In this document: positions 1 through 46,412 of the stretch, in pieces
Numbering within the stretch: position 1 is the first letter of the stretch
How the letters are laid out: every line of letters starts with the position of its first letter
NCBI GenBank assembly: GCA_031409655.1
Contig: JANNXQ010000075.1
Location: 1 to 46,412, forward strand
Direction: 5' to 3'
Source: Chthoniobacteraceae bacterium
Lineage (GTDB): Bacteria > Verrucomicrobiota > Verrucomicrobiia > Chthoniobacterales > Chthoniobacteraceae
Length of the DNA stretch: 46,412 nucleotides
The notes under the pieces: generated by a model
What the model saw: the letters and a program-made list of their open reading frames with translations, nothing else
The model's database searches: none
What the model was told of the DNA's origin: nothing
Position numbers and translations under genes: made by a program

Positions 1-1
1 C

Positions 2-3000
2 GCCGGGAGCTTCACCTTTGCGACGAAAGGACCCCAAGCGCTCGAGCAAGCGCCGATCAGTGCTGCGGGCGCGGCGGGCTGGAGTCTGTTTGCGAATGCG
101 GGGACGACGCTGGCTTTCGCGGTCGATAGCGGCGGCAGCACCTCCGGGGCGATCTTCTCCTATGGGTCGAATGGCAGCCCGGACCGCGCGCTCGGGCTGC
201 TCGCCAATAGTACCCGGGCCTGCCGCGTCGGCTGGCGGCTCGGGAATGGCACGGGGCAGACGATCACGCAATTCACGCTGAGCTATGTGGGGGAAAAGTG
301 GCGGACTGGCGGCACCGCGAATCTCAATCAGCTCGCGTTCAGTTATCGGATCAATGCGGTGGCCTTTGATCTGGAGACGACGGCTGGGTTCACCTCGGTC
401 CCGGCTTTGCACTTCACGTCGGGGCCGCTGGTCGGTCCGCCAACGGCGCTCAATGGCAGCGTCGGCGCAAATCGCACGCTGATCTCCGCCACCGTCTCCG
501 GCATCTCGTGGGCGCCGGGGCAGATGCTTTTGCTGCGCTGGCAGGACGTGGATTCGACCGATGAGGATGATGGACTGGCGCTCGATCACGTCGCCTTCTT
601 TGCGCCATCCGGGGCCAGCGCCGCACCGCAAGTGGCGGCCACTTTTCCCGCGCCCGCGGCGACGAATGTCCCGACCACGAGCCGTCTGGCGATCACCTTC
701 GATCAGCCCGCCACGGTCGCCGGCCCGTGGGTGCAGCTCACGAGCGCCAGCCTCGGCGTCGTGCCGATCACCATCGCCGGCGGGCCGATCCGCTACGAGA
801 TCCCGCCTTCCTCGCAGATGCTGCCGGGCGAAAATTACACCTTCACGATTTTCGGCGCGCAGGTGACGAATTCGAGCGGCACGCCGCTGCCCGGAAATGT
901 CCTGCGCACCTTCACCACGCAGCCAGCGATCACGAATCTGCAACCGATCAGCGCCGTGCAGGGGAACGGCGCGACCACGCCGCTGAATGGTCAGATCGTC
1001 ACCGTGCGCGGGGTCGTCACGGCGGATTTTCAGGGCGCCTCGCCGGGCTTCGGCGGCTTCTATCTGCAATCGCTCCCCGCGGATGGGGACGCGGACCCCA
1101 CGACTTCCGAAGGCCTCTTCGTTTTCGATCTCACCTCCGAAGCGAGCCGCGCCGTGGCCGTGGGCGACGTCCTTGCGGTCACCGGGACGGCGGGCGAATT
1201 CGGCGGGCAGACCCAGCTTTCTCTCGTCACGTCGCTCACCGTGGAAGGGGTGGCCGCGTTGCCGGATTTCACCGACGCCGCGCTGCCGATGGACACGGCG
1301 ACCGCGCTCGAGCCGCTGGAAGCGATGCGCGTCCGTTTCCCGCAGACCCTGCATGTCACGAGCACCGGAGGCAGTGCCAATTTCTCCGTGAGCTACGGGC
1401 GCCAGGGGCAACTGATCCTGGCCTCCGGCGGTCCGCTCGTGGAGCCGACCGAGGAGATCGACCCGAACGACGACCCCGCTTCCGGCACCACCAGCGCCGG
1501 CGGGACGAACGTGGCCGCCGTCTCCGCGCGCGCCGCGCACAACGCGCTCCGCACCGTGGTCCTCGATGACGCCAGCGCCGCTATTTTCCCCGACCCCACG
1601 CCTTTCCTGAACGCCCAGGGCACGCGCCGCTGTGGCGACACCGTCGCGGGACTCGCCGGCATCCTCTCGTCCGCCGGCGGGCGCGCCGTCATCCAGCCGA
1701 TGGGCCCGGTGACCTTCGTGAATGCGAATCCGCGCTCGCCCGCGCCGCCCTTGGTCGGCGGGCGTCTCAAGGTGGTGGGCATGAATGTCCTGAATTACTT
1801 CACCACCTTCGGCGGCATGAATAATCGCGGCGCGAGCAACGCCACGGAATTTCAGCGGCAGAAGGCGAAGATCATCGCGGCGCTCACGGCGCTTGATGCC
1901 GACTTGCTCGGGCTCATCGAAATCCAAAACACGCCCGCCGCCAGCAGCGACCTTCTCGCCGCGCTCAACGCCGCCTTTCCGGCGAATCCCTACGCCGTCG
2001 TGCCCGATGCCGCGAATGGCCCCGGCGGTGATTTCATCCGCACGCTGCTCCTTTACCGGCCCGCAAAACTCAGCAGCTTCGGCCCGTGTTTTTCGGACAA
2101 TGACATCGTCTGGAACACTCCCAATCCGCTGCGGCTCCCGCAAGCCCAGGTCTTCGTGGAAAACTCCACCGGGGAGCGTTTCATCGCCTGCATCAACCAC
2201 TGGAAGGCCAAGGGATCGAGCGATGCGACCGGGCTCGATCTCGATCAAGGCGACGGGCAGGGGGCCTTCAATGATCTGCGCCGGCGGCAGGCCGCCCGAT
2301 TGCTCGTCTGGCTGCAAGGCATCCGCGCTACGGTCGGGGACAATGACGTGCTGGTCTTTGGCGATCTGAATGCGCTCGGCGAGGAAGACCCGCTCGACGT
2401 GCTGCGTGCGGGCGGCTTCGCCGATCAAGGCACGCGCTTTCACACCGGTGCCTTCAGCTACCGCCTCGCCGAGGCCCGCGGGCGGCTCGATCACGCTTTC
2501 GCAAATGCGACGATGGCCGCGCAGATCAACGCCACCGACCACTGGTCCATCAATGCCGACGAGCCGCCCTTCTCGGACTACAACACCGAGAGCAAATCCG
2601 TCGCCCAACAGGCGGTGAACGTCGGCACGCCGTATCGCAGCAGCGATCACGATCCGGTGCTCATCGGGGTGAACTTGTCTCCGCAACCGACGACGTACGC
2701 GATGTGGGCCGCCGCGCGCCTCTGGCCCGGCGCGACGAGCGATCAACCCGGCGACGATCCCGATCGCGACGGGTTGGAAAATCTCGCGGAGTTCGTGCTC
2801 AACACGGACCCGCTCACCTCGCAGGGCGACGTGCTCCCGACGGCCTCGCGCGCCGGTGGAAACTTCCAACTGACCCACCGCCGCCGCACGAATGCCGTCG
2901 GCGTCACGGTCCACGCGGAGTGGTCGGAAAATTTGCAGGATTGGTTCCCGCTCACCCCAGGTCAGGAGACGGCCGTGGACGGCGTGACCGTCCTCCAACC

Positions 3001-3067
3001 CGCCACCGCCCCGATCGCCGGTCGGCCGAAAATGTTCGGACGCGTGCGCATCGGACTGAATCCGTAG
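2..3067 (+). CDS. ExeM/NucH-family extracellular endonuclease (Ig-like + OB-fold + EEP nuclease + C-terminal DxDxDG domain), 5' partial
   Basis: Frame is open from base 2, upstream of the 287 ORF call. Motifs: ISAVQG...VTVRGVVTADF (OB), NVLNYF, GLIEIQN, INHWKAK, GDLNA, LDHAF, SSDHDPVLI (EEP catalytic set). Confidence 0.9.
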   Translation, partial: AGSFTFATKGPQALEQAPISAAGAAGWSLFANAGTTLAFAVDSGGSTSGAIFSYGSNGSPDRALGLLANSTRACRVGWRLGNGTGQTITQFTLSYVGEKWRTGGTANLNQLAFSYRINAVAFDLETTAGFTSVPALHFTSGPLVGPPTALNGSVGANRTLISATVSGISWAPGQMLLLRWQDVDSTDEDDGLALDHVAFFAPSGASAAPQVAATFPAPAATNVPTTSRLAITFDQPATVAGPWVQLTSASLGVVPITIAGGPIRYEIPPSSQMLPGENYTFTIFGAQVTNSSGTPLPGNVLRTFTTQPAITNLQPISAVQGNGATTPLNGQIVTVRGVVTADFQGASPGFGGFYLQSLPADGDADPTTSEGLFVFDLTSEASRAVAVGDVLAVTGTAGEFGGQTQLSLVTSLTVEGVAALPDFTDAALPMDTATALEPLEAMRVRFPQTLHVTSTGGSANFSVSYGRQGQLILASGGPLVEPTEEIDPNDDPASGTTSAGGTNVAAVSARAAHNALRTVVLDDASAAIFPDPTPFLNAQGTRRCGDTVAGLAGILSSAGGRAVIQPMGPVTFVNANPRSPAPPLVGGRLKVVGMNVLNYFTTFGGMNNRGASNATEFQRQKAKIIAALTALDADLLGLIEIQNTPAASSDLLAALNAAFPANPYAVVPDAANGPGGDFIRTLLLYRPAKLSSFGPCFSDNDIVWNTPNPLRLPQAQVFVENSTGERFIACINHWKAKGSSDATGLDLDQGDGQGAFNDLRRRQAARLLVWLQGIRATVGDNDVLVFGDLNALGEEDPLDVLRAGGFADQGTRFHTGAFSYRLAEARGRLDHAFANATMAAQINATDHWSINADEPPFSDYNTESKSVAQQAVNVGTPYRSSDHDPVLIGVNLSPQPTTYAMWAAARLWPGATSDQPGDDPDRDGLENLAEFVLNTDPLTSQGDVLPTASRAGGNFQLTHRRRTNAVGVTVHAEWSENLQDWFPLTPGQETAVDGVTVLQPATAPIAGRPKMFGRVRIGLNP

Positions 3068-3072
3068 CGCAT

Positions 3073-3128
3073 GGGGCTGGGGCGCCCTCGCCCCCAGTAT
3101 CTCCTCGGGGCGAGGGCGCCCCTGCTCC
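3073..3128. repeat. Inverted pair of GGAG-type REP-like palindromes / bidirectional terminator
   Basis: GGGGCTGGGGCGCCCTCGCCCC (3073-3094) matches the reverse complement of 3107-3128 (GGAGCAGGGGCGCCCTCGCCCC) at 20/22; lies between convergent genes. Confidence 0.7.
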
Positions 3129-3141
3129 TTGATCCCTCCGG

Positions 3142-3912
3142 TTACTCGCGCACCTTGCCGACGACGTAGCCGCCCTTTGCGTCCACCGCGATCTCCGGCA
3201 GTCGCCGCGTGCCTTCAAAGGCCTGGTAAGCCGGCTGCAACTGCGCCCAGAAAGCCTGCAACTCCGGATGAGCCGCGGAAAATTTCGCCCACGGCTCGCC
3301 GCTCATCCGTGCTGGGAAAATGTGTACCGGGATGGACTTCTGCCCACGATCCCTCGCGTCGAGCGCGAGCACGTAGAGTTCTTCGATGCCCGCGTCGCCG
3401 AGCGGCAGGCAGCCGATGGTTACCATTTTCCCATGGATGAAAATATCGCCGCCGGGCCGCTCGCGATGGCTGAGGATGCGATCCGCCGCATTCGGATAAT
3501 CGATCCCCAGCGAGAGATGAAACGCGCTCTGGGGATTGAAGCGATCGATCCGGTAAAAACCTTCCGGAACCTGCCGATCGCCTTCGCGTCGCTTCGGCCC
3601 CGGCCCACCAGACGAAGCCAGCACCGGCAATGTCAGCAGCGCTTTCCACGGCCCCGAGTCTTCGCGCGCCCACACCTCGAGCTCCGCCTCCCGCTTAAAG
3701 GCGCGCAGAAAAATTTCCCGCGGCGGATACGGCAGGCCAAAGCGCTGGCACTGCGCGCGGAGGATTTCCTCCCGCGCTTTCCGCGCCCGCGCCACGCGCT
3801 CTGCGCCCGGCAGCCTGGCAAAATCACCCGCCGCCGCATCCCGCTGCCAGAGTCGCCAGCCCGCACAGCCGACGATCAGCAGGAGGAGGACGGCTGGTAG
3901 CAACTTTCCCAC
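3142..3912 (-). CDS. L,D-transpeptidase family protein (YkuD domain, YafK/DpaA-like)
   Basis: N-terminal TM; GPKRREGDRQVPEGFY, FHLSLGIDYPN, GGDIFIHG...TIGC (His/Cys catalytic motif). Confidence 0.88.
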   Translation of the reverse strand: MGKLLPAVLLLLIVGCAGWRLWQRDAAAGDFARLPGAERVARARKAREEILRAQCQRFGLPYPPREIFLRAFKREAELEVWAREDSGPWKALLTLPVLASSGGPGPKRREGDRQVPEGFYRIDRFNPQSAFHLSLGIDYPNAADRILSHRERPGGDIFIHGKMVTIGCLPLGDAGIEELYVLALDARDRGQKSIPVHIFPARMSGEPWAKFSAAHPELQAFWAQLQPAYQAFEGTRRLPEIAVDAKGGYVVGKVRE

Positions 3913-3923
3913 GATCAGCGGAG

Positions 3924-4541
3924 CTAGCGGAGCTGCTGCTCGTAGTAAAAGTGCTGCCGCCGTAAAATTTCCTCCACGTACTTCCGCGTCGTGGGGAAGT
4001 CGATCGCCCCGAGCAGATCATCCCCATTGGCCTTGTCGCCGAGTCGCGTCTCCTCCAGCCAGCGATCCACGCGCCGCCTTCCCGCATTGTATTCCGCGAG
4101 GGCAAAGACCTCCGGGCGCTGGCGGCCCTGCCAGCGATCGAGCGCCTTTCGCAGATACCAGGTGCCGGCCTCCATATTCGTCTTCGCGTCAAAAAGATCC
4201 GTCGTCGTGAAGGTCTCGATCTTCTCCGCTTTCGCCCAATCCTGCGCCGCCGCCTCGCCCACCTGCATCAGCCCGCGTTCGCCCGCCGAGCCGATCTTGT
4301 CTGGATGGAAAGCGCTCTCCCTCCAGACCACGGACTTGAGCAGCAGCGGGTCGAGGCCGTGCTTTTCCGCAAGATCCGCGATCAGTAGGTCGTAGCGCGC
4401 GTAGCGGCCCCCGGCCATCCACTCCTGCGCAGTGTAGAGCGGGTCTTGCGACCGCCAGAGCACGATGCCCGCTGCCGTGGACGCGGCGAGGAGCAGAGTG
4501 AAGACGAGGACCTTAAACAAGCGCCACATGGGGTCGCGCAT
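3924..4541 (-). CDS. Lytic transglycosylase (SLT domain)
   Basis: VVWRESAF (catalytic Glu), GERGLMQV, GTWYL, LAEYNAG; start at ATG 4541 or 4529. Confidence 0.88.
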   Translation of the reverse strand: MRDPMWRLFKVLVFTLLLAASTAAGIVLWRSQDPLYTAQEWMAGGRYARYDLLIADLAEKHGLDPLLLKSVVWRESAFHPDKIGSAGERGLMQVGEAAAQDWAKAEKIETFTTTDLFDAKTNMEAGTWYLRKALDRWQGRQRPEVFALAEYNAGRRRVDRWLEETRLGDKANGDDLLGAIDFPTTRKYVEEILRRQHFYYEQQLR

Positions 4542-4631
4542 ACAAAGGCCGCCCGCCGCCTCCGGCAAATTCCAAATTCCAGATCCCGCAGAAATCGCCC
4601 GGCGCGAGCCCACCACTGCCGCCTTGCTCCT

Positions 4632-5293
4632 TTACTTCCGTGGCAAAGAGATCTGCACGTACGCCCTCTCCGTAGTGAACTCAGCGCCGGAATCGACCTC
4701 CATACTCAGGAATGCCAACTCCGCCTTCTCCGTGCCCTTCGACGTGACCACCACCCGATACCTGGCGCCCTCGGTCACCGTCTCCACGTTCGTCTCAAAT
4801 CCGGGCTCCCTCGTCGTCACTTTTTCCACGCTCAAGGTCTGCCGTGGCATCGCCTCCACTTCGATTGCTTTCGTCCCCGGCTTTTTGCCCGGAGACCAAA
4901 TGAGAATGGACGGGTCAACCTCGCGACCTCCGGAATAGCCACATTCAGCGTTAGCATCGTCGGCTCCCGCTGTCCTTTTACACTCACGCGGATCATCGCC
5001 GACTGCGCCCCCCGCCGATCGCCAATGTTGAAGCGCGCCGTCAACTCGCCGCGCTCGCCGGGTGCATAGGTCATCTTTGCCAGCGTCGGCACCGTGCAGC
5101 CGCACGACGATTTCACAGCCTCAATCGTCACCCCGCTCTTCCCCGCATTTACAAAGCCAAACTTCGCCTCCGCCGTCGCCTCCGTCGGCCGCGGTTTGAG
5201 GTCGAGCTTCTGCGCGTCCCATTTCAATTCCGCCCGTAGCGGGTGCAGCACCGTCAGGAAAAGGAATGAGCCAGTGACGAGGAAGCGAAGCAT
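4632..5293 (-). pseudogene. DUF1573-domain secreted protein, frameshifted near 4912-4915 (real or sequencing error)
   Basis: Signal peptide MLRFLVTG... then VKSSCGCT, YAPGERGEL (DUF1573). Protein-like sequence continues in another frame (PSILIWSPGKKPGTKAIEV...); one extra C in a CCC run would join the frames. Confidence 0.75.
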
Positions 5294-5315
5294 CGGGCGC
5301 GGTTTATCGTCGCCT

Positions 5316-5552
5316 CTACGCCGCTGCCAGCGTGCGCGCATGTGGGGTGTCACTGGCGTGCAACGGGCGAACCTGGCTGCTCTCCAGCGTGAGCAAGGCC
5401 ACCGTGTGCCCGTCGTAGCCGACGAACTCCACCTCGAACGCCACGTCATCGCCGTGGACGAGCACCGCGGTGCCCACATCGCCGCGCTGCAATCCATGCT
5501 CAGGCAGGTCGCAGGTTAGAGCCACGGCATCGAGTTCGTTGATCTTGTTCAT
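5316..5552 (-). CDS. DUF4926-domain protein (putative antitoxin/immunity partner)
   Basis: INELDAVAL..DLPEHGLQRGDVGTAV.VH....FEVEF...G.T.ALLTL matches the DUF4926 pattern; ATGA overlap with upstream gene. Confidence 0.85.
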   Translation of the reverse strand: MNKINELDAVALTCDLPEHGLQRGDVGTAVLVHGDDVAFEVEFVGYDGHTVALLTLESSQVRPLHASDTPHARTLAAA

Positions 5553-5890
5553 AATTTCGGCAGCGGGTGGGCGGTGACAAAGCGCGGCACCTCACTGCCG
5601 GCATCGATAAATCACGCGCTGCGCTCATTCAAGACCGCGCCGTCCGGCGCCACCAGCGGACCATTGATGGCGAAACGTACCCCGTGCCACGTTTCGCCCG
5701 TCTCGACGACATCGTGGTCCCTTGCGTGTTGGAGCAGCGCATCGGCCACTCGAGTCCACTCGGCCACCGTGAACCCGAACCACAGAAAAAACGTCGCTTT
5801 GCTACCTCCGGCAGGATCCGCCAGGTTCAGAAGGGAACGCTCGACTTTCGATTCGGGCACTGTAGCCGCTTGCGCGTTTGGGAGCTTCAT
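5549..5890 (-). pseudogene. DUF6883-family protein with premature TGA at 5612-5614
   Basis: MKLPNAQAATVPESKV..LLN...GGSKATFF..FGF...GPLVAPDG..LNERSA*FIDAGSEVPRFVTAHP; the stop sits where a Trp is expected; the natural stop overlaps the DUF4926 ATG. Confidence 0.78.
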
Positions 5891-5964
5891 CTGCAGCCCT
5901 TCGTATCGGCCGGAGCAATCGAGCGGAAAGCAAATTGCTCGCTCTCGCGCGGAGCTGTTTGGTT

Positions 5965-5987
5965 GGGCGATTGAAAATCGCCCCTCC
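5965..5987 (-). repeat. GGAG-type REP-like hairpin (copy A)
   Basis: Minus strand GGAG-GGGCGATT-TTC-AATCGCCC; 20/23 identical to 6605-6627. Confidence 0.65.
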
Positions 5988-5990
5988 TTG

Positions 5991-6685
5991 TCAGGGAACC
6001 TCCACGCGCAGACGATAGAATCAGCGGGGCTGGCGGGTGGCGGCGCCTTTGTCGAGGAGTTGAATCGGGCGGCCGGTGCCGACGAGGTGATCTTGCACCA
6101 CGGTGCACTCGCCGCGGGCGAGATCGGTGCAGCACTCGAGGGCGTAGCTGCGGCCGGGGACGGTCGCGAATTCGAGCACGACATCGGCGCCGACGGTGCC
6201 AATACTGGAAATGCGCAAGGCGCTTCTGGCATCCAGCGGATCGGTGCCGGCGATGGCTTCCTGCGCGTCGAAGATGCCGTCGCATCGGGATCGAGGGTCA
6301 ACGCGAAGGGAGCCAAAGCCGCCGCCACAACATTGAGCCTCAGATAGGTTGCCGAATAGACGGGGTTGAACTGGTTGCCGTTGCCGATGACCAATTCATT
6401 GATCGTCCCAAACTGCCTGCTCCGGGAGCCGAAGGTCAGCACGGGGAAGGTATTTCCAACTGCGGGGCTGAAGCCGTTGAGATTCAGCGTCCCGCTCAAG
6501 GTCGCGGTAGCCCTGAGCGGCGTCGAATGGGCCGTGCCCGTCACGCTGAGATGGCCAGATTGGTTCGCCGCCGTCCCGCCGAGGTCGATGCTTACCGGCC
6601 CCACGGAGCGGCGATTTGCAATCGCCGAACGAATGCCAATCGCGCCGTTGATGGCGACCGTACCGCCCCCGCTCGCTCGCATCAC
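5991..6685 (-). pseudogene. Remnant of a large secreted/surface protein (beta-helix tail + DxDxDG...FYRLRV C-terminal domain)
   Basis: SIDLGGTAANQSGHLSVTG...GFSPAVGNTFPVLTFGSR; frameshift near 6282 into DGIFDAQEAIAGTDP...; internal TGA at 6021-6023 before FYRLRVEVP*; no N-terminus. Confidence 0.72.
6605..6627 (+). repeat. GGAG-type REP-like hairpin (copy B)
   Basis: GGAG-CGGCGATT-TGC-AATCGCCG; compensatory C-G versus G-C at the stem base relative to copy A. Confidence 0.65.
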
Positions 6686-6779
6686 CCCGGCATTCGGTTC
6701 CGTCTAGCCGCGAACGCCAGATCGCTGCTTGCTGGGGCATCCCGACCGCCATCTTGACGTCGCCTCGACCACTGCTCAG

Positions 6780-7001
6780 ATGTTTTGCGTGACAGCCACC
6801 ATCCAGGATTTTCGAGCAAAGGCCCTCACGCATATCGATGTTGCTCGGAGGGGTGAAGATGTCGTCATCACTCATGAAGGGCAGGCCCTAGCGCGGCTTA
6901 CCGGGCTTCCATCGGTAGGCTCCACTTTAATCCCTGTGAACAAGCCGCTTTGCGATATTCTTGGATTCCTGTCACAAGGGCTGGCTGGCGTACCCGGCTG
7001 A
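6780..7001 (+). CDS. Phd/YefM-family antitoxin-like protein, orphan, probably C-terminally degraded
   Basis: VTATIQDFRAKALTHIDVARRGEDVVITHEGQALARL is the Phd/YefM N-terminal pattern; no toxin ORF follows. Confidence 0.65.
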   Translation: MFCVTATIQDFRAKALTHIDVARRGEDVVITHEGQALARLTGLPSVGSTLIPVNKPLCDILGFLSQGLAGVPG

Positions 7002-7275
7002 ATCGCAGGATGGAAAATGGCACCGGAGCACAATTTCTTGCGGCGGCTGGCAGCGCCGGAGCTTTCTGTGAAAGTGACCTTTCGTAAAGTGGGCCGCGCT
7101 CAAGGGGTCGAGGACGGGTGGGTTTCTGAAGGTTGCTGGTCCAGAAATCGAGAGCACCTCAGCACCGCGTGGATTGACGGATGCGGGCGGGTGCGAGAGA
7201 AGCAATGGAGCCGCTCTGCAAAAGGGCGGTCCTCAAACGCTCCTCGGCAGTCCATCCCCTCCCCCCTTCCCCCTC

Positions 7276-9327
7276 GTGTCCGAAGAATTCTCCCAGCATC
7301 TCCAACCCTGCGCGGGCTGCGGCGCGATGCTGGATGTGACGGAGGAGGAGCCGCTCTCGGAGGTGACCTGCCCGGCGTGCCACACGGTGAATGCGGTGGC
7401 GGGAATGATCGGCCCCTTTGAACTGCTGGAGGTGGTGGGGCACGGGGGGATGGGGGTGGTGTATAAGGCGCGGGATGTGAGTCTGGATCGGCCAGTGGCG
7501 CTGAAGCTCCTGCATCGCGCGGAATCGGCGGACCCGGAGCAGATCGCGAAGCTGGCGGCGGAGGCTTCGATCACGGCTTCGATCAATCATCCGCATGTGG
7601 TGAAGGTCTTCACGACGGGGACGGATGGGGGGCGTTTTTACATCGCCATGGAGCTGGTGGATAAAGGGACGCTGGACAGTCTGATCGGGCTGCAGGGGCG
7701 GGTGGCGGAGGCGCAGGCGCTGGATGTGGGGATCCAGATCGCGCAGGGGTTGCGGGCGGCGCTGCAGCACGGTCTCATCCATCGCGATGTGAAGCCGGGG
7801 AACATTCTTTTCACCGATGCGCACACCGCGAAGATCGTGGACTTCGGCCTGGCGATGCTGGCGGAAGATGCGGCGACGGCGCGCGGCGAGGTCTGGGGCA
7901 CGCCGTACTATGTGGCGCCGGAGAAGCTGGATCAGAAGCCGGAGGATTTCCGGAGCGACATCTATTCGCTCGGGGCGACGCTTTTCCACGCGATCGCGGG
8001 GCGGCCTCCTTTTGAAGCGGAGAATGCATCGCTGGTGGCACTGAAGCATCTGAAGAGTCAGGCGGTGAGCTTGCAGGCTTTTGCGCCGTGGGTTTCGGGA
8101 TCCACGGCGTTTGTGATCAACCGCACGCTGAGCAAGGATCCGGAGCAGCGCTACCAGAGCTATGACGAGTTGATCGCGCATCTGGAGTATGCGCGGCGGG
8201 AGCTGGAGCAAAAGGCGGCGCAACCCGTGCAGCGGCAGCAGCAGACGAAGCGGGTGGTGATGGAGTCCGCAGAGGCGCAGTCGGCGATGGGGTGGATCAC
8301 GATCGCGCTGATCGGGCTGATGATCCTGCTGGGCGCGGGGTATCTGGTCTATCGGGCGACGGGGGGCCGGGAGCCGGCGCCGGTGACGATCGTGGGGGCG
8401 AAGCGGGCGACGAAATATGACGAGGCCTACGAGAAGGCGCGGAAGCTCCTGCTGGACGGCGAGGCGCAGGGTGCGGCGGGAGCGTTTGCGAAGCTCGGTG
8501 CGGAGAAGCTGCCGCGGCCGCTGCTGGACTGGACGAACTTTCACGAAGGGCTCGCCCGACTCGTGGCCAACCAGCCGGACGAAGGGCGTGCGGCCTTCCG
8601 CAAGATCGAGGAGCGCGGCGCTGGCTCGGTGGATACCGGGGCGAAGAAGGTGGTGGACTTTCTCGTCGAGACGGCTGCGAGCGTCGTCTCCGACGCACCC
8701 GTGCCGCTGGCGAGCACGCAGAGTCTGGACGCGAAAAGCTACGAGGCGCTGGCGCTGCTCGTCTTCGGCTTGAAGAGCTGGCATCTGGAGCGCTACGCCG
8801 AATCAAACGCCTTGCTGCGGCGTTACGACGAAGCGACTCCGACCCTCGGGGCGGCGACCGATTGGCTGCGGGGCTACAAGCCACTGGCCGCAGCTTACCT
8901 GCATGATCTGCGCGCTTACGACGACGCGGCGCTGGCCGTGAAGATGGCGAAAACGGACGAGACCAAGCGCAATGCGCTGCAGGTGCTGACCTCGGCGAAG
9001 GAGAACCTGAAGCTCGGCGGAAAACTCGGCGCGAAGATCGATGCGATGCGCAAAAGCATGGGGCCCGTGCCGAACGCCACACCCCCGCCGCCGCCGAAAA
9101 AGCCGGCGCCAAAGAAAGCACCGCCCGCCTCCCCTGCTCTGCCGAAGGCAACACCGCCGCCCGCTCCGGCCGCGGCCGCTCCCAGCGCAACGCCCACGCC
9201 AGCCATTTTACCGAGAGCCACGCCGCTGCCGCAGCGTCCGCCGCTGGCCCCGCGGGCGACCCCGATCCCACCGGCGTCCACGCTCCCGAGAGCGACTCCG
9301 CTACCGCCAGCGGCTATCCCGAGATAA
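7276..9327 (+). CDS. Ser/Thr protein kinase with N-terminal Zn ribbon, TM segment and Pro-rich tail
   Basis: CAGC...CPAC; GHGGMGVVY, VALK, HRDVKPGN, DFGLA, GTPYYVAPE, SDIYSLG; TM near residue 340; repeated ATP(L/I)PP tail. Start GTG 7276 inferred. Confidence 0.93.
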   Translation: MSEEFSQHLQPCAGCGAMLDVTEEEPLSEVTCPACHTVNAVAGMIGPFELLEVVGHGGMGVVYKARDVSLDRPVALKLLHRAESADPEQIAKLAAEASITASINHPHVVKVFTTGTDGGRFYIAMELVDKGTLDSLIGLQGRVAEAQALDVGIQIAQGLRAALQHGLIHRDVKPGNILFTDAHTAKIVDFGLAMLAEDAATARGEVWGTPYYVAPEKLDQKPEDFRSDIYSLGATLFHAIAGRPPFEAENASLVALKHLKSQAVSLQAFAPWVSGSTAFVINRTLSKDPEQRYQSYDELIAHLEYARRELEQKAAQPVQRQQQTKRVVMESAEAQSAMGWITIALIGLMILLGAGYLVYRATGGREPAPVTIVGAKRATKYDEAYEKARKLLLDGEAQGAAGAFAKLGAEKLPRPLLDWTNFHEGLARLVANQPDEGRAAFRKIEERGAGSVDTGAKKVVDFLVETAASVVSDAPVPLASTQSLDAKSYEALALLVFGLKSWHLERYAESNALLRRYDEATPTLGAATDWLRGYKPLAAAYLHDLRAYDDAALAVKMAKTDETKRNALQVLTSAKENLKLGGKLGAKIDAMRKSMGPVPNATPPPPPKKPAPKKAPPASPALPKATPPPAPAAAAPSATPTPAILPRATPLPQRPPLAPRATPIPPASTLPRATPLPPAAIPR

Positions 9328-9366
9328 CCGACTGCGCCGAACAGCCTGTTGAAAAGCGCAAGGCTG

Positions 9367-10023
9367 CTAAGGGATGATCAGCGACTGACCGATCTTGATC
9401 GTGGTCTTGCCGCCGAGGGCGTTGAAATTTGCATCGAGGATGTCCTTGGAACGCGCACGGTTTCGATAGTACTTCTGCGCGATGGAGGCCAGGGTGTCGC
9501 CCGCGGCGACGACATGGGTGCGCGCTCCGGGGGCGGCCACATCAGCCTTTCCGCGGACCACGGGCGTCGCGGGTTTTTTCCCGCGCAGTTCGGCGAGCTG
9601 CTTTTGGAGGAGCGCGTTTTCGTTTTTCAGCCGGACGGCTTCCCCCTGCGTCATCGGCGAACCGCTTTGCCCGGCCGACGCGAGACGACGCTCACTTTCC
9701 TGTTTCATGGACTTCGCTTCGCGAGCGCGCGGACCCTCCGGCGCGAGGTCGAGATAGCGATCGAGGTGATGCAGGGCATCCTTCGGCCGCTTCAACTTCG
9801 ATTCGTAGAGGAGCGCGAGTTTGTAGTGGGCGTCGGCGGATTTTTCCGTGCCATCAAAAGCCGACTCGTAGAGCCGCACCGCGCCGCGAAAATCACCGGT
9901 CGCCACTTTTTTGTCGGCGTCGAGGACGAGCCGATTTGCGTCCCGCGGGAAGATGCGGTCGCAGCCCGGCAAGGCCGCGAAGAGCAGAAGACCGACGCCG
10001 CTCCGCAGAAGCGCGCGTTTCAT
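9367..10023 (-). CDS. TPR + LysM lipoprotein
   Basis: Lipobox ALPGC; TPR-like AHYKLALLY; C-terminal LysM HVVAAGDTLASIAQKYY...IKIGQSLIIP; TGATG overlap with ppk2. Confidence 0.85.
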   Translation of the reverse strand: MKRALLRSGVGLLLFAALPGCDRIFPRDANRLVLDADKKVATGDFRGAVRLYESAFDGTEKSADAHYKLALLYESKLKRPKDALHHLDRYLDLAPEGPRAREAKSMKQESERRLASAGQSGSPMTQGEAVRLKNENALLQKQLAELRGKKPATPVVRGKADVAAPGARTHVVAAGDTLASIAQKYYRNRARSKDILDANFNALGGKTTIKIGQSLIIP

Positions 10024-10781
10024 CAGACCTTCCGGAACTTCGCCGCTCCCAGCGCATCCGCGATCGTGCGCACGACCCGCACGCGGGCGAACCACTTGAA
10101 GTTTGAGGGGATGACATGCCACGGCGCAACATCGGTGGATGTCTTCTCAAAGGTCTCCTCCGCGGCCTGATTGTGCTCCGTCCACTTCTTCCGATTCCGC
10201 CAGTCCTCATCGTTGATTTTCCAATGCTTGTAGGGATCGGCCTCGCGCCGCTTAAAGCGGTAGAGCTGCTCATCCTTCGAGATGTGCATGTAGAATTTCA
10301 GGAGGATGACGCCGTCATCCGCGAGCAGCCGCTCAAAGTCATTGATCTCCTGGTAGGCGCGCCGCCACTCCTTCTCCGTGGCGAAGCCCTCGACCCGCTC
10401 GACCAGCACGCGCCCATACCAGGAGCGGTCGAAGATGGTCATCTGACCGAAAGGCGGGAGCTTATTCCAAAAGCGCCAGAGGTAGTGATGCTGGTACTCT
10501 TCCTCCGTCGGCTTCACCACGGAATGCACACGGACGAGACGCGGATCGAGCCGCTCGACCACGCGTTTGATGGCGCCACCTTTGCCGGCAGCGTCCGGGC
10601 CTTCAAAGATCAGGATCACCGAGCTTTTCGTCTCCGTGAGTTCGCGCTGAAAGTTCAGCAGCTCGAGCTGCGCTTCTTTCAGCTTCGGCTTGTATTCAGA
10701 CTCCTCGAGCGACTTGTGGTCGAGATCTTCGAGGCGTTTCCCTTTTTTCAGGCCGATGGATTCTACGAGGACAGGCGGCAT
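10023..10781 (-). CDS. ppk2: Polyphosphate kinase 2 family protein
   Basis: FEGPDAAGKGG (Walker A), LDPR, FDRSWYGRVLVERV, WKINDEDWRNR. Confidence 0.93.
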   Translation of the reverse strand: MPPVLVESIGLKKGKRLEDLDHKSLEESEYKPKLKEAQLELLNFQRELTETKSSVILIFEGPDAAGKGGAIKRVVERLDPRLVRVHSVVKPTEEEYQHHYLWRFWNKLPPFGQMTIFDRSWYGRVLVERVEGFATEKEWRRAYQEINDFERLLADDGVILLKFYMHISKDEQLYRFKRREADPYKHWKINDEDWRNRKKWTEHNQAAEETFEKTSTDVAPWHVIPSNFKWFARVRVVRTIADALGAAKFRKV

Positions 10782-10970
10782 TGCTTCGCTTTATAGGGCG
10801 CGGGTCTGATTCTGCAAGCCACCGGACGGCGAGCGGAAACGAGTGGGTGCTTTTTCCAGAGAACCGCCAGCGATCCGCCCGGCCGGCGCGCGAATTTGCT
10901 CGTTAAGAAAGTTTTTATCACCGCTTGAACAACTCACCTCTTTCTCCATAGTCCCCGCCCACTCTCCCCG

Positions 10971-13565
10971 ATGAGCATCACCAGCGAACACGTCCGAAAG
11001 CACTTGAGGAGCATCCTGCTTCTCCCCCTCCTGCTTTCGCCACTCGCCGAAGTCCACGGCCAGTCGCCAGCGCGGGCTAGTCGGTCAGTCATCGATACGG
11101 AACGAGGTGGATATTTCACCTATCCGTATGCCGATCAGTGGAGCCGCTTCGGGGCGGAATTTGGGCGCACCAATTTCGAGTACGCCCAAATGCCAGCGAA
11201 CTCGATCAAGGGCATGCACGGGCGTCTGCAGCACTTTGCCGCAGTCGATAACCCGCCAAGCGGTCTCGCCTATTTTCCGTGGACTGAATTCCTCGCCTAC
11301 GACGCCGACGAAGTCGCGCAAGGCCGCCCCTCGCTGATCCCGACGGCGACCTATCAAGGCACGAAGCGTCCGCTCTACTTTAGCTACGGCGCCTACGACC
11401 CAACGAAGCCTTTCCAGCCCGTCAACGTTCGCGACGATCGCTTCGTCAAATTTTGGATCAAAAACTACGTGCGAGCGATCATGTCCGAGCCCTACGTGCA
11501 GAACTGGTGGATGGGCAACGATAACTGCACCTTCCGCTACAATCTCTATGGCGTGCTGGATAACAGCGGCACCTATGTGCAGAACGTCACCTGGGACGCG
11601 CCTTATCCGCAGAATGATACCGAATGGGTCTCCGCGAATCTCTACATGCTCGCCAAGGTGCGGGAGTGGGCGCCCAATATCCGGATCGTCTGCAACGATA
11701 TCGGCCTCAATGAAAGCCAGGCCGCTCGCCAAGCGGAGTTTATGCCCTACGTCGATGGCGTCATCCGCGAGGACTTCTGGATTCTCGCCGGTGGCGGGAG
11801 CGACTGGTATCGCAATGCCTTTTACGAATCGATGGCGCGCGGTGCCTACCGGGCTGGTCTGGGCAAGGTGGAGATCATCGAGGTGCCGATGGTGGCCACG
11901 GACACCGCGCAGCTCCGGCGCTCCTGGATGGCCTTCTTGATCTTTGGCGGCGAGAGTTGGTTCTTCGGCCCGAAAGACAATACGTCCCGCGAACTCAATC
12001 CGGCCTTGTGGGCGGACATGCGGAATCGCCTCGGCAAGCAAATGAGCCCAGCGCAAAGCATCGTGGAGGCTGGGCGCAGCGCGGGCTTCCGCCTCTACTC
12101 GCGGGAGTGTGAAGGTGGGATCGCTTATCTGAATTGGACGGGGGGTAATAAGACGATCTCGCTCCCTGCTGGCCGTAATTATTACAACCGCTCGGGCACT
12201 CAGATCACCAGCATCACCCTGGCGGACATGGTCGGCGACTACGTCCTCTTTTCACCGACGGCACGCGTCTCCTGGCCAGCGATTAACTCCCGCTATGAGG
12301 GACCGGTCACCGGCCCGGTCAGCGTGAAGATGGATATCGACCCGGTCTTCGGCACCGGCGCGACGATCCGCTACACCACCGACGGCTCCGATCCCACAGC
12401 ATCCTCACCGACTTACAACACTCCGATCGCCCTTTCGAGCAGCGCCACGGTCAAGGCGCGCGCCTTCAAGGCCGGGCAACTCGAGAGCTTCGTCAACGCT
12501 GCCACCTACTCGGTCCTTTCGATTTCGCCCGCGGTTGAATTTCACCTGAGCGCGGATGAAGGGAGCGAGTTTCTGGCCAAGGACTACCCGCTCGTGAAAC
12601 TGGCGAATGTCTCCTCGGCGACCGTTCAGGTAAGTTATTCTGTGACCGGCGGCAGCGCGACCAATGGCACCGATTACACTCTGGCCTCCGGCACCGTGAC
12701 CTTTCCTCCGGGTGAGCAACATCGTTACTTCAAGATCCCGATTACGAACGATCCTGTGGACGAGGCCAATGAGACCATTCAGGTCACGCTTTCCAACCCG
12801 GTGAACGCAACCCTCGGGACAAAGGCTACCTACACTTACACGATCATCGATAATGACGTCTCGGCCAACCAGGCACCCGTGGTCAATATCACGAACCCGA
12901 CAAATGGAGCGAGCGTCACCATCCCAACGAACTTGACCGCCAGCGTCACGGACGACGGCTTGCCAGGCCCCACCAGCACGCTCGTCACGCAATGGAGCAA
13001 GCAGGCCGGCCCCGGCAGCGTCACTTTCGCCGCACCCTCCGCTCTCAGCACCAGCGCCCACTTTTCGCTTCCCGGCTCCTATATTCTGCGCCTCACCGCG
13101 ACCGATGGACCACTCACGACGATCCGCGATGTGGCCGTCAATGTACGCGACAACTACACCGCGTGGACGAATCGCTACGGGCTCTCGGGCTCAAATCCCG
13201 ACGTGGATCGCGACGGCGTCTCCGACCTTGCCGAGTATGCCCTCGGCGGCCATCCGACGACGCCGTCAAATGCCCCGCGACCGCAGTCGGGCATCCTCGG
13301 CAACCGCCTTGCCCTGACCTTCCCACAGGATCCTTCGTTGACAGACCTGACCCTCACGGTCTGGGGCACGGACGACGGAAGCGCACCGTGGACGCCCCTC
13401 GCCTCGAGCGTCGGCGGGGGTCCGTTCACCATCCTTTTTCCCGGAGCCAGCGCCACCTCGACCCCCAATGGCTCGCTGCTCCATATCGAGATCCGTGACG
13501 CTTACACCGTGGGAGGTCCCAATGGCCGCGGACGCCTGCTCAAACTCCGGATTGAACGGCCGTAG
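10971..13565 (+). CDS. Secreted putative glycoside hydrolase (GHL15-like TIM barrel) + Fn3-assoc + Calx-beta + PKD-like + C-terminal DxDxDG domain
   Basis: Signal peptide; WMGNDN, DGVIREDF, RLYSRECEGGIAYLN; IRYTTDGSDPT; GTVTFPPGE...DEANETIQVTLSNP; VTDDGLP...PGSYILRLTATDG. Confidence 0.72.
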   Translation: MSITSEHVRKHLRSILLLPLLLSPLAEVHGQSPARASRSVIDTERGGYFTYPYADQWSRFGAEFGRTNFEYAQMPANSIKGMHGRLQHFAAVDNPPSGLAYFPWTEFLAYDADEVAQGRPSLIPTATYQGTKRPLYFSYGAYDPTKPFQPVNVRDDRFVKFWIKNYVRAIMSEPYVQNWWMGNDNCTFRYNLYGVLDNSGTYVQNVTWDAPYPQNDTEWVSANLYMLAKVREWAPNIRIVCNDIGLNESQAARQAEFMPYVDGVIREDFWILAGGGSDWYRNAFYESMARGAYRAGLGKVEIIEVPMVATDTAQLRRSWMAFLIFGGESWFFGPKDNTSRELNPALWADMRNRLGKQMSPAQSIVEAGRSAGFRLYSRECEGGIAYLNWTGGNKTISLPAGRNYYNRSGTQITSITLADMVGDYVLFSPTARVSWPAINSRYEGPVTGPVSVKMDIDPVFGTGATIRYTTDGSDPTASSPTYNTPIALSSSATVKARAFKAGQLESFVNAATYSVLSISPAVEFHLSADEGSEFLAKDYPLVKLANVSSATVQVSYSVTGGSATNGTDYTLASGTVTFPPGEQHRYFKIPITNDPVDEANETIQVTLSNPVNATLGTKATYTYTIIDNDVSANQAPVVNITNPTNGASVTIPTNLTASVTDDGLPGPTSTLVTQWSKQAGPGSVTFAAPSALSTSAHFSLPGSYILRLTATDGPLTTIRDVAVNVRDNYTAWTNRYGLSGSNPDVDRDGVSDLAEYALGGHPTTPSNAPRPQSGILGNRLALTFPQDPSLTDLTLTVWGTDDGSAPWTPLASSVGGGPFTILFPGASATSTPNGSLLHIEIRDAYTVGGPNGRGRLLKLRIERP

Positions 13566-13574
13566 ATCACCCGC

Positions 13575-13718
13575 CTAGCCACGTAATTCGCGCTTGCGAT
13601 GTTCGCTCGGCGGCATGCCAAAGCTTTTCCGGAACTGCCGCGCGAAATAGTTTCTGTCGTTAAAGCCCGCCTTGAAGGCCGCAGAGGTCACGTCTTCCTC
13701 CGCACGCCGGAGTCTGGT
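13575..13718 (-). pseudogene. AraC-family (RhaS/RhaR-like) regulator, C-terminal HTH remnant
   Basis: Hand translation gives TRLRRAEEDVTSAAFKAGFNDRNYFARQFRKSFGMPPSEHRKRELRG*, an AraC second-HTH signature; in-frame TAG immediately upstream. Confidence 0.82.
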
Positions 13719-13852
13719 CTAACTTTTTCGGCGCGATGTGGGGGCTGGGCGGACTCACCTTTGGCTTGCTCACCACCGTGCTCGCCTTGCTCATTTTTTC
13801 CACCATCATCGTCGGCTGCGGCAACTGCCTCGGCGGATCCGCCACTCACTGA
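13715..13852 (+). pseudogene. rhaT: L-rhamnose/H+ symporter remnant (internal deletion)
   Basis: WSNFFGAMWGLGGLTFGL joined directly to LTTVLALLIFSTIIVGCGNCLGGSATH*: the RhaT WG(I/L)GGLTFGL motif fused to a RhaT-like C-terminus, 9 bp before rhaA. Confidence 0.72.
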
Positions 13853-13861
13853 CCCACTCTT

Positions 13862-15124
13862 ATGACTACCCCCATCGAACGCGCCTACGAACTCGCGCAA
13901 GCACGCTACTCCGAACTTGGCGTCGATACCGAAGCCGCGCTCGCCGCGCTGGCGAAGATCCCCATCTCCCTGCACTGCTGGCAGGGCGATGATGTCGGCG
14001 GATTTGAAAAGTCCGGCGGCGAACTCGGTGGCGGCCTCGCCGTCACCGGCAACTATCCCGGCAAGGCGCGCACTGCGGATGAGCTGCGCGGTGATCTCGA
14101 AAAAGCGCTCTCGCTGATTCCCGGCAGCCATCGGCTGAACCTGCACGCGTGTTACGCGGAGCTCGGTGGGAAGAAGGTCGAGCGCAGCGACTACACGATC
14201 GAGCAATTCCAGGGCTGGGTGGATTGGTGCAAGGCGCAGGGGCTCGGCATGGATTTCAACCCGTCCTATTTCGCGCACCCGCTGGCGGCGGATGGGCTGA
14301 CCCTTTCACACCAGGATAAAGGCGTGCGCCAATACTGGATCGAGCACGGCATCGCCTGCCGGCGCATCGCCGCGGAAGCCGGACGGCAACTCGGCAAGAC
14401 CGTCGTGACGAACTTCTGGATCCCCGACGGCAGCAAAGATCAACCGGCAGATCGCAAGGCTCCGCGCGAACGTCTCGCCGCCGCGCTCGATGCGATCTTC
14501 GCCCCGCCGATTGATCCGAAGCTGAATCTCGACGCCGTGGAGTCGAAGCTCTTCGGCATCGGCAGCGAAAGTTACGTCGTTGGTTCGCACGAGTTTTACC
14601 TCGGCTACGCGATCACACGGCAGAAGCTCTACTGCCTTGATGCAGGTCACTTTCACCCCACCGAGTCGATCGCGGACAAGATCTCCTCGGTGCTGCAATT
14701 TGTCCCCGCTCTGCTGCTCCACGTCTCGCGAGGGGTGCGCTGGGACAGCGACCACGTCGTGCTGCTCGATGATCCGACGCGGGCGATCATGGAGGAAGTG
14801 GTGCGCGGCGGTTTCCTCGGGCGCACGTCCATCGGCCTCGATTTCTTCGATGCGAGTATCAATCGCATCGCCGCCTGGGTCATTGGCACGCGCAACGCGA
14901 TCAAGGCGCTGCTCCTCCCGCTGCTCGAGCCCACCGCGAAGCTGCGCGCCACCGAAGCCGCGGGTGACTTCACGGGACGCCTGGCTTTGTTGGAGGAGTT
15001 GAAGTCGATGCCTTTCGGAGCGGTGTGGGACGAGCATTGCCGCCGCGCCAATGTGCCGATCGGCACCGCGTGGCTCGAGGAAGTGCGGAGCTACGAGAAA
15101 GCCGTCCTCTCCAAGCGCGTATGA
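13862..15124 (+). CDS. rhaA: L-rhamnose isomerase
   Basis: [71 protein letters not shown]. Confidence 0.97.
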
Positions 15125-18100
15125 AAACACTCGCTCTTCTCTTCGCCTTCATCGGGGGCAGCGCGCTCGCGCAGGTGCCGGTGAAGGCCGGGCCGTCGCC
15201 GATCCGCTCGTGGCCCATCGCGCCGACGCGCGTCGTCTGGCAGAGCGATGCGGGCGTGCAGAACTCTGCAAACCTGCTCCAGCCCAAGCCCGGCCAGACC
15301 GTGCTGAAGGAACCGCAGCCGCCCTGCGTGCTCACGCCCACCGAAGGCCAGCCCGCCGCCATCCTGCTCGATTTCGGCACGGAGGTGAACGGGATGATCG
15401 AGATCTTCACGCCGATCACCAAGGGAAAGGAGCCGCGCTCGGTGCGCGTGCGTTTCGGCGAATCCGTGAGCGAAGCGATGGCCGAACTCGGCGAGCGCGA
15501 CTCGCAAAACGATCATGCCATGCGCGACCAGACGGTCGTGCTCCCGTGGCTCGGCAAGAAGACCGTGGGTCCGAGCGGCTTTCGTTTTGTCCGCATCGAC
15601 GCGCTCGATCCGAAGACGCCCGTCTCGCTCAGCCAGGTCCGCGCCGTCCTGCAAATGCGCGACCTGCCGCGGGTCGGTTCCTTCAAATGCAGTGACGAGC
15701 GGCTGAACAAAATCTGGGAGACCGGTGCCTACACCGTGCAACTCAACATGCAGGAGTACCTGTGGGACGGCATCAAACGCGACCGCCTCGTCTGGATCGG
15801 CGACATGCATCCCGAGGTCAGCACCATCAATGCAGTCTTCGGCTTTAACGAAGTCGTCACCCAATCCCTCGACCTCACGCGTGATGTCACCCCGGTGAAG
15901 GAATGGATGAATGGCATCTCGAGTTACTCGATGTGGTGGGTGCTCATTCACGAGGAAATGTGGATGCACCACGGCGACCGCGCGTATCTCGCGGCGCAGC
16001 AGGCTTACCTCGCGCCGTTGCTGAAGAAGCTCGCCGGCCTCATCGGACCCGATGGCCGGGAGCGCATCGACGGCATGCGTTTCCTCGACTGGCCGAGCTC
16101 CCCCAACCAGCAGGGCGTCACCGCGGGCTTGCAGGCGCTGCTCGTGATGACGCTCGAAAGCGGCGCGCGCCTCCTGACTACGCTCGGCGACGCCGACACG
16201 GCGCAGCTTTGCACCGCAGCCGCGGCGCGCGGACGCCGGATCGTGCCCGACGTGAACGCCTCAAAATCCGGCGCCGCCCTGCTCGCCCTCGCGGGCATGA
16301 GAAACGCCGAGCGCACCGCCGACGAAGTGCTCAAGGTCGGCGGCCCCAAAGGCGTCTCGACCTTCTACGGCTTCTACGTGTTGCAGGCGCTGGCCAAGTC
16401 CGGCGACATCGACACCGCGCTCGACTTCATCAGCCAGTACTGGGGCGCGATGCTCGACTTCGGCGCGACGACTTTCTGGGAGGACTTTGATCTCGCGTGG
16501 ACCAAGGACGCCGGGCGCATCGATGAACTCGTGCCGCCGGGAAAGAAAGATCTGCACGGCGACTTCGGCGCGTATTGCTACGTCGGTTTCCGCCACAGCC
16601 TCTGCCACGGTTGGGCGAGCGGACCGACGGCGTGGCTCAGCCAAAATGTACTCGGCGTGCGCCCGCTCGACCCCGGCTTTAAGCGGGTCCGCATCGCACC
16701 GCAACTCGGACGGCTCGCGTGGGCGGAGGGCGCATATCCCACCCCGCTCGGGCCGATCAAGGTGCGCCACGAACGGCAGCCGGATGGCAGCGTGAAGTCG
16801 GACATTTCAGCGCCGGCCGGAGTCATCGTGGAGCGCGACCGCCCCACCCTCCGCGTGAAGCAACTCCGCACCGAATACCTCTCCCATCCCGAAGGCATCG
16901 AAGCCGCGCAACCGCGCCTCCAGTGGCAACTCGACTCCACCTTGCGCGGACAAAAGCAGGCCGCGTATCGCCTGCTCGTCGCCAGTTCTGCCAAGGCGCT
17001 CGCGCGTGACGAAGGCGACCTGTGGGACAGCGGCAAAGTAACGAGCGATGCCACCACGCAGATTACCTACGCGGGCAAACCGCTGGCCTCGGGGCAGCCG
17101 TGTTTTTGGAAAGTGCAGGCGTGGGACAAGGACGGCACCGCCTCCGCCTGGAGCGAGCCCGCGCAGTGGAGCATGGGTCTGCTCAAGCCGGAGGATTGGA
17201 AGGCGCAGTGGATTTCTTTCCGCGACGAAACCCCGCTGCACACCGAGCGCCCGAAGCTGCACCTGCCGCCCGCGCGGCATTACCGAAAGGACTTCGACGC
17301 CCCGCGCACGGTGCAACGCGCGACCCTCTACTTCTCCGTGCTCGGCATCGCCGAGCTGCAGCTCAATGGACGCAATGTCGGCGACGCTTGGTTTGAGAGC
17401 GGCTGGGCGGACTATGCAAAGCGTGCCTACTACCGCACCCACGATGTCACCGCGCTCGTGAAACAAGGCCAAAACCGGATCGGTGCGATCGTCGCCGATG
17501 GCTGGTATGCGGGTTACGTCGGCTACGGCATGCTCGTCGGTTACGGCCCCGGCAAGACGGGCCGCAACATCTACGGCAAGACGCCCGCGCTGCTCGCGCA
17601 ACTCGACCTCGAGTATGCCGACGGCACCCGCGAAACCATCGGCACCGACGCGACCTGGCAGACGAGCGGCGACGGACCGATCCGCGAGGCGGACATGCTC
17701 ATGGGTGAAAATTACGACGCCCGCCGCGATAATCCGAAATGGTATCGAGGCAAAGAGCCGGGCGAGCCATATGAGCTCTCTGATCCAGTTTCCACGACGG
17801 TGCATTTCAATCAGCCATTTGCTTGGAAATGGCAGCCCGCGATCCCTGCCGAGGCAAACGGCAGCACCAAGGCAAAGTTCTTCGAGCCGGGGATTGAGCG
17901 AGAGATCAATCTCGGCTTTCAAAAGCCACTGAAACTCGTGGCGTACACTGCGCCTCCGATTCGCGTCCTTGAGGAACTCCCCGCGCAGCGCATCACCGAG
18001 CCGAAGCCGGGCACTTACATTTTCGACCTCGGACAAAACATCGCCGGGGTGATCCGGCTGAAAGTGAAAGGCCTGGCGGGAACCGTGGTGCAGATCCGCC

Positions 18101-19734
18101 ACGGCGAGATGCTGCACCAAGACGGCCGCCTGATGACGGAGAACCTGCGCAAAGCGCGCGCGACGGATTTCTACACCCTGCGCGGCGATGCGGCTGGCGA
18201 AACGTGGCAGCCGCAGTTCACCTATCACGGCTTCCAATTCGTCGAACTCACTGGCTTGCCCGAAAAACCCGCACTCGACGCTGTGACCGGACTCGTGTTG
18301 AGCAACGACACGCCCGCCGCCGGTGAGTTTGCGTGCAGCGATCCGGTGATGACGCAATTCTGGAAGAACACCGTCCGCACCCAGCGCGCGAACTTCCTCG
18401 AAGTGCCGACCGACTGCCCGCAGCGCGACGAACGCCTCGGCTGGATGGGCGACGCGCAGATCTACGCGCGCACCGCGAGTTACAACGCCGATGTCTCCGC
18501 CTTCTTCACCAAGTGGCTCGACGATCTCGAAGAAGCACAGCGCGACTCCGGCGCGTATCCCGACTACGCCCCCTACCCCTTTGCCCATGGCAAACCCGGC
18601 GCCACCCACGGCACCGCGTGGACCGATGCCGGCGTCATTTGTCCGTGGACGATCTGGCAGGTCTATGGCGACACGCGCGTGCTCGATCGGCACTGGGCCT
18701 CAATGACGAAGTTCATGGATTGGCGGAGTAAGTCCGACCCTGCCTTGAAAGGCATCAGCCTCGGCAACACTTGGGGTGACTGGCTCAATCTCGGCGAAAA
18801 CACCCCCATCGAATACATCGACCTTTGTTACCACTTCACCGCCGCGCGCCTCATGGCGCAGATGGCCGAAGCGCTCGGCAGAAAAGCCGAAGCGGCAGAT
18901 TACACCGCGCGGATGGCAAAGCTCGCCGCGAACTTCAAGAGCCAGTTTGTGAAGCCCGACGGCGCCTTGACGGTCGAAACGCAGACGGCCGCCGTGCTCG
19001 CATTCTCGACCGGCATCATCGCGCCCTCTGCAAAGGACGGGGAATCGCCGTGGCTCGCGTCCGTCGCCGAGAGTCTCGTGGCTCGGATCGAAAAGAACGG
19101 CTTCCGCATGGCCACCGGTTTCCTCGGCACGAAACCGCTGCTCCCCGTGCTCACCGAAACCGGCCATCACGATCTCGCCGTCCGCCTCTTCCAGAGCCGC
19201 ACCTTCCCCTCGTGGGGTTACGAAGTTGAGCAAGGCGCGACCAGCGTCTGGGAACGCTGGGATAGTTTCACCAAGGAAAACGGCTTTGACGGCGCGACCG
19301 GCAAGAACAACGCCGCGATGAATTCCTTCAGCCACTACGCCTTCGGAGCGGTGATGCAGTGGGGCTTCCAAACCCTCGCCGGTATCGACACCGACGGCCC
19401 CGGCTACCGCCGAATCCTCATCCGCCCCAGCCCGCCCTCGCCCAATGCGACCGGCGAGCCGCAGCCCATCGACTGGGTAAAAGCGCACTACGATTCCATC
19501 CAAGGCCGCATCAGCAGCGAATGGCGCACGACTGGCGCAGACTTTGAGTTACTCACCACGATCCCGCCGAATACGACTGCGACCGTTTTCCTCCCAGCCA
19601 AAGACGCGGCCTCCGTGACCGAAGGCGGCAAGCCGCTCGCCGAAGTACCGGGAGCAAGGCTGTTGCGCATCGAAGGTGATCGAGCCGTTCTCGCGGTCGA
19701 GTCCGGAAGCTACCACTTCCAGACCCGCCGCTGA
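15121..19734 (+). CDS. Secreted alpha-L-rhamnosidase with two tandem GH78 modules
   Basis: ATGA overlap with rhaA; signal peptide; module 1 [13 protein letters not shown]...GATTFWE...SLCHGW; module 2 [16 protein letters not shown]...GATSVWERW...[10 protein letters not shown]. Confidence 0.92.
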
Positions 19735-19881
19735 TCTCGTCACCCACGGCATTCGAGATCCCCGGGGAGGAAGCGATGCGCGCCGGGCCATGGGAGCGCG
19801 GGCCTAACGGGCTTTCAAACCGGTTCCCCGCAACCAAACAAACGACAAACGAATTTCCTCAAAATTAGCGCAGTCGGAAGC

Positions 19882-19971
19882 TGGCGGTGAGGGAGGGATT
19901 TGAACCCTCGATACCCTTTCGAGTATGCCGCTTTAGCAAAGCGGTGCTTTCGACCACTCAGCCACCTCACC
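19882..19971 (-). tRNA. tRNA-Ser(GCT)
   Basis: GGTGAGG acceptor stem, anticodon arm CCGCT-TTGCTAA-AGCGG, long variable arm, GGTTCAAATCC, encoded CCA. Confidence 0.96.
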
Positions 19972-19985
19972 GGTCTATGACGCGA

Positions 19986-20014
19986 AGTAAAGCGGACGAT
20001 CCGAGGAGCGTCAA
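19986..20014 (-). promoter_or_regulatory. Putative sigma70 promoter of tRNA-Ser
   Basis: TTGACG-N17-TTTACT on the minus strand just upstream of the tRNA. Confidence 0.45.
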
Positions 20015-20083
20015 AAGAAAATCCTCCCCCTTCTCCGATCCGCCGAGATTGCCGTTCGGCGCCGTCTTTTGCGGGACAGAAAA

Positions 20084-21550
20084 CTACGCGGGTTCGGCGG
20101 CGTAGGCGGCGGTCTCGAACCGGGTGAACTCCTTGAGGAAGGTGAGCGGGACATCCCCGGTCGGACCGTTACGTTGCTTGGCGATGATCAGGGTGGCCTT
20201 GCCTTCGGTGTCCTTTTTCTCGTCGTCGCTATCAGCGTAGTACTCCTCGCGCACGAGCAGACCGACGAGGTCGGCGTCCTGCTCGATGGACCCGGATTCA
20301 CGGAGATCGCTGAGGCGGGGGCGGCCTTTGGCTTCACCAGTGCGCGACTCGGGATTGCGGTTCAGCTGGGCGAGCACGACGACGGCGATATCGAGCTCCT
20401 TGGCGAGGGCCTTGAGGCCGTTGGAAATTTCTGCGATTTCGATCTGCCGATTGTCTTGCGCGCGGCGGGAGGTGGAGCGCAGGAGCTGCAGGTAGTCGAT
20501 GAAGATGGCGTCGATGTTGTGCTGGCTCTTGAGCCGGCGCGCCTTGGCACGCAGCTCGAGAATGCTCAGGCTCGGCGTGTCATCGATGAACATCTTGCTC
20601 TCGGCGAGCTTCGAGGCAGCGGCGGTCAGCACCGGGAAATCGCGCTCGGTGAGGAAGCCGTCGCGCACCTTTTTCAAGTTCACCCTGGCGCGCGAGCAGA
20701 GGAGACGCTGGATGAGTTGCTGGGTGCTCATTTCCAGGCTGAAGACGGCGATGGGGAGCTTCAAGTCCACCGCGAGATGCTCGGCAATGTTCATCGCCAA
20801 GGCAGTCTTTCCCATCGAAGGTCGCGCAGCGATGACCACCATTTCCTGCCGGTGCAGGCCTTGCGTCATCTGGTCGAAAGTGGTGAAGCCAGTGGCAAAA
20901 CCGGGGAGCTGGCCGCGGTTTTCGTAGAGCTTCTCGATTTGGTGAATGGCCTCCATGACTTGGTCGGTCATGCTCGCTTCCTTCGCGCGGAAGCGGCCCT
21001 GGGCAATCTGAAAGATCTTCCCCTCCACATCGTCGAGAAGCGTGGAGGCTTCCTCCTGAGGATCGTAGGAACGCGCGGCGTATTCGGTGCAGACGCGGAT
21101 GATTTCGCGCAGCGTGTATTTCTCCTGGACGATTTCGACGTAGTAGCCAGCGTTCGCCGCGGTGGGCAGGAACGTGTAGAGATGGGTGATGAAGGCGGGC
21201 CCGCCAGCCTGATCCAGCGCGCCGCGATCCCGCAGGAACTGGCAGAGCGTGATGAAGTCGATGGGGACAGTTTTGTCCCACATTTCCATCAGCGCCGCAT
21301 AGACGATGGCGTGCGCCGGGATGTGGAAATATTCCGCGCCGATCCCCTTTTCCCCGCAGAGGCTGCCGATCTCGCGGGGCGAGAGCAGGAAAGACGAGAG
21401 GACGCCCTGCTCGGCGTCCGACGCCTGCGGCAATAACCGGTGAATATCCGGTAGGTATGTCGTCTTTTGCTGAAGGTCCGCTCTCGCCGGACCTCCCGCT
21501 TTTTTCGCGGGCTTCGCTTTGCTACTGCTGGAAGCCTCGTCGTCTGGCAT
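20084..21550 (-). CDS. dnaB: Replicative DNA helicase
   Basis: AARPSMGKT, FSLEM, IDYLQL, LAQLNR, DLRESGSIEQDAD, KQRNGPTG. Confidence 0.97.
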   Translation of the reverse strand: MPDDEASSSSKAKPAKKAGGPARADLQQKTTYLPDIHRLLPQASDAEQGVLSSFLLSPREIGSLCGEKGIGAEYFHIPAHAIVYAALMEMWDKTVPIDFITLCQFLRDRGALDQAGGPAFITHLYTFLPTAANAGYYVEIVQEKYTLREIIRVCTEYAARSYDPQEEASTLLDDVEGKIFQIAQGRFRAKEASMTDQVMEAIHQIEKLYENRGQLPGFATGFTTFDQMTQGLHRQEMVVIAARPSMGKTALAMNIAEHLAVDLKLPIAVFSLEMSTQQLIQRLLCSRARVNLKKVRDGFLTERDFPVLTAAASKLAESKMFIDDTPSLSILELRAKARRLKSQHNIDAIFIDYLQLLRSTSRRAQDNRQIEIAEISNGLKALAKELDIAVVVLAQLNRNPESRTGEAKGRPRLSDLRESGSIEQDADLVGLLVREEYYADSDDEKKDTEGKATLIIAKQRNGPTGDVPLTFLKEFTRFETAAYAAEPA

Positions 21551-21583
21551 AGGTGCAAGCCGCAGCCCTGCTGCGGCGGCGGT

Positions 21584-22132
21584 TTACTTGGAGTGCTTGG
21601 CCTTGGGCTTGGATTTAAAACCCTTCTCCTCGGCTGCTTCCTCAGCCTTGGTGCCTTCCGCACCCTCAGCACCTTTCGCCTTCACGATGAGGTTCAGCTT
21701 TGCGACCACGTCATGATGCAGCTTGATGATCACTTCGTGCTCGCCAGTTTCCTTGATCGGACGCTCGAGGTGGATGCGATGACGATCGATCTCGGTCGAA
21801 CCGCCGAGTTCCTTCTTGAGCCGCTCCGCGAGATCGGCCGCAGTGATGGAACCGAAGGCCTTGCCAGTCGCACCGGTCTCAATCTCGATGGTGACTTTGA
21901 GTTTGTTGATGCGGCGCGCCAATTCGTCCGCCTCGTTGAGTTCCTTTGCTTCACGCTCGGCGCGCTTGGCCTTGAGATTATTGATGCGCTTGAGCGAGCC
22001 AGCGGTGACTTCGAGCGCCTTGCCCTGGGGCACGAGAAAGTTCCGTGCGTAGCCGCGCTTGACCTTCACGATGTCGGCTTCAGCGCCAAGGTGGTCGATC
22101 TTTTCGGTGAGGATGATTTCAGTGGTGGCCAT
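21584..22132 (-). CDS. rplI: 50S ribosomal protein L9
   Basis: MATTEIIL...VKVKRGYARNFLVP...GKAFGSIT; start ATG 22132; rplI-dnaB order. Confidence 0.96.
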   Translation of the reverse strand: MATTEIILTEKIDHLGAEADIVKVKRGYARNFLVPQGKALEVTAGSLKRINNLKAKRAEREAKELNEADELARRINKLKVTIEIETGATGKAFGSITAADLAERLKKELGGSTEIDRHRIHLERPIKETGEHEVIIKLHHDVVAKLNLIVKAKGAEGAEGTKAEEAAEEKGFKSKPKAKHSK

Positions 22133-22321
22133 AGGAAAGTGGGAATGCCCGGCGGATGCGGGAGGCTGTTGGTACCGCACGGGATGAGGTGTGTCAACCT
22201 CGCTGGCGGAAAAGCGCAGAAGCTCATTTCGCCGCGAAGTCCGCGCGTCGCGCTGATCCACGCGCCAACGCTCGATCCGAACCACTCCTCGATCGCGTTG
22301 CCAATTTTCGTGACGAAATGT

Positions 22322-22350
22322 TTGCCACGTTTTCGGAACGATGCTTTGAT
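22322..22350 (+). promoter_or_regulatory. Putative sigma70 promoter of tRNA-Arg
   Basis: TTGCCA-N17-TTTGAT, 26 bp upstream of the tRNA; same TTG..N17..TTTxxT layout as the tRNA-Ser promoter. Confidence 0.45.
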
Positions 22351-22376
22351 CCCTCTCCCGATTCACGGATCGGAAA

Positions 22377-22453
22377 GCACTCGTAGCTCAATTGGATAGA
22401 GCATCTGACTACGGATCAGAAGGTTCCGCGTTCGAGTCGCGGCGAGTGCACCA
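22377..22453 (+). tRNA. tRNA-Arg(ACG)
   Basis: GCACTCG acceptor, TCTGA-CTACGGA-TCAGA anticodon arm, GTTCGAGTC, GAGTGCACCA. Confidence 0.97.
22408..22450 (+). repeat. att core (left copy, 3' part of tRNA-Arg)
   Basis: ACTACGGATCAGAAGGTTCCGCGTTCGAGTCGCGGCGAGTGCA identical to 28018-28060. Confidence 0.95.
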
Positions 22454-22500
22454 TTCCGGCTGAGGAACTTACGGCGGAGCCGGGCGGGTGCAGATTTCTT

Positions 22501-22523
22501 GCTTGGCCACCGCTTGGCCACTT
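22501..22523 (+). repeat. Integrase arm-type site pair (left)
   Basis: GCTTGGCCAC-C-GCTTGGCCACTT, 11-bp period; the same pair recurs at 27865-27887. Confidence 0.75.
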
Positions 22524-23054
22524 CCGCGACTCAAAGTAGCAATCCAGGTAGCAGCGGAGGGGGGGCGGGGGTCGCTGAATTACGGGACCGGGGGGCCAAT
22601 CGCGTTGGATTCGGACGCGCGACATGCTGACAAAGGCGACCGAGACGGCTGCCGATCGCCAACCCGGCCACGTCTCGCGATCATTTTCTGTGGATGGTTA
22701 AAAGAAGGCCGCAAAAAAAATGGGGCGGGAATCCACCAAGGGAGGAGGCGAATTGCACGGTCCTCCAGATAGTTCCCGGCGACGACCACCGCAGGCGCAG
22801 GAGCGAAGCGGGCGGAGACGACCGGACAAGCTTGATGGAGCACCAGCACCGGCCAGCGAGCGTGTGCAGGAGTCGCGGTTTGCACGTCTGACATGGGGGG
22901 CGCTACCTCCGGCGGTTCAAGACGATTCTACGGGCATCCTCGTGCGATCGCTGGAAATGGGTTTCGACCGCCAGCACTTTCACCAAAAAGCGAACGGCCC
23001 ACCCGAGCCTCTGCGATCTTGCTCCGAGCGAGCAAGGCCGGTGAGGATGGTGAG

Positions 23055-23390
23055 ATGAAGATGTTTCCCCTATTTGCATGCGCGGCGCTCGCGGGCTGTT
23101 CTACCGGTGTTGTGCCGGCCGGGCCGCAGACTTACATGATTTCAGCCTCGGTGCCGTTTGTGACGACGAGCGGTCCGGCCCGCGCGAAGGCTTATAAGCA
23201 GGCGGGCGAATGGTGCGCACGCCGCGGACTTGTGATGGTTCCAGTGTCAATCGACGCACAACCCGGTGTTCTTGGCCAGCGAGTGTCGGAGACAACGATG
23301 GTCTTCAGAGCGGTGCCGCCGGGAGATCGTGAGATCCAAAGACCCAATCTGGAAAAGCCCGATGTGATCCAGCGGGTGCAGTTGCGATGA
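23055..23390 (+). CDS. Small lipoprotein (element cargo 1)
   Basis: MKMFPLFACAALAGC lipobox; STGVVPAGPQTYMIS...AGEWC...FRAVPPGD resembles small phage/island lipoproteins. Confidence 0.75.
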   Translation: MKMFPLFACAALAGCSTGVVPAGPQTYMISASVPFVTTSGPARAKAYKQAGEWCARRGLVMVPVSIDAQPGVLGQRVSETTMVFRAVPPGDREIQRPNLEKPDVIQRVQLR

Positions 23391-23603
23391 CGAGGATACT
23401 TCTCGGTTCCGCCTTGCCCAACAACAACAGGAACCTGCCAGCTCCCGGCCAGCTACTGGCTCCCCCACTGGCTCCCCCATTAACTCTCCTATTGGCAGGC
23501 TGATTCGAGCGGGCTGACGGCGGCAGCGGGCGTCCAACGCAGCTTAAAACGGCGCGCCCGGAGATGACCTTGCTCCGGCCAGCGGAAACCGCAAGATGGG
23601 GGC

Positions 23604-24230
23604 GTGAAGAAAACCATTGCACTCGTCTTGTGTGCTGCGCTGCCGGGCTGCGGTCCGCCGCCCAAGACTGAAACGGAAAAACCTCAGTTCTCGAACGAGG
23701 AACTTCTTACCATGACTTTGGATTCGCATGACGACTATGCCGAGATCCTTGCCCTGCGCGGGCAGTTTGATTCGACTTCCGGGAGGCAGATTTTGAAGGC
23801 CTACGAGCAAATGCAGTCACCTTTAGCTTCGGTTCGCAAGACAGGAACAATGTTGGTGCCCGAGGAAACACCCACGGCAACTGCTCAAAGGCTAGCGCGC
23901 GAATTTGGGCGGCCAGTCGCCGACGTGGCAGCGCTGATCTTTGCGTTCAGCCAGCTCAACGTGATGGAAAAGCCAATCCAATCGGAACGCGGGCTTGTGG
24001 CGTTGAAGTATGGCGTTGCTGAGGAAGTTCATCGCGCTATCTGGCAAGCTTTCGTCAATCGCAGGGGCGGCATGTTGGGTTGGAAAGCTAGCGGTGGAAA
24101 ACTTCAGATTCCGCCACCGTCAAGCGAGCCGATGGAAACGACAGTAGCGAAGCTTGCGATCCAATTTAACCTGGACCAAGCAGCCGTGGTAGGCCTCATC
24201 GCCGACGACCTCCGCACCATGGAGAAATGA
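23604..24230 (+). CDS. Lipoprotein with internal two-fold helical repeat (element cargo 2)
   Basis: GTG start, MKKTIALVLCAALPGC lipobox; two similar helical segments. Confidence 0.75.
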   Translation: MKKTIALVLCAALPGCGPPPKTETEKPQFSNEELLTMTLDSHDDYAEILALRGQFDSTSGRQILKAYEQMQSPLASVRKTGTMLVPEETPTATAQRLAREFGRPVADVAALIFAFSQLNVMEKPIQSERGLVALKYGVAEEVHRAIWQAFVNRRGGMLGWKASGGKLQIPPPSSEPMETTVAKLAIQFNLDQAAVVGLIADDLRTMEK

Positions 24231-24449
24231 TGCATTACTGTGTGCGGGCGTATCGAGCACAGACGATCGAAGAATGACATCAATCCCCGGGTTCCAAAAT
24301 GGAAACCCGTGGGTTTCCAAATCTGAACCGAAATGAACCCGGCGGTTTCGTTCGGGAGGGCTTCCCAAGCCCTTCCCATCCCCATGCCAAGGGCTTCGGG
24401 GAGCGGTGAAGCCCTTGAGGGTCGCCGCTGCCCGCCGGCCAGGCCTCGG

Positions 24450-25295
24450 CTAAAAGGCAGCGTCTCGATAGGCGAGGGAAAATTGCGTGGCGGTGCAATG
24501 AATATCACTCCATTTGCGGACGAGAGCGGCTGGCGATCGCGGCAACAGGTCCGCCCAAAATCCAATACGGTGCTCGTCGAAGGGTTCGTCCTTCCTTGCT
24601 CGAGCTTCGCGGTAGAACCATTCGACATCCTTGATCTCGTCGTCGGTGATCGGATCCTGGCGATGGATTTCCAAAATGCACCGTCTGTCCTGCTTCGTCG
24701 GAGGTCGATGGGAGCATCCCTCATAGCACGGGAACAGCTTGCAGATTCGGCTCCAAAATCTTCCGACAAATTCGTCCTCCTCCACTCTCTCTCGAACGGA
24801 GTGAGCAGGGGAGAGAGTGGTAGGTTCAATTACCTTTTCTTCTTTAACAGTGCAGACCCGGATTTTCGGGACTGCGGTGTCCCGTGGCTTCGGGATTGCG
24901 GCGACCTTCACGAGCTCGAGATCTTGCGCCTTGGCGGTGAGGTGGACATACATCCGACCAGTGCGGGATTTCTTCGGCAGGATGATGCCCCAGCGGGAGA
25001 GGTCTGCAATCAGGGAACCCATTCGATTGATGTGGGTCTTCAGAACTACTTTTCGCCGGAAGATCATGGGATTCTGCTCAATCGCGGTCTTGTAGTCGAT
25101 CCATGTGAACTCCGTCCCGTCGCGAGTGATTCGATTCGCGTTCGGGTAGAACCGCCATCCGCGTATCCAATCGAGGAGCATCGCATGCTCCGGTTTGAAC
25201 ACGTCCAGCAGACCGAGCGCCGCAATGGCGTCCTGGTTGATGTGGTAGGTCCGCTTGATCGAAGCCGACTCAGCGGCGATGGCCGGGGCGTTCAT
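24450..25295 (-). CDS. Phage-type replication initiator-like protein (N-terminal winged helix)
   Basis: LLDWIRGW...DGTEFTWIDYK...LIADLSRWGII (wHTH-like), low-complexity linker (KEEKVIEPTT), helical C-domain; coupled to the Xis-like gene. Confidence 0.6.
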   Translation of the reverse strand: MNAPAIAAESASIKRTYHINQDAIAALGLLDVFKPEHAMLLDWIRGWRFYPNANRITRDGTEFTWIDYKTAIEQNPMIFRRKVVLKTHINRMGSLIADLSRWGIILPKKSRTGRMYVHLTAKAQDLELVKVAAIPKPRDTAVPKIRVCTVKEEKVIEPTTLSPAHSVRERVEEDEFVGRFWSRICKLFPCYEGCSHRPPTKQDRRCILEIHRQDPITDDEIKDVEWFYREARARKDEPFDEHRIGFWADLLPRSPAALVRKWSDIHCTATQFSLAYRDAAF

Positions 25296-25513
25296 CGGGA
25301 TGCGACGATGTGGCCGTCGCGTTCGAGAGCTTCAATCGCGACGACCGGGATCAGCGTGCGGCGACCGACTTTCACCACAGCGAGCTTGCGCTGGCGTGCC
25401 CAGCGGCGGCAGCTCTCGGGGTGCCACTTCCACCGGGCGGCGAGTTCGCGTGGAGTGAGGTAGGTGGGTGGGGTTGCGAAGGGATCAGAGTCGGTGGGTG
25501 GAGTGATTTGCAT
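25292..25513 (-). CDS. Excisionase/HTH_17-like DNA-binding protein
   Basis: YLTPRELAARWKWHPESCRRWARQRKLAVVKVGRRTLIP. Confidence 0.85.
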   Translation of the reverse strand: MQITPPTDSDPFATPPTYLTPRELAARWKWHPESCRRWARQRKLAVVKVGRRTLIPVVAIEALERDGHIVASR

Positions 25514-25577
25514 ACGCCCATTGTGAAGGAGGCGATTGCATCCAGACCGGGGACAAATGCGCGCCGCTGCGCTCGCC

Positions 25578-26507
25578 TCACGTCCCCGATTTTGCCCGGT
25601 CCTTCCTCGGCGCCCGCAGATCGCGGATGTGCTTCTTCACCGTTTCGCGTTGCCGTGTGCGGTGAAGTTTCTCGCGAAGTTTCTCCGCCGATGGCGGTTT
25701 CTTCGGGTCGGTTTTGTAGGGCGGCAGTGCGCCGACCTTGACCAGCAGTTCGCGATGCTTCGCGGGCTTCCATCCGATCTTCTCATCGCCGGCCGCATTC
25801 TGCGCGATGACGATCGCACGGCGGGCGGTGCCCTGGGGACGGTAAAATTCGATCCAGTGCCGCATGATCGCACCCAAGAACTTCTTCAACGCGCTGGAAT
25901 CGCGGACCCACTGACGGCAGAATGCGGGGAGGATCTCGCGTGGAAGTGGTAACGCAGACAGCGTGACATCGGTCACGCTCCGAGCGTGACGCGAAACCTC
26001 GCCGCCCGGGGCGATTGCCGCGAACGCGCTGGCGTGGACGAACGCCCGCACCAGCCGATCGAGCTCGCGGAAGAATCGAGTTTCCGCCTCACGGTCTGCG
26101 AAGTGCCGCTCGATCCGGCGCCATTCCGCAGGCCGATACCGGACGGCATACGCGCGCCTCTTCTCAGGATCTACAGGGATGTCTCCCATCCCCTGGCCGA
26201 GGCGCTCAGCGCAGGCCAGTGTGAACCGGTGCAGCTCGTCACCATCGGCAGGAACGACTTTCACCGATTGCAGCGTCACCAACCCCGAGACGATCTCCCC
26301 GAAGTCGAAGGCGGCGTCCTCCCTCATCCGCTCGTCCTGGATTTTCGCGACGTGCTTCCACACTATCTCTTCGCAGAGTTCTTCGCCAATCTTGCCGGGC
26401 TGCCGCTGGTTCGTTCCAAGGATCGCAAACGCATCTTCGACTTCCTTCCGGCGCTTCCTGGAAGTCGTCGCGGTCTTGCTCCCCTTCTCCGTCTTCTTCG
26501 CGCTCAT
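25578..26507 (-). CDS. Hypothetical protein coupled to integrase
   Basis: 309 aa; ATGA overlap with the integrase stop; basic termini; no recognised motif. Confidence 0.7.
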   Translation of the reverse strand: MSAKKTEKGSKTATTSRKRRKEVEDAFAILGTNQRQPGKIGEELCEEIVWKHVAKIQDERMREDAAFDFGEIVSGLVTLQSVKVVPADGDELHRFTLACAERLGQGMGDIPVDPEKRRAYAVRYRPAEWRRIERHFADREAETRFFRELDRLVRAFVHASAFAAIAPGGEVSRHARSVTDVTLSALPLPREILPAFCRQWVRDSSALKKFLGAIMRHWIEFYRPQGTARRAIVIAQNAAGDEKIGWKPAKHRELLVKVGALPPYKTDPKKPPSAEKLREKLHRTRQRETVKKHIRDLRAPRKDRAKSGT

Positions 26508-27874
26508 GCGATGCGGGTTTCCGGCGCTGGCACTGCGCGGATCATGGGCTCAGTGAGAAGATCGCCGAATTCGAGGGCGATGCGGCCCCGGTTCGAGACG
26601 TAGTGTCCGGCAGTCGTCTGAATGTCGCGGTGCCGGAGGGCGGCGGAGGCAGCGTAGAGGCCGAAGCGGGCGTTCAGCATGGAGCCGAATTCCTTGCGGA
26701 GCACATGGAGCGGCTTTCGGTCCACAACGCCCTTCGCTCGCAACCACGCGTAGAGCCGCTCGAAGGTGGGCTCGGCACGGTAGTATTGCCCGCCGACATT
26801 ATCGCGATGCCGCCGCGGGCTGCCGATGACGAAGGCCGAGCGCGAGGAAGCCATGTGGTGACGCAGTTCGGTGGCGAGCGCGGGGTCGATCTCCACTTCC
26901 GCCGCAGACTCATCGCTTTTCAGTTCGGCATGCTCGGTGACGGCGAGTTGGATGATGTTTCTGCCGAAGTCGATTTGGTCCCAGCGCAGGGTGTCGATCT
27001 CCGCCTTCCGCAGGCCCGCTCCGATCGCGAGCAGGAACACGGCGTAGGCGTCAGCGTCGGCGTCGCGAAGTTCACGGCGCGCAGCAGCGATCAGCGCGGG
27101 CGCGTCGATCCGGCTGGCATACTTGGCCGGCGAGGGCTTCGAGAGCTTCAGCGTCGCGAACGGCAGCGGGTTTGGTAGCTCGATCTTCTCCGCCACGAAG
27201 CCAACGATCTTCGGGCTGAAGAGACTGCGCGCGCAGCGAAGATAGGAGTTCGCACTGCGCTCCGCGCTCTTACGGGCCGCAGGGTCCAGCGCCCGCTTCA
27301 TGAAGGCCACCTTCCACGCCTGGAGCTTGGCGGCGGTGATGTCAGCGAGGCGGACCGCATCGACACGCCCAAGCCAGCGATCGCGGCCCCCAGCACGGTA
27401 GTCGAATCTCTCTTTCCCGCCGTCGATGTGGCAGATGTCGGCGACGATCTTCCGCAGATAGCTGGCGTAGAGCTTGAAGGTCTTCTCCTTCCGCTCGAAG
27501 ACTCCCTCGGCGGCGGCGAGGTACTGGCTCACCGTCACCTTCGCGGCGGCGATCTTCGCGTCGAGCTTCGCCCGGCCGTACTTGGCCAGCGCATCGTCCC
27601 AAGGGTGCGCGATCACGTAGGCGTGAAGCTCAGCAGCGAGACGCGCGGCCTTCTCCTTATTGGCGGTGTGAAGGTTGAAACAATGGCGTCGTCCCCCCTT
27701 AGCAATCCGCACCGCGAGTTCAGGAACGTGATGGCGTTCACCGTCCCGCGTGTAGGTGGGATGGAAGAGGCGGGTTTTCCAGTAGCGGGTGTCATCAACG
27801 GGCGATCGTTTGGCTGCCAGACGCGGCGTTTCAGCGCCCACTGGCGAGTGGCCAAGCACGGGATGCTTGGCCAT
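26504..27874 (-). CDS. Tyrosine recombinase/integrase
   Basis: GLRKAE (R), LKSD (K), LHVLRK (HxxR), LRH (H), TAGHY (Y); start uncertain (27874 or 27919). Confidence 0.93.
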   Translation of the reverse strand: MAKHPVLGHSPVGAETPRLAAKRSPVDDTRYWKTRLFHPTYTRDGERHHVPELAVRIAKGGRRHCFNLHTANKEKAARLAAELHAYVIAHPWDDALAKYGRAKLDAKIAAAKVTVSQYLAAAEGVFERKEKTFKLYASYLRKIVADICHIDGGKERFDYRAGGRDRWLGRVDAVRLADITAAKLQAWKVAFMKRALDPAARKSAERSANSYLRCARSLFSPKIVGFVAEKIELPNPLPFATLKLSKPSPAKYASRIDAPALIAAARRELRDADADAYAVFLLAIGAGLRKAEIDTLRWDQIDFGRNIIQLAVTEHAELKSDESAAEVEIDPALATELRHHMASSRSAFVIGSPRRHRDNVGGQYYRAEPTFERLYAWLRAKGVVDRKPLHVLRKEFGSMLNARFGLYAASAALRHRDIQTTAGHYVSNRGRIALEFGDLLTEPMIRAVPAPETRIA

Positions 27875-27887
27875 TGCTTGGCCACTT
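27847..27887. repeat. Integrase arm-type sites (right): one inverted and two direct copies
   Basis: AGTGGCCAAGC (27847-27857, inverted), GCTTGGCCAT (27865-27874), GCTTGGCCACTT (27876-27887). Confidence 0.75.
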
Positions 27888-28017
27888 TTCGGGTTTGAAT
27901 GGGGTTTCTTCGGTTGCATGATGTTGGATGGTGTATTGCGTAACCGGCTCTTTTTCTTTTTCTTGGAGAGCGACTTAACGCAACTGTATGCAACCGGACC
28001 AAATCGACAAGGGTAAA

Positions 28018-28060
28018 ACTACGGATCAGAAGGTTCCGCGTTCGAGTCGCGGCGAGTGCA
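28018..28060 (+). repeat. att core (right copy; tRNA-Arg 3' fragment without CCA)
   Basis: 43-bp identity to 22408-22450. Confidence 0.95.
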
Positions 28061-28160
28061 TTTCTCCGGCAGGTTCGATTTGGAATGGCGCCGAGGCTCG
28101 CGGCGCATTTGGTGAACTTTCCCGCTTCCCCCGAGAGCTCGGGCTCTGGTATTCCCCGTC

Positions 28161-29732
28161 ATGGCAGAAATCTCTCCCACTTCCGCGATCGATGCGGAGT
28201 TTTACCAACCCGCCGCAGAGTTCTTTTCGGCGAATCGTCACGCGGCGCTGACTTACGACGATGTCACCCTGGCGACGCTTTACAGCGACATCCTCCCGCG
28301 GGAGACAAATCTCGAGAGCACGCTCGCGGAGCGGCTGCATCTGCACATCCCGGTGATCAGTGCGGATATGGATACGGTGACGGAGTCGCCGATGGCCATC
28401 GCCATGGCGCTGGCCGGTGGGCTCGGCCTGATCCACTGCAACATGCCGGAGCGCGATCAACTCAGCGAGGTGAGCCGGGTGAAGAACAATGTCCACGGGC
28501 TCATCCAGGAGCCGATCAAGGTGGGACCGGATCAGCTCATCGGCGATGTGCTCCGGCTGATCGAAGACCGGCGTTTTGCCTTTCGCACTTTCCCCGTGGT
28601 GGACGATGCGGGCACGCTTCTCGGGCTCCTCTCCGGGCATGTGGTCCGGCCGCGCTATGCGGGGCATTCGGTGCTGAAAGCGATGACCCCGCGGTCGCAA
28701 GTACACACGATCACCGAACGCGAACTCGGCACTGATCCCATTGCCCGCGCGGATCGCTTTTTCACCGAGCACATCGGCATCCACAAGCTGCTCGTGGTGG
28801 ATGATCGGGATCGGCTGCGGGGGCTTTTCACGATGAGCGATATCGAGCGGATCATCCACGAGCCGCAGGCGCAGTTAAAGCCCGCGCGCGACAGCGAATT
28901 CCGGCTGCTCTGCGGCGCCGCGCTCACGGCCACGCGCCATTCCACGGGCGAGCTCGATACCGAGCGGATTCGCGCGCACGTCGCGGGGCTGGTGGAGCGT
29001 GGCGTGGACGTGGTGGCCATCTCGACGGCGCATGGCTTCAGCAAAGGGGTGGGCGAGACGGTGCGGCTTATCCGCGATGCCTTCCCCTCCCTCCCGATCA
29101 TCGCGGGCAATGTGACGAGCGCCGCCGGGGTCGAGTTCCTCGCGGATTGCGGGGCGAATGTGGTGAAGGTGGGCCAGGGTCCTGGGTCCATCTGCACGAC
29201 GCGCATGGTGGCCGGCGTCGGCATCCCGCAGCTCACCGCATTGCATGTCTGCGCGCGGGCGGCGGAGTTGAAAGGCGTGAGCATCATCGCGGACGGCGGG
29301 ATCGTGAAAAGCGGGGACATCGTGAAAGCGCTCACCCTCGCGCAGGCCGTGATCTGCGGCGGCTTGCTCGCTGGCTGTCCCGAGGCGCCGGGGCAGATCA
29401 TGGAGATCAATGGCAAGCTGTACAAACAGTACCGGGGCATGGGCAGCCTGGCGGCGATGCAGGCGGGCAGCGCCGCGCGCTACGGCCACACGGCGAAGGA
29501 TGCCTCGCGCAAGATCGCTGCGGAAGGCGTCGAAGCGCTGAAGGAAGTGAGCCCGCCGCTCGACACCGTGCTCACCCAACTCGCCGGCGGCGTGCAGAGC
29601 GGCATGGGTTACCTCGGCGCGCGCGATCTCGCGGATCTCCGGCGGAAAGCGCGCTACATCCGCGTCACCCCGGCGGGCCAGCGTGAGAGCGCGCCGCATG
29701 ACATCGTGGAAGTGAAGACGGGGGCGAAGTAA
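28161..29732 (+). CDS. guaB: IMP dehydrogenase
   Basis: [18 protein letters not shown] pair, [14 protein letters not shown] (catalytic Cys), IADGGI, YRGMGS. Confidence 0.95.
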
Positions 29733-29753
29733 CGGGTCACGCGCCGCGCGCTC

Positions 29754-30557
29754 ATGCGAATCCTCGCCGTCCTGCTTTTTCTCATCCTCGCAGGCCCTGC
29801 CGCGTCGGCGAGGCCGTGGCAAAGCTGGAAGGACTGCACCCTGGAAACGGAGAAATATTTCGATGGCGATAGCTTTCACATCCGCCACGGGCGCGAGATC
29901 GTGATCATCCGCCTCTACTTCGTGGACGCGCCCGAGACTGACGATAGCTACGCCGCGCGGGTGACCGAGCAGGCTGCGTATTTCAAAGTGAACCGCAGCA
30001 CCGTCCTCAATGGCGGCGAGGCGGCGAAGCGCTTCACGGAGAAGTTCCTGTCGCGCCCCTTCCGCGTCATCACGCGCGAGCAAGCGGCTCCCGGGGCCAG
30101 CCAGGCCCAGCGCTACTACGCCATCGTCGAGACCTCCGCCGGTCGTCTCGATGCGGCGATGGTCGCCGCCGGACTCGCGCGCCCGAGCAGCGAGATTGCG
30201 GAATATCCCGACGCCACGCACGGACATGAGACCGTGCAAGATCTCCGGCTCGCGGAACAGCAGGCCGCAAAAGCCCGCCGCGGCTTGTGGGCGCATTCCA
30301 ATGCGCGCCCTGGCTCGATGAACGATGCGCTCAAGCCAACCCTCGGAAAAAACGCCGCCAACGCCGCAAGCCTGGCCCGGGTCAATCTGAACAAAGCCTC
30401 CGCGGCGGAGCTCGCAGCGCTGCCGGGAGTCGGAGCAAAAACCGCCGAGCAGTTCATCCACGCGCGGCCCATCAAGGATCTCGAGGCCCTCGATGCACTC
30501 CCGGGCATTGGTCCGAAGAAGCTCGAAGCGTTGCGCGATCTCGTCCGCTTCGAGTGA
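29754..30557 (+). CDS. Secreted thermonuclease (SNase) fused to ComEA-type helix-hairpin-helix
   Basis: DGDSF...IRLYFVDAPE...RYYA...GLA...ARRGLW; C-terminal VNLNKASAAELAALPGVG...LPGIGPK. Confidence 0.85.
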   Translation: MRILAVLLFLILAGPAASARPWQSWKDCTLETEKYFDGDSFHIRHGREIVIIRLYFVDAPETDDSYAARVTEQAAYFKVNRSTVLNGGEAAKRFTEKFLSRPFRVITREQAAPGASQAQRYYAIVETSAGRLDAAMVAAGLARPSSEIAEYPDATHGHETVQDLRLAEQQAAKARRGLWAHSNARPGSMNDALKPTLGKNAANAASLARVNLNKASAAELAALPGVGAKTAEQFIHARPIKDLEALDALPGIGPKKLEALRDLVRFE

Positions 30558-30597
30558 AAGCGTCGCGTCATCGCCCGCCGCGCGCAGCCACCTTTGC

Positions 30598-31740
30598 ATG
30601 AAACTTCTCTTCCTCTGCGGAAGCCTCGAGCCCGGGCGCGATGGCGTGGGCGATTACTGCATCCTCATGGCGCGCGCGTTGCGCGAGCTGGGCATCGAGT
30701 GCGGCTTGCTGGCGATCAATGATGCCCACCTTCGACCGGCGGACGGACTCGTCGCGGAAGGAAACATCGAGGGCACGCCTTTCCTGCGCTTGGCCGCGGG
30801 AGCGGAATGGCGCGCGCGCTCGGAGCCGGCGAAGAAATTCGTGGATCGCTTTCAGCCGAGTTGGGTCAGTGTGCAGTTCGTCTGCTACGCGTTTCACCCG
30901 CGCGGCTTTGCCTCGGAGCTAGGTCCGCAGATCGCGAGCATCGTCGGCCCCGCGCGGGTGCAGGTGATGTTTCATGAAATCTGGATCGGCGATGCGTTGC
31001 AGTACGGGCTCATCGATCGCGCCGTAGGGCTCCTGCAGAAGCGGTCCATCCGGCATCTCATCCGCACGCTGCGCCCCACGACTACGCACACCAGCAATGC
31101 CGTGTATCAGCATCTGCTCGCTGGCATCGGGGTCCACGCTCGACGCCTGCCGCTCCCGGGAAACATCGCCATCTGCGAGCCCGATCCCGGCACCCCGCCC
31201 ATCATCCGCACGAGTGGAGGGCGCGAGTGGGTGGCCGGAATATTCGGATCCATTCATCCGCGCTGGAGCGCCGAGCCGTGGCTGGACGCACTCAGCGACA
31301 TGGCGGCGAAAGATGGCCGGCAGTTGATCATCGCGCACTTCGGGGAACCCGGCGCGGCCGGCCGTGCAGTGTGGGACCGCCTTTCCTCCAGCTCTGCGCA
31401 GCGCGCAAAATTCCTCCTGCTCGGCAGGAAGAGCGCCCGGGAAATCTCGCTCCTGCTCCAGGAGGTCGACTTCGGACTGGCGACGAGTCCCTGGAATCTC
31501 ATCGAGAAAAGCGGGGCCACCGCCGCCTTCCTCGATCACGGCGTGCCGGTCCTCGTCACCCGCCAGGATTGGCTGCTGCGCGGCCAGTTCACTCCCCTCC
31601 CCTCCGCCCATCCCCTCCTCCTCCCTTACAGCCGCGAGACTCGCGAACTCCTGAAAGACGCCCGCGTGAAGCGCCGGCCGGAGTCCCGCCTTCCCGAAAT
31701 CGCGCGCCGCTTTGCCTCCGACCTCCGGCTCGGCGCGTGA
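30598..31740 (+). CDS. Glycosyltransferase (GT-B, family 4-like)
   Basis: LEPGRDGVGDY, VMFHEIW, EKSGATAAFLDHGVPVLV; start ATG 30598. Confidence 0.78.
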   Translation: MKLLFLCGSLEPGRDGVGDYCILMARALRELGIECGLLAINDAHLRPADGLVAEGNIEGTPFLRLAAGAEWRARSEPAKKFVDRFQPSWVSVQFVCYAFHPRGFASELGPQIASIVGPARVQVMFHEIWIGDALQYGLIDRAVGLLQKRSIRHLIRTLRPTTTHTSNAVYQHLLAGIGVHARRLPLPGNIAICEPDPGTPPIIRTSGGREWVAGIFGSIHPRWSAEPWLDALSDMAAKDGRQLIIAHFGEPGAAGRAVWDRLSSSSAQRAKFLLLGRKSAREISLLLQEVDFGLATSPWNLIEKSGATAAFLDHGVPVLVTRQDWLLRGQFTPLPSAHPLLLPYSRETRELLKDARVKRRPESRLPEIARRFASDLRLGA

Positions 31741-31859
31741 GCTGATAGTCCCTCGATTCCATCGAAGAGAAGCAACCCAACTCGGTTCACCACTTCTGTT
31801 GAGAAGACAGGTTGTCGGTCCTTTCTCAGCATCCCGGTTCCCACCCTCACATCCCACTC

Positions 31860-32714
31860 ATGAAAACATCGCTCACTCGCCACTTCATCCTTACCGCTCT
31901 CCTGCTCGGCTCGACGCTGGCGCTCACTGCGCAGACCACCGAGAGCAAACCCAAGCCAAAAGCGCCGCCCTTTGTCATCCCGCCAGACATCAATGGCCTC
32001 AAGACCATCATCGCCGCGCCCGCGAAAACGAAACCAATCAAGGTCGCGATCTTTGAAGGGAAAGGTGCGTCTGGTGGCGGGATCGAAAGCACGGAAGCCC
32101 GCATCCAATCCATCCCGCTGGCCACGGTGACGCGCGTGAAGGCCGAAGACTGGGCCGGGATTGATCTCAAAGCATATGATGTCGTCGTCTTCTCCGGCGG
32201 CTCGGGTAGCGCGCAGGCGGAGGCCATCGGTGAGGCAGGACGGAATAACGTGCGCGAGTATGTGCGCGGCGGTGGCGGCTATGTCGGCATCTGCGCGGGT
32301 GCCTACCTGGCCTGCTCAAACTTCAAGTGGGGCCTCGGCATCCTCAATGCCAGCACCGTCTCCAGTAAATGGCTGCGGGGCCAGGGCTTCATGGATCTCG
32401 AGGTCACAGACGAAGGGCGCAAGCTCCTCGGCGACGTCAAAGGCACCTTCAAAGTCCGCTACAACAATGGCCCGATCATCAAGCCCGCCGAGCGCACCGA
32501 CGTGCCCGCCTACACCACAGTCTCCCTTTTTCGTTCTGAGATCGCAAAGTTTGGCTCGCCCGAGGGCGTGATGGTCAATTCACCCGCCCATGCCCTCGCC
32601 ACCTTTGGCCGAGGCCGCGTCTTCATCTCCAGCCCGCATCCGGAAAACACTCCCGGCCTCGAGCACCTCATCCCGCGCGGGGTGCTGTGGGCGGGTGGTC
32701 TTGGGGATCTCTGA
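31860..32714 (+). CDS. Secreted class I glutamine amidotransferase-like (BPL-N) protein
   Basis: Signal peptide; VVFSGGSG, GYVGICAGAY (nucleophile Cys), SPHPE. Confidence 0.82.
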   Translation: MKTSLTRHFILTALLLGSTLALTAQTTESKPKPKAPPFVIPPDINGLKTIIAAPAKTKPIKVAIFEGKGASGGGIESTEARIQSIPLATVTRVKAEDWAGIDLKAYDVVVFSGGSGSAQAEAIGEAGRNNVREYVRGGGGYVGICAGAYLACSNFKWGLGILNASTVSSKWLRGQGFMDLEVTDEGRKLLGDVKGTFKVRYNNGPIIKPAERTDVPAYTTVSLFRSEIAKFGSPEGVMVNSPAHALATFGRGRVFISSPHPENTPGLEHLIPRGVLWAGGLGDL

Positions 32715-32733
32715 TCTCGGAACCCAACCAGCC

Positions 32734-34410
32734 ATGCGCCAGCTCACACTCCTCGCTCTGTGCGTCACCCTGGCCGGCGGCAGCGCCTTCGCGGAGATCG
32801 CCACCGGCGAGCGCGGCATCGTCGCCTCCGTGCATCCACTCGCCACGCAGGCCGGCATCGACGCGATGAAAGCGGGCGGCAATGCCATCGACGCCGCCGT
32901 CGCCGTCGCCCTCACGCTCGGCGTCGTGGATGGCCACAACTCCGGCCTCGGCGGCGGTTGCTTCCTGCTCATCCGCCGCGCGAATGGCGAGATCGTCGCG
33001 CTGGATGGACGCGAGATGGCACCCGCCGCCGCCAGCCGCGACATGTATCTGCGCGACGGCAAAGGCGACACGAATCTGAGCCAGACCGGAGCCCTGGCGA
33101 GCGCCGTGCCGGGCGCGCTCGCGGTCTATGCGCAAGCCGTCGCCCAGTATGGCCGGCGCTCCCTCGCCGAGCTCATCCTGCCTGCGGCAAAAATCGCCGA
33201 GGACGGTTTCCCGATTGATTTCGTCTATGCGCGCAAGCTCGCCGCGACCGCGGACAAACTGCGCCTCTTCGCATCCCCCAAGACGATCTTTTTCAAAGCC
33301 GATGGCTCCGTGCTCAGCGACGGCGAAGTGCTGAAACAAACGGACCTCGCCAAGAGCTACCGAGCAATCGCCGAGCACGGAGCGGATTGGTTTTACCGCG
33401 GTGCCTATGCGCAGACCGTCGGCGCGTGGATGAAAGCGCATGGCGGACTCATCACCGCGGAAGATTTCGAGAACTACGTCGTGCGTCCGCGCGAGGCCTT
33501 CAGCACCGGCTACCGCGGCTACGAGATCGTCGGACTGCCGCCGCCCAGTTCCGGCGGCGTCCACGTCGCCGAGATCCTGAACATCCTCGAAAACTTCGAC
33601 CTCAAATCCGCCACCGCCCCCGGCGCCCGCCATCACCTCATCGCCGAGGCCATGAAGCTCGCCTTCGCCGATCGCGCCTTCTGGCTTGGCGATCCGGATT
33701 TCGTGAAAGTGCCGCGCGGCCTCGTGGACAAAAGCTACGCGCGCGACCTTTCCAAACGCATCGACCCCAGCCGCACCACCCCCGTCCCCGCGCACAGCGT
33801 GCCCCCGGATGCGGAGACGCGCCTTTTTGAAAAGCACACCACCCACTTTTCCACCGCCGACGCCGATGGGAACTGGGTCGCCTGCACCGCGACCATCAAT
33901 ACATCCTTCGGCTCAAAGGTCATCGTGCCTGGCACCGGCATCTTTTTGAACAACGAGATGGACGACTTCTCCATCGAACCCGGCGTGCCAAATGCCTTCA
34001 AACTCGTCGGCGCGGAAGCGAATGCCGTCGCCCCGCGCAAACGCCCGCTTTCATCAATGAGCCCCACGCTCGTGCTGAAAGACGGCCAGCCGATCCTCTC
34101 CCTCGGCGCCGCCGGCGGCCCCACCATCATCTCCCAGACCGTGCTCAATCTCATCGCCGTCATCGACCTCGGCCTGCCCCTCGACGAAGCCCTCGCCCAG
34201 CCGCGCATCCATCAGCAGTGGGTGCCGGATCAATTGCGCATCGAGAAAGCGCTCCCCGCCGCGACGCGCGCCGCCCTGCAAAAAGCCGGCCACGAGCTCA
34301 CCGAGGACACCACCTTCGGAGCCTCGCAAGCCGTCGGCCGCGGCCCCGGCGGAAAGGGTTTCGTCGGCGCCAGCGACCCCCGCACGAGCGGCAAGGCGGG
34401 TGGCCTTTGA
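32734..34410 (+). CDS. ggt: Gamma-glutamyltransferase
   Basis: GGNAIDAAVA, SGLGGG, PPPSSGG, HTTHFS (Thr nucleophile), NNEMDDFS, RPLSSMSP, SDPR. Confidence 0.96.
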   Translation: MRQLTLLALCVTLAGGSAFAEIATGERGIVASVHPLATQAGIDAMKAGGNAIDAAVAVALTLGVVDGHNSGLGGGCFLLIRRANGEIVALDGREMAPAAASRDMYLRDGKGDTNLSQTGALASAVPGALAVYAQAVAQYGRRSLAELILPAAKIAEDGFPIDFVYARKLAATADKLRLFASPKTIFFKADGSVLSDGEVLKQTDLAKSYRAIAEHGADWFYRGAYAQTVGAWMKAHGGLITAEDFENYVVRPREAFSTGYRGYEIVGLPPPSSGGVHVAEILNILENFDLKSATAPGARHHLIAEAMKLAFADRAFWLGDPDFVKVPRGLVDKSYARDLSKRIDPSRTTPVPAHSVPPDAETRLFEKHTTHFSTADADGNWVACTATINTSFGSKVIVPGTGIFLNNEMDDFSIEPGVPNAFKLVGAEANAVAPRKRPLSSMSPTLVLKDGQPILSLGAAGGPTIISQTVLNLIAVIDLGLPLDEALAQPRIHQQWVPDQLRIEKALPAATRAALQKAGHELTEDTTFGASQAVGRGPGGKGFVGASDPRTSGKAGGL

Positions 34411-34440
34411 TTCGGACGGCTCCCTCCAGGTAGGAGCGGC

Positions 34441-35958
34441 CTAGCGGTCGCGCTCGCGATCGTGGCGGCGGACCGGAGCGAAGACGTGATCAAAGACATA
34501 GTTGGCAACGTTTCGCCCTTGGACGATGCCTTCGGTTTTGTCGAAGGCCCAGTGGATGCCCAGATAGATGCGGCTCTGCCCATTTTCCTCCTCTGCCTGG
34601 GAGAGCGTGCTGAAGGTGCGCGGACGATACGGACGCGTGCTGCCGTCATTCGCTTTGGTCACGCCGTTATATTCGTCGGAGACAAACGTGAAGCGGATGC
34701 AGTCCGTGCCGTAGAAGCGGCGCAGGGTCTGAAAGAGCGCGCCGCCGAAGCCCGCGTGGCCGGAAGGGTACGCGGGGAAAGGTGGCGTAAAATTCGGGCC
34801 AGCGAGATTGCTCGCGGGAGCCCCGAGCGGTAGGAAGCCGGGATCACCGATCGTGCCCGGATTTCCATCGCCCGCACCGGTGGGACCGGTGCCAGCGTCG
34901 GACTCGCGGATGCCGGTGATGGGGCGCCAGAAGTCGTGGTGGTATTTGGATTCCCACACCGCGATGCCCGCGTCGGCCATCGCCACATTCACGATCGCGA
35001 GGAGCCGCGCCACTTCGTAATCGTCCGTGCGCAACTGATCGGCGATCTGGAGCGCGATCTGATTGTACAGCCGCGGCGGCGCGCAGAGACTCGGCGTGCC
35101 GTCGTAGGCCCAAAAGATCCCGATGAAAGTTTGCTCCGCCGTGCGCACCGTCGGCGTCACCGCACCATCGCCCCCGAGACGTTTCACTTCGTTGAAAGCA
35201 GCAGCGTATTCCGCGCTATCGAAAGCCGGCGGCGGCGGGATGCGGAATTGCTCCGCCGATTGCAGGACAAAAGGCGTGCATCCGCCCCAGTATCCACCGA
35301 GTGCGAGCGGGATGAGGCTGATCGGATCCTGACGCCAATGTCCGGGCAGATCGCTGGTCAGATGATCGATGCCTACTTTGGGCTCGGCGTGTTGCGAGCC
35401 ATCGGTGGCTCGGAGAAGCAGGATGGCGGTCGCGGCGCGTCGTCCCAAGGTGATCCCATTCGCCTTTTCCGCCCGATCCCGACAGCGCCCGAGATCTTCT
35501 GCCAGCGCCGCGTCAAAGCTCGCCGCCTGGGAAGGATAGAGCGCAGCCAAAGTATCGTGGGCCGCCTGACTCGCCGCGATGTCCAGCGAAACCGGACCTG
35601 CAGGCTGTTGCACATTCGTATAACTGGCGTACCCGCCGAGCACCGCATTCACCGCATCGAAGATCGCCACATGGACGATCGCGAGCGCCCGCGCCGAACG
35701 ACACGGGCCGAGTTGCTCCCCGAAAACGCGCGACTCCCCCGGCGCGACCGGTGTGTGATCGAGACCCGCAGCATTGATCGCGATCTCATTCCAACTGCGA
35801 ATCGCGTCGAGGTTTCTCCGCGGGCCATGTCTCGGCCCCGACGGCTGATGAGGCATCGCTTGATACCGCGGACCAAAGGCCTCGCGGGCTTCATTATCGT
35901 CGGCGCTCGCGAGCACCGAGAGGCTCAGACTGAGAATGACAAACAGAGGAGTTTTCAT
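34441..35958 (-). CDS. Secreted vanadium-dependent haloperoxidase
   Basis: Signal peptide from ATG 35958; WESKYHHDFWRP, PPFPAYPSGHA, SRIYLGIHW vanadate-binding motifs. Confidence 0.88.
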   Translation of the reverse strand: MKTPLFVILSLSLSVLASADDNEAREAFGPRYQAMPHQPSGPRHGPRRNLDAIRSWNEIAINAAGLDHTPVAPGESRVFGEQLGPCRSARALAIVHVAIFDAVNAVLGGYASYTNVQQPAGPVSLDIAASQAAHDTLAALYPSQAASFDAALAEDLGRCRDRAEKANGITLGRRAATAILLLRATDGSQHAEPKVGIDHLTSDLPGHWRQDPISLIPLALGGYWGGCTPFVLQSAEQFRIPPPPAFDSAEYAAAFNEVKRLGGDGAVTPTVRTAEQTFIGIFWAYDGTPSLCAPPRLYNQIALQIADQLRTDDYEVARLLAIVNVAMADAGIAVWESKYHHDFWRPITGIRESDAGTGPTGAGDGNPGTIGDPGFLPLGAPASNLAGPNFTPPFPAYPSGHAGFGGALFQTLRRFYGTDCIRFTFVSDEYNGVTKANDGSTRPYRPRTFSTLSQAEEENGQSRIYLGIHWAFDKTEGIVQGRNVANYVFDHVFAPVRRHDRERDR

Positions 35959-36392
35959 TCCGGGATGGGTCGTTGAGGACGTTGAGGATATCGCCCGGAC
36001 GAAGGACAGACTAGGGAAAGAGCCCAGCGGCCAGGAGGATGAAGAATCCGCGAATCCGATCCACGAATTCACCCAAGCACATAGCCTCTTTTCGGAACGA
36101 TGTGAAGCAAGCATTCGCGCCCGCGCGCGGCTTGGGTGGATGGCGCGCTCCGAGCGCCATGGCAAAACAAATGCCGGAGGCCCATTCTATCAGAGCGGCG
36201 CTGGCGCGCGATCCGCAGCCATGGCCCCGCCTCCCGGTCAAAATCGCTTTTCCCCCACCAACACGTGCGGCGGCCCCGGACATTTCTCAGAATCAAAAAC
36301 GCACATTGAGAAACCGCGCCCCCCGCCCGGCACCCCCTGCCGCAGAAGCATTCGACAAGCGCACTTCTGCGGCTCTTAATCCTCCGACCCCG

Positions 36393-36949
36393 ATGGCCGA
36401 AGGAGCATTCACCCCAGAGACGTTTATCGAGCGATGGGGAATTGCCGAAGCCTCCGAGCGCGCCAATGCCCAGCTCTTCCTCACCGAACTGGCCGACCTC
36501 CTCGCCGTCCCGCGTCTTGCCAATAGCCACGCCAGCGGCTACTCCTTTGAGTTCCCGGTGAAGATCCCCACCGGCCCCGGCGAATCCACCGACGGCCGTA
36601 TCGATCTCTACCGCCGCGGCTCCTTCGTACTGGAGGCGAAGCAATTCGTCGCGCCCAAGCCCGAGCAGACCGATCTCCAGCTCGCCGAGATGCAGACCGG
36701 CACCGACTACTCCGTCATCCTCAACAAAAAGCTGCTCCGCTTCAACGGCGGCCTCTTCGAAGACGCCAGCGTTCTGGCGCTCGATGGCACGCAGCTCGGC
36801 ATCCTCATCAAGGCCTCCGCCATGCAGTGGAAGGACGTCGAGCCCGCCGAGGAGGCGGAGGGGAATAGGGAGGTCGGTGGACGGGCAAGCATTCTTCGGC
36901 ACCCTGCTCGAGCGCGCGCTCGATCCCGAGGAGCGCCACCAGCTCGGCA
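36393..36949 (+). pseudogene. MmeI-like Type IIL restriction-modification enzyme, 5' remnant
   Basis: FIERW...SERANAQLFLTELADLL...GRIDLYRRGSFVLEAKQ; internal deletion to LLRFNGGLF...WKDVEPA; about 42-bp insert with frameshift, then FGTLLERALDPEERHQLG; breaks where AHYTP is expected. Confidence 0.85.
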
Positions 36950-37000
36950 CGGTAGCCGTAGCCTCGACTTATGCGAAGCGACCTGTTGACTTCTCCGTGC

Positions 37001-37885
37001 ATGCCCAAGCCCAAAAAACCGCCCACGCCGCGTTACGGTATCGCCGAACTCTATGGGCATTGCCTCGAAGACCTGAGCGCCGAGGACATCCGGCGACTGG
37101 CTTCCGCTCCACGGAAAAGTCAGCCGTGTCCTTTTCGCGGCTCCACTTGCAACAAGAATGGCGGCGTGTGCAGCTTCCGACTTTACAAGTCCGATAGCCC
37201 CCGCGGCATGTCCGCTGACAATGATATCGTCAGCCTTTGTCCGCATCGATTTCGCGAAGCCGATACTGTCTTCAATTGGGTAGGTCGCGAATTGCTCGGA
37301 TGCGCCAAGCCTACAATCATCCGAGAAGTTCCGTTCCTTCTCGGCAATACTGGACTCCCTGATGATGACCCCGATGCTGTCGGGCAGATCGACATGGTGC
37401 TCATTGATGAAAACAAACCCCTGCTCCATTGGTGTGCCTTGGAAATCCAAGCCGTTTATTTCTCTGGTGAAGGTATGCCCTCTCAGTTCGCGATCCTCCG
37501 CGAATGGCATGGCCCGGGCTTGCCATTTCCAGACAAGAACCGCCGCCCTGATTTCCGCAGTTCCGGGCCGAAGCGCCTCATGCCTCAACTCCAGACAAAA
37601 GTCCCCACGCTTCGTCGATGGGGCAAGAAGATGGCGGTCGTGGTGGACCTTCCCTTTTGGAAAAGTCTGGGACCGATGGACCATGTCGGAGACGTTTCGA
37701 ACTGCGACGTTGCTTGGTTCGTTGTCGGTTATGAGAGGAACCCGAAAGGCTTTTCTCTCACTCCACACAGCCTACACCTGACTACGCTGGAACGCGCGGT
37801 CGAAGGTCTCACCGGCGGGCGTCCTGTCAGCCTCAACGCTTTCGAGACGAGCATCCGCACTCGGCTACCAAGCCCAGCCTCTTAG
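37001..37885 (+). CDS. NotI-family restriction endonuclease
   Basis: Cys4 motif CPF..CNK..GVCS...CPHRF; IDMVL...ALEIQAVYFSG; RRPDFRSSGPKRLMPQL. Confidence 0.85.
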   Translation: MPKPKKPPTPRYGIAELYGHCLEDLSAEDIRRLASAPRKSQPCPFRGSTCNKNGGVCSFRLYKSDSPRGMSADNDIVSLCPHRFREADTVFNWVGRELLGCAKPTIIREVPFLLGNTGLPDDDPDAVGQIDMVLIDENKPLLHWCALEIQAVYFSGEGMPSQFAILREWHGPGLPFPDKNRRPDFRSSGPKRLMPQLQTKVPTLRRWGKKMAVVVDLPFWKSLGPMDHVGDVSNCDVAWFVVGYERNPKGFSLTPHSLHLTTLERAVEGLTGGRPVSLNAFETSIRTRLPSPAS

Positions 37886-38910
37886 TCGAGCCAAGATAGG
37901 TCACGACCAATGAGCAACTCGGTCATCTCTTCGTGGTGAGTGTTCTTCATCGCAATTGGTCGGGCCACGAATCCGAAACGAGCAGCCAGTTCCCGCACCT
38001 CGGGAGTGTTATCGTAGCTCATCAAGAAATCGCCCCTGACTCGCTGCATCTGAGCAAAGAGAGCCTCATGGTCCACTTGCCAACACGTGTAGAGGCGCTT
38101 GGCCGCTACCGTATAGGGCGGGTCCACGTAAAAAACAGTTTCTTGATCTTCTGCGTGCTCGGCCATCAATGCGAGCCCATCGCCCTGCGTGAAAACAAGC
38201 CGTTCCTTCTGCGTGTTAATCTCTCGTATCCGCCGCGCGAGCGTCTCGGGATACCATCGTGCCGCCAACCCTCGGTTTGCCTCACCCGTTTTTACCAACC
38301 CAGCTCCCGGGGCCATGATTCCGCCTCGCTGCACACGGTTGCGAAGAAGGGTTTGGAACGCAAGTTCGGGCACTGTTGTAGCCGCCCGCCCAAGCACAGC
38401 GCGAACGCGTTTCTCAGTGAGATCAAACCCTTCGATCTCCTTCGCCAGCCAGTCCGCGCGCCCATTCAACACCACCTTCCACACCGCAGCGACGCCACCG
38501 TCCATCTCGGAGAAGAAGACTTGCCCGGCCAGCGCCTCAAAGGCTGCTGTGAGGCTGATGATTGCTCCGCCGGCAAACGGCTCGACCAAGCGTGCTGGGC
38601 GGCGCGGACGTGCCAGCAGCCAGCGACGCACGTAAGGCACCAGCCACGTTTTTCCACCGGGATACCGAAACGGACTGCGCTGCGGAATGCTCGACACATT
38701 TACCGGGCGATCGACCGAATACTTCACGCTTTTCCGTGGAAGGGCTTCCAATTCCAACGTGCCTTCCAACTCCTGCACCACGCTGCGATCCCCTGCATCC
38801 CATCTACGGGCAAGTTCCAACAAGCGCGGGGCAAATTCCCGCGGCACCCGGATCACCGTCGTATCGCCGGCTTGCCATCTCTTTCGGTAGGACGTGGAAG
38901 AATTCGCCAT
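37882..38910 (-). CDS. Dam/D12-class N6-adenine DNA methyltransferase with RHH-like N-terminal extension
   Basis: SPFRYPGGKTW, VEPFAGG, FYVDPPY, MSYD; convergent with and overlapping the REase stop. Confidence 0.9.
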   Translation of the reverse strand: MANSSTSYRKRWQAGDTTVIRVPREFAPRLLELARRWDAGDRSVVQELEGTLELEALPRKSVKYSVDRPVNVSSIPQRSPFRYPGGKTWLVPYVRRWLLARPRRPARLVEPFAGGAIISLTAAFEALAGQVFFSEMDGGVAAVWKVVLNGRADWLAKEIEGFDLTEKRVRAVLGRAATTVPELAFQTLLRNRVQRGGIMAPGAGLVKTGEANRGLAARWYPETLARRIREINTQKERLVFTQGDGLALMAEHAEDQETVFYVDPPYTVAAKRLYTCWQVDHEALFAQMQRVRGDFLMSYDNTPEVRELAARFGFVARPIAMKNTHHEEMTELLIGRDLSWLD

Positions 38911-38916
38911 GCGCAG

Positions 38917-38980
38917 TTTTTACGTTCCAAAACTGAATCAGGCAAACTTTTGTTACAAGGGTTCGTCTTTTGTAACAAAA
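38917..38980 (-). promoter_or_regulatory. MTase promoter and perfect 11-bp inverted-repeat operator
   Basis: Minus strand TTGCCT(38945-38940)-N17-TAAAAA(38922-38917); TTTTGTTACAA (38948-38958) N11 TTGTAACAAAA (38970-38980). Confidence 0.65.
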
Positions 38981-39666
38981 CGCGCTGCTTCGACCCCTTT
39001 CCCTTCCCCGCGTGCGACGAAGCGGCGAAGGCGCGCATCCGGGCCTTGGGGGAGGAACTGGACGCGCACCGCAAGCGGGTGCAGGCGCAGCACCCCGGCC
39101 TTTCGCTCACCGCGATGTATAACGTCCTCGAAGCCCTCCGCGCCGGGCGCGCCCTCACGCCCAAGGAAACCGCCACCCACGCCGCCGGCCTCGTCTCCGT
39201 CCTCCGCCAGCTCCACGACGAACTCGATGCCGCCGTCGCCACCGCCTACGGCTGGCTCCGCGAAGGCCGTCCAGAGACCGACCTGCCCGACGCCGAAATC
39301 CTCACCCGCCTCGTCGCCCTCTACGCCGCCCGCAGCGCCGAAGAAGCCACCGGCCAAATCCGCTACCTCCGCCCCGCCTACCAAGCCCCCGCCGGCCAGA
39401 CCACGCAGACCGGGATGAGCCTGCCCACCGCCGGGAGTCAGAAGTCAGGAGTCAGAAGTCAGAAAATGAAAGAGCCGTGGCCGAAGCCGCTGGCCGAACG
39501 CGTCGCCGCCGTGGAACGCGCCCTTGCCACCGCCGCCGCCCCGGTCACGGCCGCGCAGTTGGCCAAACACTTCCTCCGAGCCAAACCCGAAGACCTCGCC
39601 GAAATCCTCGAAACCCTCGCCACCCTCGGCAGGGCGCATCGGGATGGCGACAAATTCAGCACCTAG
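38974..39666 (+). pseudogene. MmeI-like Type IIL RM enzyme, 3' remnant
   Basis: NKTRCFDPFPFP...LDAHRK...LTAMYNVLE...LHDELDAAVATAYGW...EILTRLVAL...LRPAYQAP...PWPK...LETLATLGRA; no start codon or methylase core. Confidence 0.85.
39434..39464 (+). repeat. 7-bp tandem repeat G(G/A)AGTCA x4
   Basis: GGAGTCA GAAGTCA GGAGTCA GAAGTCA GAA in a linker of the MmeI-like remnant. Confidence 0.8.
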
Positions 39667-39668
39667 TC

Positions 39669-40145
39669 ATGCCCTTTCCCTACACCTCGATTCAAATTGG
39701 CGAGATCGTGAAAGCCGCAAAGATTGTGAGGCACCCGGAGATGCTTCACGAAGGCGTTCCGCTCCCGTTCAAAGACTATGGAAGCAAAGGCAAGCGGCTG
39801 GATCTAATGCTCGATCTGGTGGATGGCCCGATCACCAATCTTCGGTTCCATGTTCGTTCGGGGGTTTTCGACAATCCCGAAACGTTTGAAGCGGCGCTCA
39901 TTCTGGAGAATCAACGGGTGCGCGGCGTGGGGTGGAATGCGACTGGAAAGAAACAATTCTACGGCCGGCAGCGCATCCCCCGCGGGTGGCATCAAAACGT
40001 TCTCGACCCAAACCTGCCCGACCCGAGAGAGTCTGACCCGCATCCACCGCTCGAAAACTTCGATCCGACTGACTTATCCGCGTTCTTCGTTGCCACAGCC
40101 AAGTTGTGGCATATTGACCTCACCTTTTCGGAGGGCCTCCTGTGA
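39669..40145 (+). CDS. Hypothetical protein (DUF6978-like partner of DUF1828 proteins)
   Basis: 158 aa from ATG 39669; RIPRGWHQN motif; GTGA overlap with the next gene; family assignment mainly from gene context. Confidence 0.6.
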   Translation: MPFPYTSIQIGEIVKAAKIVRHPEMLHEGVPLPFKDYGSKGKRLDLMLDLVDGPITNLRFHVRSGVFDNPETFEAALILENQRVRGVGWNATGKKQFYGRQRIPRGWHQNVLDPNLPDPRESDPHPPLENFDPTDLSAFFVATAKLWHIDLTFSEGLL

Positions 40146-40921
40146 ATACCACGACGCAAATCATCACCCCCGAATCCTGCATCGATCTCATGCAGGCGTT
40201 TTGGCGTGAGCAGATCGAGACGGCGGAGACTCGCGACGGACTCGCGCTCACGCTGCCGCTGATGTATCCCGATGGCTGGCAGGTGACCGTGATGCTCAGC
40301 GTCACGACACCGGGCTGGCTGCGCATCTCCGATCAAGGAAAGACCCTCGGAGCATTGAGCGAGGCGGGGATGAGTCTGGAGGCGAAGGGAACTGGGGCGA
40401 TCCTCGATGACCGGCTGCGGACATTCGAGCTGCAGCGGGACGGCTTTCTCCTTTCCAAAGAGGTGCGGCTGCCGCTCCAAGCCGTCGATGTGCAACTCTT
40501 CGCGGAGGCGTTGGTGAGCATCGCCCACCTCATCTACCGGCACGAACCCAATAGTGAGACGGAGAGCGCGGCAGACAACGCGGTGAAACGTCTCTTTGCC
40601 GCCCGAGGTCTGGAACCGCGAAGGAACGTGGCGCTGACGGGAAAAGTGGAGACGGAGATCCGGGTGGACTATTATCTCGAAGCGAAGCGCCCCGTCGGCG
40701 TGGAGGTGATTCGACGCCGGGGGAACATCCGCGACTATATGCAGCAGTGGGCTTGGCGGTGGACGGACCTCCACGCCGCGCATCCGAAGCTGCTGCGAGC
40801 GATGGTGTATGATCCGAGCGTGCAGGAGATCACACCCGGCGTGCGGCGGATTGGAGAGTCGGTGTGCGATGTGTTCTGCCCGTATGATGAGGTCCAACCG
40901 CTGGCGGCGATCATTGGCTGA
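40142..40921 (+). CDS. DUF1828/DUF1829-like protein (possible PD-(D/E)xK fold C-terminus)
   Basis: LTLPLMYPDGWQVTV...LRISDQGKTL (DUF1828 pattern); RNVALTGK...VDYYL...GVEVI...WTDL. Confidence 0.68.
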   Translation: MNTTTQIITPESCIDLMQAFWREQIETAETRDGLALTLPLMYPDGWQVTVMLSVTTPGWLRISDQGKTLGALSEAGMSLEAKGTGAILDDRLRTFELQRDGFLLSKEVRLPLQAVDVQLFAEALVSIAHLIYRHEPNSETESAADNAVKRLFAARGLEPRRNVALTGKVETEIRVDYYLEAKRPVGVEVIRRRGNIRDYMQQWAWRWTDLHAAHPKLLRAMVYDPSVQEITPGVRRIGESVCDVFCPYDEVQPLAAIIG

Positions 40922-40927
40922 CGGCGC

Positions 40928-41932
40928 ATGCTCTGGTCCCCGACCAAACAGTTTCACCCGTGGCCCTTTGATAAGGAAGCGGAGCTTGAAACGACCATCG
41001 CTGAGGTGAAGACGGCGCTCTTTGGCGAGAGCCGAATCTATCTCGACGTGAAGAAGCTCATCGGCGAGCGGGGGCGGACGCAGAACATCCCGGACGGGTA
41101 TCTGCTCGATCTCTCCAGCCCGCGGCGACCGGTGCTCTATCTCGTGGAGGTGGAGCTGGCGCGGCACGATCCGCTGCGGCACATCGCGCAGCAACTCCTG
41201 AACTTCTCCCTCTCCTTCAAGAGCACCCCGCAGAAGATGAAAGGCATCCTGCGCGACACGTTGCAAAAGAGCCCGGAGGCGGTGGCGCGGTGCGAGGCCT
41301 ATGCGGCGGCGCATGGCTTCAACAACATCGACTTCCTGCTGGAGCGGATGCTCTACGCGGACGACGCCTTCAACGCGCTGCTCATCATCGACGAACTGGA
41401 GGAAGAACTGGAAAGCATCGTGCGGAGTTCGCTGCGCTTTCCGGTGGAGACGCTGGAGGTGCAGCGCTTCCGCTCAGCGACGGGCGAGGCGGTGTATCAG
41501 TTTGAGCCTTTCCTTTACGACCTGAGCACGCAGGAGGCGACGCGGACCGCGGAGCCGGGCAATACCCCGGCGATCGATCCGGAGGAGATCGATACCATCG
41601 TGGTGCCGGCGCGGCAGGATGGGTTCATGGAGACCTTCATCGGGGAGAACATGTGGCGGGCGGTGCGCATCCACTCCAGCATGATCCCGAAGATCCGCTA
41701 CCTCGCAGCCTATCAGGTGGCGCCGGAATCCGCGATCACGCACGTGGCGGAGGTGGCGCGCATCGAGCCGTGGAAGGATACCGGGAAATATGCGCTCTAC
41801 TTCAAGGAGCCGGCGCGGAAGATCGGGCCGCTGAAGCTGGTTCCCGGCGGAAACGCGAGTGTGCCGCAAGCCAGCCGCTACACGTCCTTTGCCCGGCTGC
41901 AAAAGGCGAAGACGCTGGACGACGTTTTTTGA
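40928..41932 (+). CDS. Putative PD-(D/E)xK nuclease fused to PUA/EVE-like C-terminal domain
   Basis: EAELE...IPDGYLLD...LYLVEVEL; C-domain DTIVVPARQDGF...W.AVRI...YLAAYQVAP.SAITHVAEV..IEPW. Confidence 0.6.
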   Translation: MLWSPTKQFHPWPFDKEAELETTIAEVKTALFGESRIYLDVKKLIGERGRTQNIPDGYLLDLSSPRRPVLYLVEVELARHDPLRHIAQQLLNFSLSFKSTPQKMKGILRDTLQKSPEAVARCEAYAAAHGFNNIDFLLERMLYADDAFNALLIIDELEEELESIVRSSLRFPVETLEVQRFRSATGEAVYQFEPFLYDLSTQEATRTAEPGNTPAIDPEEIDTIVVPARQDGFMETFIGENMWRAVRIHSSMIPKIRYLAAYQVAPESAITHVAEVARIEPWKDTGKYALYFKEPARKIGPLKLVPGGNASVPQASRYTSFARLQKAKTLDDVF

Positions 41933-41978
41933 TCGGGCGCTGAGGCACACGCCCTTTGCCCGCGACTTGACGGGCGTT

Positions 41979-42167
41979 GTCTCTGCACATTCGGCGCTTG
42001 TCTCTGCACAATCGTCGTTTGTCTCTGCACATTCGACGTTCGTGTCTGCAGGTTCTCCGTCCTCCTCTCCACTTTCGACGTTCAGGGCTCCAGATTTGGC
42101 GTTCCGGTCTCCAGACTCGGCGTTTGGCTTTCCAGGTTCGGCGTTACGAGCTGCACTTTTGCCGTTT
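41979..42167. repeat. Degenerate 21-bp tandem repeat, 9 units
   Basis: GTCTCTGCACATTCGGCGCTT / GTCTCTGCACAATCGTCGTTT / GTCTCTGCACATTCGACGTTC ... CGAGCTGCACTTTTGCCGTTT, exact 21-bp phase. Confidence 0.85.
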
Positions 42168-42307
42168 GCCTGAAGGGGAATGGGGGTTGGGGGCGACTGG
42201 AAGCGGCTTTTCAGGGCAGAAGTGGGGGTAGAGAAGCCTTGGGCCACTCCCTTTTCGTCGCATCCGATCCTCGCGCGGTCGGCGAGACGGCGGCCAAGGC
42301 AGGCGCG

Positions 42308-43285
42308 CTACCGCTTCGCTTCCGGTTCGCCGGTGCCTCGGTGGCGGCGGTAGGCTCGGACGATGGATTGCACGAGTTCGTGCCGGATGACGTCGCGCTC
42401 GGCGAAGTGGCAGAAGGCAATGCCTTCGACGGTGGCCAGGGCCTGGACGGCTTCGATGAGGCCGGAGCGTTTGTTCGTCGGGAGGTCGATCTGGGTCTGG
42501 TCGCCGGTGATCACGGCTTTGGACTCGGCGCCGAGCCGGGTGAGGAACATGAACATCTGCTCGGTGGTGGTGTTCTGCGCTTCGTCGAGGACGACGAAGG
42601 CGTGATTGAGGGTGCGGCCGCGCATGTAGGCGAGCGGGGCGATCTCGATGACGCCGCGCTCGATGAGGCGGGCCAGCTCCTCGGTGTCGAGCATGTCGTA
42701 GAGCGCGTCGTAGAGCGGGCGCAGGTAGGGCATGATCTTATCCTTCAAGTCGCCGGGCAGGAAGCCGAGGGCTTCGCCGGCTTCCACGGCGGGACGGGTG
42801 AGGACGATGCGGCTGACTTGTTCGCGCTTCAGCGCGGAGACGGCCATGGCCATGGCGAGGTAGGTCTTGCCGGTGCCGGCGGGGCCGAGTCCGAAGATGA
42901 GGTCGTTTTCGCCGATGGCGCGCAGATAGGCGCGCTGGCCGGCGGTCTTGGGGACGATGGCCGGACGCTTTGGCGAGGTGACGATGCGGGTGTCGAGCAG
43001 TTCGTCGAGGCCGGACTGGCCGGGTTCGAGGACGGAGCGCAGGGCGTAGCCGAACTCATGTTTGCGGATGGGGACGCCGGCGTGCCGGGCGCGCTCGAGT
43101 TGATCGAAGACGCGGCGGGCGCGTCCGAGCGGCTCGGGTTCGCCCTCGATCTTCAGCCAGCCGTCGCGCGTCGTCACTTTCACCCCCACGGCCTCCTCCA
43201 ACTTCTTGAGGAGGGCGAGGTCATTGGCAAAGAGCAGCGCGACGGAACGCGCGTTCTCAAATTGGAGCGTTTGCGATTCGATCAC
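42308..43285 (-). CDS. phoH: PhoH-family ATPase (YbeZ-like)
   Basis: [51 protein letters not shown]. Confidence 0.93.
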
Positions 43286-43384
43286 TGGGCGCGTGAGCTA
43301 CAGGCGGGCGCGGGGAGCCCTGGGAATGCCGAGACCATCGAGTGACCCATCTTGAGCGCAGCCTGCAACGCTCAACTCCTGACC

Positions 43385-43819
43385 TTACCGGAAGCCATAG
43401 GCCAGCGACCACGTCGTCCGTTCCTTGGGCGACTTCTCGACTTCGACGATCAAATAGTAAGTGCCCGTCTTTTTCGGAATGACGCGCGCGGCGGAAAAGT
43501 TTTTCTTCTGCCACGACTCGACCTCGGCCAGGTTGCCGGCGCTGTCGTAGATATGCACGGAGATCTTCGCGCTATCGACGTCGGTGCCGAGCCAGAACCA
43601 GTATTCGTTTCCTTTGAAAAGCTGATGCACGATGGCCTTCGTTTGCTTGGCCCCGAGGTCGCCGCCCCAGTAGTCTTCCCGCACGGTGAAGCCTTCCTTC
43701 ACGTAGGGCGCGGCCGCTTCGAGAGCGAAGGAGAGGGCGTCATCGATGGTCGCCGCCGCGGGCGCGGCGCTCGTCAACCAGCCGACGAGGGCGATTAAGA
43801 GTAAGGCGAATCTTTTCAC
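43385..43819 (-). CDS. Secreted hypothetical protein (beta-rich, PPC-like)
   Basis: Signal peptide; LFKGNEYWF...ISVHIYD...TGTYYLIV. Confidence 0.72.
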   Translation of the reverse strand: MKRFALLLIALVGWLTSAAPAAATIDDALSFALEAAAPYVKEGFTVREDYWGGDLGAKQTKAIVHQLFKGNEYWFWLGTDVDSAKISVHIYDSAGNLAEVESWQKKNFSAARVIPKKTGTYYLIVEVEKSPKERTTWSLAYGFR

Positions 43820-43842
43820 GGGAAAAATAGGTGCGACTGGGT

Positions 43843-44646
43843 TCAGTTGGCGCGCGAGTTGATGGTCTTAACGAGGTCTCTGGCGATCGCGTCGATCTCC
43901 AAGACGGTCTTTTCGGAGATCGAAGCTCCATCGGTGAGTCCGATCAATGGGCGAATCTCGATGAGTCCCTTCTGGACTTTGCTGACGACGGGGTTGGCCT
44001 TGATCTTCGGACGCATCCCGGCGATCTGCCGATCAAAGTAATCGAGCAACACGGGCTGATGCAGCAATTCCGCGCCGTCCTTGGTGAAGGACTTCGAGAC
44101 GACCTGGGTCAGCGCCTCGGTGCCGCGGAGCCAGCCGCCCAGGCTCACGAGTTGTGAGAGTTGCTCGCTCTGCAGTTCGATCATTGCCGACTTCACGTCG
44201 GTGAGGGCGCCGTCGAGTTCCGAACGCACGGATGACCAGGCTTTTTTCTCGGCGAAATCGGTGATGCTCTTGCTCCGTTTGAGCACCGCTTTGCGGACAT
44301 TGATGGCCTCCGAAAGGGTGAGCACGGCTTTCCCGATCTTCTTCACTTCTTCCACATTTTCCGCCTCCACGGCGATGAAGCCCTCGGCGATGACGGTCCC
44401 GAGCAGGAGGGCGATCTGCGCCTGATCGCCGGTCGGCTTCGCGCCATTCACTGGGCGGAGGACGCCTTCCCAGTGCGGCTTCCCGAGCTTGTCGAGCACT
44501 CCGAAGATCTCGCTCGGCACTGGCACCAAGACATTGTCGATCATCTGGGACTGTTCGGGCAGCTTGCTGACATCGATGCGCTGCGGCGGTTCTGCCAGGA
44601 CGAAAGTGGAGAGCGCACCGAGGGCGAGGGCTAAAGCAAACTTCAT
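43843..44646 (-). CDS. Secreted hypothetical protein (helical)
   Basis: MKFALALALGAL signal from ATG 44646; VPVPSEIF, GGWLRG motifs. Confidence 0.75.
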   Translation of the reverse strand: MKFALALALGALSTFVLAEPPQRIDVSKLPEQSQMIDNVLVPVPSEIFGVLDKLGKPHWEGVLRPVNGAKPTGDQAQIALLLGTVIAEGFIAVEAENVEEVKKIGKAVLTLSEAINVRKAVLKRSKSITDFAEKKAWSSVRSELDGALTDVKSAMIELQSEQLSQLVSLGGWLRGTEALTQVVSKSFTKDGAELLHQPVLLDYFDRQIAGMRPKIKANPVVSKVQKGLIEIRPLIGLTDGASISEKTVLEIDAIARDLVKTINSRAN

Positions 44647-44888
44647 AAGAGGGTACGATCCAGGAAATGGAGCGGAACACAACCAGAGCCTTTGTCCCAC
44701 GGGCAAGCATTCTTTTGCAACGCGCGCCTCTTCGCGGACTCTGGTCTGCGCCCGCTCTATTGCTTGGGCGGGCCTGACTTGGAAATGGTTACAACGCTTC
44801 GGCAAAATGGCGAATTGGAAATTGAGCGGGGATCGGCGAGCATCCTATCTTCCGAGATCGCCACCCACGTCCGACATTTTCCCTCATC

Positions 44889-45701
44889 ATGGATAAACGC
44901 CGCCTCCTCATCCGTCTCGTGCCGATCGTCATCGCTGGGCTCATCGTTTTTTTTCAGTATTTCTCGGCGGAAACAACGACCAACGAAGCGGGCCGCACCG
45001 CGCGCTACGGGCTGAGCACCGATGACGAAACGCAGCTCGGACTTCAGAGCTATCAGCAGGTGCTCCAGCAATCTGACACCATCAATTCCGGGCCAGAGTA
45101 TGAACTCGTCCGGAAAGTGGCCGCGCGTCTCGCCGCAGCCACGGGCGAAAAGGGCGGCAAGTTTGACTGGCAGGTCTCGCTCGTGCGCGATCCGCAGGTG
45201 AATGCCTTTTGCCTCCCCGGCGGCAAGATCGTCGTGTACACGGGCATCCTCCCCGTCGCGCAATCCGAGGCCGGGCTCGCCACCGTGATGGGGCATGAAA
45301 TGGCCCACGCCACCGCCCGCCACGGCAGCGAACGCATCCTCAAGCAAAAGACCACGCAGACGCTCATGACCGGCGTGCAATTTTCCCTCGGGGACATGAA
45401 CTACGAACAGCAGCGCGCGATCATGGGAGCCATCGGCGCGGGCGCGCAATATGGCATCCTCAATCCTTTCGGCCGCAGCCACGAGAGCGAAGCCGACGCC
45501 CTCGGTCTGATGTATATGGCGCGGGCTGGCTACGATCCGCGCGAGGCCGTCGCCTTCTGGCAGCGCATGGACGAGAAGTCCGGGGCCGGCGCTCCCCCGG
45601 AATTTATGTCCACCCATCCGAGCCACGAGACGCGGGTCTCGGACCTGAAGGATCTTCTTCCAAAAGCGATGGAGGAGTATCAGCGCGCCGGCGGTCGCTG
45701 A
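44889..45701 (+). CDS. M48-family zinc metallopeptidase
   Basis: VNAFCLPGG, HEMAH, ESEAD, STHP. Confidence 0.92.
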   Translation: MDKRRLLIRLVPIVIAGLIVFFQYFSAETTTNEAGRTARYGLSTDDETQLGLQSYQQVLQQSDTINSGPEYELVRKVAARLAAATGEKGGKFDWQVSLVRDPQVNAFCLPGGKIVVYTGILPVAQSEAGLATVMGHEMAHATARHGSERILKQKTTQTLMTGVQFSLGDMNYEQQRAIMGAIGAGAQYGILNPFGRSHESEADALGLMYMARAGYDPREAVAFWQRMDEKSGAGAPPEFMSTHPSHETRVSDLKDLLPKAMEEYQRAGGR

Positions 45702-45703
45702 AC

Positions 45704-45728
45704 TCGAGACCGGCCCTTCCGGTCTCGA
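45704..45728. terminator. Hairpin between convergent genes
   Basis: TCGAGACCGG-CCCTT-CCGGTCTCGA, perfect 10-bp stem; no clear U-tract. Confidence 0.5.
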
Positions 45729-45740
45729 TCCGCGACGCGC

Positions 45741-46412
45741 CTACTTCAGCGCGCCGACCATCTCGAGGAGCTTCGCGAGGATCTTTGTGGATGCGTCTGG
45801 CTCCACCCGATTCGTGCCGAGCCACGTTTCATAGCCGCCGAGTTGGTGTTGCTCCGGGGTCGGCAGGTAGCCGTAGTAGCCATTGGCGATCGAGAGGATG
45901 AAGCTCGGCTTGAAAGGACTGCGCTCTTTGAAAGCGAGGCCGATTTCAACAAAGACTTCATTCGGAATGCCGCCGAGCGCGACGTCGCCGACGCGCAGTG
46001 CCTGAATCGGCAGCGCGATCGTCGCCGGCCAGTCCGCCATCTTCACGGTGCGCTCCGCGTAGATCTCTTCCAAGGTCCGCGCCTTCGTGGATGGCGGCCG
46101 CGCCAGGATCGTGCGCGCGCGTTCGAGTTGCTCCGGCGTCGGATGCCGCGCGCCCACTTCCAGCGGCTCGATCCGTCCGGCGAGCGGCACCCAATCCCGC
46201 CACTCGATCCCCCGGTAAGCCTGGTGCGCCGCTTGCGCCACGCGGTCCGCGACCTCGCGCATCTTCTCGTAAGGCGCCTGCTTTTCACCCGGCTTGGTAA
46301 AGTCGATGTTGTTGATGTTGCCACTCGTGCCATTGCTCAGCATCGCGACGAAAGGCGGGTCCTGCCGGTCCGCGCCGAGCAACTGCTGGATGCGATCGCA
46401 GAAGACCGCGAA
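45741..46412 (-). CDS. Neutral/alkaline ceramidase-like hydrolase, C-terminal part (5' outside window)
   Basis: NGTSGNIN, GIPNEVFVEIG, ANGYYGYLPT, GGYETW. Confidence 0.7.
   Translation of the reverse strand, partial: FAVFCDRIQQLLGADRQDPPFVAMLSNGTSGNINNIDFTKPGEKQAPYEKMREVADRVAQAAHQAYRGIEWRDWVPLAGRIEPLEVGARHPTPEQLERARTILARPPSTKARTLEEIYAERTVKMADWPATIALPIQALRVGDVALGGIPNEVFVEIGLAFKERSPFKPSFILSIANGYYGYLPTPEQHQLGGYETWLGTNRVEPDASTKILAKLLEMVGALK

Follow-up and report, generated by a model that had tools for sequence, protein, structure and literature searches.

Between two 43-bp direct repeats (starts at 22408 and 28018) at a tRNA-Arg(ACG) gene, the 46,412-nucleotide contig of a Chthoniobacteraceae bacterium analyzed here (the window) carries a 5,610-bp element that we read as a normally silent, single-copy integrative replicon, most likely spread as a minimalist phage satellite resembling the chromosomal, phage-inducible minimalist islands (PICMIs) of the Vibrionaceae (as described in the accessible sections of PMC10803314), a reading to which we give an even chance. 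The sequence supports an element that is integrative and intact, looks competent for excision and carries a predicted replication module. Its arrangement is that of the smallest phage satellites described. Soils and sediments are rich in Verrucomicrobiota, whose mobile elements have, to our knowledge, barely been described.

Anatomy of the element

The target gene, tRNA-Arg(ACG) (22377..22453, + strand), located between rplI and guaB, is intact as judged with ARAGORN and Rfam (RF00005). The attL core (22408..22450, +) recurs as the attR core (28018..28060, +), which is the tRNA gene's displaced 3′ half; the two printed copies are identical over 43 nt and end directly 5′ of CCA, and the 3′ half of the present gene would have been supplied by the element. 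The initial annotation, which proposed an integrative element at tRNA-Arg on the strength of a perfect 43-bp repeat starting at the anticodon loop, is borne out as to repeat, spacing and target, with one correction: the 7-nt loop occupies 22409–22415 and the identity begins one base before it. One congener (G001) has the same 77-nt tRNA gene, unoccupied, and another (G002) holds the element's integrase clade plus an att copy of that tRNA, with the other element genes absent. Relatives offered no empty tRNA–guaB junction, as guaB has different neighbors in all five of them. All six main ORFs of the element are open, and the initial annotation's lack of capsid, terminase, relaxase and T4SS genes agrees with Pfam, PHROGs and NCBIfam, where no such family is matched (E ≤ 0.1), bar a weak HTH match of the Xis-like protein to phrog_57 (small terminase, E 0.064). 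Neither a packaging gene nor a conserved packaging site was found in the element, small ORFs at 22580–23079 have no Pfam match, and a promoter scan gave 1 site against 1.2 expected.

The tyrosine integrase gene (int, 26504..27919, −; 471 aa from the first ATG) matches PF00589 (E 2e-10) and phrog_1 (E 1.5e-25), and R304, K334, H405, R408, H430 and Y440 are invariant in 7/7 aligned relatives, in agreement with the catalytic residues having been called intact. To the earlier description we add predicted arm-type integrase-binding repeats at both ends of the element: two on the left (TGCTTGGCCA-like, 11-bp period, 22500..22520, +) and three overlapping the int 5′ end (27849..27884), one inverted (27849–27858) and two direct (27864–27884). 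The arm 10-mer has four exact matches in 46 kb, none farther than 170 bp from an att core, and the sister element L033 has paired arms of an analogous kind at both its ends. The true start of int is possibly downstream of 27919, given that its first ~30 codons run through the arm repeats. The integrase clade is present in 30/151 family genomes, and three phage-like viral contigs (L096, L097 and L099) carry it together with terminase or virion-type genes, read by eye; there are temperate phages that carry this clade.

The minus-strand cluster int–hypothetical–xis–rep is arranged as originally reported, with two ATGA-coupled pairs. An orphan ORF of 309 aa (25578..26507, −) shares 4 nt with int (26504–26507), and a 73-aa excisionase-like HTH protein (xis, 25292..25513, −; HTH_17, PF12728, E 6e-7; phrog_66, E 1e-5; TIGR01764, below cut-off) overlaps rep by 4 nt. 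A search for homologues of the 309-aa ORF found none; it has a weak Atlas match to a Verrucomicrobiota cluster (0.91, low recognition) and no similarity to its counterpart in locus L040. The idea of an FseA-like activator was dropped, with no Pfam support among the eight equivalent ORFs scanned.

Rep (24450..25295, −; 281 aa) comprises an N-terminal winged helix, an iteron-coding linker and a helical C-terminal domain, and is likely a phage-type replication initiator. Naming this gene rep holds up through relatives, fold and context, and not through a direct family match, the window protein having no Pfam or PHROG match of its own. Its model reaches pLDDT 93–97 across residues 21–120 (the winged-helix domain), its Atlas neighbors at 0.95–0.96 are phage initiator clusters, the top Foldseek PDB rows are the initiator N-terminal domains 4PT7/4PQL (E 0.03–0.05), and BFVD rows include replisome organizers; in a wide structural search the best Z of 8.2 was tied with unrelated winged-helix proteins. 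Nine of 30 Rep family members match phrog_270 (“replication initiation protein”), and an IstB/DnaC-like ATPase follows rep in three of the nine loci read (L033, L034 and L035); the window element has no loader gene. No plasmid homologue of Rep was found, nor, by Rep alignment search, any relative in viral contigs, and elsewhere the family occurs in 4/400 genomes of the order and 2/400 of the phylum (window excluded), the match lying mostly in the C-terminal part. Paired inverted repeats and an AT tract within rep are likely the origin (24782..24896, −): two 18-bp units of inverted symmetry with a 24-bp period (24879–24896 and 24855–24872), an AT tract with 6/25 G+C (24825–24849) and a 10-bp inverted repeat (24782–24791/24811–24820). 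The unit pattern was derived from the window’s own sites, its support being conservation in relatives: the linker repeats are kept in 7/7 aligned relatives, which have three units at the same place where the window rep has two.

The plus strand carries the two lipoprotein genes first annotated there, with lipobox cysteines read by eye. Lipoprotein 1 (23055..23390, 111 aa, Cys15) is, by sequence, cargo from a widespread family of small lipoproteins, with 22 homologues in which the Cys is invariant, 37 genome loci of which the best are in Verrucomicrobia, and two distant viral loci; its model (pLDDT 81, best Z 5.8) weakly resembles the dodecin/RcsF-like β-α-β fold. Lipoprotein 2 (23604..24230, 208 aa, GTG start, Cys16) is orphan cargo, with no family match and no counterpart in a further 200 genomes of the order. 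A defense role for the pair is unsupported: there was no PADLOC match, neither protein matched phage records, and the fold matches are weak. Where the lipoprotein 2 and rep genes converge lies a hairpin-rich gap (24235..24450) with inverted repeats, whose DNA fold has z −2.7 (3/200 shuffles equally stable) and which has no Rfam match; it is possibly a bidirectional terminator or a cis site. A G-rich stretch at ~22555–22610, considered for a resemblance to cos, gained no support, and comparison of the left-end DNA with phage records and with 150 family genomes gave matches no better than chance. No conserved cis motif was found among relatives; a 14-mer common to the window and L033 was rejected as such, being picked post hoc, in opposite orientation and in 2/105 loci including the window.

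Relatives, reads and host genome

The proposed search for int–xis–rep synteny was productive: the int–ORF–xis–rep layout recurs in metagenomes, with an integrase upstream of rep in 7/9 rep loci read, and L033 is a complete sister element of 6,498 bp at tRNA-Arg(ACG) whose integrase is 43% identical to that of the window. The family therefore exists, with Verrucomicrobiota probably its host. Where the initial annotation spoke of a new satellite family, the recurring family stands and its novelty is to be qualified, given the PICMI parallel and the marine integrative mobile elements encapsidated in virions (VEIMEs) already described. Within the stretch searched, a second att repeat was absent from four of seven int–rep loci (L037, L040, L041 and L043), and capsid or terminase genes follow rep in none of the nine loci read (by eye, with selected ORFs scanned). 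Of the refuting case named at the outset, the part in which homologous genes occur only at the end of a larger prophage or ICE was not what we found: with both att sites and the arm repeats present and the sister complete, the element is more than the tail of some larger prophage.

The element derives from freshwater sediment and was followed in assembled contigs of DNA runs. In two runs it forms one unbroken unitig (5,624 and 5,637 nt), and in the two best runs its depth is 9.9 and 14.2 against ~9–20 in the flanks, about 1:1 with the chromosome, so that the suggested coverage-ratio check gave no raised element depth. An attP/attB joint appears in none of the 15/17 unitig joints listed, a count that is uninformative as unitigs break at the 43-bp repeat. 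Of the four runs listed as containing the element, none is a virome and none an RNA run. The host genome carries dciA, its sole terminase looks split, and it has no match to PF05065, PF03237, PF03354 or PF03135 and, at 95% completeness, none to the VirB4 family. Separately, run X4 holds variant flanking contigs at depth 7–9 with thin element cover, which hints at a related strain without the element and is not counted as evidence.

Proposed mechanism and alternatives

As the anatomy strongly suggests, Int would recombine an attP of ~300 bp (the 43-bp core with arms on both sides) with the tRNA-Arg anticodon loop, restoring the gene, and could limit its own expression by occupying the arms that cover the 5′ end of int. 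By analogy, induction of xis–rep would provide a directionality factor that, possibly with the 309-aa ORF product, excises a 5,610-bp circle. Rep would then bind its in-gene units, melt the adjacent AT tract and recruit host DnaB, a well-supported step in which host loading factors would serve, the window element carrying no loader gene of its own. In the least certain step, the element having no capsid, terminase or relaxase, a helper phage would package the amplified DNA unmodified, probably as concatemers. The two lipoproteins would be envelope cargo, possibly blocking phage entry. More tentatively, the members may form a PICMI-like Verrucomicrobiota family that reached the minimalist layout independently, with tRNA-targeting integrases shared with local temperate phages, a phage-type in-gene-origin initiator (DnaC-like loader optional), packaging that needs no hijacking gene, and lipoproteins that exclude competing phages.

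It is unlikely that the element is instead a trimmed remnant, in which a temperate phage or larger island would have been cut down to its int–xis–rep early region, with the loader and late genes gone and both att ends kept. The phage-like contigs with the same integrase clade, the phage-type Rep, the loader present in 3/9 sister loci and missing here, and the G002 locus reduced to integrase clade and att copy all fit such an origin, whereas the six open ORFs with no phage gene fragments seen, an independently complete L033 of 6.5 kb with 43% integrase identity, and nine rep loci, read by eye with selected ORFs scanned, in which no capsid or terminase genes follow speak against it. Islands that carry only an oriT exist, and a relaxase-less mobilizable element moved by a conjugative helper, with oriT in the 24235–24450 gap or at the left end, would suit a gap that folds better than shuffles and a Rep fold resembling plasmid initiators; the lack of a VirB4-family match in the host genome, of a plasmid homologue of Rep and of a conserved cis motif (the L033-shared 14-mer included) makes this rather improbable. 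We rate similarly low a helper-independent selfish islet that would briefly excise and replicate, its passive spread relying on vesicles, transformation or generalized transduction. In its favor, neither a hijacking gene nor a hijacking site was detected, the integrase clade combines freely with various replication and cargo modules, and satellite-like concatemers are reported from a vesicle fraction (PMC9618062), but the phage-type initiator and PICMI-like gene order would suggest phage-triggered amplification.

Should the phage-satellite reading hold and the element be phage-packaged, the PICMI strategy would not be confined to Vibrio and could rely on a module of initiator and origin that would escape current satellite detectors; were it no more than an islet or remnant, it would be of the ordinary tRNA-targeted kind. 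Genetic tools for the phylum, which are few, might also draw on the defined attP, the arm sites and the ~850-bp rep/origin cassette.

Comparison with known systems

The openly accessible literature on Verrucomicrobia satellites, tRNA integrative elements and PICMIs gave no account of this layout. In lambdoid O-type and RepA_N modules, the initiator has an N-terminal winged helix and its gene contains iterons and an AT tract. The element shares the winged helix and has iteron-like inverted repeats and an AT tract within the gene, and its relatives have a DnaC-like loader downstream; it differs in having two units only, a divergent C-terminal domain, and neither loader nor virion genes. With PICIs and SaPIs, as SatelliteFinder defines them (PMC10085698), it has in common a compact island with integrase, a candidate small regulator and a putative replication gene, whereas it lacks a small terminase, a capsid-morphogenesis gene and a primase-replicase match. 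For the regulator (alpA, merR or stl) it offers only the Xis-like HTH_17 protein, and for the primase-replicase module an initiator with no direct family match; with at most three of five components it would at best correspond to that paper’s low-confidence type C, and at 5.6 kb it falls short of the median of 9.5 kb.

VEIMEs, compared here by description from the available part of PMC9618062, are gene-poor integrative satellites defined by concatemers found in virions, with Verrucomicrobia among the hosts, and their module 3, linked to Verrucomicrobia, has mostly serine recombinases. Like the element they are small, integrase-bearing and free of capsid genes, some having an excisionase or plasmid-like initiators; they are marine, whereas the element is from freshwater sediment. 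VEIME datasets may hold related elements (PMC9618062).

A close likeness links the element to PICMIs (PMC10803314). PICMI115 has 6,110 bp and six genes, including an ATGA-overlapping gene required for excision, and the element shares the size of ~6 kb, six genes, short direct end repeats, the order int, ATGA-overlapping orphan, small HTH directionality factor, replication gene and cargo, and the reduction to 5,610 bp with no capsid-remodeling or packaging genes (PMC10803314); the 309-aa ORF is, by position only, the analogue of PICMI iolg. Whereas PICMIs lie next to fis, the element lies in tRNA-Arg; in place of AlpA it has an HTH_17/phrog_66 Xis with no AlpA family match (E ≤ 0.1), at best a functional analogue; and in place of a primase it has a winged-helix initiator with a putative in-gene origin and no primase match. 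The host phylum differs, no sequence relationship was seen, and the likeness is one of layout. The element is neither a PICMI nor a PICI, and its layout nonetheless parallels that of PICMIs.

Structure and surroundings of the element

The 5.6-kb island at 22408..28060 is a real and intact element, flanked by rplI-dnaB on one side and guaB on the other, and inserted in a tRNA-Arg(ACG) gene (22377-22453, ARAGORN). Both copies of the att repeat proposed in the initial annotation were located, identical over 43 nt (22408-22450 and 28018-28060) and 5,610 bp apart, the repeat starting one base ahead of the anticodon loop, which is a standard crossover position for tyrosine integrases. Equally borne out were the minus-strand cluster of int, a hypothetical ORF (a 309-aa orphan), xis and rep, four ORFs with two ATGA overlaps, the two plus-strand lipoproteins (a lipobox is seen in both ORFs) and the intact integrase, each of the six catalytic residues being conserved without exception in the alignment (7 of 7 integrases). 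Among the six products, Int and Xis match families in Pfam, PHROGs or NCBIfam, and the 309-aa orphan, Rep and both lipoproteins match none; the orphan has a weak match to a Verrucomicrobiota cluster in the Atlas protein cluster resource. Further out lie a host gene after guaB that fuses a staphylococcal-nuclease domain to ComEA-like helix-hairpin-helix motifs (29754-30557) and, beyond dnaB, a second tRNA gene, tRNA-Ser(GCT) (19882-19971, minus strand).

A further feature, beyond those annotated initially, is a 10-bp motif on the inner side of each att core, in two copies by attL (22500-22520) and three by attR (27849-27884), with 4/4 exact window matches at att-proximal places, the pattern having been derived from these same sites. 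The complete sister element L033 carries its own paired repeats at either end. These repeats are predicted to be the expected arm-type sites, which with the core would form an attP of ~300 bp. In the window and in relatives the int ORF shares its first codons with the right-hand arm sites, so that the int start codon is uncertain and autoregulation of int through these sites is possible. Judged from this anatomy, the integration and excision machinery is well supported. Of two congeners of the host, one (G001) has the tRNA-Arg(ACG) gene unoccupied, and in the other (G002) an att copy and a related integrase are neighbours, and the element's other genes are absent.

The family of lipoprotein 1 is widespread, with 22 homologues and 37 genome loci, and its best named relatives are from Verrucomicrobiota. 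Together with the Atlas cluster of the 309-aa orphan, these relatives make a member of that phylum the probable host. The protein is modelled as a small dodecin/RcsF-like fold with a Z of only 5.8; at L047 a relative is encoded amid host-like genes, with a tRNA and an integrase at a distance of 3.4 kb. Lipoprotein 2 is an orphan, without match in phage records or other genomes of the order searched. From their location, we would guess at a role in phage exclusion.

A recurring group

The element belongs to a recurring group. Metagenomes scanned with an alignment of 10 Rep sequences yielded 14 loci. Nine were read; of the others, L038 seems to duplicate L037 and four are <2.5 kb. The int-xis-rep synteny noted initially recurs here, with an integrase upstream of rep in 7/9 loci, three having window-clade integrases (41-43% identity) and four integrases of another clade (recognised by eye). 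Four of the nine adjoin a tRNA gene, and most hold a large, unrelated ORF between int and xis. L033, which is complete, spans 6,498 bp at tRNA-Arg(ACG) and reads int, putative toxin-antitoxin pair, ORF, xis, rep, ATPase. In the stretches searched, L037, L040, L041 and L043 gave no second att, and reading the ORF lists of the nine loci by eye, with selected ORFs scanned, brought up neither capsid nor terminase nor relaxase. Individual sister elements carry an ORF for a reverse transcriptase of the group II intron type (by eye), inserted between int and the next gene (L037:5456-6979), a following ATPase with type I restriction-modification-like genes as defence-like cargo (by eye; L040:11888-20504), and a convergent lipoprotein after rep (L043:11402-11848) with no Pfam match and no evident similarity to the window lipoproteins.

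The window integrase clade, which 30 of the 151 host-family genomes carry, also accompanies primase/helicase modules (L018, L024) and metal-resistance-like genes (L019), stands alone (L023), and occurs in phage-like viral contigs (L096, L097 and L099, the three read of 10 loci returned). Since it pairs with such varied modules, the integrase is a shared part, and the int-ORF-xis-rep layout defines the group. L018 adjoins a methyltransferase, in which it resembles L040 with its defence-like cargo. In L024, the ~9-kb element that bears the primase/helicase-like module sits between tRNA-Phe and tRNA-Gln and contains a CRISPR-like array of 10 units (L024:10946-11556; G007:C1, about 555945-556555; ~28-nt repeat, 61-nt period), most spacers of which are near-perfect palindromes, with similar ones at L024:9420-9500 and 10005-10038. 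No Cas1 was found in its genome (83% complete), nor an exact match of the repeat in viral contigs; the array could be an operator-decoy array, an anti-CRISPR RNA array or an artefact.

The initiator and its putative origin

A homologue search returned 30 distant relatives of Rep, similar mainly over residues 14-130, and no close one. In the structure model of Rep, a winged helix of high confidence is followed by a disordered linker and by a helical C-terminus at lower confidence. Top Foldseek PDB rows are the initiator N-terminal domains 4PT7 and 4PQL (E 0.03-0.05), which we take to be plasmid RepA_N proteins; in a wide structure search 4PTA came first (111 aligned, rmsd 5.7), its Z of 8.2 being equalled by unrelated winged helices. 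Matching viral models include replisome organisers, Atlas neighbours are phage initiator clusters, and 9/30 family members match phrog_270, the window protein itself matching neither this nor any other PHROGs family. Stronger evidence that the protein is Rep than these structure and family matches is gene context, an IstB/DnaC-like ATPase directly following rep in L033, L034 and L035. The window element is without a loader gene, and the host genome has dciA.

In relatives, the rep linker DNA holds three inverted-symmetry units of 24-bp period, with an A-rich tract and then a short inverted repeat behind them. The window keeps the 24-bp period in two units of slightly different sequence, behind which come an AT tract and an inverted repeat of 10 bp. 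This arrangement marks a putative origin inside the initiator gene, by analogy with lambda O, where the origin lies within the gene. Judged from relatives, replication from this predicted origin is well supported.

Spread and known satellites

Public runs containing element DNA are freshwater sediment metagenomes from one study. In the two best, which may be where the window DNA comes from, the element forms one unitig at depths of 9.9 and 14.2, close to its flanks, and was therefore integrated, single-copy and unamplified in those two samples. That it is a remnant we regard as unlikely, and oriT-only mobilization and passive spread as each less probable still. The likeliest route would be a phage helper, by analogy with PICMI115, a phage-inducible chromosomal minimalist island of six genes and 6,110 bp which, according to PMC10803314, has an ATGA integrase-overlapping gene required for excision, has no genes for packaging, and is packaged in the form of concatemers.

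A lambda-gpA-type terminase locus (PF05876, E 2e-36; G000:C20:670-5777) lies near the beginning of a 14-kb contig of the host genome and looks split, apparently over several ORFs; neither capsid nor VirB4 found a match in that genome, so that no resident helper is recognised. This phage-like locus, which adjoins a peptidase/lysin-like ORF, is a candidate helper or remnant.

A description of the int-ORF-xis-rep group was not found in the literature searched, the supplements of the VEIME paper (PMC9618062) lying outside that search. By the definitions of the respective sources, the element reaches at most three of the five components of a PICI (PMC10085698) and falls outside PICMI membership by site, AlpA and primase (PMC10803314). 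It is a minimal integrative replicon whose layout is PICMI-like and whose initiator is of phage type.
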